From positions 1,522,199 to 1,586,198 of the forward strand of contig NW_018405506.1 in the NCBI RefSeq assembly GCF_002113885.1: a DNA stretch of 64,000 nucleotides. Direction: 5' to 3'. Positions within the stretch are counted from its first letter, which is position 1. Every line of letters starts with the position of its first letter. The stretch is from Mizuhopecten yessoensis. Taxonomy: Eukaryota. Under the pieces are notes generated by a model. That model was not told the origin of the DNA and searched no databases. It saw only the letters and a program-made list of their open reading frames with translations. A program made the position numbers and the translations under genes. This document shows positions 1-64,000 of this stretch, piece after piece.

Positions 1-966
1 TGGAGTTGTCCTTACAACAGTTTTATGGTATGTTTGTGAAGAAGGCTATTCACTTCTGGAGGAATCGAATAGTGACGCTAGTCCAGCTGCTGATCCCCGT
101 GGCGTTCACTATCTTGGCCCTAGTAGTTGCGGAGACCGTGCCTAAACCGGGAAACGAACCCTCTTTACTTCTTGACCTTGTGCCCTTTGGCTCTAATAGT
201 GTCGTAGGATACCGTTCTAGTAATGTTTCCTCGAACATAGTCACAACTTACAAAGATACATTCAATGGATATCAAACTGAAGAGTTTTTACCGACCAGCA
301 GTTTCATAGACGAGTTACTTGTGAAGGCAAAGGCAATAGGTACAGCTACATTCAACAAACGGTATATTATAGGTGCAGATTTCAATTACAATGCGTCAGA
401 AACAACATTAAAGGTGACATCGTTTTTCAATGGAGAGACATTTCACGGTCCGGCAATAACTGTAGCCTACACGATGAATGCAATCCTACAGTTTTTTACT
501 GACAGCCAACACTCCATTACGACCCACAACTCCCCGTTCAAGGAGACGCTGGAGGCAAACAGTCGCTCTGTGGCCGGGGCTACGCTTGGGACCGGTTTCA
601 CAATCGCATTCACCATTTTGTTTGGAATGGCGTTTCTGTCCACTAGTTTCATCATATTTCTGATAAAAGAACGAGCAAATGGCGCAAAACACCTCCAGAA
701 GGTGAGTGGAGTCAGCAACCTTGCGTACTGGGCATCAAGTTTTTCTTGGGACATCATCAACTACCTTATTCCTGTCCTGCTCATCATGGCGGTGTTTGCT
801 GCATTCCAGACCGAGGCTTATTCAGGCGGAGGTCGCCTTGGTTATGTGTTTCTTCTTTTCCTCCTCTACGGGATAGCGTGTCTTCCATTCGTGTACCTCC
901 TTCACTACTTGTTCAATGTTCCTGCTACAGGGATGGTGGTAGTAACTATGCTTAACATCGTCACAG
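1..966 (+). CDS. ABCA3: ABCA copy A exon (TMD2/ECD2)
   Basis: ORF 6-977; donor ACAG|gtaggt at 967. Confidence 0.9.
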
Positions 967-3698
967 GTAGGTGTTAATGTCATAAAAGAATGGAGGTAGT
1001 CACCAAACTTATTATCGGTTACAATCTTTAATATTGCCACCAAAACTGACAAAGTGACAGGTGCGTGTCACGTTTCAGTGATAAGATAATGGATTCAATT
1101 AGGAGAACAAATATTTTAATTTTAAAAATGTATCATCTTTTTTTAGATGTATCAACCCCCTTATGTAATATTTATGTCCCTTGATATCCCTAGGCCTCGC
1201 TACTACCATGGCTGTGTTCGTTCTCCGGTTCCCGTTCTTGGGGACCCTTGACGTGTCAAACGGCCTAGACTGGGTGTTTAGCGTTATCATTCCCCACTAC
1301 TGCCTCGGTCTCGGCCTCATGAACATCTACACAAACTACGAATACATCAACTCCTGTAACGCCATTAACTACAAGTTAACCTGTCTCATACCAATCATCA
1401 ACAAGAACCCATGCTGTCAAGGTAGGTCACCAACAAGGGAATAGGGACGAACATTTTAAAGCGCACAAAGCAACGTCTGTTACCATGATTAAGACATGAA
1501 GTGCTATGTACTACCTTGATTGGCCTAGATAGCTTTTACTTGTTCTGCAATTAAAACAATCCGGTTCTGTAAAGATGTCCGCGTCTGTAAGCTAATTCGT
1601 GACAAAATATATTTTTCATTTCAGATACCTGTGCTGACAACTGTTTCTCGTTCACGGAGGAGTATCTGCGATGGGAGTCACCTGGTATTGGGAAGTACCT
1701 GATCTTCATGGTCATACAGGCGATTGTATACTTCCTCCTCATCTTTCTTGTAGAAAGTGGCATGTTTAACCAATTGTTCTACTTCCTGTCAGGCACGGCC
1801 GAAAATTCTGTGGGCAGCTCGATGGTGGCTATGGAAGAACAGGAATATGGAAAGGAAGAGGAGGACAGTGACGTCAGGAATGAGAGGAGGCGCGTCAACA
1901 ATACGCCACTAGAGACCCTGATGCAGACCGACTCTCTTATCATTAAAAACCTGTCGCGGACTTACGGCAATCTAAAAGCGGTCCAAAATATATCCATTGG
2001 AGTAGCACCTCAGGAATGTTTTGGGCTTCTGGGACAAAATGGCGCTGGGAAAACGTCCACGTTTAAGATGCTCACAGGAGATCAAATCGTGAGCAGAGGA
2101 AACGCATACGTCAACACATACAGTATACAAGATCAGATACGCAGTGTGAGTTACACCTGCAGAATGGAATTAACCACATATCGATTCAGTTAAACAGTAA
2201 CATCTGAAACGATACGATACACAGAACCAAAGAACCCCTTCACGTAGATGATTCCCTACTGATTTACAATTCACATTGGTTATTATGCAATGCATATCAG
2301 TCGTTTCATTACCATTAGTCGATGCTAAAGCAGTAAGCTCCAAATCATATGTATTTGACATGTTCCTCCGGTTATAATGGCAACATGGGAATTTCAGAAA
2401 CTCGCGTGCAATTCACATTGTTCTAAACTTTTCTTTGAAGGTCCAGCAGAACCTCGGCTACTGTCCGCAGTTTGACTCCCTGATTGAACAAATGACCGGA
2501 CGAGAGACGCTGACCATGTACGCCCGACTAAGGGGAGTTCAGGAACACCAGATTAAGCCTGTGGTCAATGAGTTACTGGACATTATGACACTGCGACAGT
2601 ACGCGGACAAGAATTGTGCATATTACAGGTAAGTCAGTAAACTGACGCAGATTCTTGTGTTTTCTTAGAGAGGGTGATACGTTGGGAGATATGGCTATAA
2701 AGTATTATGACTAATGCAGCTAACATGAAAAATGTGTTACCTGAGTATAGTGAAATATTTTGTATGCAAATGGACCTCATACAAAGCCATGTTAAGAATA
2801 CATATTTCAATCATCTGTCTTGACAAAACGGCATGTTTGTTGTCTTGCTCTAGTACATCATCCGAGATATGTGATAATTCACAATGTTCTTTTTGTATAG
2901 TGGTGGCAATAAGCGGAAGCTGAGTACAGCAATGGCGCTGATAGGAGACCCGCCCTTCGTTTTATTGGACGAGCCAACAACGGGAATGGACCCTGGTGCC
3001 AGGAGAACCCTGTGGAATGTGCTGTCCAAGATCAGAGCCAGTGGTCGCACTCTGGTTCTAACGTCTCACAGGTACGGCAGACCATGTTCACTAATGTAAG
3101 GTCACTAAAACGCTTGGAATGTAAACATTTAGTTTAAAGTTCTGCATTGTTTATTTTTTTGGTTGGCCAAATCAAATTTCACATGCGCAGTTCAGAATGT
3201 CTCCTGTCTGTATGATACAGTTTTAAAATGGTTCTAGGTACTGTATTTGAACATTTATATTCTTTTTATTGTAGTATGGAGGAATGTGACGCGCTGTGTA
3301 CTAAGATTGTAATCATGGTCAACGGTAGGTTTGTCTGTTTGGGAAGTCCTCAGCATCTTAAAAACAAATTCGGTCATGGTTACACTCTTATAGTAAGGCT
3401 CGGATCTGACGACGACGGCAACACAGCAAGTGGTGATGCACTGAAAAACTATATCATCAAGACATTTCAAAATGCTGATATATTCGATGGTCACCAAGGT
3501 TACCTCCATTTCCAAATCCCAGATGCAGATGTTCCTTTAGCCCGTGTTTTTGGCGCAATGGAGCGCGCAAAAGCACAGTTCAACATTGAGGATTACTCTG
3601 TTCACCAAACAACTCTAGAACAGGTATTCCTAACTTTCACAAGACACCAGACAGCTCCCAAGGAAAAGAAAAAAAAGAAAACGTGTGGCTGCTGCTGA
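1..3698 (+). CDS. ABCA3: ABC transporter subfamily A (ABCA3-like) copy A, 5'-partial; exons <1-966, 1194-1421, 1625-2145, 2441-2628, 2901-3071, 3275-3698
   Basis: GT-AG joined exons give TMD2 ([25 protein letters not shown]), NBD2 Walker A GQNGAGKT, signature YSGGNKRK, Walker [13 protein letters not shown]-loop TSHSMEEC and TTLEQVFL. Phases are consistent. The symbol is family-level, not a proven orthologue. Confidence 0.92.
1194..1421 (+). CDS. ABCA3: ABCA copy A exon
   Basis: ccctag|GC acceptor; [12 protein letters not shown]...PHYCLG; donor G|gtaggt. Confidence 0.88.
1625..2145 (+). CDS. ABCA3: ABCA copy A exon (NBD2 Walker A)
   Basis: tttcag|AT acceptor; [17 protein letters not shown]; donor |gtgagt. 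Confidence 0.9.
2441..2628 (+). CDS. ABCA3: ABCA copy A exon (Q-loop)
   Basis: [12 protein letters not shown]; donor AG|gtaagt. Confidence 0.9.
2901..3071 (+). CDS. ABCA3: ABCA copy A exon (signature, Walker B)
   Basis: SGGNKRKLS...[10 protein letters not shown]...TSH. Confidence 0.9.
3275..3698 (+). CDS. ABCA3: ABCA copy A last coding exon
   Basis: SMEECDALC...TTLEQVFL...[10 protein letters not shown]-stop. Confidence 0.9.
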
Positions 3699-6600
3699 TA
3701 ACCTTGGTAATTCTCGTGCATTTTTCAGAAATTATCAGCCTTACACTTGTCGCTGGAAGGATGATTATTAGCTGTATAATGTCCGGAAGAGTTAGTATTA
3801 ACCTTGTCCCTCGGAGGATCAATGCTTTCATTGTCTCTTGCACAATGAAGTGTTACTAGTATCGGAACGGACTAATTTTACCAAAGACCAATTGCCATTG
3901 TCACTGAAAAGACAATAGTGGTACGTATTGTTATACCAGGAAGGACCCGTGTTACTCTTCATTCCGGATGAAGTAATGTTTCTATTTCCTGGAAGGATAA
4001 GTATCTGTGAAAAGACCAAAGTAACCAGTTTATCAGTAACCTGCCATCACTTACGAACATCACAAATGACAAACACCAATAGCAAACCCAACTTACCTTA
4101 AATATTGTTATCCATTTAATATTTCACATTTGTTTTTTAACAAATTAGCAATGTTCATAGGCTAAGTGATCCTGTGATAATTGTGGCTGCTTAAATGTCT
4201 TTTGAATACAAAACGTCTAACGACTGCCTCCTCTTAAATAGACGATCGTGGTCCAGACAGTGCCCATGCCAAGGCGGTATGTTGGGGCTTAAAACTTGAT
4301 AAAACTCGGCTCTTTCCTCGTGCCATTGCAAGGAGAATCGTGCCAACGAAATACAATTGTGGTGTTGTGATATTGTTTATGATCAAATCCGTAAAATATT
4401 TGTGTTGTGAGTTGTGCACTATATGTATGTAGGTCTACCCCTCCATTCCCACCCACCAACCACACCCTACCCGGTGATCCTTGGACTGCGAGTGCTAGAT
4501 AATGTCTGTTCCCGTTGATTTTTGTACTAACACCTTAGCGTTTGAATTTGTCTTGACGTCCTGTGTTTTCTCCGTTTAGACACACTATTACATATGGTTA
4601 TTGCTATATCACCAGAATAACAGTCTAGAGTAAAATCTATTCCTACGAGTTTGTGTAGTATTTCTTATATCACACCTCAAACCAAACGCATGCGTGATGT
4701 CCAAGACAGATCCAACATCCTATCGGGTTAAAGGTCAACATATTATATACGGGGTGATTGTTGATGTAAACTAACAGAATGAGTGATGCTTAATAATCAA
4801 TCATTGAACTGATGTGTGAACTAATCTTCTCATGAAATGCATTCACTTTTTTCCACTATCACATTTAAATGAAGAGCAAATATCTACAGTACCACGGAAA
4901 CTCAACACCAGGCGAATGTGATTTAAACACAAACGGTGATGCATCAGTATATGTTTTCTGGTCAAATGTGGTATAACTCCTCTCCTTGAGCACATATCCT
5001 AGAATCGAATAATAAATTCAGAAGAATAGTTACGTTAACACTGTGTTTTCATTATGCGTAGTTATCAACAAATTAACATAGAGAGACACAAGCCGAGTCA
5101 GGAGTTAAATTCCTCTCCTCACTGTCTTATTTTCCACTCCAATATTTAGAGAGAGCACAACATGGGTTATCCAAACATCTTACTGTTTTCATTTTTCTTA
5201 CGTCGCATTTGAACAAATTAAGGAACAAATACATGCATAAGGATGTTGTTTTTCATAACTAGTAAGTAAGCTCATGCACGTTTACTTAGTCCTCATGTAC
5301 ACTGCTTTCCGATTACTATATCTGGACCATCATGTAACAGTTAAATCAGGCCTTGCCATAGAATAGGTTATACTATGAATATCGTTCATCAGATGATTTT
5401 ATAACTGTTATTTATTTTGTTTTATTGACTTGAAATATACTGTTAATATTAGTCTTCTATAATTATATGCGTAGCATGATTGGTATTGTATTGTATAAGT
5501 TTCCTCAAATTGATTTCATGGGATCGGACTATTCTATTATTATTAATTATTTGTTGCTATGTGCAGGTATGATCGATACTGTATATCTGTGATACATTGT
5601 GAAATATGTTTCGACAATCAAAAGCTATTGCTTTGTTTCGGAAATAAACCAACAAAAAAAATGATTTGTGTGACTTTTTCCATGAAAAGATTATTTATCT
5701 TTATCCTCTCCTTCGTTCCTCTTACGTACATGAATATTTTCATTTCTAAACATTTTAATTTAAATAAGAACACAAGACTGCACTTTGGGTACAATCAACA
5801 ACAAAAAAACAGTATTAGTAAAAACATCCTTTAAATAACTACTAAAAAATCCCTTTACACTAAAGAAACTCGCTATTTAAAAAACAAAACAAAAATGCGA
5901 ACTTCAGTAACTGATATCTGACTGCATTAATTTCTTCAGATAATTTAAAAAATACGGAGCAAAATGTAATGCGTGCCTGTTGTGTAACAATGTCATCGAT
6001 GACGTATACAGGTAACACCTCTATACAGGTACGAACCTACAATTCCCTCACTCTCCACGTACAAACACATACTTAATAAATACATTTACCCAACTCCACT
6101 TAATTAAAATATATAAAGAAACGAAATGTATTGGTGGAAAGTTATTTCGTTAGCAATCGCCAGTGTGCAACGTTATAAACGACAGAGCCACATAATTTCG
6201 CGGTTTTCGTGTCGATATCACGTCGCTTATGTCATCTTCTGTCCACTTTCGGGTAAGATGGAGGGCAGTTACCAGATGATATTTGTGGGGAGTTACAGAA
6301 CCGATTGTATTGATGCTGTTAAACTTTCACTATGATATCGATCAAAAGGGAAGGTAGAAGTTTCTATTCGTATTAATCACTTTATCATACTATATAGCTA
6401 AAATATACCTGTATACGAGGTTTAGTTTCTGCTGTGGAGATTTAATATTCGACAATATGCTCTCTCTAGACAGTTCCCTGTACCATGACCAGAACTCATA
6501 GAATATGTCATATGGCATCTTTCGCTCTCTGCATAGCAAAATTGAAGGCTCAGTGTGCGCCGTATTGTGGATGAGACAAGAAGACTCATTTGATCTTTTG

Positions 6601-7920
6601 ATGAACATCAAAGGAATCTTGTGGTAGCATAACGGTAAAATCAAATGGCTTTGAAGTATGGAGTCTCTCCTCTGTAATCTTCAAAGGACAGGTATCAGCG
6701 TAGCGGTTGGTCAAGTTTTTTCACCTGAGACCAATCCAATAGCTATATAGCTGCGTGCTTTCAATTTTTGCTATGACATATCCCAGGAGTGCAGAGAGAG
6801 AAAGTGAGCGAAGCCCCTGGAGTATCGAGGATGGTGATATGGATGTGATGATTGAGGTCAAACAATGACATATTTCCAGTCTGCATGACTATGCCATCCC
6901 GAAAAGTATTAATAGGCCAAACCTGGTAATTTTAAGAAAATACAGAAATACTCAGACAAAGAACGGACCTGAATGAAAGACTTGATGCAATCCAAGATCC
7001 GCCTCCGATAGTACTATGTGGGCTGCTGAACGCAGATGTCCATCCCCGGGACTGGTTATTTCTAGTGAATACAATGGAATTAACATCAATATAAAACTAG
7101 TCAACTAATAATGTGGTTTCATCAAGCATTGTTAAAATCGTCTAGTTAAATAATTTGGGTTTGTTTTGCAAATGGCATCCTCGAGTTTGGCGGACTGACA
7201 AATTACCAAAAAAATATATTCTGTAGACACGCATATTTACATATATTTACTAATATAACCATTCGATCTTATCTTTCTTCCAATGACGTAGGCTCGTGAT
7301 ATACACACAGTAAGTCGACAGTAATACGTGCCTGTTCTAGATACTGACCTACGATGAATAATAATGTACCGGTCATGTGACGATACCTTTGTGATCGGTT
7401 TTATTGTTAATGCACGAAGCACAATGCGTCGTACGAAAGAACTGGTATTTCGACTTCAGCGGAATATATCGATTGTCATTTAAATCTATCGTCAGTACTA
7501 CTTTTTAACCCGTGAATCTTAATTGACACCAGAACACAGCACGAATCTCAATTTATCAATGTACCGATATAGCTCTTTCCTAAACAGATCGGTGTAATTA
7601 CACCGACTTATAAATGGTTAATTGAGGATAAGACATTTGTTTATTTTTTGACGCTGAAAATATCTTCAAAGGAATTAGATACATTTTTAATTAAAAATAA
7701 GAAAAATATCTTTCAACGTTGAGTAGATCTTTTAAACAAGTAGAAATATCCCTAAAAGAAAAAGGTATATATTTAATCCAAATAGAGGTAGCGTTAAACG
7801 AATTAATTTATCTTTAAGTGAACTAATTGTATCTTTAAATGTTTAAGTGATACATTTAAGTGAATCAAGGCTGTTTCTGTTTACAAATAAGTTCCTTTCA
7901 ATCTTTTAGTGATTTATTTA

Positions 7921-8100
7921 AGCGAATTAGATATATCTGTTAATTAACATTTACAGATTAATTTTCTAAGAGAATTAAAGATATCTGTTAATTAACATTT
8001 ACAGATTAATTTTCGAAGAGAATTAAAGATATCTGTTAACTAACATTTACAGATTAATTTTCTAAGAGAATTAAAGATATCTGTAAATTAATTTAAGATA
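7921..8100. repeat. 48-bp tandem repeat, ~3.7 copies
   Basis: Unit agagaattaaagatatctgttaattaacatttacagattaattttcta at 7921, 7969, 8017, 8065. Confidence 0.85.
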
Positions 8101-9823
8101 TCTTTAGTAGAGATATTTCATAGTTCTATGATAATTTGAAATACCTGGATTGTCTATACATCATATAACAGAGATATCACAATGAGAGATGATACAGTAT
8201 ATCTAACAATGTACACAAGATAGCTCTTCGTGTAGTAAGTGTTAAGCTTGTTTTCCATATTTCTTAACACTGCTACTCATATTTTCTCCAGTTCTGACCT
8301 CAATAATGTTTTCGGTAACGAGTTCTTTTTATTTAGTCGTTGGGGGTTGATTAGATGTTTACATGAACATATAATGCTATAGATAATCAGTAGAAGGTAT
8401 TATAAAATGCTGATTATTCGAAAAAATGAACATTTTTTGAGAAGATGAGAGAAATGCCATATTTTAAAATTTCCATGGGGGAGATAACGTGTGCTCAAAT
8501 TAAAGGCATTAATACAATTTGTGCGTTTACCGCAAGGGACAAAATAACGCTTAAAATAGCATCGTTTAAACTATTCCTTCAGATGAAATCATCAGATCTT
8601 AGAAAATAGGGATAGTTTAACAGATTCACTGGTTGAAAATGCTCATTTTTAGGGTTCAAAATCGGGAGTCTCCCTCCAAAATAGAAAGAGTTTGCAGCAA
8701 TGTAAATAATGAGGGACGTTGAGAGAGACGTTAAGAGAGACGTCAGAAGCTATGACAGTAGAAGGCTTGGTAACTTCTGAGTAATACTAATATATTTTAT
8801 GATAAGTCGTTATTTAACATAGATAAGGAGACGTTCATACCTTCACAATACATAAGTCACAGGTTTTAGGTAATAAAAAGCCATGTACCCATTCTCTCAG
8901 CCTTGGTTAAACTGAGTGAGTAAGTTATTTATTTTTTCCTTTTGCAAAAGCTGTTCCATTAAATATGCACGTGTCTGTTGGAACAGTGCTTGAGCTGATT
9001 CTGTAGATCTTGTTTTGATAAATATGCATTGTTTAATATATAACAAGTATATCTTCTTTATCTCTTTTCATTATTCATGTTGTATAATCCAAAAAAAAGA
9101 GAAGAAGAAAATGATACTAATAGCTAATACAGTAATATAGGAAGTCCAAGTTTTACAAACACAGTTTTGCCGACATTCCAATAAACAGTGTATTATTGTT
9201 TTATGTATTCATATGGTTGTTGTGGACACAATGTCCATGTGCTGATTTCGAAATACGTACGATCATCTGACTCTGAGTAATGTTAACATTTATATAACTG
9301 GCACTACCTATTTGCAGTACACTCGGACTAAGTACAATGTATACACAGTTTTTTTCTACCGAGGAATGGTTAGGCCCCGTACCCGTATGCAGTGAGGACT
9401 AATAACAAGGACAGAAATAGATTTTTAAACCTTCCTTGTTCATTAAACACACACACGTATATCGACTGTGATCTTAGGCTGGTTGGTTACGCTCGGGTAC
9501 GCATTATAGATTATTGCTCGTCCTATATACTGACCCCTCGGTCTATGTTATATGTACGTAGTCGTTACTCGTCAGGTAGTAGGTACTAGCTGTATCGCCT
9601 AGACAGTCAGTTGTATTCTGTTCGCCAGCAGTAGGATCGATACATACCTGGTTACCTCTGTTCCCACATACACATGTACGGATCTGATCTGGTCTAGTAC
9701 AATCGTTCAAGGAATCCAGTAACACACCATACTGTTACCTGTCATCCGGCTAGATATTCTGTGACCATGGACACCGTGTAACACAATTTTAAAGTGACGG
9801 TTGTACTTCCGGTAAAGTAAGAT

Positions 9824-10130
9824 ATGGGGATGCTACTACAGTTCGGTTTGCTACTATGGAAGAACTTCACAGTTTCCCGAAGGAGAACGTGTGCCACGGT
9901 ATTCGAGATAGCCCTACCATTGGCGTTCGCCTTCCTAATGCTTGTCATCCGCTTCCTTTCTGGCACCACGGACCACTCCACGGCGTTCACGTGGGATCCA
10001 TTTACAGTGAGCGATGTGGGTCTTGCCGTACCCTCCACGACGCGAACCAAAATCTACTACTCCCCTACCTCCACAGCTGTTGACGATGTTATGTCGAAGG
10101 TGACCACGGCGTTGAACGGCAATGCTACAG
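9824..10130 (+). CDS. ABCA3: ABCA copy B exon 1
   Basis: ATG at 9824; LLLWKNF...FEIALP; donor ACAG|gtatat. Confidence 0.88.
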
Positions 10131-13100
10131 GTATATTTTAATTTAAATATTATCACTGCTGAACATTGAATGATTGCAGCCAAAAGCATCTATATACAGA
10201 GATAGAAAGAAAATTCAAGACATAACTGAAAGAAGCAGATTTGTTACTTTATATTTACGTATGATAAATACTCAAAAACACAGCACTGAATTTCAATTTT
10301 ATTGCGCAGGGTTTTACTTCAATATTGTTTTCTTCATGTATCTAAATTTATCACTGAATCGAACACCGTCTTTTTATCAACTCTATTCGCTTCGTAATAA
10401 TTGTGTTTTACTTAATACGAGGATCACGTACGTTGTCAATTGCTAATTTGCGTTCCTATGAATCTCGATGTGTTTTCTCTTTGGCATGTTCCTAGCCACG
10501 TATATGTATATTTTACTTTCACTTTGACGGTTTTTTGGTTTCCTAGAAAGAATAAAGTTTCTTGTATCTAACAACATTCATAATGAGTACGTCAGCGACA
10601 GATCTAGGATATATGTTATGTTGTGAATGTCAGATTGTACCTAAACCAGAAAACGCCCCTCACCTAATAGTTCTGTACTTTTGTAATACAATGCGTTAAT
10701 CTACTCAATTATAATAATCAAGTGAATCCCCCCCTTTTTTTACAAAATATATATATCTATATTTTAACAAAAATGCAAAAGAAAAATAGTCTTATTTTTT
10801 TACCATCCCCTCTGAGATCAACAAAAATATTGGAATGAACATTATATACCTAACAAATTTGACGTGGAATCTAACTCTGTGTTACATTGAGTAACATTAA
10901 TTAAAAGTATAACAAGTTTTGGAATATCTTTTCGTCAAAAAGTTAAACCACCTCACTGCCTTGAATAAATTTATAACTTTTGTATAAATGATGGCGCTTA
11001 TCGCCTTTTTTAAAGAAAGAAAATACCTTAGGTATTAGCAGTATTTGTTATTGACTAATTGATGGGAACTAGGTGTCTGTATTTAGTTTGCATACCTGAA
11101 TGTTGTTGATTTTACGCAGAAAATATTATCAACCATCAAAGTTTGTCAGCAGCGGTAACTTGAACCTTTAAAGTCTATCAGCATTGGTAACTTTGAACCT
11201 ATAAAATTTGTCAGCAGTGGTAACTTGAACTTTCAAAATTTGCCAGCAGTGGTAACTTAATCCAATACAATTTGCCAGCAGTGGTGACTTAACCCAATAC
11301 AATTTGTCAGCAGTGGTGACTTAACCCAATACAATTTGTCAGCAGTGGTGACTTGACCCAATACAATTTGCCAGCACTGGTGACTTAACCCAATACAATT
11401 TGCCAGCAGTGGTGACTTGACCCAATACAATTTGTCAGCAGTGGTGACTTGACCTAGTACAATTTGCCAGCAGTGGTGACTTGACCCAATACAATTTGTC
11501 AGCAGTGGTGACTTGACCCAATACAATTTGCCAGCAGTAGTAACTTGACCCAATACAATTTGCCAGCAGTGGTGACTTAACCCAATATAATTTGCCAGCA
11601 GTGGTAACTTGACCCAATACAAGTTGCCAGCAGTGGTGACTTAACCCAATACAATTTGCCAGCAGTGGTAACTTGACCCAATACAAGTTGCCAGCAGTGG
11701 TGACTTAACCCAATCCAATTTGCCAGCAGTGGTGACTTGACCCAATACAATTTGCCAGCAGTGGTGACTTAACCCAAAACAATTTGCCAGCAGTGGTGAC
11801 TTAACCCAATACAATTTGCCAGTAGTGGTGACTTAACCCAATACAATTTGTCAGCAGTGGTAACTTGACCCAATACAATTTGCCAGCAGTGGTGACTTGA
11901 CCCAATACAAGTTGCCAGCTGTGGTGACTTGACCCAATACAATTTGCCAGCAGTGGTGACCTAACCTAATACAATTTGCCAGCAGTGGTGACTTAACCCA
12001 ATACAATTTGCCAGCAGTGGTGACTTAACCCAATACAATTTGCCAGCAGTGGTGACTTGACCCAATACAATTTGCCAGCAGTGGTGACTTAAACCTTTAA
12101 AATTTGTTAAAAAAATGTTTGTTTGTTTTTAAGATTGATGGAAAGACTCGTATAATCCCGTTTGAAAAGCATTCAAGATTATCAATTGATGTTTTCAGGA
12201 AATTATATCAATTTGAGTGATTACAACGGAACCAAAAGCGAGTGGTCTTTAAAGACCAAAGGGGTCTATGAGCCCGTTGACCCCTCCTAACCCAGATATA
12301 ACGAATTTGTCACCCTGACACTCTTTTATTACATTTTTTCCTGCAATATTGTAAGTCACTTTGTGAGTTTGAGTTGTACGTGACTGCTACTAAAATAGCC
12401 CCTAACGAGTTAGGTCTACCGGACATCTTTTAAATAGTTTTTGGCAATTTTTCGGACAAACCACAACTATCTTTGCAATTAGCATCCTACAGGCCCTCTC
12501 AGTGCCTGTTTCGGTGAATTTGCTGTCGTTTTAGATTGCGTGAAGGCTATTTTATCCTGTAAATGTGTCGGACGCCATCTTTGTTGCTATGAAGAGAGAT
12601 TCTAGTTTGAGTTATCTCCCCTCGCACGTGCTTTTATAGACGGCAGAGCGGGGTCTATAGAAATATAGACCCCGGCAAAATATCCAATCAGAAAGAGTGT
12701 TTCAAATTAGAAGGGTGACAATAAGTTATATCCTATTTATATATATTTATATGTACCTAGGAAACCTATACAAGCCCGTTGAAGGAACTGAGCGTTAACC
12801 CGTGTTGTGTATTAGATAAACCCCCGAAATGTGTGATTTATATAATGATTTGTGTTGGATTACGTTTATTTCCATAGTGACCTCCTACGCCTCGTCAACT
12901 CTGTTACGTAACGCATATGACCTGAATTCTGCGTCGGTGTGGGCGGCCGTCGAGTTTGACGAGTCGGCCGACTACACGTCTACCCTTCCTAGTCACGTGA
13001 AGTACTCACTGAGGGTAGCGCTGTATGAGAAGGCAAACGAAAAGAAATGGTACACGGACCGGTCTTATCAGTTCTTCCAGGCCCCGGGTTACAGAAACAA

Positions 13101-16100
13101 CGAATCTAAAGCAGGCGAACCATGTGAGTACAAGTATAGTATTTCCAGATTTAGGTTTAAGATTTGAGGGTTTTGACAATTCGTCAAGGAACAATGAATA
13201 TCTACGATAAGTCAAAGCAGGTTGCCTGCTTTATTATGAATGTTCCTATCAACTATTCGTCGTCACGTTGTATTGTAACGTCATGTTTATCCATCAGGTA
13301 TCTGTTTTCACGTGGTAAGCTACCATGACGTATCCATCAGGTATCTAATGTCACGTGTTAGTGTTTCATCTTCGCTAGCCAAGTGTTCGCTTCGTATACG
13401 AACACTTGGCTAGCGATGATAGTTATGTTTCAGTTATATGTCCATCAAGTATATGTTGTTATGTCGTAAGCTACCATGACGTATATATCAAGTATCTGAT
13501 GTCACGTGGTAAACTACCAAGAGTTATCCATCAGAATAAACTCTTCGTAGTGTGAGCCGTTTTGACTTTCTTTGAAAGATGAACTGTTATTAATTTTGAA
13601 ACGACAAAAAGGGTGCCAGATAGTTATATTTGAAATTATAAATATTTGTCGGTCTCTTCTTAACATGTGTCATTGTATGTAACCTAGATGCTTACAAAGA
13701 TATTTCATAATAATGTGACGGTCAAGTGGTCAAGACTCTGTGTCCAAACTCAACTTGAGAACAACCTAAGGTAGCGTGGTTACCATCACAATATAATGGG
13801 TGGGTAGTAGACTCTTGCCTACTACCCAGATACTGACGACTCAGTTGCACCAATTAAACAGCTTGGTTTAATTCTATCAACTTTACTAAGAGACGACTAT
13901 AATACAGAATCACAGGTACAAAATTGGCCATTTATTAAATATTCAACAATTCATAGAGTACAACAGTTTTCTCACTCACATACAGATTTGGATTATACAA
14001 CATTTGTAAAACAACTTCCTTAAATACTCCTATTCCATCAGTACTTTCTCACAATAATAAATAGTGCAATATTCTCACCATACAAGCTAACCCAGTTCTC
14101 ACGTTTAATCAATCTCACAGATAGTTATAACAATCCACTAAATTCTGTCAAGATTATAAAATGGAACAAACCAATCATATATCCGAGTTGAACTATTGAG
14201 TCAATAACTAACACTGTTGTGATAAACAATAACAAGATCAGGAGGTATTTGATCTAAGATTAAACAATTGCTCCATAAAGGCTAGCTAGATCTACAGTAA
14301 TCCTGATAACAATTAAAACCTAGTGTTAATACACTCACCTAACTGTCCTAAGTACTATAACAACGTGATATAAATAGAATAGTTCACACAAGCTCTCAAC
14401 TCATACAAGTATCTCAATGACGGAATCTATTTAGATAACTAATCAGTCTAATGCTTCATAAAAATCCTTTCATAGCTCATTTTCCGGTCAAACACACGAA
14501 CGTGAACTCTCATCTACAGCAGAATAGATTACAATAAAATTCTATTATCGGCTGTGGAAATACTGATAAATATTACTATATTCTAAATTCACATTGCTGA
14601 TTATCGTTATCCATTATACATGTAGCTAGTAATAACATAAGCCTGGTTCCCATTCCATTAGTACTACTGTAACTATTCCGGTACACTAATTGTCTATAAA
14701 CAGATGTTCCTATAGGGAACGCAATGATATTAATGAACTTGTAAGTCACTCTTTTCCAAGCTTTCGGCCTTAGCCCTTCGTCAGGGATCAAATGTCACTG
14801 GACCTCTATGTCACATCCATCTTGACAAACATGTTGAATAACTATGACGTTGATGCTGATGACGTCATAACACTGTTACCATGTACGTCCGACTGTGATG
14901 TGTGTGATAGACTCATACACAAGTTCATTAATATTCCGTTACAAGTTACAACCCCCGTCCGTCCCAAATAACCAGAAATACGCTAAAATTCCCATAATAA
15001 ACCCACAATAAACACGTAACCACACAAAGACTACACCTAACCTAACACTTAAAGACAACACAAGCTCCGGAACTGAGGAAACACCTCTTTGTCCATCGCT
15101 AACACACATCTCGACAAAACACAGCAACACACACGGCAGACAAATGGAATTGGTTGGAAATGGCTGGTATTCGCTGGAATACCATCTAACCAGCATTAAA
15201 GTTGTTTAAACGTTGTAGAACCGTAATGAATCTCAACAAAACATAAACATAACTCTGAGAACTCACATACCTTTACTGAAATGATCATGAATTACTATGT
15301 ATCCACACCGGAAGTGATCCAATAGAAAATACGAAACTATACTCCGCCTAGCTCTGCAGCTGTCATAACAAACACAATGGCCACCATCGGTAACATGTGC
15401 TTCAGCCCACCGATTACATGACGGTGTTTACAACGGTAATCACCGAGTAAGAAAAGCGTAAATAAATCTAAGTAACGGCTCTCGTTATATTTGGAGGAAT
15501 CAATTACTTAATAATTTGTAGATTTACGACTAAAATCTGATATAATGCCTTTTTGTCACAATAACTTCTCGTAACAGTATTCCGATATCACAGAGCGCCA
15601 TGATTCGGCCCTGCAGGAATGCCCGGCCATGTGGGATTTTTAGCAGCCACTTACTAAAATAAGAAACCTCAACGTGCTACCATCCATGACAAAAAGAGTG
15701 ATTTATATGTATGAATTGATAAAACGTGTTATATAATTATTGTATACTAGGTGTTTTTAATTTAGAAAATATTTAAACTCAAGTTCAAGAATGATGGAAA
15801 GACTCGTATAATCCCGCGTGAAAGCATTCAAAATTATCAATTGATGTTTTTCAGGAAATTTAATCAATTTGAGTGATTACAACGGAACTGTAATTACAGT
15901 GCTGTAATAATAGCCAACCCTGTCGTAAACTCATTTCAATTTATAAATGATTCATCATAGAATGCAACGGATGGAAATTGTTTTATCAACATGTAAAACA
16001 GAGAACGAAAAGGTGCCGGAACACGTACGTCATCTATCAGAGAAACACTGACAGTTACGGTCGATGTACAGTTCAATGTCAATATTTGATGACAAATATC

Positions 16101-19100
16101 AATACGTCGTGTCAACGATAGACAATATTCAGTGTCTGTACAGACGAGGGCACATGTACGGTTAGATTTGAATTCCTATGGATGGCCAACGTGTTACCTG
16201 GATATTAAAATGTGATTGATAAGGCGAAGGGTTATGTACACGTTTGTATATTAAAATGTAATGGTAGTGCATCATGGTTACTACAGGCAACAATGCTTAC
16301 ATGGCGTATCATGACAGATCCGTCTCCCGAGGAATTGATTTTATTCTTATCGATTTACAATATTTCATCTATGCTCAGATATTTAATATATGTTTAAGTG
16401 AATAAAACTTTTTCATAAAAGCTTGTTTTAAAGAAATGAAATACGCGGAAAGTGTGTTGCTAGACAAACGATAATTTACGACATCAGTAAAACCCAGGGA
16501 ATGCCCATTAAATTCTGAAGAAGTGTGTTAGGGGATTAAGAAAATATTTAAAGACTTGTGAAATTTTAAGTTATCATGATGTTGTGATGAACGAGTTTAA
16601 AGTTTAAAAACTTTAATGTCATATTTTGCAAGCAGCAAATGCTGATGCAGTTTTAATCAAGGAGACAATCTTTATTTTCATCTAGATAATGTTTTTTTTC
16701 GAATCGCGGTCCCTTCAGTCCCAGTACAGGGACGATATGTTTGATGTTGACGATAAGAGGAGGGTCTACAAGCACCTTAAGGTCTCGACGGAGTATAAGT
16801 ACTGTTCAGTTTCTGTATTTCCGAGAGCCATCCGACTCATAGGTTAAATGTCAAACAACTACATCATGTAGAACATGTAAAAGATATTATTATACAAATA
16901 TAAATTGATTAAGTGGAGATTGAGCTTACAAAGTACATAAAAACCTATCTCAGTATTATTTGTTCGCTTTTGATACTTGATCCTTGAATCCCTGAATGCC
17001 GGGCTGAAATTGCACGAGGTTGATTAGGCGAAACAAATCGAGATTTCTGTTTTAACATCTTCTTATTAAAATGAAAAAGATATTGGAGGTCTGTTACACT
17101 TAGTGAGTTGGTCGAGAGTTGAATCAAATCAGAACACATCCTGATGCATGACGTCTGCCAGTTAATACTAGTTTTTAACTCCACTGATAATTTTGAATAG
17201 TGTTGTAATACGGAATTCGAAGAGGAAAGATACGGCCGTAAATCTCTTTGAATATATAACTGTTGATTATAGACCCAACAATAGCCAGTGTAATATGTCT
17301 GTTGCTAATTAATGCTGGTAGCATTACCGGATAACTCATGGATTGTATTTCGTTGACGTAAATCGCCAGTGTTATTAATGAAGAAATAATTACAAATACA
17401 CTTAAACAGTAACGCGTAATCTTGACATCTAATACGACAAGACTGCATTTCATCTCTCGTCTATGATAATGCGACTAGGTGTGACGTCATACTCTTGTGA
17501 CCATGGTGATAGTACCAATGTTCTTCACCTCCGTCGTTTTATATATTATATGTGCGGTCGAATAATAAACGATGTCAGATCGATATGTTAATCTTATCAT
17601 AACTGTGACGTCATTTTGTAAAGAGTACTATCACAGACTAAGTTAACTACTAAGAGATCTATTTGAGTCAGTGTACAATTCTTGCGAGGTGAAACGCAGA
17701 TTCTATAACATTGCGATAGGTGTAACCCCTCTTTTTAGATTCCTGAGAGGTCTAACACAGGCTATGTAAATTCCTGAGAGGTCTAACAGAGGCTATGTAA
17801 ATTCCTGAGAGGTCTAACAGAAGTTATGTAAATTCCGGAGAGGTCTAACAGAGGCTATGAAAATTCCTAAGAGGTCTAACAGAGGCTATGTAAATTCCTG
17901 AGAGGTCTAACAGAGGTTATGTAAATTCCTGAGAGGTCTACCAGAGGCTATGTAAATTACCGAGAGGTCTGACAGAGGCTATGTAAATTCCTGAGAGGTC
18001 TAACAGAGGCTATTTAAATTACCGAGAGGTCTAACAGAGGCTATGTAAATTCCTGAGAGGTCTAACAGAGGCTATGTAAATTCCTGAGAGGTCTAACAGA
18101 GGCTATGTAAATTCCTGAGAGGTCTAACAGAGGCTATGTAAATTCCTGAGAGGTCTAACAGAGGCTATGTAAATTCCTGAGAGGTCTAACAGAGGCTATG
18201 TAAATTCCTGAGAGGTCTAACAGAGGCTATGTAAATTCCTGAGAGGTCTAACAGAGGCTATGTAAATTCCTGAGAGGTCTAACAGAGGCTATGTAAATTC
18301 CTGAGAGGTCTAACAGAGGCTATGTAAATTCCTGAGAGGTCTAACAGAGGCTATGTAAATTCCTGAGAGGTCTAACAGAGGCTATGTAAATTCCTGAGAG
18401 GTCTAACAGAGGCTATGTAAATTCCTGAGAGGTCTAACAGAGGCTATGTAAATTCCTGAGAGGTCTAACAGAGGCTATGTAAATTACCGAGAGGTCTAAC
18501 AGAGGCTATGTAAATTCCTGAGAGGTCTAATAGAAGCTATGTAAATTCCTGAGAGGTCTAACAGAGGCTATGTAAATTCCTGAGAGGTCTAACAGAGGCT
18601 ATGTAAATTCCTGAGAGGTCTAACAGAGGCTATTTAAATTACCGAGAGGTCTAACAGAGGCTATGTAAATTCATGAGAGGTCTAATAGAAGCTATGTAAA
18701 TTCATGAGAGGTCTAACAGAGGCTATGTAAATTCCTGAGAGGTCAAACACAGTTTATGTTTATTACTGAGATGTCAAACACAGGCTATGTAAACATAAAG
18801 AAGTCAAACAAGGGCTATTTAAATCCCCGAGAAGTCTAACACAGGCTATGCAAATTCCTAAGGGGTCTAACTCGGGCTTTTTAAATCCCCGAGAGGTCTA
18901 ACACAGGCTTTGTAAATACCCGAGAGGTTTAAGACAGGCTATGTAAATCACCGAGAACTCCCTAACACAGGCTTTGTAAAATCATTAGAGCCTAACACAG
19001 ACTATGTAAAATCATTAGAGCCTATCACAGGCTTTGTAAATTAATGCTTTAAGATTAGAAACGTTACTTACATGTTTTGAAGTTGATCAACAATTTCATT

Positions 19101-22100
19101 TAGCATTACAATCACTGTTTCTTTCTCTGTTCATCTTTAACTGTTTACATGCAATCCATGTTTTGTTGTTTCGGAGCGCCAGTCATGTGTAACTGTTGGC
19201 TTTACTCAAATATCCATCTGTTGGATAAGTAGTGGTCTTATGGGTAACCGTTAGATAAATGAATAGGCATCATCTTATCCAATGCCAAACTGTTGAATAA
19301 AGCAAATGAAGGTACCCAATGTTTCGCTAGCTGACAAATAAAATTTGTATTTAATCTTTATATTTGCTTATATTGTACTATCTGTCAAGCTCACGGTCAG
19401 AATACCCACTCTGTAAATTTGTAAAGTGCTGATTTTATGTGTTGAAGAGCGATGTCGATATATTGGTGAATTTGATTGATTGAAATAAACATTTAGTATT
19501 AAGCATGGCGCCAAACACATACTAAGCTACCTCAGTCTAAACTCCGAATAGATCTTCTTTATTCCTTTCTACGTGAATTTTCTGTAGGCTTCCCTGAAAT
19601 GGTATCCGTGGTTCTACCTATAATCAATGCCAACCTAACCACAGCATTACATTTCAAATGTTGCTTTAGAATTAGAATGACATATCCGCAGTCTAAACAA
19701 CATTAGTTTGACGGTAAACGGTACCAAAAGGGTTCTGGCAAATTTTCAAAATATCAACAAAACCAACTCTTGAAACATACCACTTAATGTATTTGGGTTC
19801 TTACTTAATGGATCGCTATTGTAAGTGGGGATTGTTTTTCTTGTCCTCTCACATATTGCACTGTACTAAGTACGGTATTGGATACTGTTAATGTAGTAAA
19901 CATGTTATTGTAGACTTACACGATTATTATGTTTTGATTATACAATGTACTACATTACAATTTTTTGGGTAAATATACCAATGCCTGGAAATGGAGTTTT
20001 ATGATTTGGTATTGACAAAAAATACCCCTCTGTTTCAGAATCTTAAAATGAAATCTTCTAAACACCTGTTTCAGACTACGAAGAGACAGGGTTTCTGGCG
20101 CTGCAGTATGCCATTGACAAAGCCATAATAGACAAAAAGGCTCCTTCGAACACCCTGGGCACCACATACAACATACAGCTCAAGAAAATGGCCTACCCGA
20201 CGTTCGTGGAGGACGGCCTGACAGCCACCCTGTCTTCAATTATGCCCCTGTTCCTCATGTTGTCCTTTATCGTTACTGTATTCACGGCCACTAAAAACAT
20301 CGTCCAGGAAAAGGAGACCAAAATCAAGGTAAACAAAGCAACTGACTCGTTCACACTTTTTTTGGAAATTAGCCAGACAGCATATATTATGTCAAATCTT
20401 CATTTTCTACAGGCAAACTGGTAATATACCCTTTCATTGTATTCCGTCTTTGCGTATTGCAGAGTTATCTTCTCTTGGGAACAGGTATTGATTGTTACGT
20501 CATTGATTTGTGCGAGAAAATTACGTCGTTTTCTCAAAAATTGATGACGTTACTCTCACAAACAAGTGACGTAACAATCAATACCTGCTCCCAAGAGAAG
20601 ATAACTCTGCAATACGCAAAGACGGAATTGTCAATCTTACACAAGCTTCGTAATAGCTGTCACACAATTCTTCTGGTTTTTTTATAGAGCCCTGTCATGT
20701 ACAGCACTGTTATTAGATGCAATTACAATGCAATGGCCTCTATACAACCGTTTTTTTGTAAACAAGAGTATGCATGACGTTGATGCAATCAGAGATATAT
20801 GGTTTTATCACATAAGGTACTGTGTTATCCAGTGAATATATTCATGTCATTATTTTTGGCGTATTAACCCATGTAATATGACCTTTCAGCCCTGTGATTG
20901 GTTGTAAGTTTCGATTGGTTTAATTGTGACTCCATGCATCGGACAAGTACATGACGTCACAGACTTACTCACTGGAGTCAAAATGGCGGCTTTTTACATT
21001 TCAAAGTTGCATGGAAATTGTCGTTTTACACGAATAAATGCCACAAATCTTGATTATGTTATAAAAAGGATCTTAATCTCGTTTTCAATTTATGTGTAAT
21101 TTATGAAACTCGTAACGAATTTTTCAAAATTTATCTCTTTGTGTACATGTGTGAGTTCATTTACAACGTGTCTCCTTGTTGATTGTTTATAGGAGTCGAT
21201 GAAGTTGGTGGGGTAGAGCCCGAATATGTACTTGATTTCAAAATATTGTGTTGGTTTGTTTACAGGAGTCGATGAAGCTGATGGGGATGAGCCCCACCAT
21301 GTACTGGCTGTCTTGGTTCACCAAACTGTTTATCTACCTGTTTGTCATCTGCTTCCTGTTTGCACTGCTGTTCGGGGTCAAGGCCGGCGATAATGGCAGT
21401 GTTCTGCAGGCTTCCCAACCTTCCCTCATCTTTGTATTTCTTCTTCTCTTCGGCATCTCAATCATCGCCTTCTGCTTCATGATGGCGACTATATTCAAGA
21501 GAGGTAATATTCATTTGAGCGAACTCGCACTTTGCCATAAATCTAATCAGTGACTATATTGCCATACGTTTCATCCTGTTAAATGAACATACCAATGAAG
21601 ATAGCATTCGAAGTTCTGCAAGTTGCCTTGACGCCTCTTTTGACTTCAGTATGCGTCATCGTGTAGGAGATCTTGGCAGAATATAGTGTACTGTATACTC
21701 CTTGCTTAATTGAATAATCATGAAAAATATCAGTATTCTGTGATACTTTTGAAATATACATAAGATTCAACAGGAAAACTATTAAATATCCGTAAGTGTT
21801 ATTATATACGAATTATGAAGACAAATCTTCTGTCGCTATGAATGAAATGATTTTGCATTTAAACCGAGAAGAAATACATGTTCGGTGTGATGATTGTGTC
21901 TCCTAGCCACGTCGGCGGCGTTCGCGGCGGGGATCCTCTACTTCCTGTTCTACATGCCACAGTTCTTTCTGGGTCGGTCCTATGACACGCTCGGCAAGGG
22001 GGAAAAGGTGGCCATCTCCCTGCTCAACCTCATGGCCATGTCGTTTGGGGTCACCACCATCACCCTGTACGAAGGCACAGGTTAGTTTTATTTTACACAT

Positions 22101-25100
22101 CGTAAGATTTGGCTGAAACAGTAGGTCAATAGGCGTACTATTTCATTTCTACATAACTTTAATGCGATCAAAACGTTTAAGTTGGTTTGGCATTTACAGT
22201 CCATGTGAATAACAGAACGTTGCAGGCAAAGCATATAATGTGCGCTAGCATTACCATTTTGGAGTATTTCAATATAATAGAAATTAAAGTCTGCTTTATA
22301 TAATTTAGCATATGGTTCAAGTAAGTGTATGTATCGTGTATGTTTTTGCTATGAATAGAACAGCCATCTTCTATGGAGAGTGAGTGGTATCTAACATTAC
22401 ATTCATGTCGTTATAATAATGGTATTTTCAACACGTGCGCCATGGCATTTACAGTCTTTATGAATGCCATTATAACTTTGTTGGGCTATGTTATGTCAGT
22501 GCCATGGAATGGTAAATGTAATGGTGTAATTGCATGGTCATGTCTCTTCAGTTCGTGTTGCCGTCTTTTCGAGTCAACGTTTGATTCAGATTTAAACTTT
22601 TTGTTTTGGCGCTGAAGTAATGTTTCTTTGTCACCGTTATACTAAAGGTGCTGGTGCGCAATGGTCTAACTTCCACCAACCTGCCACTGTGGACGACAAT
22701 TACTCACTAGGGGACGCCATTGGCATGCTCGTGCTGGACAGCCTAATCTACTTTCTAGTGGCCTGGTATTTGGAGAACGTCCGTCCTGGGGAATTCGGAA
22801 TTCCCAAACCGCTTTACTTTCCGTTCACGGTACGGCAGTCATCTTTCGTCGATTTTCTTAGTTTCTATCGTGATAAAAATGGAAGTTTTTCATTTTCAAA
22901 AATACAACGATCGGTCATTAGTCAGTATGAGTCTGTTTGTGTATGCATTTGCATAATTTTCCAACTTTCGATGGGTCGAGTTTCAACTCATTTTCAGGAG
23001 TAAGTATATATCAGTAATGTAGACGTAAATAAGATAGAAAGAAGCATAAACGACTTAATACATTCGTTAGCCTCCTGCTTCTCAGCCCCCTAATTATCCC
23101 AAGGTTAGCGATAATGGAAATCGCCGCATTATATTTTGTATACATTTAACAATGTATAAAAAATGATGCCTTAAGAATAGTAGATTCTGTATATATTCTG
23201 ACAGTTATGTATAAACATGTTTTGCTAATTACCATAATGTACCTTCTAACTTCTAACATCGGTCTAGTACCGATATATATATCTATGTTGCTAGACATTT
23301 CCCTAGATAAAAGTCCCAATTCAAAAGAACTCGTTTTGATGTGCACTAATTAATCGCCGTTACACAGAAAACCTACTGGTGCGGTGCCACGGCTGAGACG
23401 GAGATGCTACAGGTCTCTCTTGACAATAAAGACAAGGACAAATTTGAGCCCGACCCCGCGGACCTTCGTGCTGGTATCAACATCAGCCATCTGCGTAAGG
23501 TAGGTTCTGTAGTTTGTTATCGCTGTTGTAATGTTCTGACTAGTGCACTTAATTTAACTCCTTATGTGATGGTAAAACTTGGACTGGGATATAAACTGTA
23601 GGATAATATGCTTTGACATTTTCTATAATAAATATGAAAGGTATTTTGTTCGTAACTGTATAGGTATTCGGCAGCGGCAAGGAGAAGAAGGTAGCTGTAG
23701 CCGACACCTCCCTTAACATGTACGAGAATCAAATAACAGTGTTGCTGGGCCACAACGGGGCAGGAAAGACTACCACTATGTCTATGATTACAGGTACGTG
23801 AAACTCATGCGCACCCATATACCACCGTAGGTATGTTTATATGAACGTGTAACTCACGTGTGCCCATCTACAGCCATAAACATGTTAACATGTACGAGTA
23901 ACCCACATATACCAGGTACCCATATACCACCATAACTATGTTTACATGTACGAGTTACGTACGCGCACCCATACACAACCATGTCTAACAAAACATATCA
24001 GTATTTACTTATGAAAGACTGCAATGTAATTATTCTGTATTTGCTGAAAAGGTAATATTTTCCCCTTTAGGTTTTATACCGCCTACTAGTGGGACGGCCA
24101 TAATTAACGGTAGTGACATACGAAAGGACATAGATGGCGTTCGGAGTAGCCTCGGACTTTGCCCACAGCACAACATCCTATATGACAACATGACTGTAGA
24201 GGAGCACCTGTGGTTCTTTGCAAAGGTAAGATTAATATATTCTGTGGATGTAGCATCCCTGAGGTAAGACAATTATATTTCTGTTGTAAATGTTGCTGAT
24301 GTGTGGAACATGTCAAGAAAGTGTATGTCGGCATGAATTGCTGCCTGAACACCAATGAACTAATTTGTCTTTGCATTCTAGTTGAAGGGATGTCCATCAG
24401 ATCAGGTCAAAAAAGAAGTGGACGATATTATTGAGGTGATGGGAATAGAAGCAAAACGACATCGCCTGTCGTCAACACTTTCCGGGGGACAAAAGAGGAA
24501 ACTTTCTGTTGGCATTGCCCTCATCGGTAATACAAAGGTACGTATTTTGAAACACAAACATATTGTATCTCTCTATTTGCAGATCAATTGTGGTTTCTAC
24601 ATAACAGAAACATTTGACAGCCCTGATCGAAATAGCACTGAATGGCCTCTTAAAGGTGAGCAGGTAGCAACCGATGAGGCAGGCAAGAAAAGTTCTAGGG
24701 TAATAATGCATTGTGTATTGCATTGATGGTACAAGATGGAACCTTATATTTAATTGCCTGACATGGTATGTATACCTACAGTACCCCCCCCCCCCCCCCC
24801 CCCCCCCCGGTATGTAATGATACTTTTAAGCCCAATATTAAACAGTGATATGTTATAACCTTTACCTCAATGAAATAGTCAACCAAGACGACTAAATTGT
24901 ATCAATGGTAACAACAGGTGGTTATACTTGACGAACCTACCTCGGGAATGGATCCGGCCGCGCGCAGGGAGACATGGGAAATCCTCCGGAAGTACAAAGA
25001 AGGTCGAACCATCCTACTGTCAACCCACTTCATGGACGAAGCCGATCTCCTTGGCGACAGAATCGCTATTATGTCCGACGGGGTCATCAAGTGCTGCGGG

Positions 25101-28100
25101 ACTTCATTGTTCCTTAAGAAGTCTTACGGTAAGCTTTATGATTCTCCTGTTATCGTTCATACCGAACAGGACTCATTGGTGTGGTCCATATGGCGTAATC
25201 CTATTGATAAGTGTTTTGATGCTTTAACAGGTTCGTTATGACAGGAAGATAGCTCATGAAACTCTTAAATAATGCATGACGCGATACATGACTGCCAGGT
25301 TTATTACACACTATAGTTCGTCGTTGCTGCAAAAGTGTACAATTAGAACAGAAAGTGGATAGCTATCAGTCCTACATTACAAATAGTATTTTAGAACTAT
25401 TGCAAGGTGGCCAGCATTATACTATGTTAGTAGCAATATATTAATGTATTCAGACAATTATAATTGGAGAGACTCACTTTCATTTGAAAGCTAACGATAT
25501 ATTCCAGGCGCTGGCTATCACCTGGTCACCGTAAAGACAAAGGACTGTGATGTATCCAAGGTGACCAGCCTCATACAGAGTCACATTCCTAAGGCCTTCG
25601 TGGAAAGTGATATAAGTGCAGAGTTGTCGTTTCTGTTGCCATTCGACGAGTCTGCAAAATTCGTGAAACTGTTCGAAGAACTGGAGGTCAAAGCGTCGTC
25701 ACTGGGACTCAGCAGTTTTGGTATATCCGCCACTACAATGGAGGAGGTGTTCCTGAAGTAAGTATACGTTATTATATAGGAGAAGGTGTTCCTGAAGTAA
25801 GTATACGTTACTACAAAAGAGGAGGTGTTCCTGAAGTAAGTATACGTTACTACAATGGAGGAGGTGTTCCTGAAGTAAGTATGCGCTACTTATATTGGAG
25901 AAGGTGTTCCTGAAGTAGGTATCCGTTATTATATAGGAGGTGTTCCTCAAGTAAGTATCCGTTATTATATAGGAGAAGGTGTTCCTGAAGTAAGTATCCG
26001 TTACTACATAAGAGGAGGTGTTCCTGAAGTAGGTATCCTTTATTATATAGGAGGAGGTGTTCCTCAAGTAAGTATCCGTTATTATATAGGAGGAGGTGTT
26101 CCTGAAGTAAGTATCCGTTACTACATAAGAGAAGGTGTTCCTGAAGTAAGTATGCGTTACTACATAAGAGGAGGTGTTCCTCAAGTAAGTATCCGTTATT
26201 ATATAGGAGGAGGTGTTCCTGAAGTAAGTATCCGTTACTACATAAGAGAAGGTGTTCCTGAAGTAAGCACCCGTTACTTCATTAGCGAAGGTGTTCCTGA
26301 AGTAAGTATCCGTTATTACATAGGAAGAAGTGTTCTTGAAGTGAGTATACGTTACTACATAAGAGGAGGTGTTCCTCAAGTAAGTATCCGTTATTATATA
26401 GGAGGAGGTGTTCCTGAAGTAAGTATCCGTTACTACATAAGAGAAGGTGTTCCTGAAGTAAGCATCCGTTACTTCATAAGAGAAGGTGTTCCTGAAGTAA
26501 GTATCCGTTAATATAACTGAGAGTTGTTTCTCAAGTAGGTTTTAGCAAGTTAGCAAAGGAGAAACGTAGCAAGAGACTGAGCAACATGAATGGAACATAT
26601 GACATGTATAACAATGCTGACACAATAATAACTGTTCTAAACTATAACAATGTAGCACATAGCACATAATAACTATACATCAAGCTGGTACAACTAACCG
26701 ATCAATGTACTAAACTGTGTCAATGTACTAAACTGTGTCAATGTACTAAACTGTGCCAATGTACTAAACTGTGTCAATGTACTAAACTATGTCAATGTAC
26801 TAAACTGTGCACCCTACTGGCTAAACTAGAATGTGTATTCGACAGGGTCGGAGAAGGGGCCAGTAATGAAGACGATGACGAGGAGGAAGCCCTGGATAAA
26901 TCTGAATCTGCCAATGGTATCGGGCATAACGATCACAAGCCTGTCGTCATCAACAACGCATTTCTTCTTGACGAAAAGAGGAAAGATAGCCCGAACGGAA
27001 CAATGGACGTAACCACACAACCAGGGACGTCTACAGGTACGGCGTGCTGTTACTCGTGTTATAACACATGTACATGTTATTGCTGCTGTAATACTAAAGA
27101 TACATCTATTACTACTTTTGTTATGGTAATTAGCCATTTTTGGCCCTTACAAATATGTGTATTAATTTGTATCTATAACTATAAGCACTGGTGTCATGGT
27201 AATGAAGTTGTATCTAAAAATATGAGCGGTGTTGCTATAGTAATGAACCTGTATATATTTGATTGTTATAATGATGCACCTACATTTGTAATTTTGAGCA
27301 CTTTTATAATACGCATAAACTGATATCTAAGTCTTATCAACGTTATAAACTATAGTAAAATATCTTTACCTACAGTTGAGAGCAATGTACAAGAGTAATG
27401 AACGTTTATTTATGGTTTTCGGCACTTAGTAATGCAAAAGTAATAAAACGTTGACTCTGTATTAAATAAATGGCATTTTATAGTTTTAACCTTTGGCCCT
27501 GCTCTCGTGAATAATATTATGGTTATGGCCCATGTGCATTTATAGTTGTTATTGATGTTGTCATAGTAATAAACATTGCCAATAGTGAACAATTTCATGT
27601 ACAATTAATGTACATCTGTATTTACAAATTAAATATAATCTATATTTATGAACGTTGCTAGTATGGTAACGAACCCTGCACATAGAAGTTGTTTTTCCTT
27701 AAGTTGATTACTATAAGTTATGTACCTGTCATAACAGTTTAGTCACCGGCGTATGTTTAGGGAAAAATGAAAAATANCCACCCCACACACACCCCCCCAC
27801 ACACACACTTTTGCAACCCTGGAAGTCTCAATCGTGTCTTTCCTGTTCTACATATGTTCCTGAGCACCCATTATTTACATAAGGCGTTAGCAGTTAGCCC
27901 CTAAACATTGTAGCGGTCATGTGAGAATTGTCATGATATTGTAAAGATAGATGTTACCTCATTCTTAAAACGTCACTGATTTTTATGAAGTCTGTCTAAC
28001 GATTATAGTGGAAATTTACTCTCTTCCGCTTCCTTATTTACTTGATACATGCAATTCTATTTAAATGGAATTCAAATTGCATTTCGTTTTTAACAAGTGG

Positions 28101-31100
28101 GTGCACAGTTGCCTACACCTTACACATAATTGAATGAAATGCTGTTGATGTTATTCCGTCAAAGGTAACCAGCTATCTAAACATGGGCTATATGAATTTT
28201 CTTCAGGTTCACCGGGTTCAATGAAGAACACTGGTATAAAATGGGCAACCCAGCAGTTTTACGGTATGTTTGTGAAGAAGGCTATTCACAGCTGGAGAAA
28301 TAGAGTTGTGTCTATAGTTCAGCTGTCCCTGCCCGTCGTGTTTGCAATCTTGGCGTTGACGGTAGACCAGACTGCGCCCACTAACGACGATGAGCCGCCT
28401 TTGATCCTAAGTCTGACCCAGTTTGGAACAGGTGCAATACCAATCTACACAGACGGAACATCACCGACAACGGCCTCAACCAGAATCGCAAACCTCTACA
28501 GTAGCTATCTGTCCTCCTTCTCCAAAGAAGACATTGGTACCACGCCATTCGATACATTCACGGTAGAAAAGGCGAACAGTATCGGCGTGGATACTTTTAG
28601 TAACACGTACATCGTTGGTGGCGACTTTGACCAGTCCAACACGTTTACAGCCTACTTCAATGGCGAGCCCTATCATGCACCAGCTATAGCCTTGAGCATT
28701 ATGACAAACACCATGCTCCAAGAATTCGCGACTACAAGTGACTATATAACTACAACCAACCATCCCTTATCACTGACACTAGCAGAAAAAAATGAGAGCG
28801 TTGTTGTTACTGCTCTAGCAACAGGCTTTGTTGTTGCATTTCTTGTGTTGTTTGGAATGGCATTCTTGTCTACCAGTTTCATCATTTTCCTTATAAAGGA
28901 GCGCTCAACGGGAGCAAAACATTTACAGAAGGTTAGTGGTGTAGGCTCCTTCACCTTCTGGTTGTCGAACTATTTATGGGATATAATTAACTACCTGGTT
29001 CCCGTGCTGCTGATACTAATAGTTTTTGCAGCTTTCCAGACTCCTGCCTACGTCAACGACAATCGTCTCGGCATAGTTTTCTTGCTGTTCTTAATATACG
29101 GACTGTGCTGTCTACCATTCGTGTATCTGCTGCATTACCCGTTTAATGTTCCCTCTACAGGCATGGCTGCTATCACCATCATGAACATTTTATCAGGTGC
29201 GTGTACTATCCGCATATCAGTTTTACGTTCCTCTAGCAGAATAAAAGTTGAAAATTATGCCTGTTACTGCATGATATACATATTTTGTTTTATGTTTTCA
29301 AATTTTAAGAAAAAATATAAGGGTAATAATTTTTGGTTTTGTGCTTAAAGGATATACCATGTCTTAACTTTATATGCTATATATTTACTCTCAGTATTAT
29401 ATCAGAAATAAATTGTATAAAATAAATTACCTTACATGTTGCAACAGTAAATACATCTCGGTTTACCACGTAATTGTAGGTTTGGCTACGTTGCTGACAG
29501 TATTTGTACTACAAATACCTGCGTTGGGTGCGGAGAGTGTAGCGGACGGGCTGGACTGGTTCTTTACCATCCTGATTCCGCACTACTGTCTAGGCCAGGG
29601 CCTCAACAATATCTACAACAACTACGCCAACCTACAGACGTGTCTGGATATCAACTACGAGGTTTTGTGTACCTTTAATAACACGCTGCCCTGCTGCTCA
29701 GGTAACTCCACCCAGTCCTTCAGATCATGATCTGTACTCTTTACAAGATACTCTAGCTAGTTTTATACCTAGTGATTTTTACGCTTCACAAGGCACGCCT
29801 TTACCAACATTCTTACACCTACACATAATCACTCTTTATCAGCGGAACCTTCATAACACAGTCGTATACTTACATGTTATTACATATAATACCTCTATCC
29901 CCTACTGAAGTCATTCATCTCTATATGTCGTTATATTCCATACCATCAACGTACTTTCACCTTTGCACTTCACAGAAAAATTCACACACACATATATACC
30001 TGACATTTCATACCTATGATTAAGTAAAACATTGTATGGTAGGTAACAATGCTTAGGATCAGCCAGACGCATCCATAGTTCATATTGTTATGTAACTATT
30101 CGCTTGAGAACGAGGTTGACTACGAGAGTTCAAACATTGTGTTCTTTTATTGTAAATATTTATCCTTTCGACAAGAAACATAGTCAGAGTAAGAAGTATG
30201 TAAACATCATAATGTGCTCTAGCGCTTGGTGTTATTGTCTTACATATGCCTTCGACCAGAACAGTTATTTGCCACATTTCTGTTTAACTTACGCTTAAGA
30301 TAGTACTTGCATTAAAATGTGGTTTATTTTGCAGGATGCACGAGCACTTGTTACGAATTCACTACCGACTACTTTGCTTGGAAGTCTCCGGGCATCCTCC
30401 GTTACATCATCTTCATGCTGCTTCAGACTTGTCTTTTTATAACTATCGTGCTCATGATAGAATATGGCGTTATCAACCGACTGGCTTACTTTGTTTCAAA
30501 TCGGTCAAATGTGGTCAATCCGAACGAGGAAGAGCTAATTGACGGCAGCGATCCGGAGGATAGTGATGTTATGGAGGAACGAAAGAGGATCCGCGACACA
30601 CCCTTGGAAACACTCATGGAAACCGACGCCCTTATCATAGACAATATAGCGAAGACATACGGCAGCTTACGGGCTGTAAAGGGCATCAGTGTGGGTGTGG
30701 GAACCCAGGAGTGTTTCGGTTTGCTAGGACAAAATGGCGCAGGGAAGACCACCACTTTTAAGATGATGACTGGTGATGTGTTTGTAAGCAACGGTAACGC
30801 GTATCTCAACAAGTATGATGTTAAACAACATTTGAACCAGGTAAGTCTTTAATACAAAGTGTGCTATCCTAATCTTCAAGAAATAATGAAATGCTGTGCT
30901 GAGTGTCTTCGGGATAGTATTTCAGTAAGATAGCACTCTAAAGTCGGCATCAGATACGCGTTATTGTAAGGAGGCAATACATCAACATACCCTGCCTCCA
31001 ACACAAATACACTATACACACAAGCACGCAGATTTTACAAATAAGGAGACACGTCTTTAAATAGCCTAAGGACGTAACAAAATAAAATAAACCAACCATG

Positions 31101-34100
31101 AAATAATGGCGGATTTCCTACAGGATGTTATAGTGATTTAAAAAGATTATGTCAATATGTGATGTGATGCTGATTTGTTAAGTAAAAAACAATGTAGAAC
31201 AAGATAAAGGTAAAACGTAAACGTTAAAAGGATCGGGGTAGTAAACCCCAAAACAGTTTTGTCTCTATGGGATAAGTGTTTGTATTATTTATAAAAGGTT
31301 GTAAGGCTCAATAAACGTTGCCATAAGATATCGAAATCAATCAAGCGAAACGGAAGGACAAACGTGAAACTGCTTTTATTGGCATAAACTCTTGTTCTTT
31401 CGAACAGCTGCATTCATTCTAAACACACCACAACAGCCTACTGACGTAATGGGTTCCCTAGCGCAAACGTGACAAGAAAAGAATATGAAACGATTTTAAA
31501 AGATAATACAATATACAAATTACAGATGGACAAAACCTCAAAAAGACAGTAGAAGGATAGGAAAACTTTTCATATCGCATATTCAACTATTGACAAATAT
31601 TTTACTTTAATTTTACAGGTTCAGCAGAATCTCGGCTATTGTCCGCAGTTTGATGCCCTGATTGACCAGATGACTGGTCGAGAGACGCTGACCATGTACG
31701 CTAGACTCCGAGGGGTTCCAGAAGAACAAATCAAGACTACCGTCAATGATCTGATCGATACAATGATGCTTAGGAAGCACGCAGATAAAAGCTGTGAAGT
31801 TTACAGGTACGATAAAAACTCTCATGATTACATGTACGTTTGAAATATCTTTTTTACAGGTACGATTAACAATCATGATTACAGGTACGATAAAAACTCT
31901 CATGATTACAGTGACGATAAACATTCTCGTGATTACAGGTACGATAAACACTCTCATGATTACAGGTACGATAAACACTCTCATAATTACAGGTACGATA
32001 AACACTCTCATGATTACAGTAACGATAAACACTCTCATGATTACAGGTAAGATAAACACTTTCATGATTACAGTAACGATAAACACTCTCATGATTACAG
32101 TGACGATAAACATTCTCGTGATTACAGGTACGATAAACACTCTCATGATTACAGTAACGATAAACACTCTCATGATTACAGGTACGATAAACACTCTCAT
32201 GATTACAGGTACGATAAACGCTCTCATGATTACAGTAACGATAAACACTCTCATGATTACAGGTACGATAAACACTCTCATGTTTACAGTAATGATAAAC
32301 ACTCTAATGATTACAGGTAAGATAAACGCTCTCATGATTACAGGTACGATAAACACTCTCATGATTACAGATACGATAAAAATTCTCGTGACTACAGGCA
32401 CGTTAAAAACTCTCGTGATTACAGGTCCGTAAACAATTCACGATTACAGGTACGTTAAAACGCCCATGGTAACAGGTACGTTGAAAACTCCTGTTTACAG
32501 GTACGGTAAATACTCACGTTTACAGGAACGTTAAAACTCTCGTGATAACAGGTACGTTGAAAACTCACGTTTAGAGGTACGATAAATACTCACGTGTACA
32601 GGTACGATAAAAAACTGTCATGTTTACATGTTTTTGTTTTTTTGAGGTTTTTTGACTCTGTGCAATTAAGTCATATAACAGTAGGTTTTTATGCCAGGTT
32701 TCATTCTACACGGTATTTTGAAATATATAATGACATATCTGTTTAATATCTGCTAATAAAATATGTCAATGCCTTAAACACATATAACTTTGGGTTACGT
32801 GTCAAGTTTTATTCTACACGGGATTTTTAAATATCTAATGGCATAGTCTGCTAATAAACATGTCTATGCATTTAACACATATGCGATTATAAATTTGTTT
32901 TTTACACAAACAGAATTAAAACAAAACAAATTGCGAGCTTTCGTAACGTGCTTCCTTTGCCAGGCGAAGAGCACTAATGAGCAGACGATCGGTAGTATGG
33001 TCAACTACAACTGAAAACAACTCACCAAGCAACGAGGGAATGCAGTCAGCTGTCAAAATATTATCGAGATGCATATAATTTCAAAGTCTGATACACTTCA
33101 AATTGAAGTTTTATATGTTCACTTCATTCGTCATTCAAACTTCTTTCTGTTTTCACTTTTTGTCAAATAAATACGGTAATGTTGGCCGCCGGGTTCCATT
33201 ATATGACCAAACTCCTTAATCGAACAGTGAATATAGGGTTACTTCTTTGAAATATAACAAACTTGAAGACGTTACATTGATGAATTAAGATAGTGACATT
33301 TTAGGTTGTAAAAAGTATTTGTGCACTTTTATTTGAAGATCATCCCCCTCTACCAAAAATATCTTTCGAGTGTAATGTCCTGTAAAGTTATACTGTTGGT
33401 GTAAAGTGTCTCTTGATCACTTACAGCGGGGGAAATAAAAGGAAGTTGAGTACAGCCATCGCTTTGATCGGAGATCCGCCATTTGTATTTCTGGATGAGC
33501 CCACGACAGGAATGGATCCTGGCGCTCGACGAAAGCTCTGGAATGTGCTCTCTGATGTCAGAGCAAGTGGAAGGACGCTAGTGATGACGTCACATAGGTA
33601 ATACTTATATAAAATTTTATCTTTACATATTATTTGTACATATATATAGCGCTTTGCGTGTAAAATGTCAATCGGATGATTTTCTACAACAATTATAACT
33701 GAATATCATAAAACCATTTCATTAATTTCAGTATGGAGGAATGTGATGCACTTTGTACCAAGATTGTCATCATGGTCAATGGGAAATTTGTCTGTCTGGG
33801 AAGTCCACAGCACCTCAAGAACAAGTTTGGACAGGGTTACACGTTGATAATACGGATAAGCGGAAGTGCAGGAGAAGTGGTACCCTCTGACCCCATCAAA
33901 AACTACGTTATGGAAACGTTCCCCAAAGCAGAAGTGTTCGGGAATCACCAAGGCTACTTACATTTTCAAATTCCAGACGCTAACATCCCGTTGGCTAGAG
34001 TGTTTGAAGCTATGGAACAGGTGAAGGACCAGTTCGACATTGAAGACTATTCTGTGAACCAGACTACACTTGAGCAGGTGTTCCTCGGATTCACTAGGAA

Positions 34101-34161
34101 CCAGTCAACACCGTCAAACAGCGGCAGAATGATTCGATGTTGTGGAATACGTTTTTGTTAA
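9824..34161 (+). CDS. ABCA3: ABCA3-like full transporter copy B, complete, 19 coding exons, ~1710 aa
   Basis: N-terminus [15 protein letters not shown] matches the ABCA consensus. NBD1: [30 protein letters not shown]2: [17 protein letters not shown]. Exons join in frame to 5133 nt with GT-AG introns. Confidence 0.93.
11140..12095. repeat. 32-bp minisatellite, ~29 copies, intron 1
   Basis: Unit cccaatacaatttgccagcagtggtgacttaa; ORFs 11257-11686 are repeat artefacts. Confidence 0.95.
12137..12232 (+). repeat. ~95-bp interspersed repeat, second copy at ~15793-15888
   Basis: gatggaaagactcgtataatcccg...gagtgattacaacggaac is present twice. Confidence 0.8.
12296..12731. mobile_element. MITE-like element
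   Basis: Imperfect TIRs atataacgaatttgtcaccct / agggtgacaataagttatat. Confidence 0.5.
12878..13123 (+). CDS. ABCA3: ABCA copy B exon 2
   Basis: ccatag|TG; VWAAVEF...VKYSLR; donor T|gtgagt. Confidence 0.85.
13250..13535. repeat. Degenerate ~43-bp tandem repeat interrupted by a ~53-bp hairpin element (13368-13420)
   Basis: tatccatcaggtatctg...cacgtggtaagctaccatgacg repeats; hairpin atcttcgctagccaagtgttcg / cgaacacttggctagcgatgat. Confidence 0.7.
13714..15560. mobile_element. Solo-LTR-like element (Gypsy-type termini), 1847 bp
   Basis: Begins TGTGAC, ends GTCACA, flanked by 4-bp TSD ATAA; no coding capacity. Confidence 0.65.
14755..14787 (-). ncRNA. Minimal type I hammerhead ribozyme motif (Penelope-type)
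   Basis: Minus strand UCC-CUGACGA-AG-GGC-UAAG-GCC-GAAA-GC-UU-GGA: intact core boxes, stem I UCC/GGA, stem II GGC/GCC, palindromic AAGCUU in place of stem III. Confidence 0.7.
17739..19042. repeat. 31-bp minisatellite, ~40 copies, intron 2
   Basis: Unit attcctgagaggtctaacagaggctatgtaa; homogeneous core, degenerate 3' edge. Confidence 0.95.
20075..20328 (+). CDS. ABCA3: ABCA copy B exon 3
   Basis: tttcag|AC; [17 protein letters not shown]...[10 protein letters not shown]; not fully captured by the ORF track. Confidence 0.88.
20441..20628. mobile_element. Palindromic MITE (~188 bp), copy 1
   Basis: TIR attccgtctttgcgtattgcagagttatcttctctt / aagagaagataactctgcaatacgcaaagacggaat; second copy at 49678. 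Confidence 0.85.
21266..21503 (+). CDS. ABCA3: ABCA copy B exon 4
   Basis: ttacag|GAG; ESMKLMGM...YWLSWF; donor G|gtaata. Confidence 0.9.
21907..22080 (+). CDS. ABCA3: ABCA copy B exon 5
   Basis: [13 protein letters not shown]...YEGTG. Confidence 0.88.
22648..22829 (+). CDS. ABCA3: ABCA copy B exon 6
   Basis: GAQWSN...[21 protein letters not shown]. Confidence 0.9.
23368..23499 (+). CDS. ABCA3: ABCA copy B exon 7
   Basis: KTYWCG...FEPDP...HLRK. Confidence 0.88.
23664..23793 (+). CDS. ABCA3: ABCA copy B exon 8 (NBD1 Walker A)
   Basis: [12 protein letters not shown]...[18 protein letters not shown]; absent from the ORF track. Confidence 0.9.
23772..23985. repeat. Degenerate ~49-bp tandem repeat spanning the exon 8 donor, ~4 copies
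   Basis: accactatgtctatgattacag|gtacgtgaaactcatgcgcacccatat followed by copies ~70% similar by eye. Confidence 0.6.
24071..24225 (+). CDS. ABCA3: ABCA copy B exon 9
   Basis: GFIPPTSG...[11 protein letters not shown]...EHLWFFAK. Confidence 0.9.
24382..24537 (+). CDS. ABCA3: ABCA copy B exon 10 (NBD1 signature)
   Basis: [17 protein letters not shown]. Confidence 0.9.
24918..25128 (+). CDS. ABCA3: ABCA copy B exon 11 (Walker B, H-loop)
   Basis: [13 protein letters not shown]...[14 protein letters not shown]. Confidence 0.92.
25508..25757 (+). CDS. ABCA3: ABCA copy B exon 12 (R1 domain)
   Basis: GAGYHL...TTMEEVFLK; donor AA|gtaagt. Confidence 0.9.
25732..26510. repeat. 39-bp tandem array containing the exon 12 end and 5' splice site, ~20 copies
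   Basis: Unit actacaatggaggaggtgttcctgaa|gtaagtatacgtt; ORFs 25699-26379 and 26152-26511 are artefacts. Confidence 0.95.
26702..26810. repeat. 18-bp tandem repeat, 6 copies
   Basis: (tcaatgtactaaactgtg)n ending ~35 bp before the exon 13 acceptor. Confidence 0.9.
26846..27036 (+). CDS. ABCA3: ABCA copy B exon 13 (acidic linker)
   Basis: gacag|G; [15 protein letters not shown]...; phase fits neighbours. Confidence 0.8.
28207..29196 (+). CDS. ABCA3: ABCA copy B exon 14 (TMD2/ECD2)
   Basis: ttttcttcag|GT; [13 protein letters not shown]...[12 protein letters not shown]; an in-frame alternative acceptor exists at 28165. Confidence 0.88.
29480..29701 (+). CDS. ABCA3: ABCA copy B exon 15
   Basis: [11 protein letters not shown]...PHYCLGQG. 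Confidence 0.9.
30335..30840 (+). CDS. ABCA3: ABCA copy B exon 16 (NBD2 Walker A)
   Basis: [17 protein letters not shown]. Confidence 0.92.
30890..31098 (+). mobile_element. Probable SINE 3' fragment
   Basis: tttcagtaagatagcactctaaag core-like block and A-rich/aacc tail; recognised by eye only. Confidence 0.35.
31619..31806 (+). CDS. ABCA3: ABCA copy B exon 17
   Basis: [12 protein letters not shown]...CEVY; donor AG|gtacga. Confidence 0.9.
31801..32630. repeat. 27-bp tandem array containing the exon 17 donor, ~30 copies
   Basis: Unit ttacag|gtacgataaacactctcatga; ORFs 31613-32401 and 31794-32432 are artefacts. Confidence 0.95.
33427..33597 (+). CDS. ABCA3: ABCA copy B exon 18
   Basis: SGGNKRKLS...[11 protein letters not shown]...TSH. 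Confidence 0.92.
33732..34161 (+). CDS. ABCA3: ABCA copy B exon 19 (last coding)
   Basis: SMEECDALC...TTLEQVFL...RCCGIRFC-stop. Confidence 0.92.
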
Positions 34162-35706
34162 GTAGAAGACTCTATGTATAGATTTAAACAAACATGACTT
34201 ATTTACATGATTGTGGCGTCTTATTTACACGATTGTGGCGTGTTGTCAGATACTTTGTTCGGAAACATTTATAAGTGTAGGAGGGATTCAGGTACCTGTA
34301 GAAAGTATGAATGTGTGCACGTGGAAAACTTGTAATGGCTGCTGAGGCGTATCAATGTTTAACTTTTAAAGTGACATTTGTCAAGTGTAGATGTGTACTA
34401 CAGGACATGTATGTTACACATGTGATACTATTTCTATGATAAGTACTGATAAAGACGATGGTAGTACTATCAAACTAGAAACAGTTATCCAGCATGATGT
34501 TACTGCTCTTGTCGTTATCAGTATTCTATTGCTAGAAAATGATGTTCTTTGTTAACAATTTTACCTGGATCAATTTTCCCCGCGTTTCTGCGATATTTTG
34601 TGGTGCCCATACAGACGGTGGTCGCTGACAGTTGAAATTGATATGAGATTCAACAGCTACAAGATCATAAACTACATGTTTTTACTTCCTGTTTGACAAC
34701 GGGAACAATCAATATTTATTGACGCTTAATAGTTAATTGTTTGTTTTAGTTTGAAGTGTGAGCTAAATGGAATGGAAATATTATGATGAATGGTTAACCA
34801 ACAATTATTTTTCACGAAACATGAAATAAGTAAGATTTGTGTGTGACTATTTAGCTTGCACAGACCGGAAATTGTAGTCGCTTTCCAGTTGTAACATTTC
34901 GTCACCAGTATTATTTTCCCTTTAAATACCAAACTGCTTATTTTCTTATGAAGCCCTTTTTAATTGAAACATGACTTTCGTTTTGTAAGTGTCAATCGTT
35001 TACCATTACACGATAGGATAGACGCACACCACATGTGTTTTTAACACACGTAGATCCCGTTTAATGCAGTCAGCCTGTTTTATGGTCATGAATACTTTTA
35101 ACGTTTTCCTGTATTTGTACAGTATTACATCGTGCGTTCTAATTAAGCCTCGAATTAGAAACTGCATCACGTGAAGTTCATATTATCTCAGTATGTTGCA
35201 GAATCGCTATGACAGCAAGACTCGTCTGTTACTGTATTTTGTTATGGGCATAATACTTTATAAAGTCTATATTTTTACTTATTATCAACTGTGATGATTG
35301 GTGTCATACACACCAGCTTGAAATACCTGTGATATTTCTCGTATTGTTCTTTTTAGAACCGTAGGTATATGGACTGGGACATTTACAAAGAGTTTTCCTT
35401 ATAATCTATACTTATGGTTTATTTACATGTATTTACTTTACTTATTGTTTAAAGTATTATTAAGCCGACATGAAAATTATGATCGCGACAATAAAGATAG
35501 ATATGAAAAGAGAAAGAGAGGTTTACAGAATATCGATGTTTTTTTTTTAAATATTTGACATGAAGGGCAAACTTCTGATTTTCTGTTATATTATTCCGTC
35601 CAATTAACTTAGCTGATATAAAAGTTTAAATGCATAAGTATGATTTTATCATACTTATCATTATTATCACGTATTGGGTAAGGAGGGAACATATACATAT
35701 AAACAG

Positions 35707-35749
35707 TCCGTCCTGATGAAGCCCTAGTAGGCAGAAAGGCCTAGCGGTA
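35707..35749 (+). ncRNA. Degenerate minimal hammerhead motif (Penelope-type remnant)
   Basis: ccgtc-CTGATGA-a-gcc-ctagta-ggc-a-GAAA-ggcc-TA-gcgg; stem I is imperfect. Confidence 0.45.
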
Positions 35750-36609
35750 GATCTTACATATCTATTATTTTATTCATATATATAGGAGTTATTATTGTGC
35801 AATTTGTACAACAAATGAACTTTATGTTTATCTTGTAACATAGACAGGTCCTGTACGGGCAGATATAGGTAGTCCCATAACAATTCCTGCAATCGGTTTT
35901 ATGTCTTTTTTGCAAGAAGATTGCTGTGAAATTTAAATCAATTTAATCATGTCATTATTATGTTTAATTAAGTTGCTATAATATGATTATTTTTATGGTG
36001 TTTTATTTTGAAGAAAACTTCAATCATTTTAATGCATTTTACTTTTTGTAGAACGGATTTGAACATGATCTCTCAATTTAGCATTAAAACTAACATAACA
36101 CCTATGTATAACGACCAATGCCAACAGATTTGTATTTGATTGAATTTACGAAACGTCTTGCCACTACAGTTGAACTGAATGGTGCAAATGTCACAATAGA
36201 TCGTAAACTGACCAACACTATCAAACTAAGCCACATTCTGTTGCTGAAAATATATCTTTTCGATGAAAACAAAAATGATTTACCACTGATCATAGTGAGC
36301 ACGTGTGTTTTTTTCAGAGCAGGTCTAAACTTAACATATATCCATGTAAGATCAAATGCGTCAGAGCAAAGAAAAATAATACTTCGAAGGGAAATGGGGA
36401 TATGCCCTTATGTCTCCTTTTCATACCTTCATCATCATCCTTTGCCACTTCGAAAACTGGTTCCTTAGAAAGGACGGTTTAATGGTATATTTGGAAGATG
36501 ATAGACATACAGCTGCTGTCCTCCATTCAATTGTCGATAACCCATACTCAATGTCCTCCAAAACTGTCCTCCGTCCCTTTCATAAAACAAAATCATAATT
36601 TATTTTCAC

Positions 36610-36930
36610 CAAATACCATCTTTATGTAGGTATAGTCTTGAGTTTTATCTAAATTTCACCGTTATGCTCTTCATAGCTATCATCTTAATATCAAAGTTGT
36701 ACCCTAATCTGCAATAATATAGCTAGTCACGTATCTAAATTCTACGACGATGCCTTTATCTGCGATTAAAAAACTACCATTAAATAACACATAGGTGTCC
36801 CTATCTGCAATAATTTGGATACCTTCGAAGTACTACGGTGGTGCACCTATCTGCGATAATATAGCTACCATCTAAATGTCACGGTGATGCCCTGATCTGC
36901 GATAGTCTACACATTGCTGCCGTCCAAATA
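36610..36930. repeat. Degenerate ~45-bp tandem repeat
   Basis: Recurring ctatctgcgataatatagctaccatctaaat. Confidence 0.6.
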
Positions 36931-37019
36931 CCAAGTGTAGTATTTACAGTATATCCTGTGTAAGTTCGGGGATAGAACAGTGTGTTATGTGTGTGTGCAT
37001 TTCTTCAATTTATTAACAA

Positions 37020-37490
37020 ATGACAACTAGTCAAGATTTCAAAGGGCAACACTTCCACTCATGGTTAAAAGATCAGTTCTTTTTTAGGCATCTCGGGTGT
37101 GGAACAGCTTGCCAAATGATCTTCGGTTGGCTGAAATTACAAGTCGTTTGCCGGATAATCTGGCCAAGTCTGCTCATGTGCTGGGGAGAATGAGTTGTCC
37201 CCTTTGGGTATCAACATGTGATATGTACATTTTCCCCATTCACAGTGCATTTTACTAATTTAACATAACTTGTTTTTCCTTTAATACCACGTGTTTTATA
37301 TAGCAGTGATCTGAAATGCATAATAGTATTGTGCATATATATTAACTGTTGTATGCTTTGATAATGTTTGTTTTATTTTTCATTTATATGTATGTTTGTC
37401 GCAAGAATCTACGGTGCTAATGTTGTCACGTGGTTTTCCTTTTTGCGACGTTATATACAATTACTTGACTCTTGACTCGACTCTTGGTCA
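37020..37490 (+). mobile_element. L2/CR1-group LINE 3' fragment
   Basis: Degenerate NTSTHG...VWNSLPNDLR ORF2 terminus and (ttgact)n-like tail. Confidence 0.55.
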
Positions 37491-37949
37491 CTCATGGCTG
37501 GCACATTCTTTTGTATTATTCAAAGACATTAGATAAAATAATACTTTGAACTTCATATATATAAACATTCGAGTTTTTATTTATTTATAGAGCTTTTATT
37601 AAGATTAAGTGTAAAATCTGTATTTCTAAAGTGTATTTTATGCAGTTTATCGGGAGGTAGTAAGCTGTACTGGATTTTGCGTACAGCCATCATGGTCTAA
37701 TGTTTGTCGAGTTGTGGATTGTTAGATATTAGAGATTTATTTGTTTGAAATTTTATTTATATCGTTCTAAATGTTATTGTTTTGTGATACTTACAATGTG
37801 TTTCTGTTAATAAATAATTTATTGAAAAAAACCTTGTTTTCGTGGAAACTTTACATTTTAGTAAATAAGGCTGGTATTGGGTATCCTCAGAATGAACACA
37901 GGAGAGAATTACCGTATGAAGTAATGATAAATATACAACTGTATAGATA

Positions 37950-38800
37950 ACGATTTATTGATAATAAAAAAGAATGTCAAGTAGAGCAAAATACTCATAC
38001 GCATATTTAACAATGATAGAAAAGTCGAAGTATACACCAAGTGGTAGTTTCAGTATCGACGATATCAATTCAAACCTTGTCAATGTATAAAGCAGGGACG
38101 GGAAGATGACTATAGGCCTCCATAGAATATAAAATTCAGAGAAGATCTGAATCCTGATTGAATAATACAACGCCAAATTTATCAACGTTTCGGTAAGATT
38201 ACTTTTCAAGTCACGAATGAGAATAAAAGCAGACAGACGGAAATTCTCTTTTCAATTCCTCAGGAAAAAAAATCGGAAAATTGTTCTACCCTTCAACATC
38301 TCCTAGGTACATGTATCATAGAAGGATGGTCTATCGGAAAACTGGTAGCGGAGATTCAACGCACCGACAGCGGCAAATACGGACGAAAAAGAGCAACACG
38401 GAGAAAGAGGTATGAACAACAAAAAATAATTATATTGAGAACTATACCTAGACTGTCTTTAAGTATAGTCCTGAATAGATATACAACTGATATTTTAGTT
38501 CGGCAAATAGGCAGTGACGCATCATTTTTCCGAATATCGCAGACATATGGCAGATAATGACCATGCATGCATCATACAAAAAGGCCAATCCAGGATCGGA
38601 ACAAAATAAAAAAAAAAACGTTGATCATCCCAGATATAAAAGGAATATCCAAAAATGTCTAGAGGATATATTGCGTAAGTGGCATAGCACCATCCATGAA
38701 GCCTCATACAAAACTTACCGGGTAAGTCATCAGAGCGTCACACATAAACACTTAACACGCTTTCCTATCTTAACTTTTCGACAATCGGGAAGCTACCAGC
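37950..38800 (+). mobile_element. Possible highly decayed Gypsy integrase remnant
   Basis: Broken peptides resembling KSR.T..PQ...E....TL..LLGT, PRLSL.IVL, ASYKKA...QNKK; weak. Confidence 0.3.
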
Positions 38801-38822
38801 CATGCTGGGTCTTATGTCAATA

Positions 38823-41500
38823 TGTCACGTAAGCTCAGCTTGTCCGTTTCGCCCGACTGGGTTAAAAGTATATACGGAATAAGTAAGAGAGTTGCAGAAA
38901 GTTCAGACTGGGAGAGAGAGAGGATTTTCCCGCCACTGAGATTACGAGAGCTGGATCATCTGTTGCCTGGGTGCTGCGTGTGCGCTATGCTGGATTTTGT
39001 GTGAATAGATTGCAACTTATATACATGTACTCGATGTTACCGTTGTTACCGCTCTATCACAACCTAGTTCGTAGGTTGTCTCAAAGCGGTTCACAATTTA
39101 TTATCCGTGGTTATAGGGCCTTTCCAACCAGCCAATACCTTTCTCAACTCCCTGGGGAGCAAACAGCCGGAGCTGCCATTTCGGCGCTAACAGCTAGCAT
39201 TCAAACAATTCTAGCACTGCCCAACCACGTACTCATTTACAACTGAGTAGACTGGAACAAGCAGAGTAAAGTATCTTGCTCAAAGATACAACAAAGTGCC
39301 GTGACGTGAATCGAACCAGCAAACCTTGTCACGAGCCGGCGTTCTACCACTAGACTACCGTGCCTAGGGCCCCTAGAAAATAAACCCAGTAGATTACTAA
39401 CAATAAGCCTGCAGGATCTCATCGTTAGAAATACAAAGGATAGTCAATAGAAACAGCATCAAGTTATGGTTTGGCTTTTTAAACTTTTTTACTTACATGC
39501 ATAGACCCTTCGGTCACGAGCCCGGTGTCCTACCACTAGACTACCGTGCCTCCTCTAATAAAGTGAAAAACTCAGAGACTGTGTTGATTTGTGTGCTGCT
39601 CGACTGTCCATTCTATCTTTAAAATTATTTGGGTATTATTGATTGTTTTCGACACCACGCGGACGATTACAAAGGGCTTCCGACGACGGCGACGAGCTGT
39701 ACGCGACAATTGGTGGTAGCGATGTGATCAAATTGGGGTACTAACTACTCGTATTTAAGGCATATGAAACAATACTAAAACTTTCACAACCAGGAGTCTT
39801 TGATGGATTCAGAATTTGTTAAATTCACGTAACACCAGCAGACCCTGGGAGCGGAAATATCTCGCGACCAAAACTCCCCTAAAAAGGAGCTGGCAAGATT
39901 TGGGTGAAGATGACGAACATTCGACGTGTTCATGTGCGTGTCCTTTCTAGTGGTCCTAATATTAGGACTATCTATTGTGCTGGTGTATTGGAGCTTCACT
40001 TATATTGTACAGGCACCATACAGACATTCTATGCGAAGAGGACACATTGGTTAATTATGTGTGTGCTTGTGCTTATTAGCCCTAATTTCCTTACAAATGA
40101 GGAGATTGACGATTAACATCATATAAACGGCGATAACGATCATCAAGGCCAGTAATCGTCTATAGAGGAATGGCTGGACATTCTGTTGTGCCGTATGCTG
40201 ACGAAGATGGGGCGGGGAACGCTCTGCGGTCGCGATCGGAACCTTTGTACACTAGTAGTACACGAAACCAGAGTGTCCGGTAAGGAGAACTTTTACAGGC
40301 CAGAATTCCGATACCTGGTCCGAATTTTTAGAATACTGTGAAAATATGGCTGTACTGCACAACTAGACTCTGATGAGGAAAAGACGAATGCTATGTTATG
40401 CCCATGTTCTTCCCTGGTTTATAAGAAGAAGTACTTGTTTGGCAGAAAAACTTGAGGAAAGATTCAGACACGCCGCCTTGAAGGAATATGTGACAGAAGA
40501 AAAGTGACGACGACGGCAAAATGAAGAATCGCTCAGGGAATTTGGTCAAGCCATAGAAGATTTCTACCGGTGGGATTATCAGGACAAACCTGGATAAGCG
40601 GAGGAACATCTATTACAGGCACTTTGAGATAAACGTAGTGAATCAGAGGAACATCGCTTCGCGGTGAAGAGGACCAAACCATATAATATGAATGAAGCGA
40701 TTACTAATGTGATGCAGGAGGAATGTCTCCGTGTTAGAGAGAGGAAATTAAGGAAGGAAGCGAAACCAGGCGTAAGGCCTGTTTTGGGAGTTGACTCATA
40801 AGGAAACAGACGGAATATGGACAATATACGCCGAGGAGATATCCCGGATATAAAAGAAATGGACGACGGAAGACTTTCGGTAGGAGGGATTAAAACGACA
40901 GTCGACCGGACCGGAGGGACTTGGTCGGGTCGAATCAAAGAAGAAACCCATGAAATATGATGATCACGGTAAAATGATTAAGTAGGAAACGAAGGATCGG
41001 GTAAAAACAAACGGTATCGGGGAAATATACAGACCCCCTTGAGGGAAACTGGAAATAAATCCAGGTACAAAACGTACGCCAGAGCGTTCCAGAGCCCACA
41101 CACTAATCTATAAAACAAACCTCTTGGACTTTATCGCCACTCGAAAGTCGAAACCAAGGGGCACTCGGCGTGATGCAATTGGCGAGAGTTCACATTCGGA
41201 CATCGAGGATTTTACGTCACGGAGATTACTAGAGCTGGATCGTCTGTTGCCTGAGTAATGCGTGTGCGCTATGCTGGATTATGTGTGAATATATTGTAAC
41301 TTGTATACATGCACTCGATGTTACCGTTCTTATATAATAAAGTTAAACACTGAGACTGTGTTGATTTGTGTATTGCTTGATTGCCCATATATTCTATCTT
41401 TAAAATTACTTGGGTATTGTTGAGGTTGTCCAACTCTACGTGGACGCTTACAGAGGACTTACGGCGACGGCGACGAGCTGTGTACGGGTGGTACGCGACT
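38823..41500 (+). mobile_element. Degenerate, internally deleted Gypsy LTR retrotransposon (5' LTR 38823-39708, PBS 39711, gag remnant ~40190-40750, partial 3' LTR ~41185-41500)
   Basis: TGTCACGT...ACGCGACA termini; PBS TGGTGGTAGCG; gag-like WSEFLEYCENMAVLHN and FAVKRTKP...VMQEECLR; ~300-bp direct repeat. Confidence 0.7.
39049..39550 (-). mobile_element. tRNA-derived SINE inserted in the LTR
   Basis: Minus-strand head ggcacggTAGTCTAGTGG...GGTTCGATTC (A/B boxes); highly similar copy at ~63775-64000; head partly duplicated at 39513-39550. Confidence 0.8.
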
Positions 41501-42009
41501 ATACTATTCCTGTCGAGCGAAACGGGCAAGCTGAACTTACGTGATCTATTGACATAACATTCATTCATTCATTCTTTATTACCTTAAACCTTGCGGTTTA
41601 TCAGTACAGTCCATATATACAGTGCAAATTATACAGTACATATATACATATATATAAGAGTACATAGAATACAAACTTCCGACCATGCATATACGATAAA
41701 ATCACAGAGAAAGTGTAGAGAGTGATTCCTTTAATCTTAAACAGTATTGCATCTCCTTTTTTGACATTAGTTCAGATATTTGGCTAAATTAATAAGTTCT
41801 TTATTATTCCTTGTTGTCATCAAATCTAAAAGAATTGCCATACTAGGTTTTTTATGATAATATTTTTTAATGAAACGGTTTCTTAAATCTGTATAATGAC
41901 TACATCTAATAATAAAATGATATTCGTCTTCAATATCACCAGTGTTACAATATATACAATTCTATCTTTTCTCTCTAAACCATAAAATCTACCCGTTTCA
42001 ATATTCAAC

Positions 42010-45000
42010 ATAACAGGTATAAATGTTAATAACTTTCCTATTCTTCTCTCTTAGTATGCAGATGATACTTCGCTGATACTTGACGGGTCAGAAAAATCTT
42101 TACGGGAATCAATTTTGGAACTGAATTTATTTGCTCATATTTCTGGTTTAAAAATCAATACTAACAAAACTCAGGTAATATGGATAGGGAGTAAGAAATA
42201 CAGCGATGACCCTTTTTTTACCAGAATTAGGTTTACAATGGGGTAGGGATTTTACACTTTTGGGGATAGACTTTAGCGTTAATTTACATGAAATACCTAA
42301 ATTAAACTTTGACAAAACATCGATTAAACTTAAATCTCTAGTTAAGTCATGGAGTAGAAGACGATTAACTCCTATTGGGAAAATACATGTGATTACATCA
42401 TTATTGATTTCACAATTTGATCACTTGTTCATTTCACTACCCAACCCAAGCATTACTTTTATTAATAAGTTAAATACTGTTATATATAACTTTCTTTGGA
42501 ATGGCAAAACAGACAAAGTGAAAAGAAATGTTATAACTAAAGATTATTTTGAAGGGGGTCGGAAAATGGTCAACACCAAGTCTTTTATAGATGCTCTAAA
42601 ACTAGGATGGTTAAAGAGATTTTTTCAAAGTACATGTTCTAAAAAGTGGCAAGTTATACTTATGAATATTATTAATGTTGATGTTATTATGAATTATGGA
42701 AATAATTACCTACGTATGTATCATAGGACATGCAAAAATATGTTTTGGTGTGATGTTTTCAAAGCTTGGGAAAGATTATTAAATTTTGATTTACCAAAGG
42801 GCAGACAACTCTCTATTCTGAAAACCCCCTTATGGCATAACCCACATATAACTATTGGTGGAAACTCTGAATTTTACAATAACTGGTATGCTAAGGGTGT
42901 TAGAGTGATAAATGATATGTTGAAAAATACAAATCCTGTTACTTTCTATTCCTACCATGAATGTACACAGAAATATAATATATATTTACAAACTTTCTTC
43001 ACTTTCATGGTCTTGTCAAATCTGTTAAATAAATTATTGATACACAAAGGATTCAGGATATAAAACTTCTACTTCCTTTCATTCCTTTAAACATAGAACC
43101 ATTTTTTTGATAAGACTCCAGGAACAAAATATTTATATAAAATCTTATCAAAGAATGATGAAATTCCAACAGGCAGGAAAAAATGGGCAGATCAATTTGA
43201 CTTTGATAATTCTAATTGGGCAAATATTTTTTCTCAACCTTTCAAAATAACAAACGATTCAAAACTTTAGCGGTTTCAGTTTAGAATTTTACATAATATT
43301 TTAAAATTCACTACTTTTTAAGGCAAACATAGTTGTAAGTCCACTTTGTACCTTTTGTAAATCAGAGTCAGAAACCATAACTCACATATTTTGGGAATGT
43401 CAAAAAGTTCAAAATTTACTGCAGAGCTTGGAAATACTCTTAGACGCACTTTTGATTCCTTTTACTATTAATAAAGAATGATTTATTTTTGGGTTCTGGT
43501 CAATTAGAAATGAGTTCAGTAAAATTGATAATGAAATTAACATCATCATTAAACATTACATTACAAAAACAGATGTCTTGAAACCACATTTAACATAAAT
43601 TCTCTTATCAATTTATTGAAAGACCACCACAACGTCAAAAAATACATAGCAACCGCTAAAGGTGTTGCTTCTCTTGAAAGTTTTAACAGAGAGTGGGGAA
43701 AATGGAAAAAAAAGTTTTATTTCTTTAAACTTAAATTGAAATGATTTCTATATCTAGACCCATTCATATCGATTAATGGACTCTTGAACTCTGACAGTTT
43801 TATACTTGTTTTGAATAGATATTACTATCTTTGAGCAAATGTTGCCAATAAAACAATTGTCGATGATTTAATTTCAACTTTTTGATTTTTGGAAGGCCTG
43901 TCTCTCTCAAATCTGTCGTCCTTGTCTCTGTGTCGATTGTCTTTGTGCGTATGTCTGTGTGTCTGTCTTTGTATGTCTGTCTATCTGGCAGTTCTTGCCT
44001 GTGTCTTGTTTGTCTTTGCCTCTGTGCACATGTCTACTTTTGTTTTGTCTGTCTTTGTTTTTCCAGTAATTATCTGTCTGTCTCTATTTCTTTCTTTCAA
44101 TAAAACCACAACACATGACTAATAGGATTAGTGTTTATTCCAATGTTTTGAAATGACATCTTGGATAGATTGATAACATATGCGCTAATACATATATACT
44201 ATCATACTAAGGTAGTTGCTTGTGTATAATATATTGAATGATAGTGTGAGAACTATTCATATACATTTTTTTTAAATGTACATCATGTATAGAGATGAAT
44301 ATTTTGTACAGAACTGGTGTATATGAAATGTTAAATTATGAATGTTTCTTTACAGATGTATGGTGTATATGAAATGTTTAATTATGAATGTTTCTATACA
44401 GATGTATGGTGTATATGAAATGTTTAATAAGAATGTTTCTATACAAATGTATGGAGTGTATGAAATGTTTGATATGAATGTTTCTATACAGATGTATGGC
44501 ATGTATGAAATATTTAAGATAAATGTTCTATACTGTTGTATGAATGTTTCTGCAGAAATGCATGGTGTGTATAAAATGTTTAATATGAATGTTACATACA
44601 GTTGTATGGTGTGTATGAAATGTTTGATATGAATGTTTCTATAAGGATGTATGGTGTTTATGAAATGTTTAATAAGAATGTTTCTATACATATGTATGGT
44701 GTGTATGAAATGTTTGATATGAATGTTTCTATACAGATGTATGGCATGTATGAAATATTTAAGAGAAATGTTCCATACTGTTGTGTGAATGTTTCTACAC
44801 AAATGCAGGGTGTGTATGAAATGTTTAATATGAATGTTACATACAGTTGTATGGTGTGAATGAAATGTTTAATATAAGTGTTTCTATACGGATGTATGAT
44901 GTGTATGATTTTTTTTATATAACTGTTCTTTACAGGTGTATGAAATATTTGATATACATGTTCCATGCAGATTTATGGTATCTATGGTTTGTATGAGTAT

Positions 45001-45300
45001 ATATGAAATGTTTGAAATAAATATGTCATAAATTAGCATGCTCTGTTATGATCATGATAGTACACACGATCAGTAAGTCAGATTAATTTTTCTACAGACC
45101 CAATGCTTAGAAAACTGGGTATATGAAATGAGTATGGTTAACATGAAATGTGTATGGTTAACATGAAATGAGTATGGTTAACATGAAATTTGTATGGAAT
45201 GTTTAGGATGAGAGTACTGTGAAGTATGTTATAGTCTCCCAAATATTGTCATGTGTATGTGCTTTGAAAAACTGAATAAAAATATAAATAAAAAAAAATT
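42010..45300 (+). mobile_element. L1/Tx1-clade LINE, 5'-truncated pseudogenised ORF2 plus 3' UTR and poly-A
   Basis: ITGINV...YADDT...SGLKINTNKT; ORF 42206-43063; CCHC knuckle CTFCKSESETITHIFWEC; aataaa and A-run at 45275-45298. Confidence 0.85.
44310..45200. repeat. ~43-45-bp minisatellite plus 20-bp repeat in the LINE 3' UTR
   Basis: aatgtttctatacagatgtatggtgtatatgaaatgtttaat units; (atgaaatgagtatggttaac)x3-4. Confidence 0.9.
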
Positions 45301-47639
45301 AACGTATGCGATGACAACCGAATTTTAGCAATTTGTTTTATATTTTGTCATCCAATAGGTTTAATTAAATACTGTTTAAGACAAAAAATACCACATATCC
45401 ATTTATAAAGAGAACACTTAGCAGATGAATTAATTAAATCTAGACACTCCTGTTGAAAAATGTCATGCATTCTACATTTAATGATATTCAGAATTTGACC
45501 TTCATTTCCTTCTGTCAGCCATAAATATCACAAACCTAACCTATATAATTCATTTCTTATGTTATTTGTCCAGTCGCTGCCCTTTTCAATCATCTCATCG
45601 TAACAAGCCTTTAAAATGCAATTGTCCGAAATTCTAAGTTTGAGCCAATATTTGAAAATTCTAAATTTCCTTATCATTTGTAAAGGTAGTCTCCCTAATT
45701 CTTGATAAATCATTACATTAGGTGTGCATTTCTTAATTCCCAAAATTCGTTTACAAAAATTCAAATTCACTTTCTCAATATCTGGAGCTTTGTGAAAGCC
45801 CCACATTTTAGCTCCATAGCTTAGGACACTGCACACAAAAGTATCAAAAACGCTAAGTTGGGTTTCAATATTGAAATATTTCCTTTTAAAAACATTGGAT
45901 ACAGCATATAGTGCTTTCCTACCTTGTTCCGCTAATTTCTCTTGTGTAATACTAAATTTACCATTGAATTTCATTAGAATTCCAAGGTAGCTAAAACTAT
46001 CAACATTTTCTAAAACATTACCACCATAAAACCATTTTTCTTTCTCCTTCAACTTACCACCATTCCTAAAAATTTTAACTAGTTTTTTCAACATTAACAG
46101 TTAGATTCCATTTCTTAGTGTATTGTAATAGTGTGTCTAACATTTTTTGCAATCCCTCTGCCGATTCAGCTGACAAAACCATATCATCTGCGTACATTAG
46201 AAGAAATAAGTTAATAGTTTGGAGTTCTATAGAAGGACAGTTATCAGTTAAAAATGCATCTCACAATCATTCACATAAAGAGAAAATAAAATCGGTGACA
46301 ATATTTCGCCTTGGAACAAACCATTTCTGCATTCGAAGAAATTAGACACTGAATTGTTGAATTTAACACAACATTTTACATCATTATATAAAGAACGTAT
46401 CATATTTAACAATTTACCTTCTACTCCTTCCTTAATTAGTTTAAACCACAAATTCTGTCTGTTAACAAAATCGAAAGCTTTCTTATAAACTATGAAACAA
46501 CAATAAAGCTTCTTATTCTTCTTTAAAGTTCTATTAATTAACGATTGCAAGACAAACACAGCATCTATGGTTTACATATGTTTTCTGAAGCCAAATTGAG
46601 CGTCACTTATTTTAGAATAAGCGGTATCAAATTCCATAAGTCGATTATTTAAGGTTGCTGTAAATATTTTGACTAAAAACTAACTAGAGTAATTCCTCTA
46701 TACTTATTTGTGTCATTCTTATCCCCCTTTTTAAATAGTGGAATAATATTACCTATTGACCATATGGAAGGATAGTTACCAGATTTGAAAATTTTATTAA
46801 ATAATTTGACAAGACAAGGTAATAAAACCTCTTTACCTTTGATAAAAAAAAACTCATTGATTAACAAATCATGGCCACATGTTTTATCTGTGCTTAAGTT
46901 ATTGATTACTTTATTAACTTCTTCTTTAGAAATGTCAATGTCCAGTTAATAAAACATAGCTTGAGGTATATCATTAGTGGCATCATAATTTCTCAAAACC
47001 TCGGTTACAGCCTCATTTTCACGAGGTTTCTTGGATGACAAATTACTAAAATGTAGATAAAAATCATGTTCATCAAGTGAAGACTTCACATTATTCTTTC
47101 TGCTATTAAAATATCTATAAAAATGTTTTGGATTATATTTTCTCATGAAGTTCAACATGTCACCTTGATGTGTTTTGTACTGCCTCTTCAACTTAAGTTC
47201 CATTTTCTTATAACTGCGTTTTTTCAAAACAAGTGCATCATGATTTTCTTTGTTCTTACATGAATTGAATGTAAATAAAGCATTTTTATATTCCATATAG
47301 CGAAGTTTGCAAATTTCATTGAACCAAGGTTTATCTTCTTTGCCTTTTTCCTTATAATCGCCGTACATAACAACACTAAGAGGTAATAATAGTTATTTCA
47401 GAAGATCAGTATTTTTTTAACACTTTAATTGATACCAATTTGGCTCACATCATTAATTACTGTCACAACAATAAGATAACTCGTTTATAACAAGACCCGA
47501 CCAGTCGGGCAACTGGGCCAATCAACGATACACTGTAATATTGACACTACGTAAACAGCTTGTAAAAAAATCAATAAGGTGCTAATGATGACCTTGTGTA
47601 GTACAGGTAGGGACACATACATTTTTGTAAAAGGCTACT

Positions 47640-48945
47640 CGGAGTCAAGAAGAGTACGTGTAATAATTTAGTTTATTGTGAGTTAGGAAGATTACCATTG
47701 TCTGTATGTAGAAAACTGAAAATTTTCAAATATTGGTTAAAATTAAAAACTTCGAATAATTGCATTTTAAAAACATGTTACGAGGAAAGAATTTTGTCAA
47801 ATGATAATTGGATTCTTGATATCCGCACAGAACTTAACAAATTAGGTTTAACTTACCTTTGGGGAAAATGTTAGAAATGATAGAAATATCTATACAATCA
47901 TTGAGCAAAGACTTTTTGACTTTTACCGGCAGGAAATATTAACTAATATCCAAACAACTCCGAAAGGATTCTTTTATCAACATCTAATAGACAATTTCTC
48001 TTTGCAATCATATTTAATAAAACCAATTGATAATTCATATAAAAAGACTTTAGCTCGCTTTAGACTTAGCTCTCATAATTTAAATATTGAACAGGGAAGA
48101 TATAGAAACCTTCCTAGAGAACAAAGATTCTGTAACTTATGTAACTCTAATGATATTGAAGACGAATTTCATTTTATATTAAAGTGTAACTTTTATAACG
48201 ACTTAAGTCGCGAGTTTATTAAGCCTTTTTATTACAAACGACCAAGTGTTTTCAAATTGATACAGTTATTTACTACTCAAAACATTAAGGAATTAAATAA
48301 ATTAGGAAAATTCCTGTTTTTAAGTTTAAAACGTCGTAATAACACTGTATAATATTTTATCTCATTTTTCCTGTAAATGTTCATTTCAGTATACCATATT
48401 TGATAAGATATTTGTATTATGTGTATATTGTGTAAAAAAAAAGGTGATTGTGCCCGTTCATTTCCTTTCCTATGTGATATAAATTATATGGTAAATTAAT
48501 CATAATTAACAACTTCGAAACATCGACGAGTATTTTCTATATCGTAATATCACTGTCACTAACGTCAGGTGTAACATCGTATTTATTACACTATGGCAGT
48601 GTATTTTATTGTTTTTTTTTACTGTTCTACTAGAGAGTATTTATTCGTGACATATGTGCGATACAATGTATGTAACTATATTAATCCAGTTATCATTACC
48701 TGTAACGTACGTCATTGAAAGTTACACTATTGTTATGCTTGCACTGTATCGGAACCTTACGATGTTGGTGTATTGCAGTGTAAAATGCTGTCTCTTATTA
48801 TATGTCATTTTGAAGTACTGCACGATTAATGAATATTATTGTATACATGTATCATTGTAAATTTGTAATATACTGTACTATTTGTATGTCTACTATCCGA
48901 TGTGTGTTACGCAAGGAATAAAACAATCTGAAATCTGAATCTGAC
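47640..48945 (+). mobile_element. RTE-X/CR1-group LINE 3' fragment, related to the minus-strand element
   Basis: ELGRLPL...IFKYWLKL; LARFRLSSHNLNIEQGRY...CNLC...EDEFHFILKC; tail aataaa...(atctga)n. Confidence 0.82.
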
Positions 48946-49677
48946 ACACAATAAAATCCAAGAGTTATGTAGCAACGGAACCGTTGACCCGAGCGACAGA
49001 CAATTAATACCTACTCCATTACAATAGCGTGAATTTGATAAGAGGCTGTCAATGTACCATTAGTTGTGTTGTTCCATTAGTTGTGTTGTAATGAACCCCA
49101 ATCGGTTAATGTCGGGCAAACATGGGCAAATGAAAACCCTATATAATAACGTGAGGTCAACATGTACATGTGTGGATCAGTCAGAGACGTATGTATTATA
49201 CGTCTCTGGTCAGCTACCTACATACTTAAGGTATGACCATGATAATGTAGAACATTGTAATGAAGATCGCTACACTTCTACCTCCTTTAACGCATTGAAC
49301 AATGCTCTACTGTTCAATATAAACAAGAAAGTATTGTCACGTATTTAGAATCACGTAAGTGTACCTCTCTCGTAAAACATTATGTGCAGAAGAGTGCATA
49401 ATGCAGAGTTCATTAGTACCACGTAATAACAAATTAAGTACATAACATCGTAATACACCAAAATAATCACTAACAAGATTAAATTGATCACTCCATGACT
49501 TACTATCCTCACGGAATTAGATCTTAGTCCGTGCTATCCTGAAGACGTTACCGTTTGACAATAACACCATGATAAATCATCATCCATACAAAAGATTAAT
49601 CTACAGCTAAAATAATAAAAGTCACAAATAAGATATCATAAATATCACAGTTAGCTAGAATATCGCGCCGTCCACCT

Positions 49678-49865
49678 ATTTCGTCTTTGCGTATTGCAGA
49701 GTTGTCTTCTCTTGTGAGCAGGTGTTGATTGTTACGTCATTGGTTTGTGTGAGAAAATGACGTCGTTTTCTCAAAAAATGATGACGTTACTCCCACAAAC
49801 CAATGACGTAACAATCAATCCCTGCTCTCAAGAGAAGATAACTCTGCAATACGCAAAGACGGAAT
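49678..49865. mobile_element. Palindromic MITE, copy 2
   Basis: Near-identical to 20441-20628. Confidence 0.85.
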
Positions 49866-50249
49866 ATAGGGATGTGAGCAGGGAGATCACTCGCATAGAG
49901 TACAGGATTCAAGGAAACGGATCTTGTATCCCTTTTAAAATGTGTCCGACTCGCGATCATGTCCGACTTACGATGAGTTTACCCTACCTATAATAATCTA
50001 AAGGAAAACATAGATTGTAAAACTTCACGTCATTGTATGGACACTTAATAAGTATCCGACAAAGAGCGTTATATAGTCGGCTTGATATATATAATATAAA
50101 TTGCAGACGAACTCTTGGCACTTCTATACATTTTATCATGGATATAACATATAGTACCCGTCCATGACTACTAATAGATAAAACAAACGCAAAGAAACGT
50201 CTGTACCATACACGTTATTTTTTAAAAATTCCATGGGCACTTAATTAGT

Positions 50250-50342
50250 TCTAATATTAAAAACAAGCCTCCTCTGTCCCGGCCGGCGCAATATATAAAA
50301 AAAAATCTCTCGTCGTCAGAAAGCTATATGTTATCGCAGCTA
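50250..50342 (-). mobile_element. ~90-bp mini-element, related to 53459-53549
   Basis: Reverse complement tagctgcgataac...agctttctgacga.gaga.attttttttatatattgcg is shared. Confidence 0.7.
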
Positions 50343-50636
50343 TCTCGTATAACGCTGATATATCACGAAAGATATTTACTGCAAACTTCATCTCCGTTCT
50401 ATATAAAAACAACAGTTTCTGAAATATACATAACCCTGATAACAGTTGACAGTACGGAATTCAAATCATGCTGTTTCAATTACAATGCAAGTTAATGTAC
50501 ATGTATTCCAATAGTTGGAAATTTCATACCCTATAGGATTACCCCTGTAACGTTAACAAAAATCAGGCAAGTCCATAGTCACTCTGGCATCACGCATAAA
50601 TACATTTATAAAGTACGAATGTCACAATATTGCTTT

Positions 50637-51543
50637 TGGTTTGTTTGTGTTTTACGTCCCATTAACAGCTATGGTAATTTAAGGAGGCCGGACCACAGGG
50701 ACCTGAGAATTTGTTACAGCTATAATAAAAGGTGTTGAGAGTAATTCTACATGTTTTAGGGGTTTAGATCGATTTCCTATAAAAAATGACACCCCCAATG
50801 ATCATATATAGGAGAAGGGCGGAAAGCTCTCGATGTCGAAATGTCGACCCCATGCCATAACTTTCTTGCATCAAAAACAACATTTCTAGTTGATCTACGG
50901 GAAAATGCTTAGTACCGATAGAAAGATGGATAATTTTTCTTTTGAAAACCTCATATATGCACGTAAAATGTATTCTCCTTCCGTGGACATGAACTCAGTT
51001 TCCTCCAAATACACACGCCATTTCAGAGATTCAAAGTTTTTCGCAGTGTTGAAATATGAAGTGTTGGTTGGTTTAGCGAGAAATGGATGCACTTCGAATT
51101 CCAGCCAATCACACCACTGGTCTCGGCACGTTGCTGACGTTAACTTCGATCATTAATATTCAAAACAAGTGGCAGGCGCTGAATGCGAAAAACTTTGAAT
51201 CCCTGAAATGGCGTGTGCATTACATTAGGAGGAAACGGAGTTCATGTCCGCGGTAGGAGAATATATTGTACGCGCATATATGAGGTTTTCAAAAGGTCAT
51301 TTTTACCGAAAGTCGATCTAAACCCCCAAAACATGTAAAGTTACTCTGAACACCTTAGTTTAGGTCCAAATATAGCTGTAACAAAATCTCAGGTCACTGT
51401 GAGGCGGATTTCCCGGAGAAAACCACCGACCTACGGCCAGTAACTGGCGACTACCTCACGTAGGTCTCGAACCCGCGACCCATTGGTGGAGGGCTAGTGA
51501 TAGCAGAATGTCATACGCCTTACCACTTGGGCACCGAGGCCCC
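50637..51543 (-). mobile_element. tRNA-derived SINE split by a foldback element
   Basis: Minus head gggcctcggtgcccaagtggtaagg...GGTTCGAGACC; core gtcggtggttttctccggg; (aaac)n tail. Confidence 0.75.
50694..51401. mobile_element. Foldback non-autonomous DNA transposon with long inverted arms
   Basis: TIR cacagggacctgagaatttgttacagctat / atagctgtaacaaaatctcaggtcactgtg; inner arms 50941-51060 vs 51190-51295. Confidence 0.85.
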
Positions 51544-51978
51544 ATATACTATACTGCGATCAAAATAAATCCAGAAAGTCAGATATTGTTATAAAATCCC
51601 ATAAGAATGTTCAATTAATCCATAAGAATATCACAGTTTTTGTTTTCAAATTTCATAAGAATGTCAAATTGAATTCACAAGAATGAAACAGTTTTGTTCT
51701 CGAATTCCACAAGTAAATCGATAGAAATTCACTTCGTCCTTTTCCTCAACATCTTCGGCATTCCTTTCATTTTGTGTATCTTATGGTCGTCGATTTCTGT
51801 CTTGAGTTCTGAGAAAAAGCTCTACCAATCTAACTCGTCGGTCGATGAAGGTCGTCCATGGATTGTTTCCTTGAATATCTGGTACCTTCCCGTTACCACA
51901 GAGTTACCCCACGTATTGGTCGATGAATTAATAAGTTGAATCGTGAATATCTTTCACGATTGGGCTCCGCTCCCTCAT

Positions 51979-52110
51979 ATAAAATTTAAGGATAAGCTTA
52001 CATATGTAAATGTAATTTTAAATTGATGTATCCAGGAAACATCAATTATAACGAATGGTATCTAAATTTAAAACTACATTTACATATGTAAGCTTATCCT
52101 TAAATTTTAC
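51979..52110. repeat. Hairpin with ~45-bp inverted arms (MITE remnant)
   Basis: taaaatttaaggataagcttacatatgtaaatgta / tacatttacatatgtaagcttatccttaaatttta. Confidence 0.85.
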
Positions 52111-52490
52111 CACGCGAGGTTTCGTATTTTTTAGATCCATAATGGTACTGATCACTTGTGCATTCGTTAAAATGCCAATAAGAGACTCTTATATATAGAA
52201 GAAATGTTATCGCTTTATTTTTATTAGTTTCTACAGGGATGTGTACACATCCCTGGTTTCTATAGTATCTAAACTCGAATTAAATTTGTTAAAAGGGGAG
52301 GGGTCGAACATTTTATGGATGCCCGTTATAAGCGGCACTGTATATACACCAATCATGAATGTACATGGATAATGAAAATTGAGTGTCCTAAATGCATCGT
52401 TATATTAATTTTCCAAATATGAGATTAAACGGTTTTCGTCGCATCGACGGCGCGAGACTCTTTAATTGAGATTTCCCGCATGCGAAATAG

Positions 52491-52513
52491 TCCACGTCCT
52501 CCATTTTGATTGG
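52491..52513 (+). promoter_or_regulatory. Candidate UPRE/XBP1 site plus inverted CCAAT box in the EDEM1 promoter
   Basis: tCCACGTCc at 52492 and gATTGG at 52509 in a CpG-containing patch ~300 bp upstream of the ATG. Confidence 0.45.
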
Positions 52514-52797
52514 GTTAACACGGGAATTCTCGACTTCGTTCGCGCTGACCAGTGTTTTGATATGTTTCATAAGTAAACATCGGGATGTCAGCTATACCTA
52601 TAGACATTTGAAATTCCTCTGCGATTTGTAAAGTCGGTTTGACATGTGAACTCATGAATGAATATTTTAAGAACTACTTTTTATATGCGCAGTATTATTA
52701 GGAGGTGTTGCAGGGCACTTCCGGTAACAAAAGTCTAACTTTAGCTGAGTTATCGAGAAACCTATTTCTGTAACTCAGAAGAAAGTAATGGGCTATT

Positions 52798-53054
52798 ATG
52801 AAAAAGGTGATACTTTTCTTCACTGTCATGGTTTTGTTCTCATACAAAATCCAGGGTTTACATAGATATTGGAACGACAACACTGTGAACGGGAAGAAAT
52901 ATGGCGAGTTTTCCGATGAGGAGAGAGTGGAAATGTTGGAGGGAACAAAACGTATGTTTCATTTCGGATACGACAATTATATAAAGTATGCTTTCCCGGA
53001 CGATGAACTTAATCCAATTTACTGCACTGGACGGGGACATGACCATGCCGATCC
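52798..53054 (+). CDS. EDEM1: EDEM1 coding exon 1
   Basis: MKKVILFF...[12 protein letters not shown]; donor CC|gtacgt. Confidence 0.85.
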
Positions 53055-56000
53055 GTACGTATCACACTGGAACCGACAAAAACATTACTTATTATGAACA
53101 GAAGAATGGTGTTAAATATAGGCTTTTTCGATTTTTGGGATTTGCCAGCAAAATTAATATTGTTTAACATGTTACTTCGTTCATAAGATAATTTGCCATA
53201 AGTGTATTCAGTTTACTATATGCACCTAATTATAATCAATAGTCACAGTTTCTGTCTTAGATATTTAGATTGCGATCGTTCAAGCTACATTGTAATTTGT
53301 AGCTGCATTTTGTTAAGCCCATATCTATAGTATTTTTCAGCATATTCCATTTAATTTGGAAAAATAAAATGCATGGGTGGTGTAGTGGATAGTGCACTTG
53401 CCTTTCACAAAGGCGGCCAGGGTTCGATTCCCAGATCGGACGTGAACATGTATGGGGTTAGCTGCGATAACGTAGCTTTCTGACGATGAGACATTTTTTT
53501 ATATATTGCGGCAGAGCGGAGAGTAGGCAGGGAATGAATATTCGTTCTAGTATGGGGTCACCTGCCCGATGACGTGGGTTTTCTCCAGGTGTACTCCTGT
53601 TTCCTCCCACAATAAGACCCCTGCCTGCCAACATCCGGGCCAACAAGAGTGATTAATATAAGTTGAAATAACTTGTTTCATAAATGAAATTAATTAATTT
53701 GTTATTAAATAAGCAAAGTTTATTTTTTTTAAATGGTTACAAATTTTGTATTTATAGATATTTGTAATGATTGTCCAGGTACATGTTGAGGCAAGGTAAA
53801 GCCTGAGAACCCATGGTTTTGAAAGTAGCCCTGTCATATATGGTAATACAATGTACCACACAAGGAAATTATATGCCACTGGTTAGTAATTACTAAATTA
53901 GCCTACATCATGTCTGGATGGGATTTTGAACTGTATCAAATTGCAAAAAGATTTTTGCATAAAATTATAAACAATGTTGAAAGGTTAAGGATTTCCCATC
54001 AAATACAATACATTGTTATTATTAATAACATTTCATATATATGATAGTATACTGATGTTTGCATAATCAGACAAATGAGTGAAGTTTGTATGGTGTTCAA
54101 TTCAATAAACAATAAGATTTTCTAATAAATCAAGTTATATTTACTTTCTTCATGCTAACAATTAGTTATCACATTTCCCAGCATTGTTAATCTATAATTG
54201 CAGGTCTAATATCAACATCAATGATGCTCTGGGCGACTATATACTGACACTGGTGGATTCATTGGACACCCTAGCAGTATGTATCGCTAAAACTGTAACG
54301 GAACTGGACTGGGTCGAATGTCGGCGACGAGATAGCTCAATTGGTAGAGCGTCTGTCCAGAGTTCGAAGGGTCTCGGCCCTCTCGGGTTCGAACCCTGGT
54401 CTGACCGTGCATTTTTCCTCTCCTGTTACAGTGGTGTCTGTGACCAACCCTTGTTTCAAGCATTTGGTGTATGCTTGACAAGGGGAAACCCGGACCTGGC
54501 TTGTAAATAGTTGTGTCTTCGGGGGCAACAACTTAGAAAAAGGAGGGAGGAATGTAGCAGAACTGGACTGGGTCGATCGTAGGCAACAGGATATAGCTCA
54601 ATTGGTAGAGCGTCCGTCTGGAGTTCCGAGAGTCCTGGGTTCGAACCCTGGTCTGGCCGTGCATTTTTCCTCTCCTGTTACAATGCTATACCTTAAAATG
54701 TTTTACACTAGCTATTTGTAACACTCCACATTTACACAGACTGATGTATATTTAACATACATGTCAAACTGGACATTTTCATATAATCGTGTTGATCTGT
54801 ACAAACCGGTATTCTAAACAATTGGTAGCCAGTTGCATTTGAAAGTTGGCGATTAGTGGCTGTTAGTTGGCAACTTATACCAGCAAACAGCTTCTGTAAT
54901 GAGAACACTGATATATATGTAGACTGGCTAAATGTTACACATTCTTTGTTTGATGTTTGTCAGTTTTATTGTTTTGTGTTTGACAGATAATGGGTAACAG
55001 TTCAGAATTCAAGAGAGCAGTTAGTCTGGTGGTAGAGAATCTCTCATTTGAGAAAGCCAACACAATCCAAGTCTTCGAGGCAACCATAAGGTTAGTATCT
55101 TCATTTTACACCAATTGTATATTTCAAAAAAATATTTGAATTCATTTGTTTATCAAAGACAAATGAAAACAAAACTTAGTAAATGTTACCACTTTAAAAA
55201 GAAGTTTATTTATTAAATGAAATAAGCTACGAAATGTAAAAATATCTTAATTCATAAAAGGAATGAAATTATAATCTTGATATATATTGATTAAATCATG
55301 GATGTTATACATGTATCTGTTTACCAGTCTTTTATGAAATTACTGTAAACATGAAAGTTTGTTTGTGTTTATTTATTTGTACAAATATTCAATAATCTGA
55401 CTTACAGTAACTTTTGCTGTTTCAATATATCTGTGAAAGCTCTCAGTGGCAATACAAAACAAGAGATAGATAATCCTAAGTTTGAATGGGAATGAGTCAT
55501 TTTGGTGAAATTTACATTGAAATGAAATCATAGGGGATGTTTATTTCAAAATTAAAGAGAATATAGGAAAGATTATTCCTGCTGCTTATGGATATTTTAA
55601 TCATAAATGCATTTACTTGACGTAAAATCTCATCTCGGTTTTTGTGTTTTTTGTTAACATTTCATCATTATTGCCCTATACCGTGTTAGCCATACTTCTT
55701 TACCAAATAGATAATTACTGTGGAGATGTGTTATTGTATGCAGGGTCCTTGGTTCTTTGTTGTCCGCCCACCTCATCATCACCGACCCTAATCAACCTTT
55801 TGGAGACATGGTCCCTCCTCAATATGACAACGAGCTTCTTTCATTGGCCAACGACCTTGCCACAAGACTGCTTCCAGCTTTTGAAAACACAGCCACAGGA
55901 ATTCCATTTCCCAGGGTCAGTCCACTCTCGGGGTTATTCTCATTATAGCATTTTGTCTTCATTTTGTTCCTAAATTTATAATATAAATTTATTACTTTAC

Positions 56001-59000
56001 TTTTGTGATTATTTTTTGAATGATGATTAATTTTCAGAGAATTTGAATTCACCAAATATAATTATAATACCTCATTTCTAAACAATGACTGTTAATATCA
56101 TTATGATCTGCTCTCCTTGTAAATTAATATTTAGATAAACATCAAGCAAAATATAGTAGATCAACTACAGTATATGTATCTATAATGTGGGCAATTTTGT
56201 TTTCATACACCCACATTTTAGGAAACTTGATGGTTAGCACTAGCTATAGAACAGAATAGGGGTCTAATCTTCCGTAAATTTACCATACATGCCATATGGT
56301 ATACAGGGCTACATAAAAAAATACTAGCATGTGGTTAGTTTATAACCTGCTGGTCATTTCAGGTAGAAGATACTTATAATGTCAACTCTTATTCTTTATT
56401 TCATATCTATCTATAACAAATCTATGGATCATAATGGCATGTACACCTTTTGTTTGAACAGATTGTTTACATTTGTTTCCTTCATCATGTCGGTAAAATC
56501 AATGTTCACAATGTGTTCTCATTGAACATTTTTAACTCATTTATCCCTGAAATTTCGTAATGAAATATTCCACCTTTGAATTGGAAGAGCTCAAATGCGT
56601 CTTCAGGGGTGAATGTAATATTTTGAAAGGGAGATAATTCTGGAAAAAGTTTCATATTGATTATATGCCCCTTGAATTACTGCAATATTGATAATATAAT
56701 GTCTGTGCAACAGATGTCGCTAAAACAAACTAAGATCTTGTTTATGGGTCATCTAACTCCATAACATTTTATATAATTGTATGGTATTCATTCAATAATG
56801 GGAGTTAAAAGGAGATTCATTTATTTGTTTTAAATTTGTATAGAAAAAAAAAGATAGAAAAAATGAATTTGATATACTAAAAAAAAAAGAAAAAATTGTA
56901 GATGTACTAACAATATAGAAGGTAGAATAGAGATCTAGAGATGTATAAATAATCTTGTACCTGACACGATTTGCTGTAGCTGATTGGAGCTGTCTATTTT
57001 ATGACAGGTCAACTTGAAGCATGGTGTGCCAGTAAATAGCGTTAACACAACTTGTACCGCTGGGGCCGGTACTCTGGTGCTAGAATTTGGTGTGTTGTCA
57101 CGATTACTGGGAGATCCGACATATGAAGCCTTTGCACGGCGAGCGGTGAAGAGACTTTGGTCTTTCCGTTCTAATGTAACAGGGATGCTAGGTAAGAACT
57201 TAAGTTTAAGAGAAAAGTTCTTATGATAAGGTAATAGAAATACATAAAGTGTGAAATTTACGTAAAAATATCAAATGACATCGAAATGTCATTATTGAAA
57301 AGAATTCAAATGCGGTAAGAGAACAAAAATAAATTGAAGTACCAGGTAGCTTTTACCTAATGGCCATTCTAGAAATATTAGGGAGCATGGAGACATTATA
57401 TTTGTGAATCCCATCACCCATTTTACACTTAATGTTGTAATATTCTTTCAGAGTTTTTTTTCTTTCATTGTGTCTCATTTCCATAAAATAATTCCACATT
57501 ACAACTTTTTATTGAAAAGATTAGTGTTGTCCTGATGATCGACTATAGTCGATATCTTATCGGAAAGGCAAACAATTCCCGACAATCGATTATGAGATGT
57601 CAACATCGATGATTGTTTTCAAAACCGGAAGTGCGAATTCTACTTTCATTTTCACTATTAAAGAGAGAATGAGAATTCTATGTCATTTTACTCTTTACTA
57701 TAACTTCTTACCAATCATGCTATTTAAATATAATTAATTGCAAAAAATATGTAAAGGATATTAAACTGTTCATCAATAATTGAATAATGATTGTTACGCT
57801 GAAATGATATGATAAAAAATAAAGATGCGAAACTATTTGGAAAAGTTGAAATTTCATTAGTAGTATTAATAAAAGGAAAACCCATGCCATTTTTTTTAAG
57901 GATTATGTAACGGTAGACTAACTGATTAATAATCGAAAATTGATCTGTTGACACTAACCAATTATATCCGATCATCGATGTTGAAATCTCAACCGATTCC
58001 CAACACTAATAAAGATCTAGAGAATGGATTTAAAAAAAATGAAACTGACACTCTGATCATCAATTAGTTTATAATATGTGATGGAGATGAAATGTATGAA
58101 AATAATACCCCCCNNNNNNNNNNNNNNNNNNNNNNNNNNNNNNNNNNNNNNNNNNNNNNNNNNNNNNNNNNNNNNNNNNNNNNNNNNNNNNNNNNNNNNN
58201 NNNNNNNNNNNNNNNNNNNNNNNNNNNNNNNNNNNNNNNNNNNNNNNNNNNNNNNNNNNNNNNNNNNNNNNNNNNNNNNNNNNNNNNNNNNNNNNNNNNN
58301 NNNNNNNNNNNNNNNNNNNNNNNNNNNNNNNNNNNNNNNNNNNNNNNNNNNNNNNNNNNNNNNNNNNNNNNNNNNNNNNNNNNNNNNNNNNNNNNNNNNN
58401 NNNNNNNNNNNNNNNNNNNNNNNNNNNNNNNNNNNNNNNNNNNNNNNNNNNNNNNNNNNNNNNNNNNNNNNNNNNNNNNNNNNNNNNNNNNNNNNNNNNN
58501 NNNNNNNNNNNNNNNNNNNNNNNNNNNNNNNNNNNNNNNNNNNNNNNCACACACACACACGCCTAACACAAACACACAAAAAAAAATCTTTAAATATTTC
58601 ATATGATAAAAACTTTAAAAATTCAACCCCATTAATAGTACTTAATAATAATATTTGAGGCATAAATTGATTAATTAATACCGATTGTTTGTTTAACTCA
58701 ATGCTTGCCCTTGATTGTAGGTCATGTTATCAATGTACAGACAGGAGAATGGGTGGGTGAGATGAGTGGCCTGGGTGCTGGACTAGACTCCTTCTTTGAA
58801 TATTTACTGAAGGTACATTATTCGAGTGAAATAAAATAATTGATTGTTTATCATGGTCATTGATACTTGGCACCTATAACATGGATTAATATATTTGTTT
58901 AATTTAATTCTTCCAAGTCAGGATGCATTTGACATTTAAATACATGTAATATATAAAAAGACTTTGTAGCCTGTGACACAGTGTGTATTTATTTTTTAAT

Positions 59001-62000
59001 TTTAGGTGAATAGTTCTTTCTGTTATGTTTTACTTTAAATAAAGTTTTCACTTCACAATGTGGTTTATATTGGCAGAACAAAATTGGTGATTTATCAATA
59101 CATATGCTATGGTTATGTCTCAATATATTTGGTTAGACAAATAGTTACAAGATCCAGACAAAGCACATACTGCCTAAATGTTGGTAAACTTTCGTCCAGC
59201 GAAAGTACTTGCAATTTACAGCTGATTTAGTACATAAATATTTGTCAAGTGCATCTTATTTTATGGAACTACTAAATGTGCTGTGATGTGTCTTAATGGT
59301 GAATTCACTCTCATTGTGGAGGGCAGAATTTAAAATATGGGAAACTTAATTTTCCGGTATACAGTACACCTGTGTTATTTTGAATACTCATCGAGAAAAA
59401 AAAATCTAAGAGAAATATAAAATAGAAGGCAGATTGAATGATGATTTTTTTTCTAAGAACAGTATGTTCTCTTTCTTCAGACGTTTATAATGTTCGGTGA
59501 GGATGAGGACCTGAAAATGTTTAATGAGTCTTATGAAACTATAAAATTTCACATGAGGAGAGGGTAAGTCTCTAAAGGATAACGATTTTATCATTAGCTA
59601 AATATATTATATTTATCCAGGAATTACTGCTTTCCTTCGTTGCTATCTTTATTTTTTTGGAGCCAGAATGTTTAATCCGGGTCATAAGGCTATAAAAAGA
59701 ATCCCTCTTATCACTGCGCTGAATTTGATATACATTCTGTTCAATGGTTTGCCATTGAATACCATATATATGTTAAGAAAAATTATACATATATTCATAA
59801 GTATGGCACAATATCAATATTTTTCACAGTGAAATATAAGGAAGTGTGGAATTTAGTATGTAACATAATCTTTGGCACCCAGCTTAAGTGGCATTTTTAG
59901 TGAACTACTAAATGCAGATCTACCATTTTCTGCTATCATTTGCTGTGATAAAATGTGTGCAATAAATGTTACCAAGTATGCAGTTATGTTAACTAAACTT
60001 ATGTATCATAAATTAACAAAACGACCTCTTATCTACCAATGCTAGACTAACACATATAACTTTCCATACAAAAATTACAAAATATAATGAAAAGGGATTA
60101 AATAATCACTATAACATTAAAGTTAATGTCCATGAAATTGAAATGTCAATAATCTTTGGATCACCTTATGCTGTCTGTATATATATATTTCTTTCTTGCT
60201 TAGGTATTTTAAATAGGTACAGTAATTTTGTGTTTTTCTCCAGGAGACAAAGATGCAATTATGGAAATGGCTATCCTCCTATCTATGTGAATGTAAACAT
60301 GAAAACAGGCATAACCTTCAACAACTGGATAGACTCCCTTCAGGCTGCTTGGGCAGGTGTACAGGTAGGTAATGGCTGGTCTACAGGTACATTATAACAC
60401 ATGTACAGGTAGGTAGTGGCTGGTCTACAGGTACATTATAACATATGTACAGGTAGTTAATGGCTGGTCTACAGGTACATTATAACATATGTACAGGTAG
60501 GTAAAGGCTGGTCTACAGGTACATTATAACACATGTACAGGTAGGTAATGGCTGGTCTACAGGTACATTATAACACATGTACAGGTAGGTAAAGGCTGGT
60601 CTACAGGTACATTATAACACATGTACAGGTAGTTAATGGCTGGTCTACAGGTACATTATAACATATGTACAGGAAGGTAAAGGCTGGTCTACAGGTACAT
60701 TATAACATATGTACAGGTAGGTAATGGCTGGTCTACAGGTACATTATAACATATGTACAGGAAGGTAAAGGCTGGTCTACAGGTACATTATAACATATGT
60801 ACAGGTAGGTAATGGCTGGTCTACAGGTACATTATAACATATGTACAGGTAGGTAATTACTGGTCTTCAGGTACATGATAACACATGTACAGGTAGGTAA
60901 TTACTGGTCTACAGGTACATTATAACATATGTACAGGTAGGTAAAGACTGGTCTACAGGTACATTATAACATGTGTACAGGTAGGTAGTGGCTGGTCTAC
61001 AGGTACATTATAACATATGTACAGGTAGTTAATGGCTCGTCTACAGGTACATTATAACACATGTACAGGTAGGTAAAGGCTGGTCTACAGGTACATTATA
61101 ACACATGTACAGGTAGGTAATGTTTTTTAAATGGTTCATTATAAGCCATCTAATCCAAAGTAATCAAGAAATCCTCCATAAACAACCTTAAGAGAATATA
61201 GAGAGTCTTAGTTCATGTTTATACATGTACCTTTATCTATTACAGGTACTGAAGGGAGATATAGAGGAGGCCATCTGTTCACATGCACTTTTCTATTCCA
61301 TTTGGCAAAAGTATGGGTTTTTACCTGAGCGATATAACTGGCACTTAAAAGCTCCTGATGTGCTGTTTTACCCACTGCGACCAGAACTGGTGGAGTCCAC
61401 CTACCTATTGTACCAGGCCACCAAGAACCCTTTCTACCTCCATGTGGGCCGTGACATCTTCAACAGTATAGACGAGCATGCCAAGGCCAAGTGAGTGTCC
61501 AGACCTTACCTAATTGACCAAATAATAAAGTCATCTCACTTGCAGGATCAAAATGACCTACGGTAAACCTCCGGTCACTTCGAATAGGCAGATAGTTCAA
61601 ACACACTTTTTGAATAATAACAATAATAATTTTATGTTTTACTAGTGATAATTTCCTCCCTGACCATTTATAATATCCTTACAGTACACGGAGCGCGGAA
61701 TGTTAGGTCACATCGCTGACAGATATGTGTATTGTCATGATATTACTGTGAGTACAATTTGATTATATAATCGGGACCTGGCCACTGATCCCTGATTTAT
61801 TACTTAATTGATATATTACCTCTACGTGTACCAAAACAAAAAGATTTGACCAGGTGGTCGATCGAACTATTAATCCGTAATTGCAGTTTAAATCCACCCT
61901 CCACATTCTGATACATTACAATTGAACTTCCGTCAAACCTGAGAAAACATCTACCGCTTTGCGACCTACATACTTGTCTCTGCTTTGCGATTGAACTTAA

Positions 62001-63449
62001 TAACAGATTATTAATATGCAAGTAAATATAAGAAAGATATATATACAATTATTCATCTCTAGATTTGCAAATATATATCGCAATAGGCCGTCATTGTTCC
62101 GTAACAACGATTTGACTGTTTGCCATGATTTTTGTTTGCCAATGTTGACTGGGATAGTTCGAACTACTCTTTATTTTAGCGGCTATGATTTTGAGTAATT
62201 CAAACAGGATTGACAATATTTTGTTTAATTTGTTCGATCTGACCAGAGATTTACCGTATGGCCAATTTTTGCACTTTATCCATCAACCTTATCCTCTGTC
62301 ACATCTGCTTGGATTTCAACAACATTTAATGTACTGTATCCATGATACCAGGGGATCAAACATTGTATAAAAAAGGATGTAGTCTTCCTTAGGATTGAAA
62401 GCCAGACCAAATAAGGGTAAATTAAAGGTTTTCAGCCTTCATAAACCCATTTTTTATTGAAAACCTAGATGAAGTTTTACTAAATTTAGGTAGCAGTATA
62501 CAGTAGAGGGTTGTGGCCATGGGTGGTATTTTTGTTAAATGGCTAACCCCTGTATAATGATGTGTACAAAAAATATAAAAATACAACTGTACTAAAATTG
62601 GTATAAGCATGATGAAGTGGGCTATGTGAGCTTCACATTTATAAAAAAAAAAGAAGATTGTTTTGGTTCGAGAATAAAATTTTGGCCATAATCCGAAAGG
62701 GTGCCTACACATGAAAAGCTAGCTTTACAGGAGGTAAAATTTTGACAACAGCACACGACGCAAAATTGCAAAAAAATCAAGTTTTACAACTTTACTGGGA
62801 CCCAGATAATTCTGCAACCAGGTATAGGTAATCATTAATTTTAGACAGAACTTAAGATAAAAAATACTAGTTGCGGGGGTCAAATTTTGGGTTTCACACA
62901 AGTGACATACATAGAAAAAATAGGTTTATACACTTCTCAGTACTTTATATGTATTGTAAACGTTATGCAGTTTACAAATATATATACATGTATGCATGTG
63001 TTGTGTAGGGTAAATCCGCTGTGTTTACATTTCCTCGACTAGTGCCTTGTTTATCAGAGTCGGGCCATTTCTACTGAACACTGCTACCTTAACATCAGTA
63101 GGAAAGAGACAATATTGTATAAATCAAGGGAGTAATCCTCTGGAATATGGGGATGGGGTAGGTCCTGCAGGGCTCAGAATATAGCAAAATAGGTCGGTTT
63201 AATCTTCAAAAGCCTCTCTCTGCTGAGAAACCGCCAACAGTTATGGTGACCTGTGGTTAAGCCCATGGGCCTCTGCAATGGCTTTTTGGGAGAAACACTC
63301 AAAGTGTTTCACAGGTTTGGAAGATAATTTCATCTTTTATGCATGTTCACAGGTGTGGGTATGGCACTGTTCATGATGTGAATACTAAATCTCTTGAGGA
63401 CCGCATGGAGAGCTTTTTCCTCAGCGAGACTTGTAAATATCTGTATCTG
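52798..63449 (+). CDS. EDEM1: ER degradation-enhancing alpha-mannosidase-like protein 1 (GH47), 3'-partial; 10 exons seen
   Basis: Signal-like N-terminus; MFHFGYDNY...[27 protein letters not shown]...[48 protein letters not shown]. These match EDEM1 rather than EDEM2/3. Confidence 0.95.
53372..53680 (+). mobile_element. V-domain-type tRNA SINE with a 91-bp insertion (53459-53549, TSD gtatggggt)
   Basis: A box tggtgtagtgg, B box ggttcgattcc, core gtgggttttctccaggtgtactcctgtttcctcccaca. Confidence 0.75.
54204..54276 (+). CDS. EDEM1: EDEM1 exon 2
   Basis: [24 protein letters not shown]. Confidence 0.9.
54294..54682 (+). mobile_element. TRIM (miniature LTR retrotransposon) with tRNA-derived LTRs: LTR1 54294-54430, LTR2 54553-54682
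   Basis: Direct repeats TGTA..GTTACA; PBS TGGTGTCTGTGACC at 54432; PPT aaaaaggagggaggaa before LTR2; each LTR has A box TAGCTCAATTGG, B box GGTTCGAACCC and TTTTT. Confidence 0.85.
54987..55090 (+). CDS. EDEM1: EDEM1 exon 3
   Basis: [12 protein letters not shown]...QVFEATIR; absent from the ORF track. Confidence 0.9.
55744..55915 (+). CDS. EDEM1: EDEM1 exon 4
   Basis: VLGSLLSAH...TGIPFPR. Confidence 0.92.
57008..57191 (+). CDS. EDEM1: EDEM1 exon 5
   Basis: VNLKHGV...[14 protein letters not shown]. Confidence 0.92.
57520..58010. mobile_element. MITE-like element
   Basis: Terminal inverted attagtgttg / caacactaat and inner caacatcgatgat / atcatcgatgttg. Confidence 0.55.
58114..58547. other. 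Assembly gap (N run)
   Basis: Ns flanked by a C-run and (CA)n. Confidence 0.99.
58721..58812 (+). CDS. EDEM1: EDEM1 exon 6
   Basis: [11 protein letters not shown]...[13 protein letters not shown]. Confidence 0.9.
59481..59563 (+). CDS. EDEM1: EDEM1 exon 7
   Basis: [14 protein letters not shown]...MRRG. Confidence 0.88.
60244..60364 (+). CDS. EDEM1: EDEM1 exon 8
   Basis: PPIYVNVNM...[13 protein letters not shown]; donor CAG|gtaggt. Confidence 0.9.
60358..61122. repeat. 44-bp tandem array containing the EDEM1 exon 8 donor, ~17 copies
   Basis: Unit tgtacag|gtaggtaatggctggtctacag|gtacattataacaca. Confidence 0.95.
61246..61490 (+). CDS. EDEM1: EDEM1 exon 9
   Basis: [11 protein letters not shown]...[12 protein letters not shown]. 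Confidence 0.93.
63353..63449 (+). CDS. EDEM1: EDEM1 exon 10
   Basis: CGYGTVH...[18 protein letters not shown]; donor |gtaagt. Confidence 0.92.
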
Positions 63450-63749
63450 GTAAGTATTGTCTGACATTGTCTGAAGGGTGGAATTCTGCTAGATTATTGA
63501 AACATTCCAAATTTTCTATTTTGCATTACTTAAATGTAACTCTCATTGTGAAATGATAATTTCTGACCACTTGGAATCAAATGAATCAATTACTGAAATG
63601 AAAATTGGCAAGTCACTTGACACCTGTATTTAGAAGTCAGCATATATATAAGACCTAGCCGGAATTTTACTCTCTTTGCCTCAAGGAATGTAATCTAAGG
63701 AGATCTTACGCAATTAATAGTTCATTGTATAGATGAATGGAATTGATGA

Positions 63750-64000
63750 TAATAATAATAATTTGAGTTTCTTATATATACCGCTTTATCACAACCTAGT
63801 TCGTAGGTCGTCTCAAAGCGGTTCACAAATTATTATCCGTGGTTATAGGGCCTTTGCAACCAGCCAATATATTTCTCAACTCCCTGGGGGAGAATACAGC
63901 CAGTGCTGCCATTTCGGCGCTCATAGCTAGCATTCAACAATTCTAGCTCTGCCCAACCACATACTCATTTACAGCTGAGTAGACTGGAAGAAGCGGAGTA
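63750..64000 (-). mobile_element. SINE 3' part, same family as 39049-39550
   Basis: ccgct.tatcacaacctagttcgtagg...actcatttaca.ctgagtagactgg; (aat)n tail. Confidence 0.8.

Follow-up and report, generated by a model that had tools for sequence, protein, structure and literature searches.

The window, a stretch of 64,000 nucleotides from the scallop Mizuhopecten yessoensis, harbors a GH47/EDEM-type gene on its plus strand, and a short LTR retroelement lies within one of the introns of this gene. In an RNA contig, an ATG-bearing exon at 52798 is spliced to the exon at 54204-54276, which is therefore the second coding exon. It is followed by an intron of 710 nt with GT..AG borders (54277-54986) and by the third coding exon (54987-55091), which matches the Pfam family Glyco_hydro_47 (E 3.6e-06). 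The gene is a putative EDEM1; what the analysis itself shows is a GH47 gene, and a PDB search gave no resolution of its GH47 subfamily. RNA reads place the donor directly after 54276, so that the element begins 17 bp past the exon end, in the same orientation as the gene. The preliminary description, made from the letters of the DNA, had placed the insertion 17 bp past the donor of exon 2, and both the distance and the exon number hold.

Splicing was followed in four RNA or presumed-RNA runs (two raw, two contig) of the 21 listed. The intron is excised normally and exactly, in 8 and 3 reads of the raw runs and in one contig from each contig run, and no effect of the element on splicing is seen in these four runs. 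Element reads in both directions, mostly differing from the window copy, are present in two unstranded RNA-seq runs, where they show no clustered starts or ends on the element.

The element (54294-54682, plus strand) is 389 bp in length and is built in the order LTR, PBS, 122-bp interior, PPT and LTR. The 5' LTR (54294-54430, 137 bp) and the 3' LTR (54553-54682, 130 bp) have TGT...ACA termini and are identical at 114 of 128 aligned positions, with a further 11 gap columns; the divergence is 11% (distance 0.109), and the 5' LTR has additional bases right before its B box. In each LTR, an A box and a B box are followed by a run of five T residues (T5); the three lie at 54333-54344, 54386-54395 and 54412-54416 in the 5' LTR and at 54594-54605, 54638-54647 and 54664-54668 in the 3' LTR. 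The sense strand of the window copy has no T4+ run besides these two, of which the first is a predicted leaky Pol III terminator and the second the predicted end of a full-length RNA. The PBS (54432-54446) is of a bulged tRNA-His type, and the PPT (54535-54552) comprises 18 purines. The two TG...CA repeats, the PBS, the interior of about 120 bp and the PPT that had been proposed earlier, as well as the boxes and T5 of each repeat, are thus all present.

The LTR units had also been described as tRNA-derived, and this agrees with the Rfam tRNA model, which scores 32.2 bits in the 3' LTR, above the gathering score of 29, and 21.9 bits (E 0.052) in the 5' LTR. In a scan of Rfam to E 1, tRNA was the sole family matched, with no 5S. 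The units are not functional tRNA genes: acceptor and anticodon pairs are broken, the stems of the 3' LTR unit (54587-54656) are decayed, ARAGORN makes no tRNA call in the whole window, and the units fold no better than shuffles (z 0.67 and -0.86). The interior folds as two predicted hairpins, one at 54448-54484 and one upstream of the PPT at 54510-54532, with a whole-interior z of -1.76 in the window copy. The second hairpin is common to three families of the genome and includes one compensatory pair, a C-G to G-C exchange in the family of Helenus-2_MiYe type that is introduced below.

The 4-mers on either side of the element, AAAC on the left (54290-54293) and ATGC on the right (54683-54686), match at two of four positions and represent a decayed TSD. 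No further copy of the element was found inside the window. Other repeats in the window include two minus-strand ORFs of 188 and 140 aa at 45528-47368, which by eye resemble pieces of a non-LTR retrotransposon, a dispersed pair of near-palindromes of about 190 bp that are MITE-like (20440-20628 and 49677-49866), a second dispersed repeat pair (39047-39268 and 63779-64000), and many minisatellite arrays.

Copies in the scallop genome

A query of the genome with the whole element gave 3711 first-look candidates. Forty were scored, giving 47 matches of 70-87% identity with the self match excluded, and 30 loci were fetched, a sample biased to complete copies. All 30 loci, which stand for 29 distinct places including that of the window, have the LTR-interior-LTR order, some of them in tandem. 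A query with the LTR only (3122 candidates) added a number of solo LTRs, as well as elements of a sister family whose PBS is of tRNA-Lys type. The exact 24-nt junction between LTR and PBS of the His type occurs 93 times in the genome, a count that includes 16 inside one minisatellite array, compared with 0 for the reversed control, and the element is therefore not a product of chance. The Lys type of junction occurs 34 times, again with a control of 0. The loci L065-L080 (G000:C588, about 105000-110800) form a minisatellite whose units of about 54 bp consist of the 3' end of the family LTR and the PBS.

TSDs were scored in 46 multi-LTR records, from which these minisatellite loci had been excluded beforehand; six records were dropped, leaving 40 with complete edges. 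An exact 4-bp TSD is found in 23 of the 40, and 32 have one at no more than one mismatch. The shuffle control gave a mean of 0.47 and a maximum of 4 (2000 shuffles), and exact TSDs of 3, 5 or 6 bp were found in 0/40. Solo LTRs with 4-bp TSDs also occur (L035 and L037). The preliminary description had reported no clear TSD, which is correct for the window copy and incorrect for the family; the genome copies share the LTR-PBS-PPT layout together with TSDs. One solo LTR (L041 1501-1628, minus strand) lies between 5-bp rather than 4-bp repeats. The loci L002, L039 and L040, and likewise L053 and L054, have flanks in common across contigs and represent either duplication within a larger repeat or alleles.

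The LTRs of His-type elements are nearly as distant within an element (0.143) as between elements (0.157), as expected if the two LTRs were identical at insertion and decayed thereafter. The most decayed LTR columns are CpG (0.64 versus 0.85). The A and B boxes are conserved at 0.88 and 0.87, barely more than the other non-CpG LTR columns at 0.85, which is as expected under neutral decay and is no proof of promoter function. An A-box pattern is present in 74 of 117 LTRs and a B-box pattern in 78. ARAGORN calls a tRNA within the LTR at 17 of the 29 loci scanned (L002-L030), mostly Ser(AGA), and such calls on many copies will inflate tRNA annotations.

The window locus might instead be a recombinant of two insertions, or be partly gene-converted, either of which would explain its loss of the TSD and the differences between its LTRs. 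The flanks that match at two of four positions, the extra bases of the 5' LTR and the existence of chimeric elements in the genome are in keeping with such an origin. However, the LTR distance of 0.109 lies inside the family range of 0.071-0.228, an exact TSD is likewise absent in 15 of the 29 elements of His type, the two LTRs belong to one family type, and the host exons on either side are intact and spliced. We regard this origin as very improbable and prefer a single insertion that would have drifted since, its LTRs now being 11% apart. The window copy is most likely inert today.

Affiliation with Helenus elements

Helenus elements, also called TRIMp3, are TRIMs with tRNA-like LTRs, and 51 families are described in pteriomorph bivalves (Kojima 2024, PMC10886601). 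Animal Helenus elements have 4-bp TSDs and fall into several PBS classes, His and Lys among them; Gypsy elements are presumed to be their helpers, a link that relies on PBS similarity and TSD length only (PMC10886601). The window element, which is non-coding, shorter than 1000 bp and bounded by paired LTRs, is a Helenus-type TRIM, and belongs to a family of known kind with a so far unlisted combination of LTR and interior. This combination, the window LTR with a bulged-His interior, is absent among the pectinid, mytilid, pteriid and arcid families of PMC10886601, and among that part of its oyster families that was compared. The earlier suggestion of a possible new family is upheld to this extent. 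The family is set apart from the families of that study alone and may be named elsewhere; among the papers listed by a literature search, none was a further Helenus study by title.

Among the published sequences compared, Helenus-2_PeMa and Helenus-1_ArIr (PMC10886601) have LTRs of 129-130 bp, and a comparison by eye of the window element's 3' LTR with that of Helenus-2_PeMa gives about 110 matches in 127 aligned positions (about 87%). These elements and the window family have the same ends, A and B boxes, T run and 4-bp TSD. However, they have a tRNA-Lys PBS, an interior of 90-93 bp and T4, whereas the window family has a bulged tRNA-His PBS, an interior of 122 bp and T5. By eye, the interior of the Lys sister family of this genome matches that of these two elements, and a third family of the genome matches Helenus-2_MiYe. 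Within the portion of the PMC10886601 supplement compared by eye, the interior of the window family resembles that of Helenus-2C_CGi and other His-primed oyster Helenus elements, in which a His-type PBS is followed by GACCAACCC and the first hairpin, and which also share a motif resembling GAACCTGG, the hairpin TCTTCG...CGAAGA and a PPT ending in GGAGGAA. The oyster elements differ in the sequence of hairpin 1, their 101-bp interior, a more distant LTR and an unbulged PBS.

Three other kinds of small element bear comparison. Ajax, likewise a TRIM, has LTRs whose promoter stems from a small RNA, but this RNA is 5S, the TSD is 5 bp, the primer is tRNA-Leu and the element is confined to two nemerteans (PMC10886601). 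Cassandra, as far as the parts of its literature compared go, shares with the window element the TRIM structure, an LTR with a Pol III promoter and terminators, tandem LTR-interior arrays, and reported LTR read-through (PMC7215508, PMC10886601). It is nevertheless a 5S-derived element of land plants whose transcription has been validated, whereas Pol III transcription of the window element is predicted. The bivalve element biv-TRIM has interior hairpins as well, but no canonical PBS was identified and no tRNA-type LTR described in the part of PMC6934838 compared.

Both 5S-derived groups were rejected for the window element, Ajax from the absence of 5S in Rfam to E 1 and of any 5-bp TSD (0/40), and Cassandra from the absence of a 5S domain in the LTR of an animal element and of a 5-bp TSD. 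Membership in Ajax, which had been proposed as a possibility, does not stand, since Ajax is 5S-derived and nemertean and the tRNA-bearing TRIMs of bivalves are Helenus (PMC10886601). It had also been envisaged that the copies might turn out to be ordinary SINE heads or tandem tRNA pseudogenes. Each repeat does score as tRNA-like in Rfam, and many copies are called tRNA-Ser(AGA), as would suit such an origin, but the copies have TG...CA ends, a PBS, a PPT, fixed 4-bp TSDs and solo LTRs, and lack a tail. With paired LTRs in place of the head and tail of a tRNA-derived SINE, and with no 5S match, the chance that the element belongs to Ajax or consists of two SINE heads or a row of tRNA pseudogenes is vanishingly small, and assignment to Helenus is retained.

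Terminator runs and transcription

T5 or T6 is present in 31 of 41 5' LTRs and in 28 of 41 3' LTRs, and T5 is the commonest state in both alike, so the T5 in the 5' LTR is not special to the window copy. By eye, T4-T6 runs occur at the same place in many of the published families in the portion of the PMC10886601 supplement compared. As a family-wide feature, T5 did not stop the spread of the family, and the polymerase would have to read through it for an RNA of full length to be made. In the main text of PMC10886601, Cassandra is the only element for which terminators are brought up, and the words "hairpin" and "read-through" are absent. In the sections consulted, read-through is presumed for Cassandra arrays (PMC7215508), and human Pol III is said to read through T tracts commonly (bioRxiv 10.1101/2025.10.17.683076). 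If Pol III does make the RNA, we infer that the R region corresponds to the tRNA-like unit and that the first T5 is read through.

An element of the same class could also replicate from an RNA made by Pol II, either by read-through from host genes or from a Pol II promoter, the tRNA-like unit then being a passenger or a source only of short RNAs that end at T5. The frequency of T5 and T6 in the 5' LTRs, which would end many Pol III transcripts upstream of the PBS, argues for this, as do the element-like reads in ordinary RNA-seq and the fact that the Helenus Pol III promoter has not been validated (PMC10886601). However, the U3 of only about 30 bp leaves little space for a Pol II promoter, A and B boxes with a T4-T6 run recur by eye in many of the published bivalve, brachiopod and nemertean families compared, and read-through of T tracts by Pol III is common in human cells. 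Pol II is accordingly considered unlikely, and Pol III the preferred source. TFIIIC would bind the A and B boxes in the 5' LTR, with initiation by Pol III close to where the tRNA-like unit begins. Some transcripts, of about 85-90 nt, would end at the first T5, and the others would read through to the T5 of the 3' LTR (about 340 nt), with the tRNA-like unit acting as R, flanked by a U3 of about 30 nt and a U5 of 14 nt.

Primers, candidate helper and chimeric elements

The sister family has the same LTR as the window family, an 88-bp interior and a tRNA-Lys PBS. The distance between His and Lys LTRs (0.125) is close to the mean of the two within-family distances, and no LTR column is fixed between the families, two differing in frequency only (79 versus 62 LTRs); one LTR is thus coupled to two interiors and two primers. 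Folding of the interiors relative to shuffles is modest in both (mean z -0.90 for 32 His and -0.26 for nine Lys interiors). The Lys family includes a five-LTR tandem array of near-identical units, 0-1.6% apart (L046 853-1844, G000:C1665:54001-54992). Mixed His/Lys arrays were considered at L025 and L027, where all interiors proved to be decayed His type. A greater age of the His family is not established: within-element distances are 0.143 (n=29) for His and 0.069 (n=8) for Lys in top-hit samples that are biased, and 0.212 (7 of 14 usable, with one outlier of 0.455) versus 0.122 (19 of 27 usable) in junction-picked samples, with p 0.064.

Host tRNA-His genes were found. The family PBS is complementary to their 3' end across 14 bases, around one bulged T. 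Of the two primers named in the preliminary description, tRNA-His is therefore supported and tRNA-Leu rejected. The bulged PBS is exact in 25 of 38 His interiors, and the unbulged junction is present a single time in the genome, a count that is lowered by the CpG in its pattern. Single-base insertions are also seen in His-class PBSs in the portion of the PMC10886601 supplement compared. We infer that primer copying seldom corrected the PBS in the His family.

The candidate helper is a small, decayed family of Gypsy order, with RT followed by integrase and then p58/SH3, and with pol identities of 82-92%. Its LTRs start with TGTAGCGG and end with CTGTTACA, its PBS is of His type and its PPT is like that of the window family. 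Decayed copies lie at L227/L228 (G000:C3892), L225/L226 (C5426) and L230 (C4246), and one copy combines the His PBS, the RT, integrase and p58/SH3 domains and a 4-bp TSD, CAGT. TGTAGCGG and CTGTTACA are also the commonest ends of the window family's LTR (62/141 and 109/141). TGT...TTACA ends are common in bivalve LTRs, and TGTTACA also closes another element with a His PBS; the shared ends are therefore no more than suggestive. The search for an autonomous partner, as had been recommended, thus gave a Gypsy family that shares the His PBS and the 8-bp ends, but no interior similarity beyond PPT-like purine runs. On these circumstantial features, the His-primed Gypsy family is a likely candidate for the helper. 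In 17 regions fetched, other long elements with a His PBS gave sub-threshold capsid or integrase matches only, with the exception of L155. Five LTR elements with a perfect His PBS (L151, L156, L158, L159 and L167) have little coding remnant, and in four of them a second LTR lies 1.6-3.0 kb downstream.

We consider it highly probable that the window element is an old, decayed, non-coding Helenus-type LTR retrotransposon of the scallop, likely transcribed by Pol III from the tRNA-like unit of its LTR, with a tRNA-His-primed Gypsy element as the likely supplier of the proteins for its copying and integration. Its RNA would be packaged in Gypsy particles, possibly via the two interior hairpins, a role that is a guess. 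tRNA-His would prime at the bulged PBS and the PPT would prime the plus strand, after which Gypsy integrase would recognize the TGTAGCGG...CTGTTACA ends and generate the 4-bp TSD.

The perfect His motif occurs at 44 loci, 30 of which were examined. One of these, L099/L155, is chimeric: an LTR of Helenus-2_MiYe type is followed by 18 nt copied exactly from the end of tRNA-His, 14 filler bases and a broken pol, with RT and then integrase, that belongs to the candidate helper family (L155 662-2934, G000:C2051:781261-783533). The tRNA-His copy and the Gypsy element have AGGAT in common near the joint, and L155 is likely a template-switch product. At L174, L175 and L176 (near 1500) a 2_MiYe-type 5' LTR is joined to the PBS and interior of the window family, and two of the three also carry the window family's 3' LTR. 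At L107 (near 1500) a 2_MiYe-type LTR leads via a tRNA-His copy to an inverted piece of a window-family LTR at the B box.

In all five chimeras the junction is at the PBS, and it is the 5' LTR that is foreign. The jump of plus-strand strong-stop DNA is an established retroviral mechanism, and the joints may represent jumps of this kind. The five chimeras likely record co-packaging. Genomic recombination at the shared U5/PBS is an alternative that could produce similar joints. A TSD was seen for L174 alone, a possible one in A-rich sequence, and the tRNA-copy/Gypsy chimera, seen at one locus, has 14 filler bases and an LTR that belongs to a different Helenus family from that of the window. Among 10 matches, chimeras with His interiors number three and those with Lys interiors none, too few to establish a preference for His.

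It is quite conceivable, if somewhat short of probable, that several Helenus families travel in the particles of one His-primed Gypsy family whose 8-bp LTR ends are the same as theirs. Jumps of plus-strand DNA at the PBS would then give both elements with two unlike LTRs and the swap of His and Lys on one LTR, with the tRNA-like unit as the R region and T5 as a leaky terminator that is passed once per replicating RNA. Promoter function and primer switching in Helenus are left open by PMC10886601, and with a candidate helper, PBS-joined chimeras and two sister families, both become testable in one genome. A short variant of the 2_MiYe type, with a perfect 18-nt His PBS and hairpin 1 deleted, is also present in at least three places (L113, L171 and L173, near 1500).
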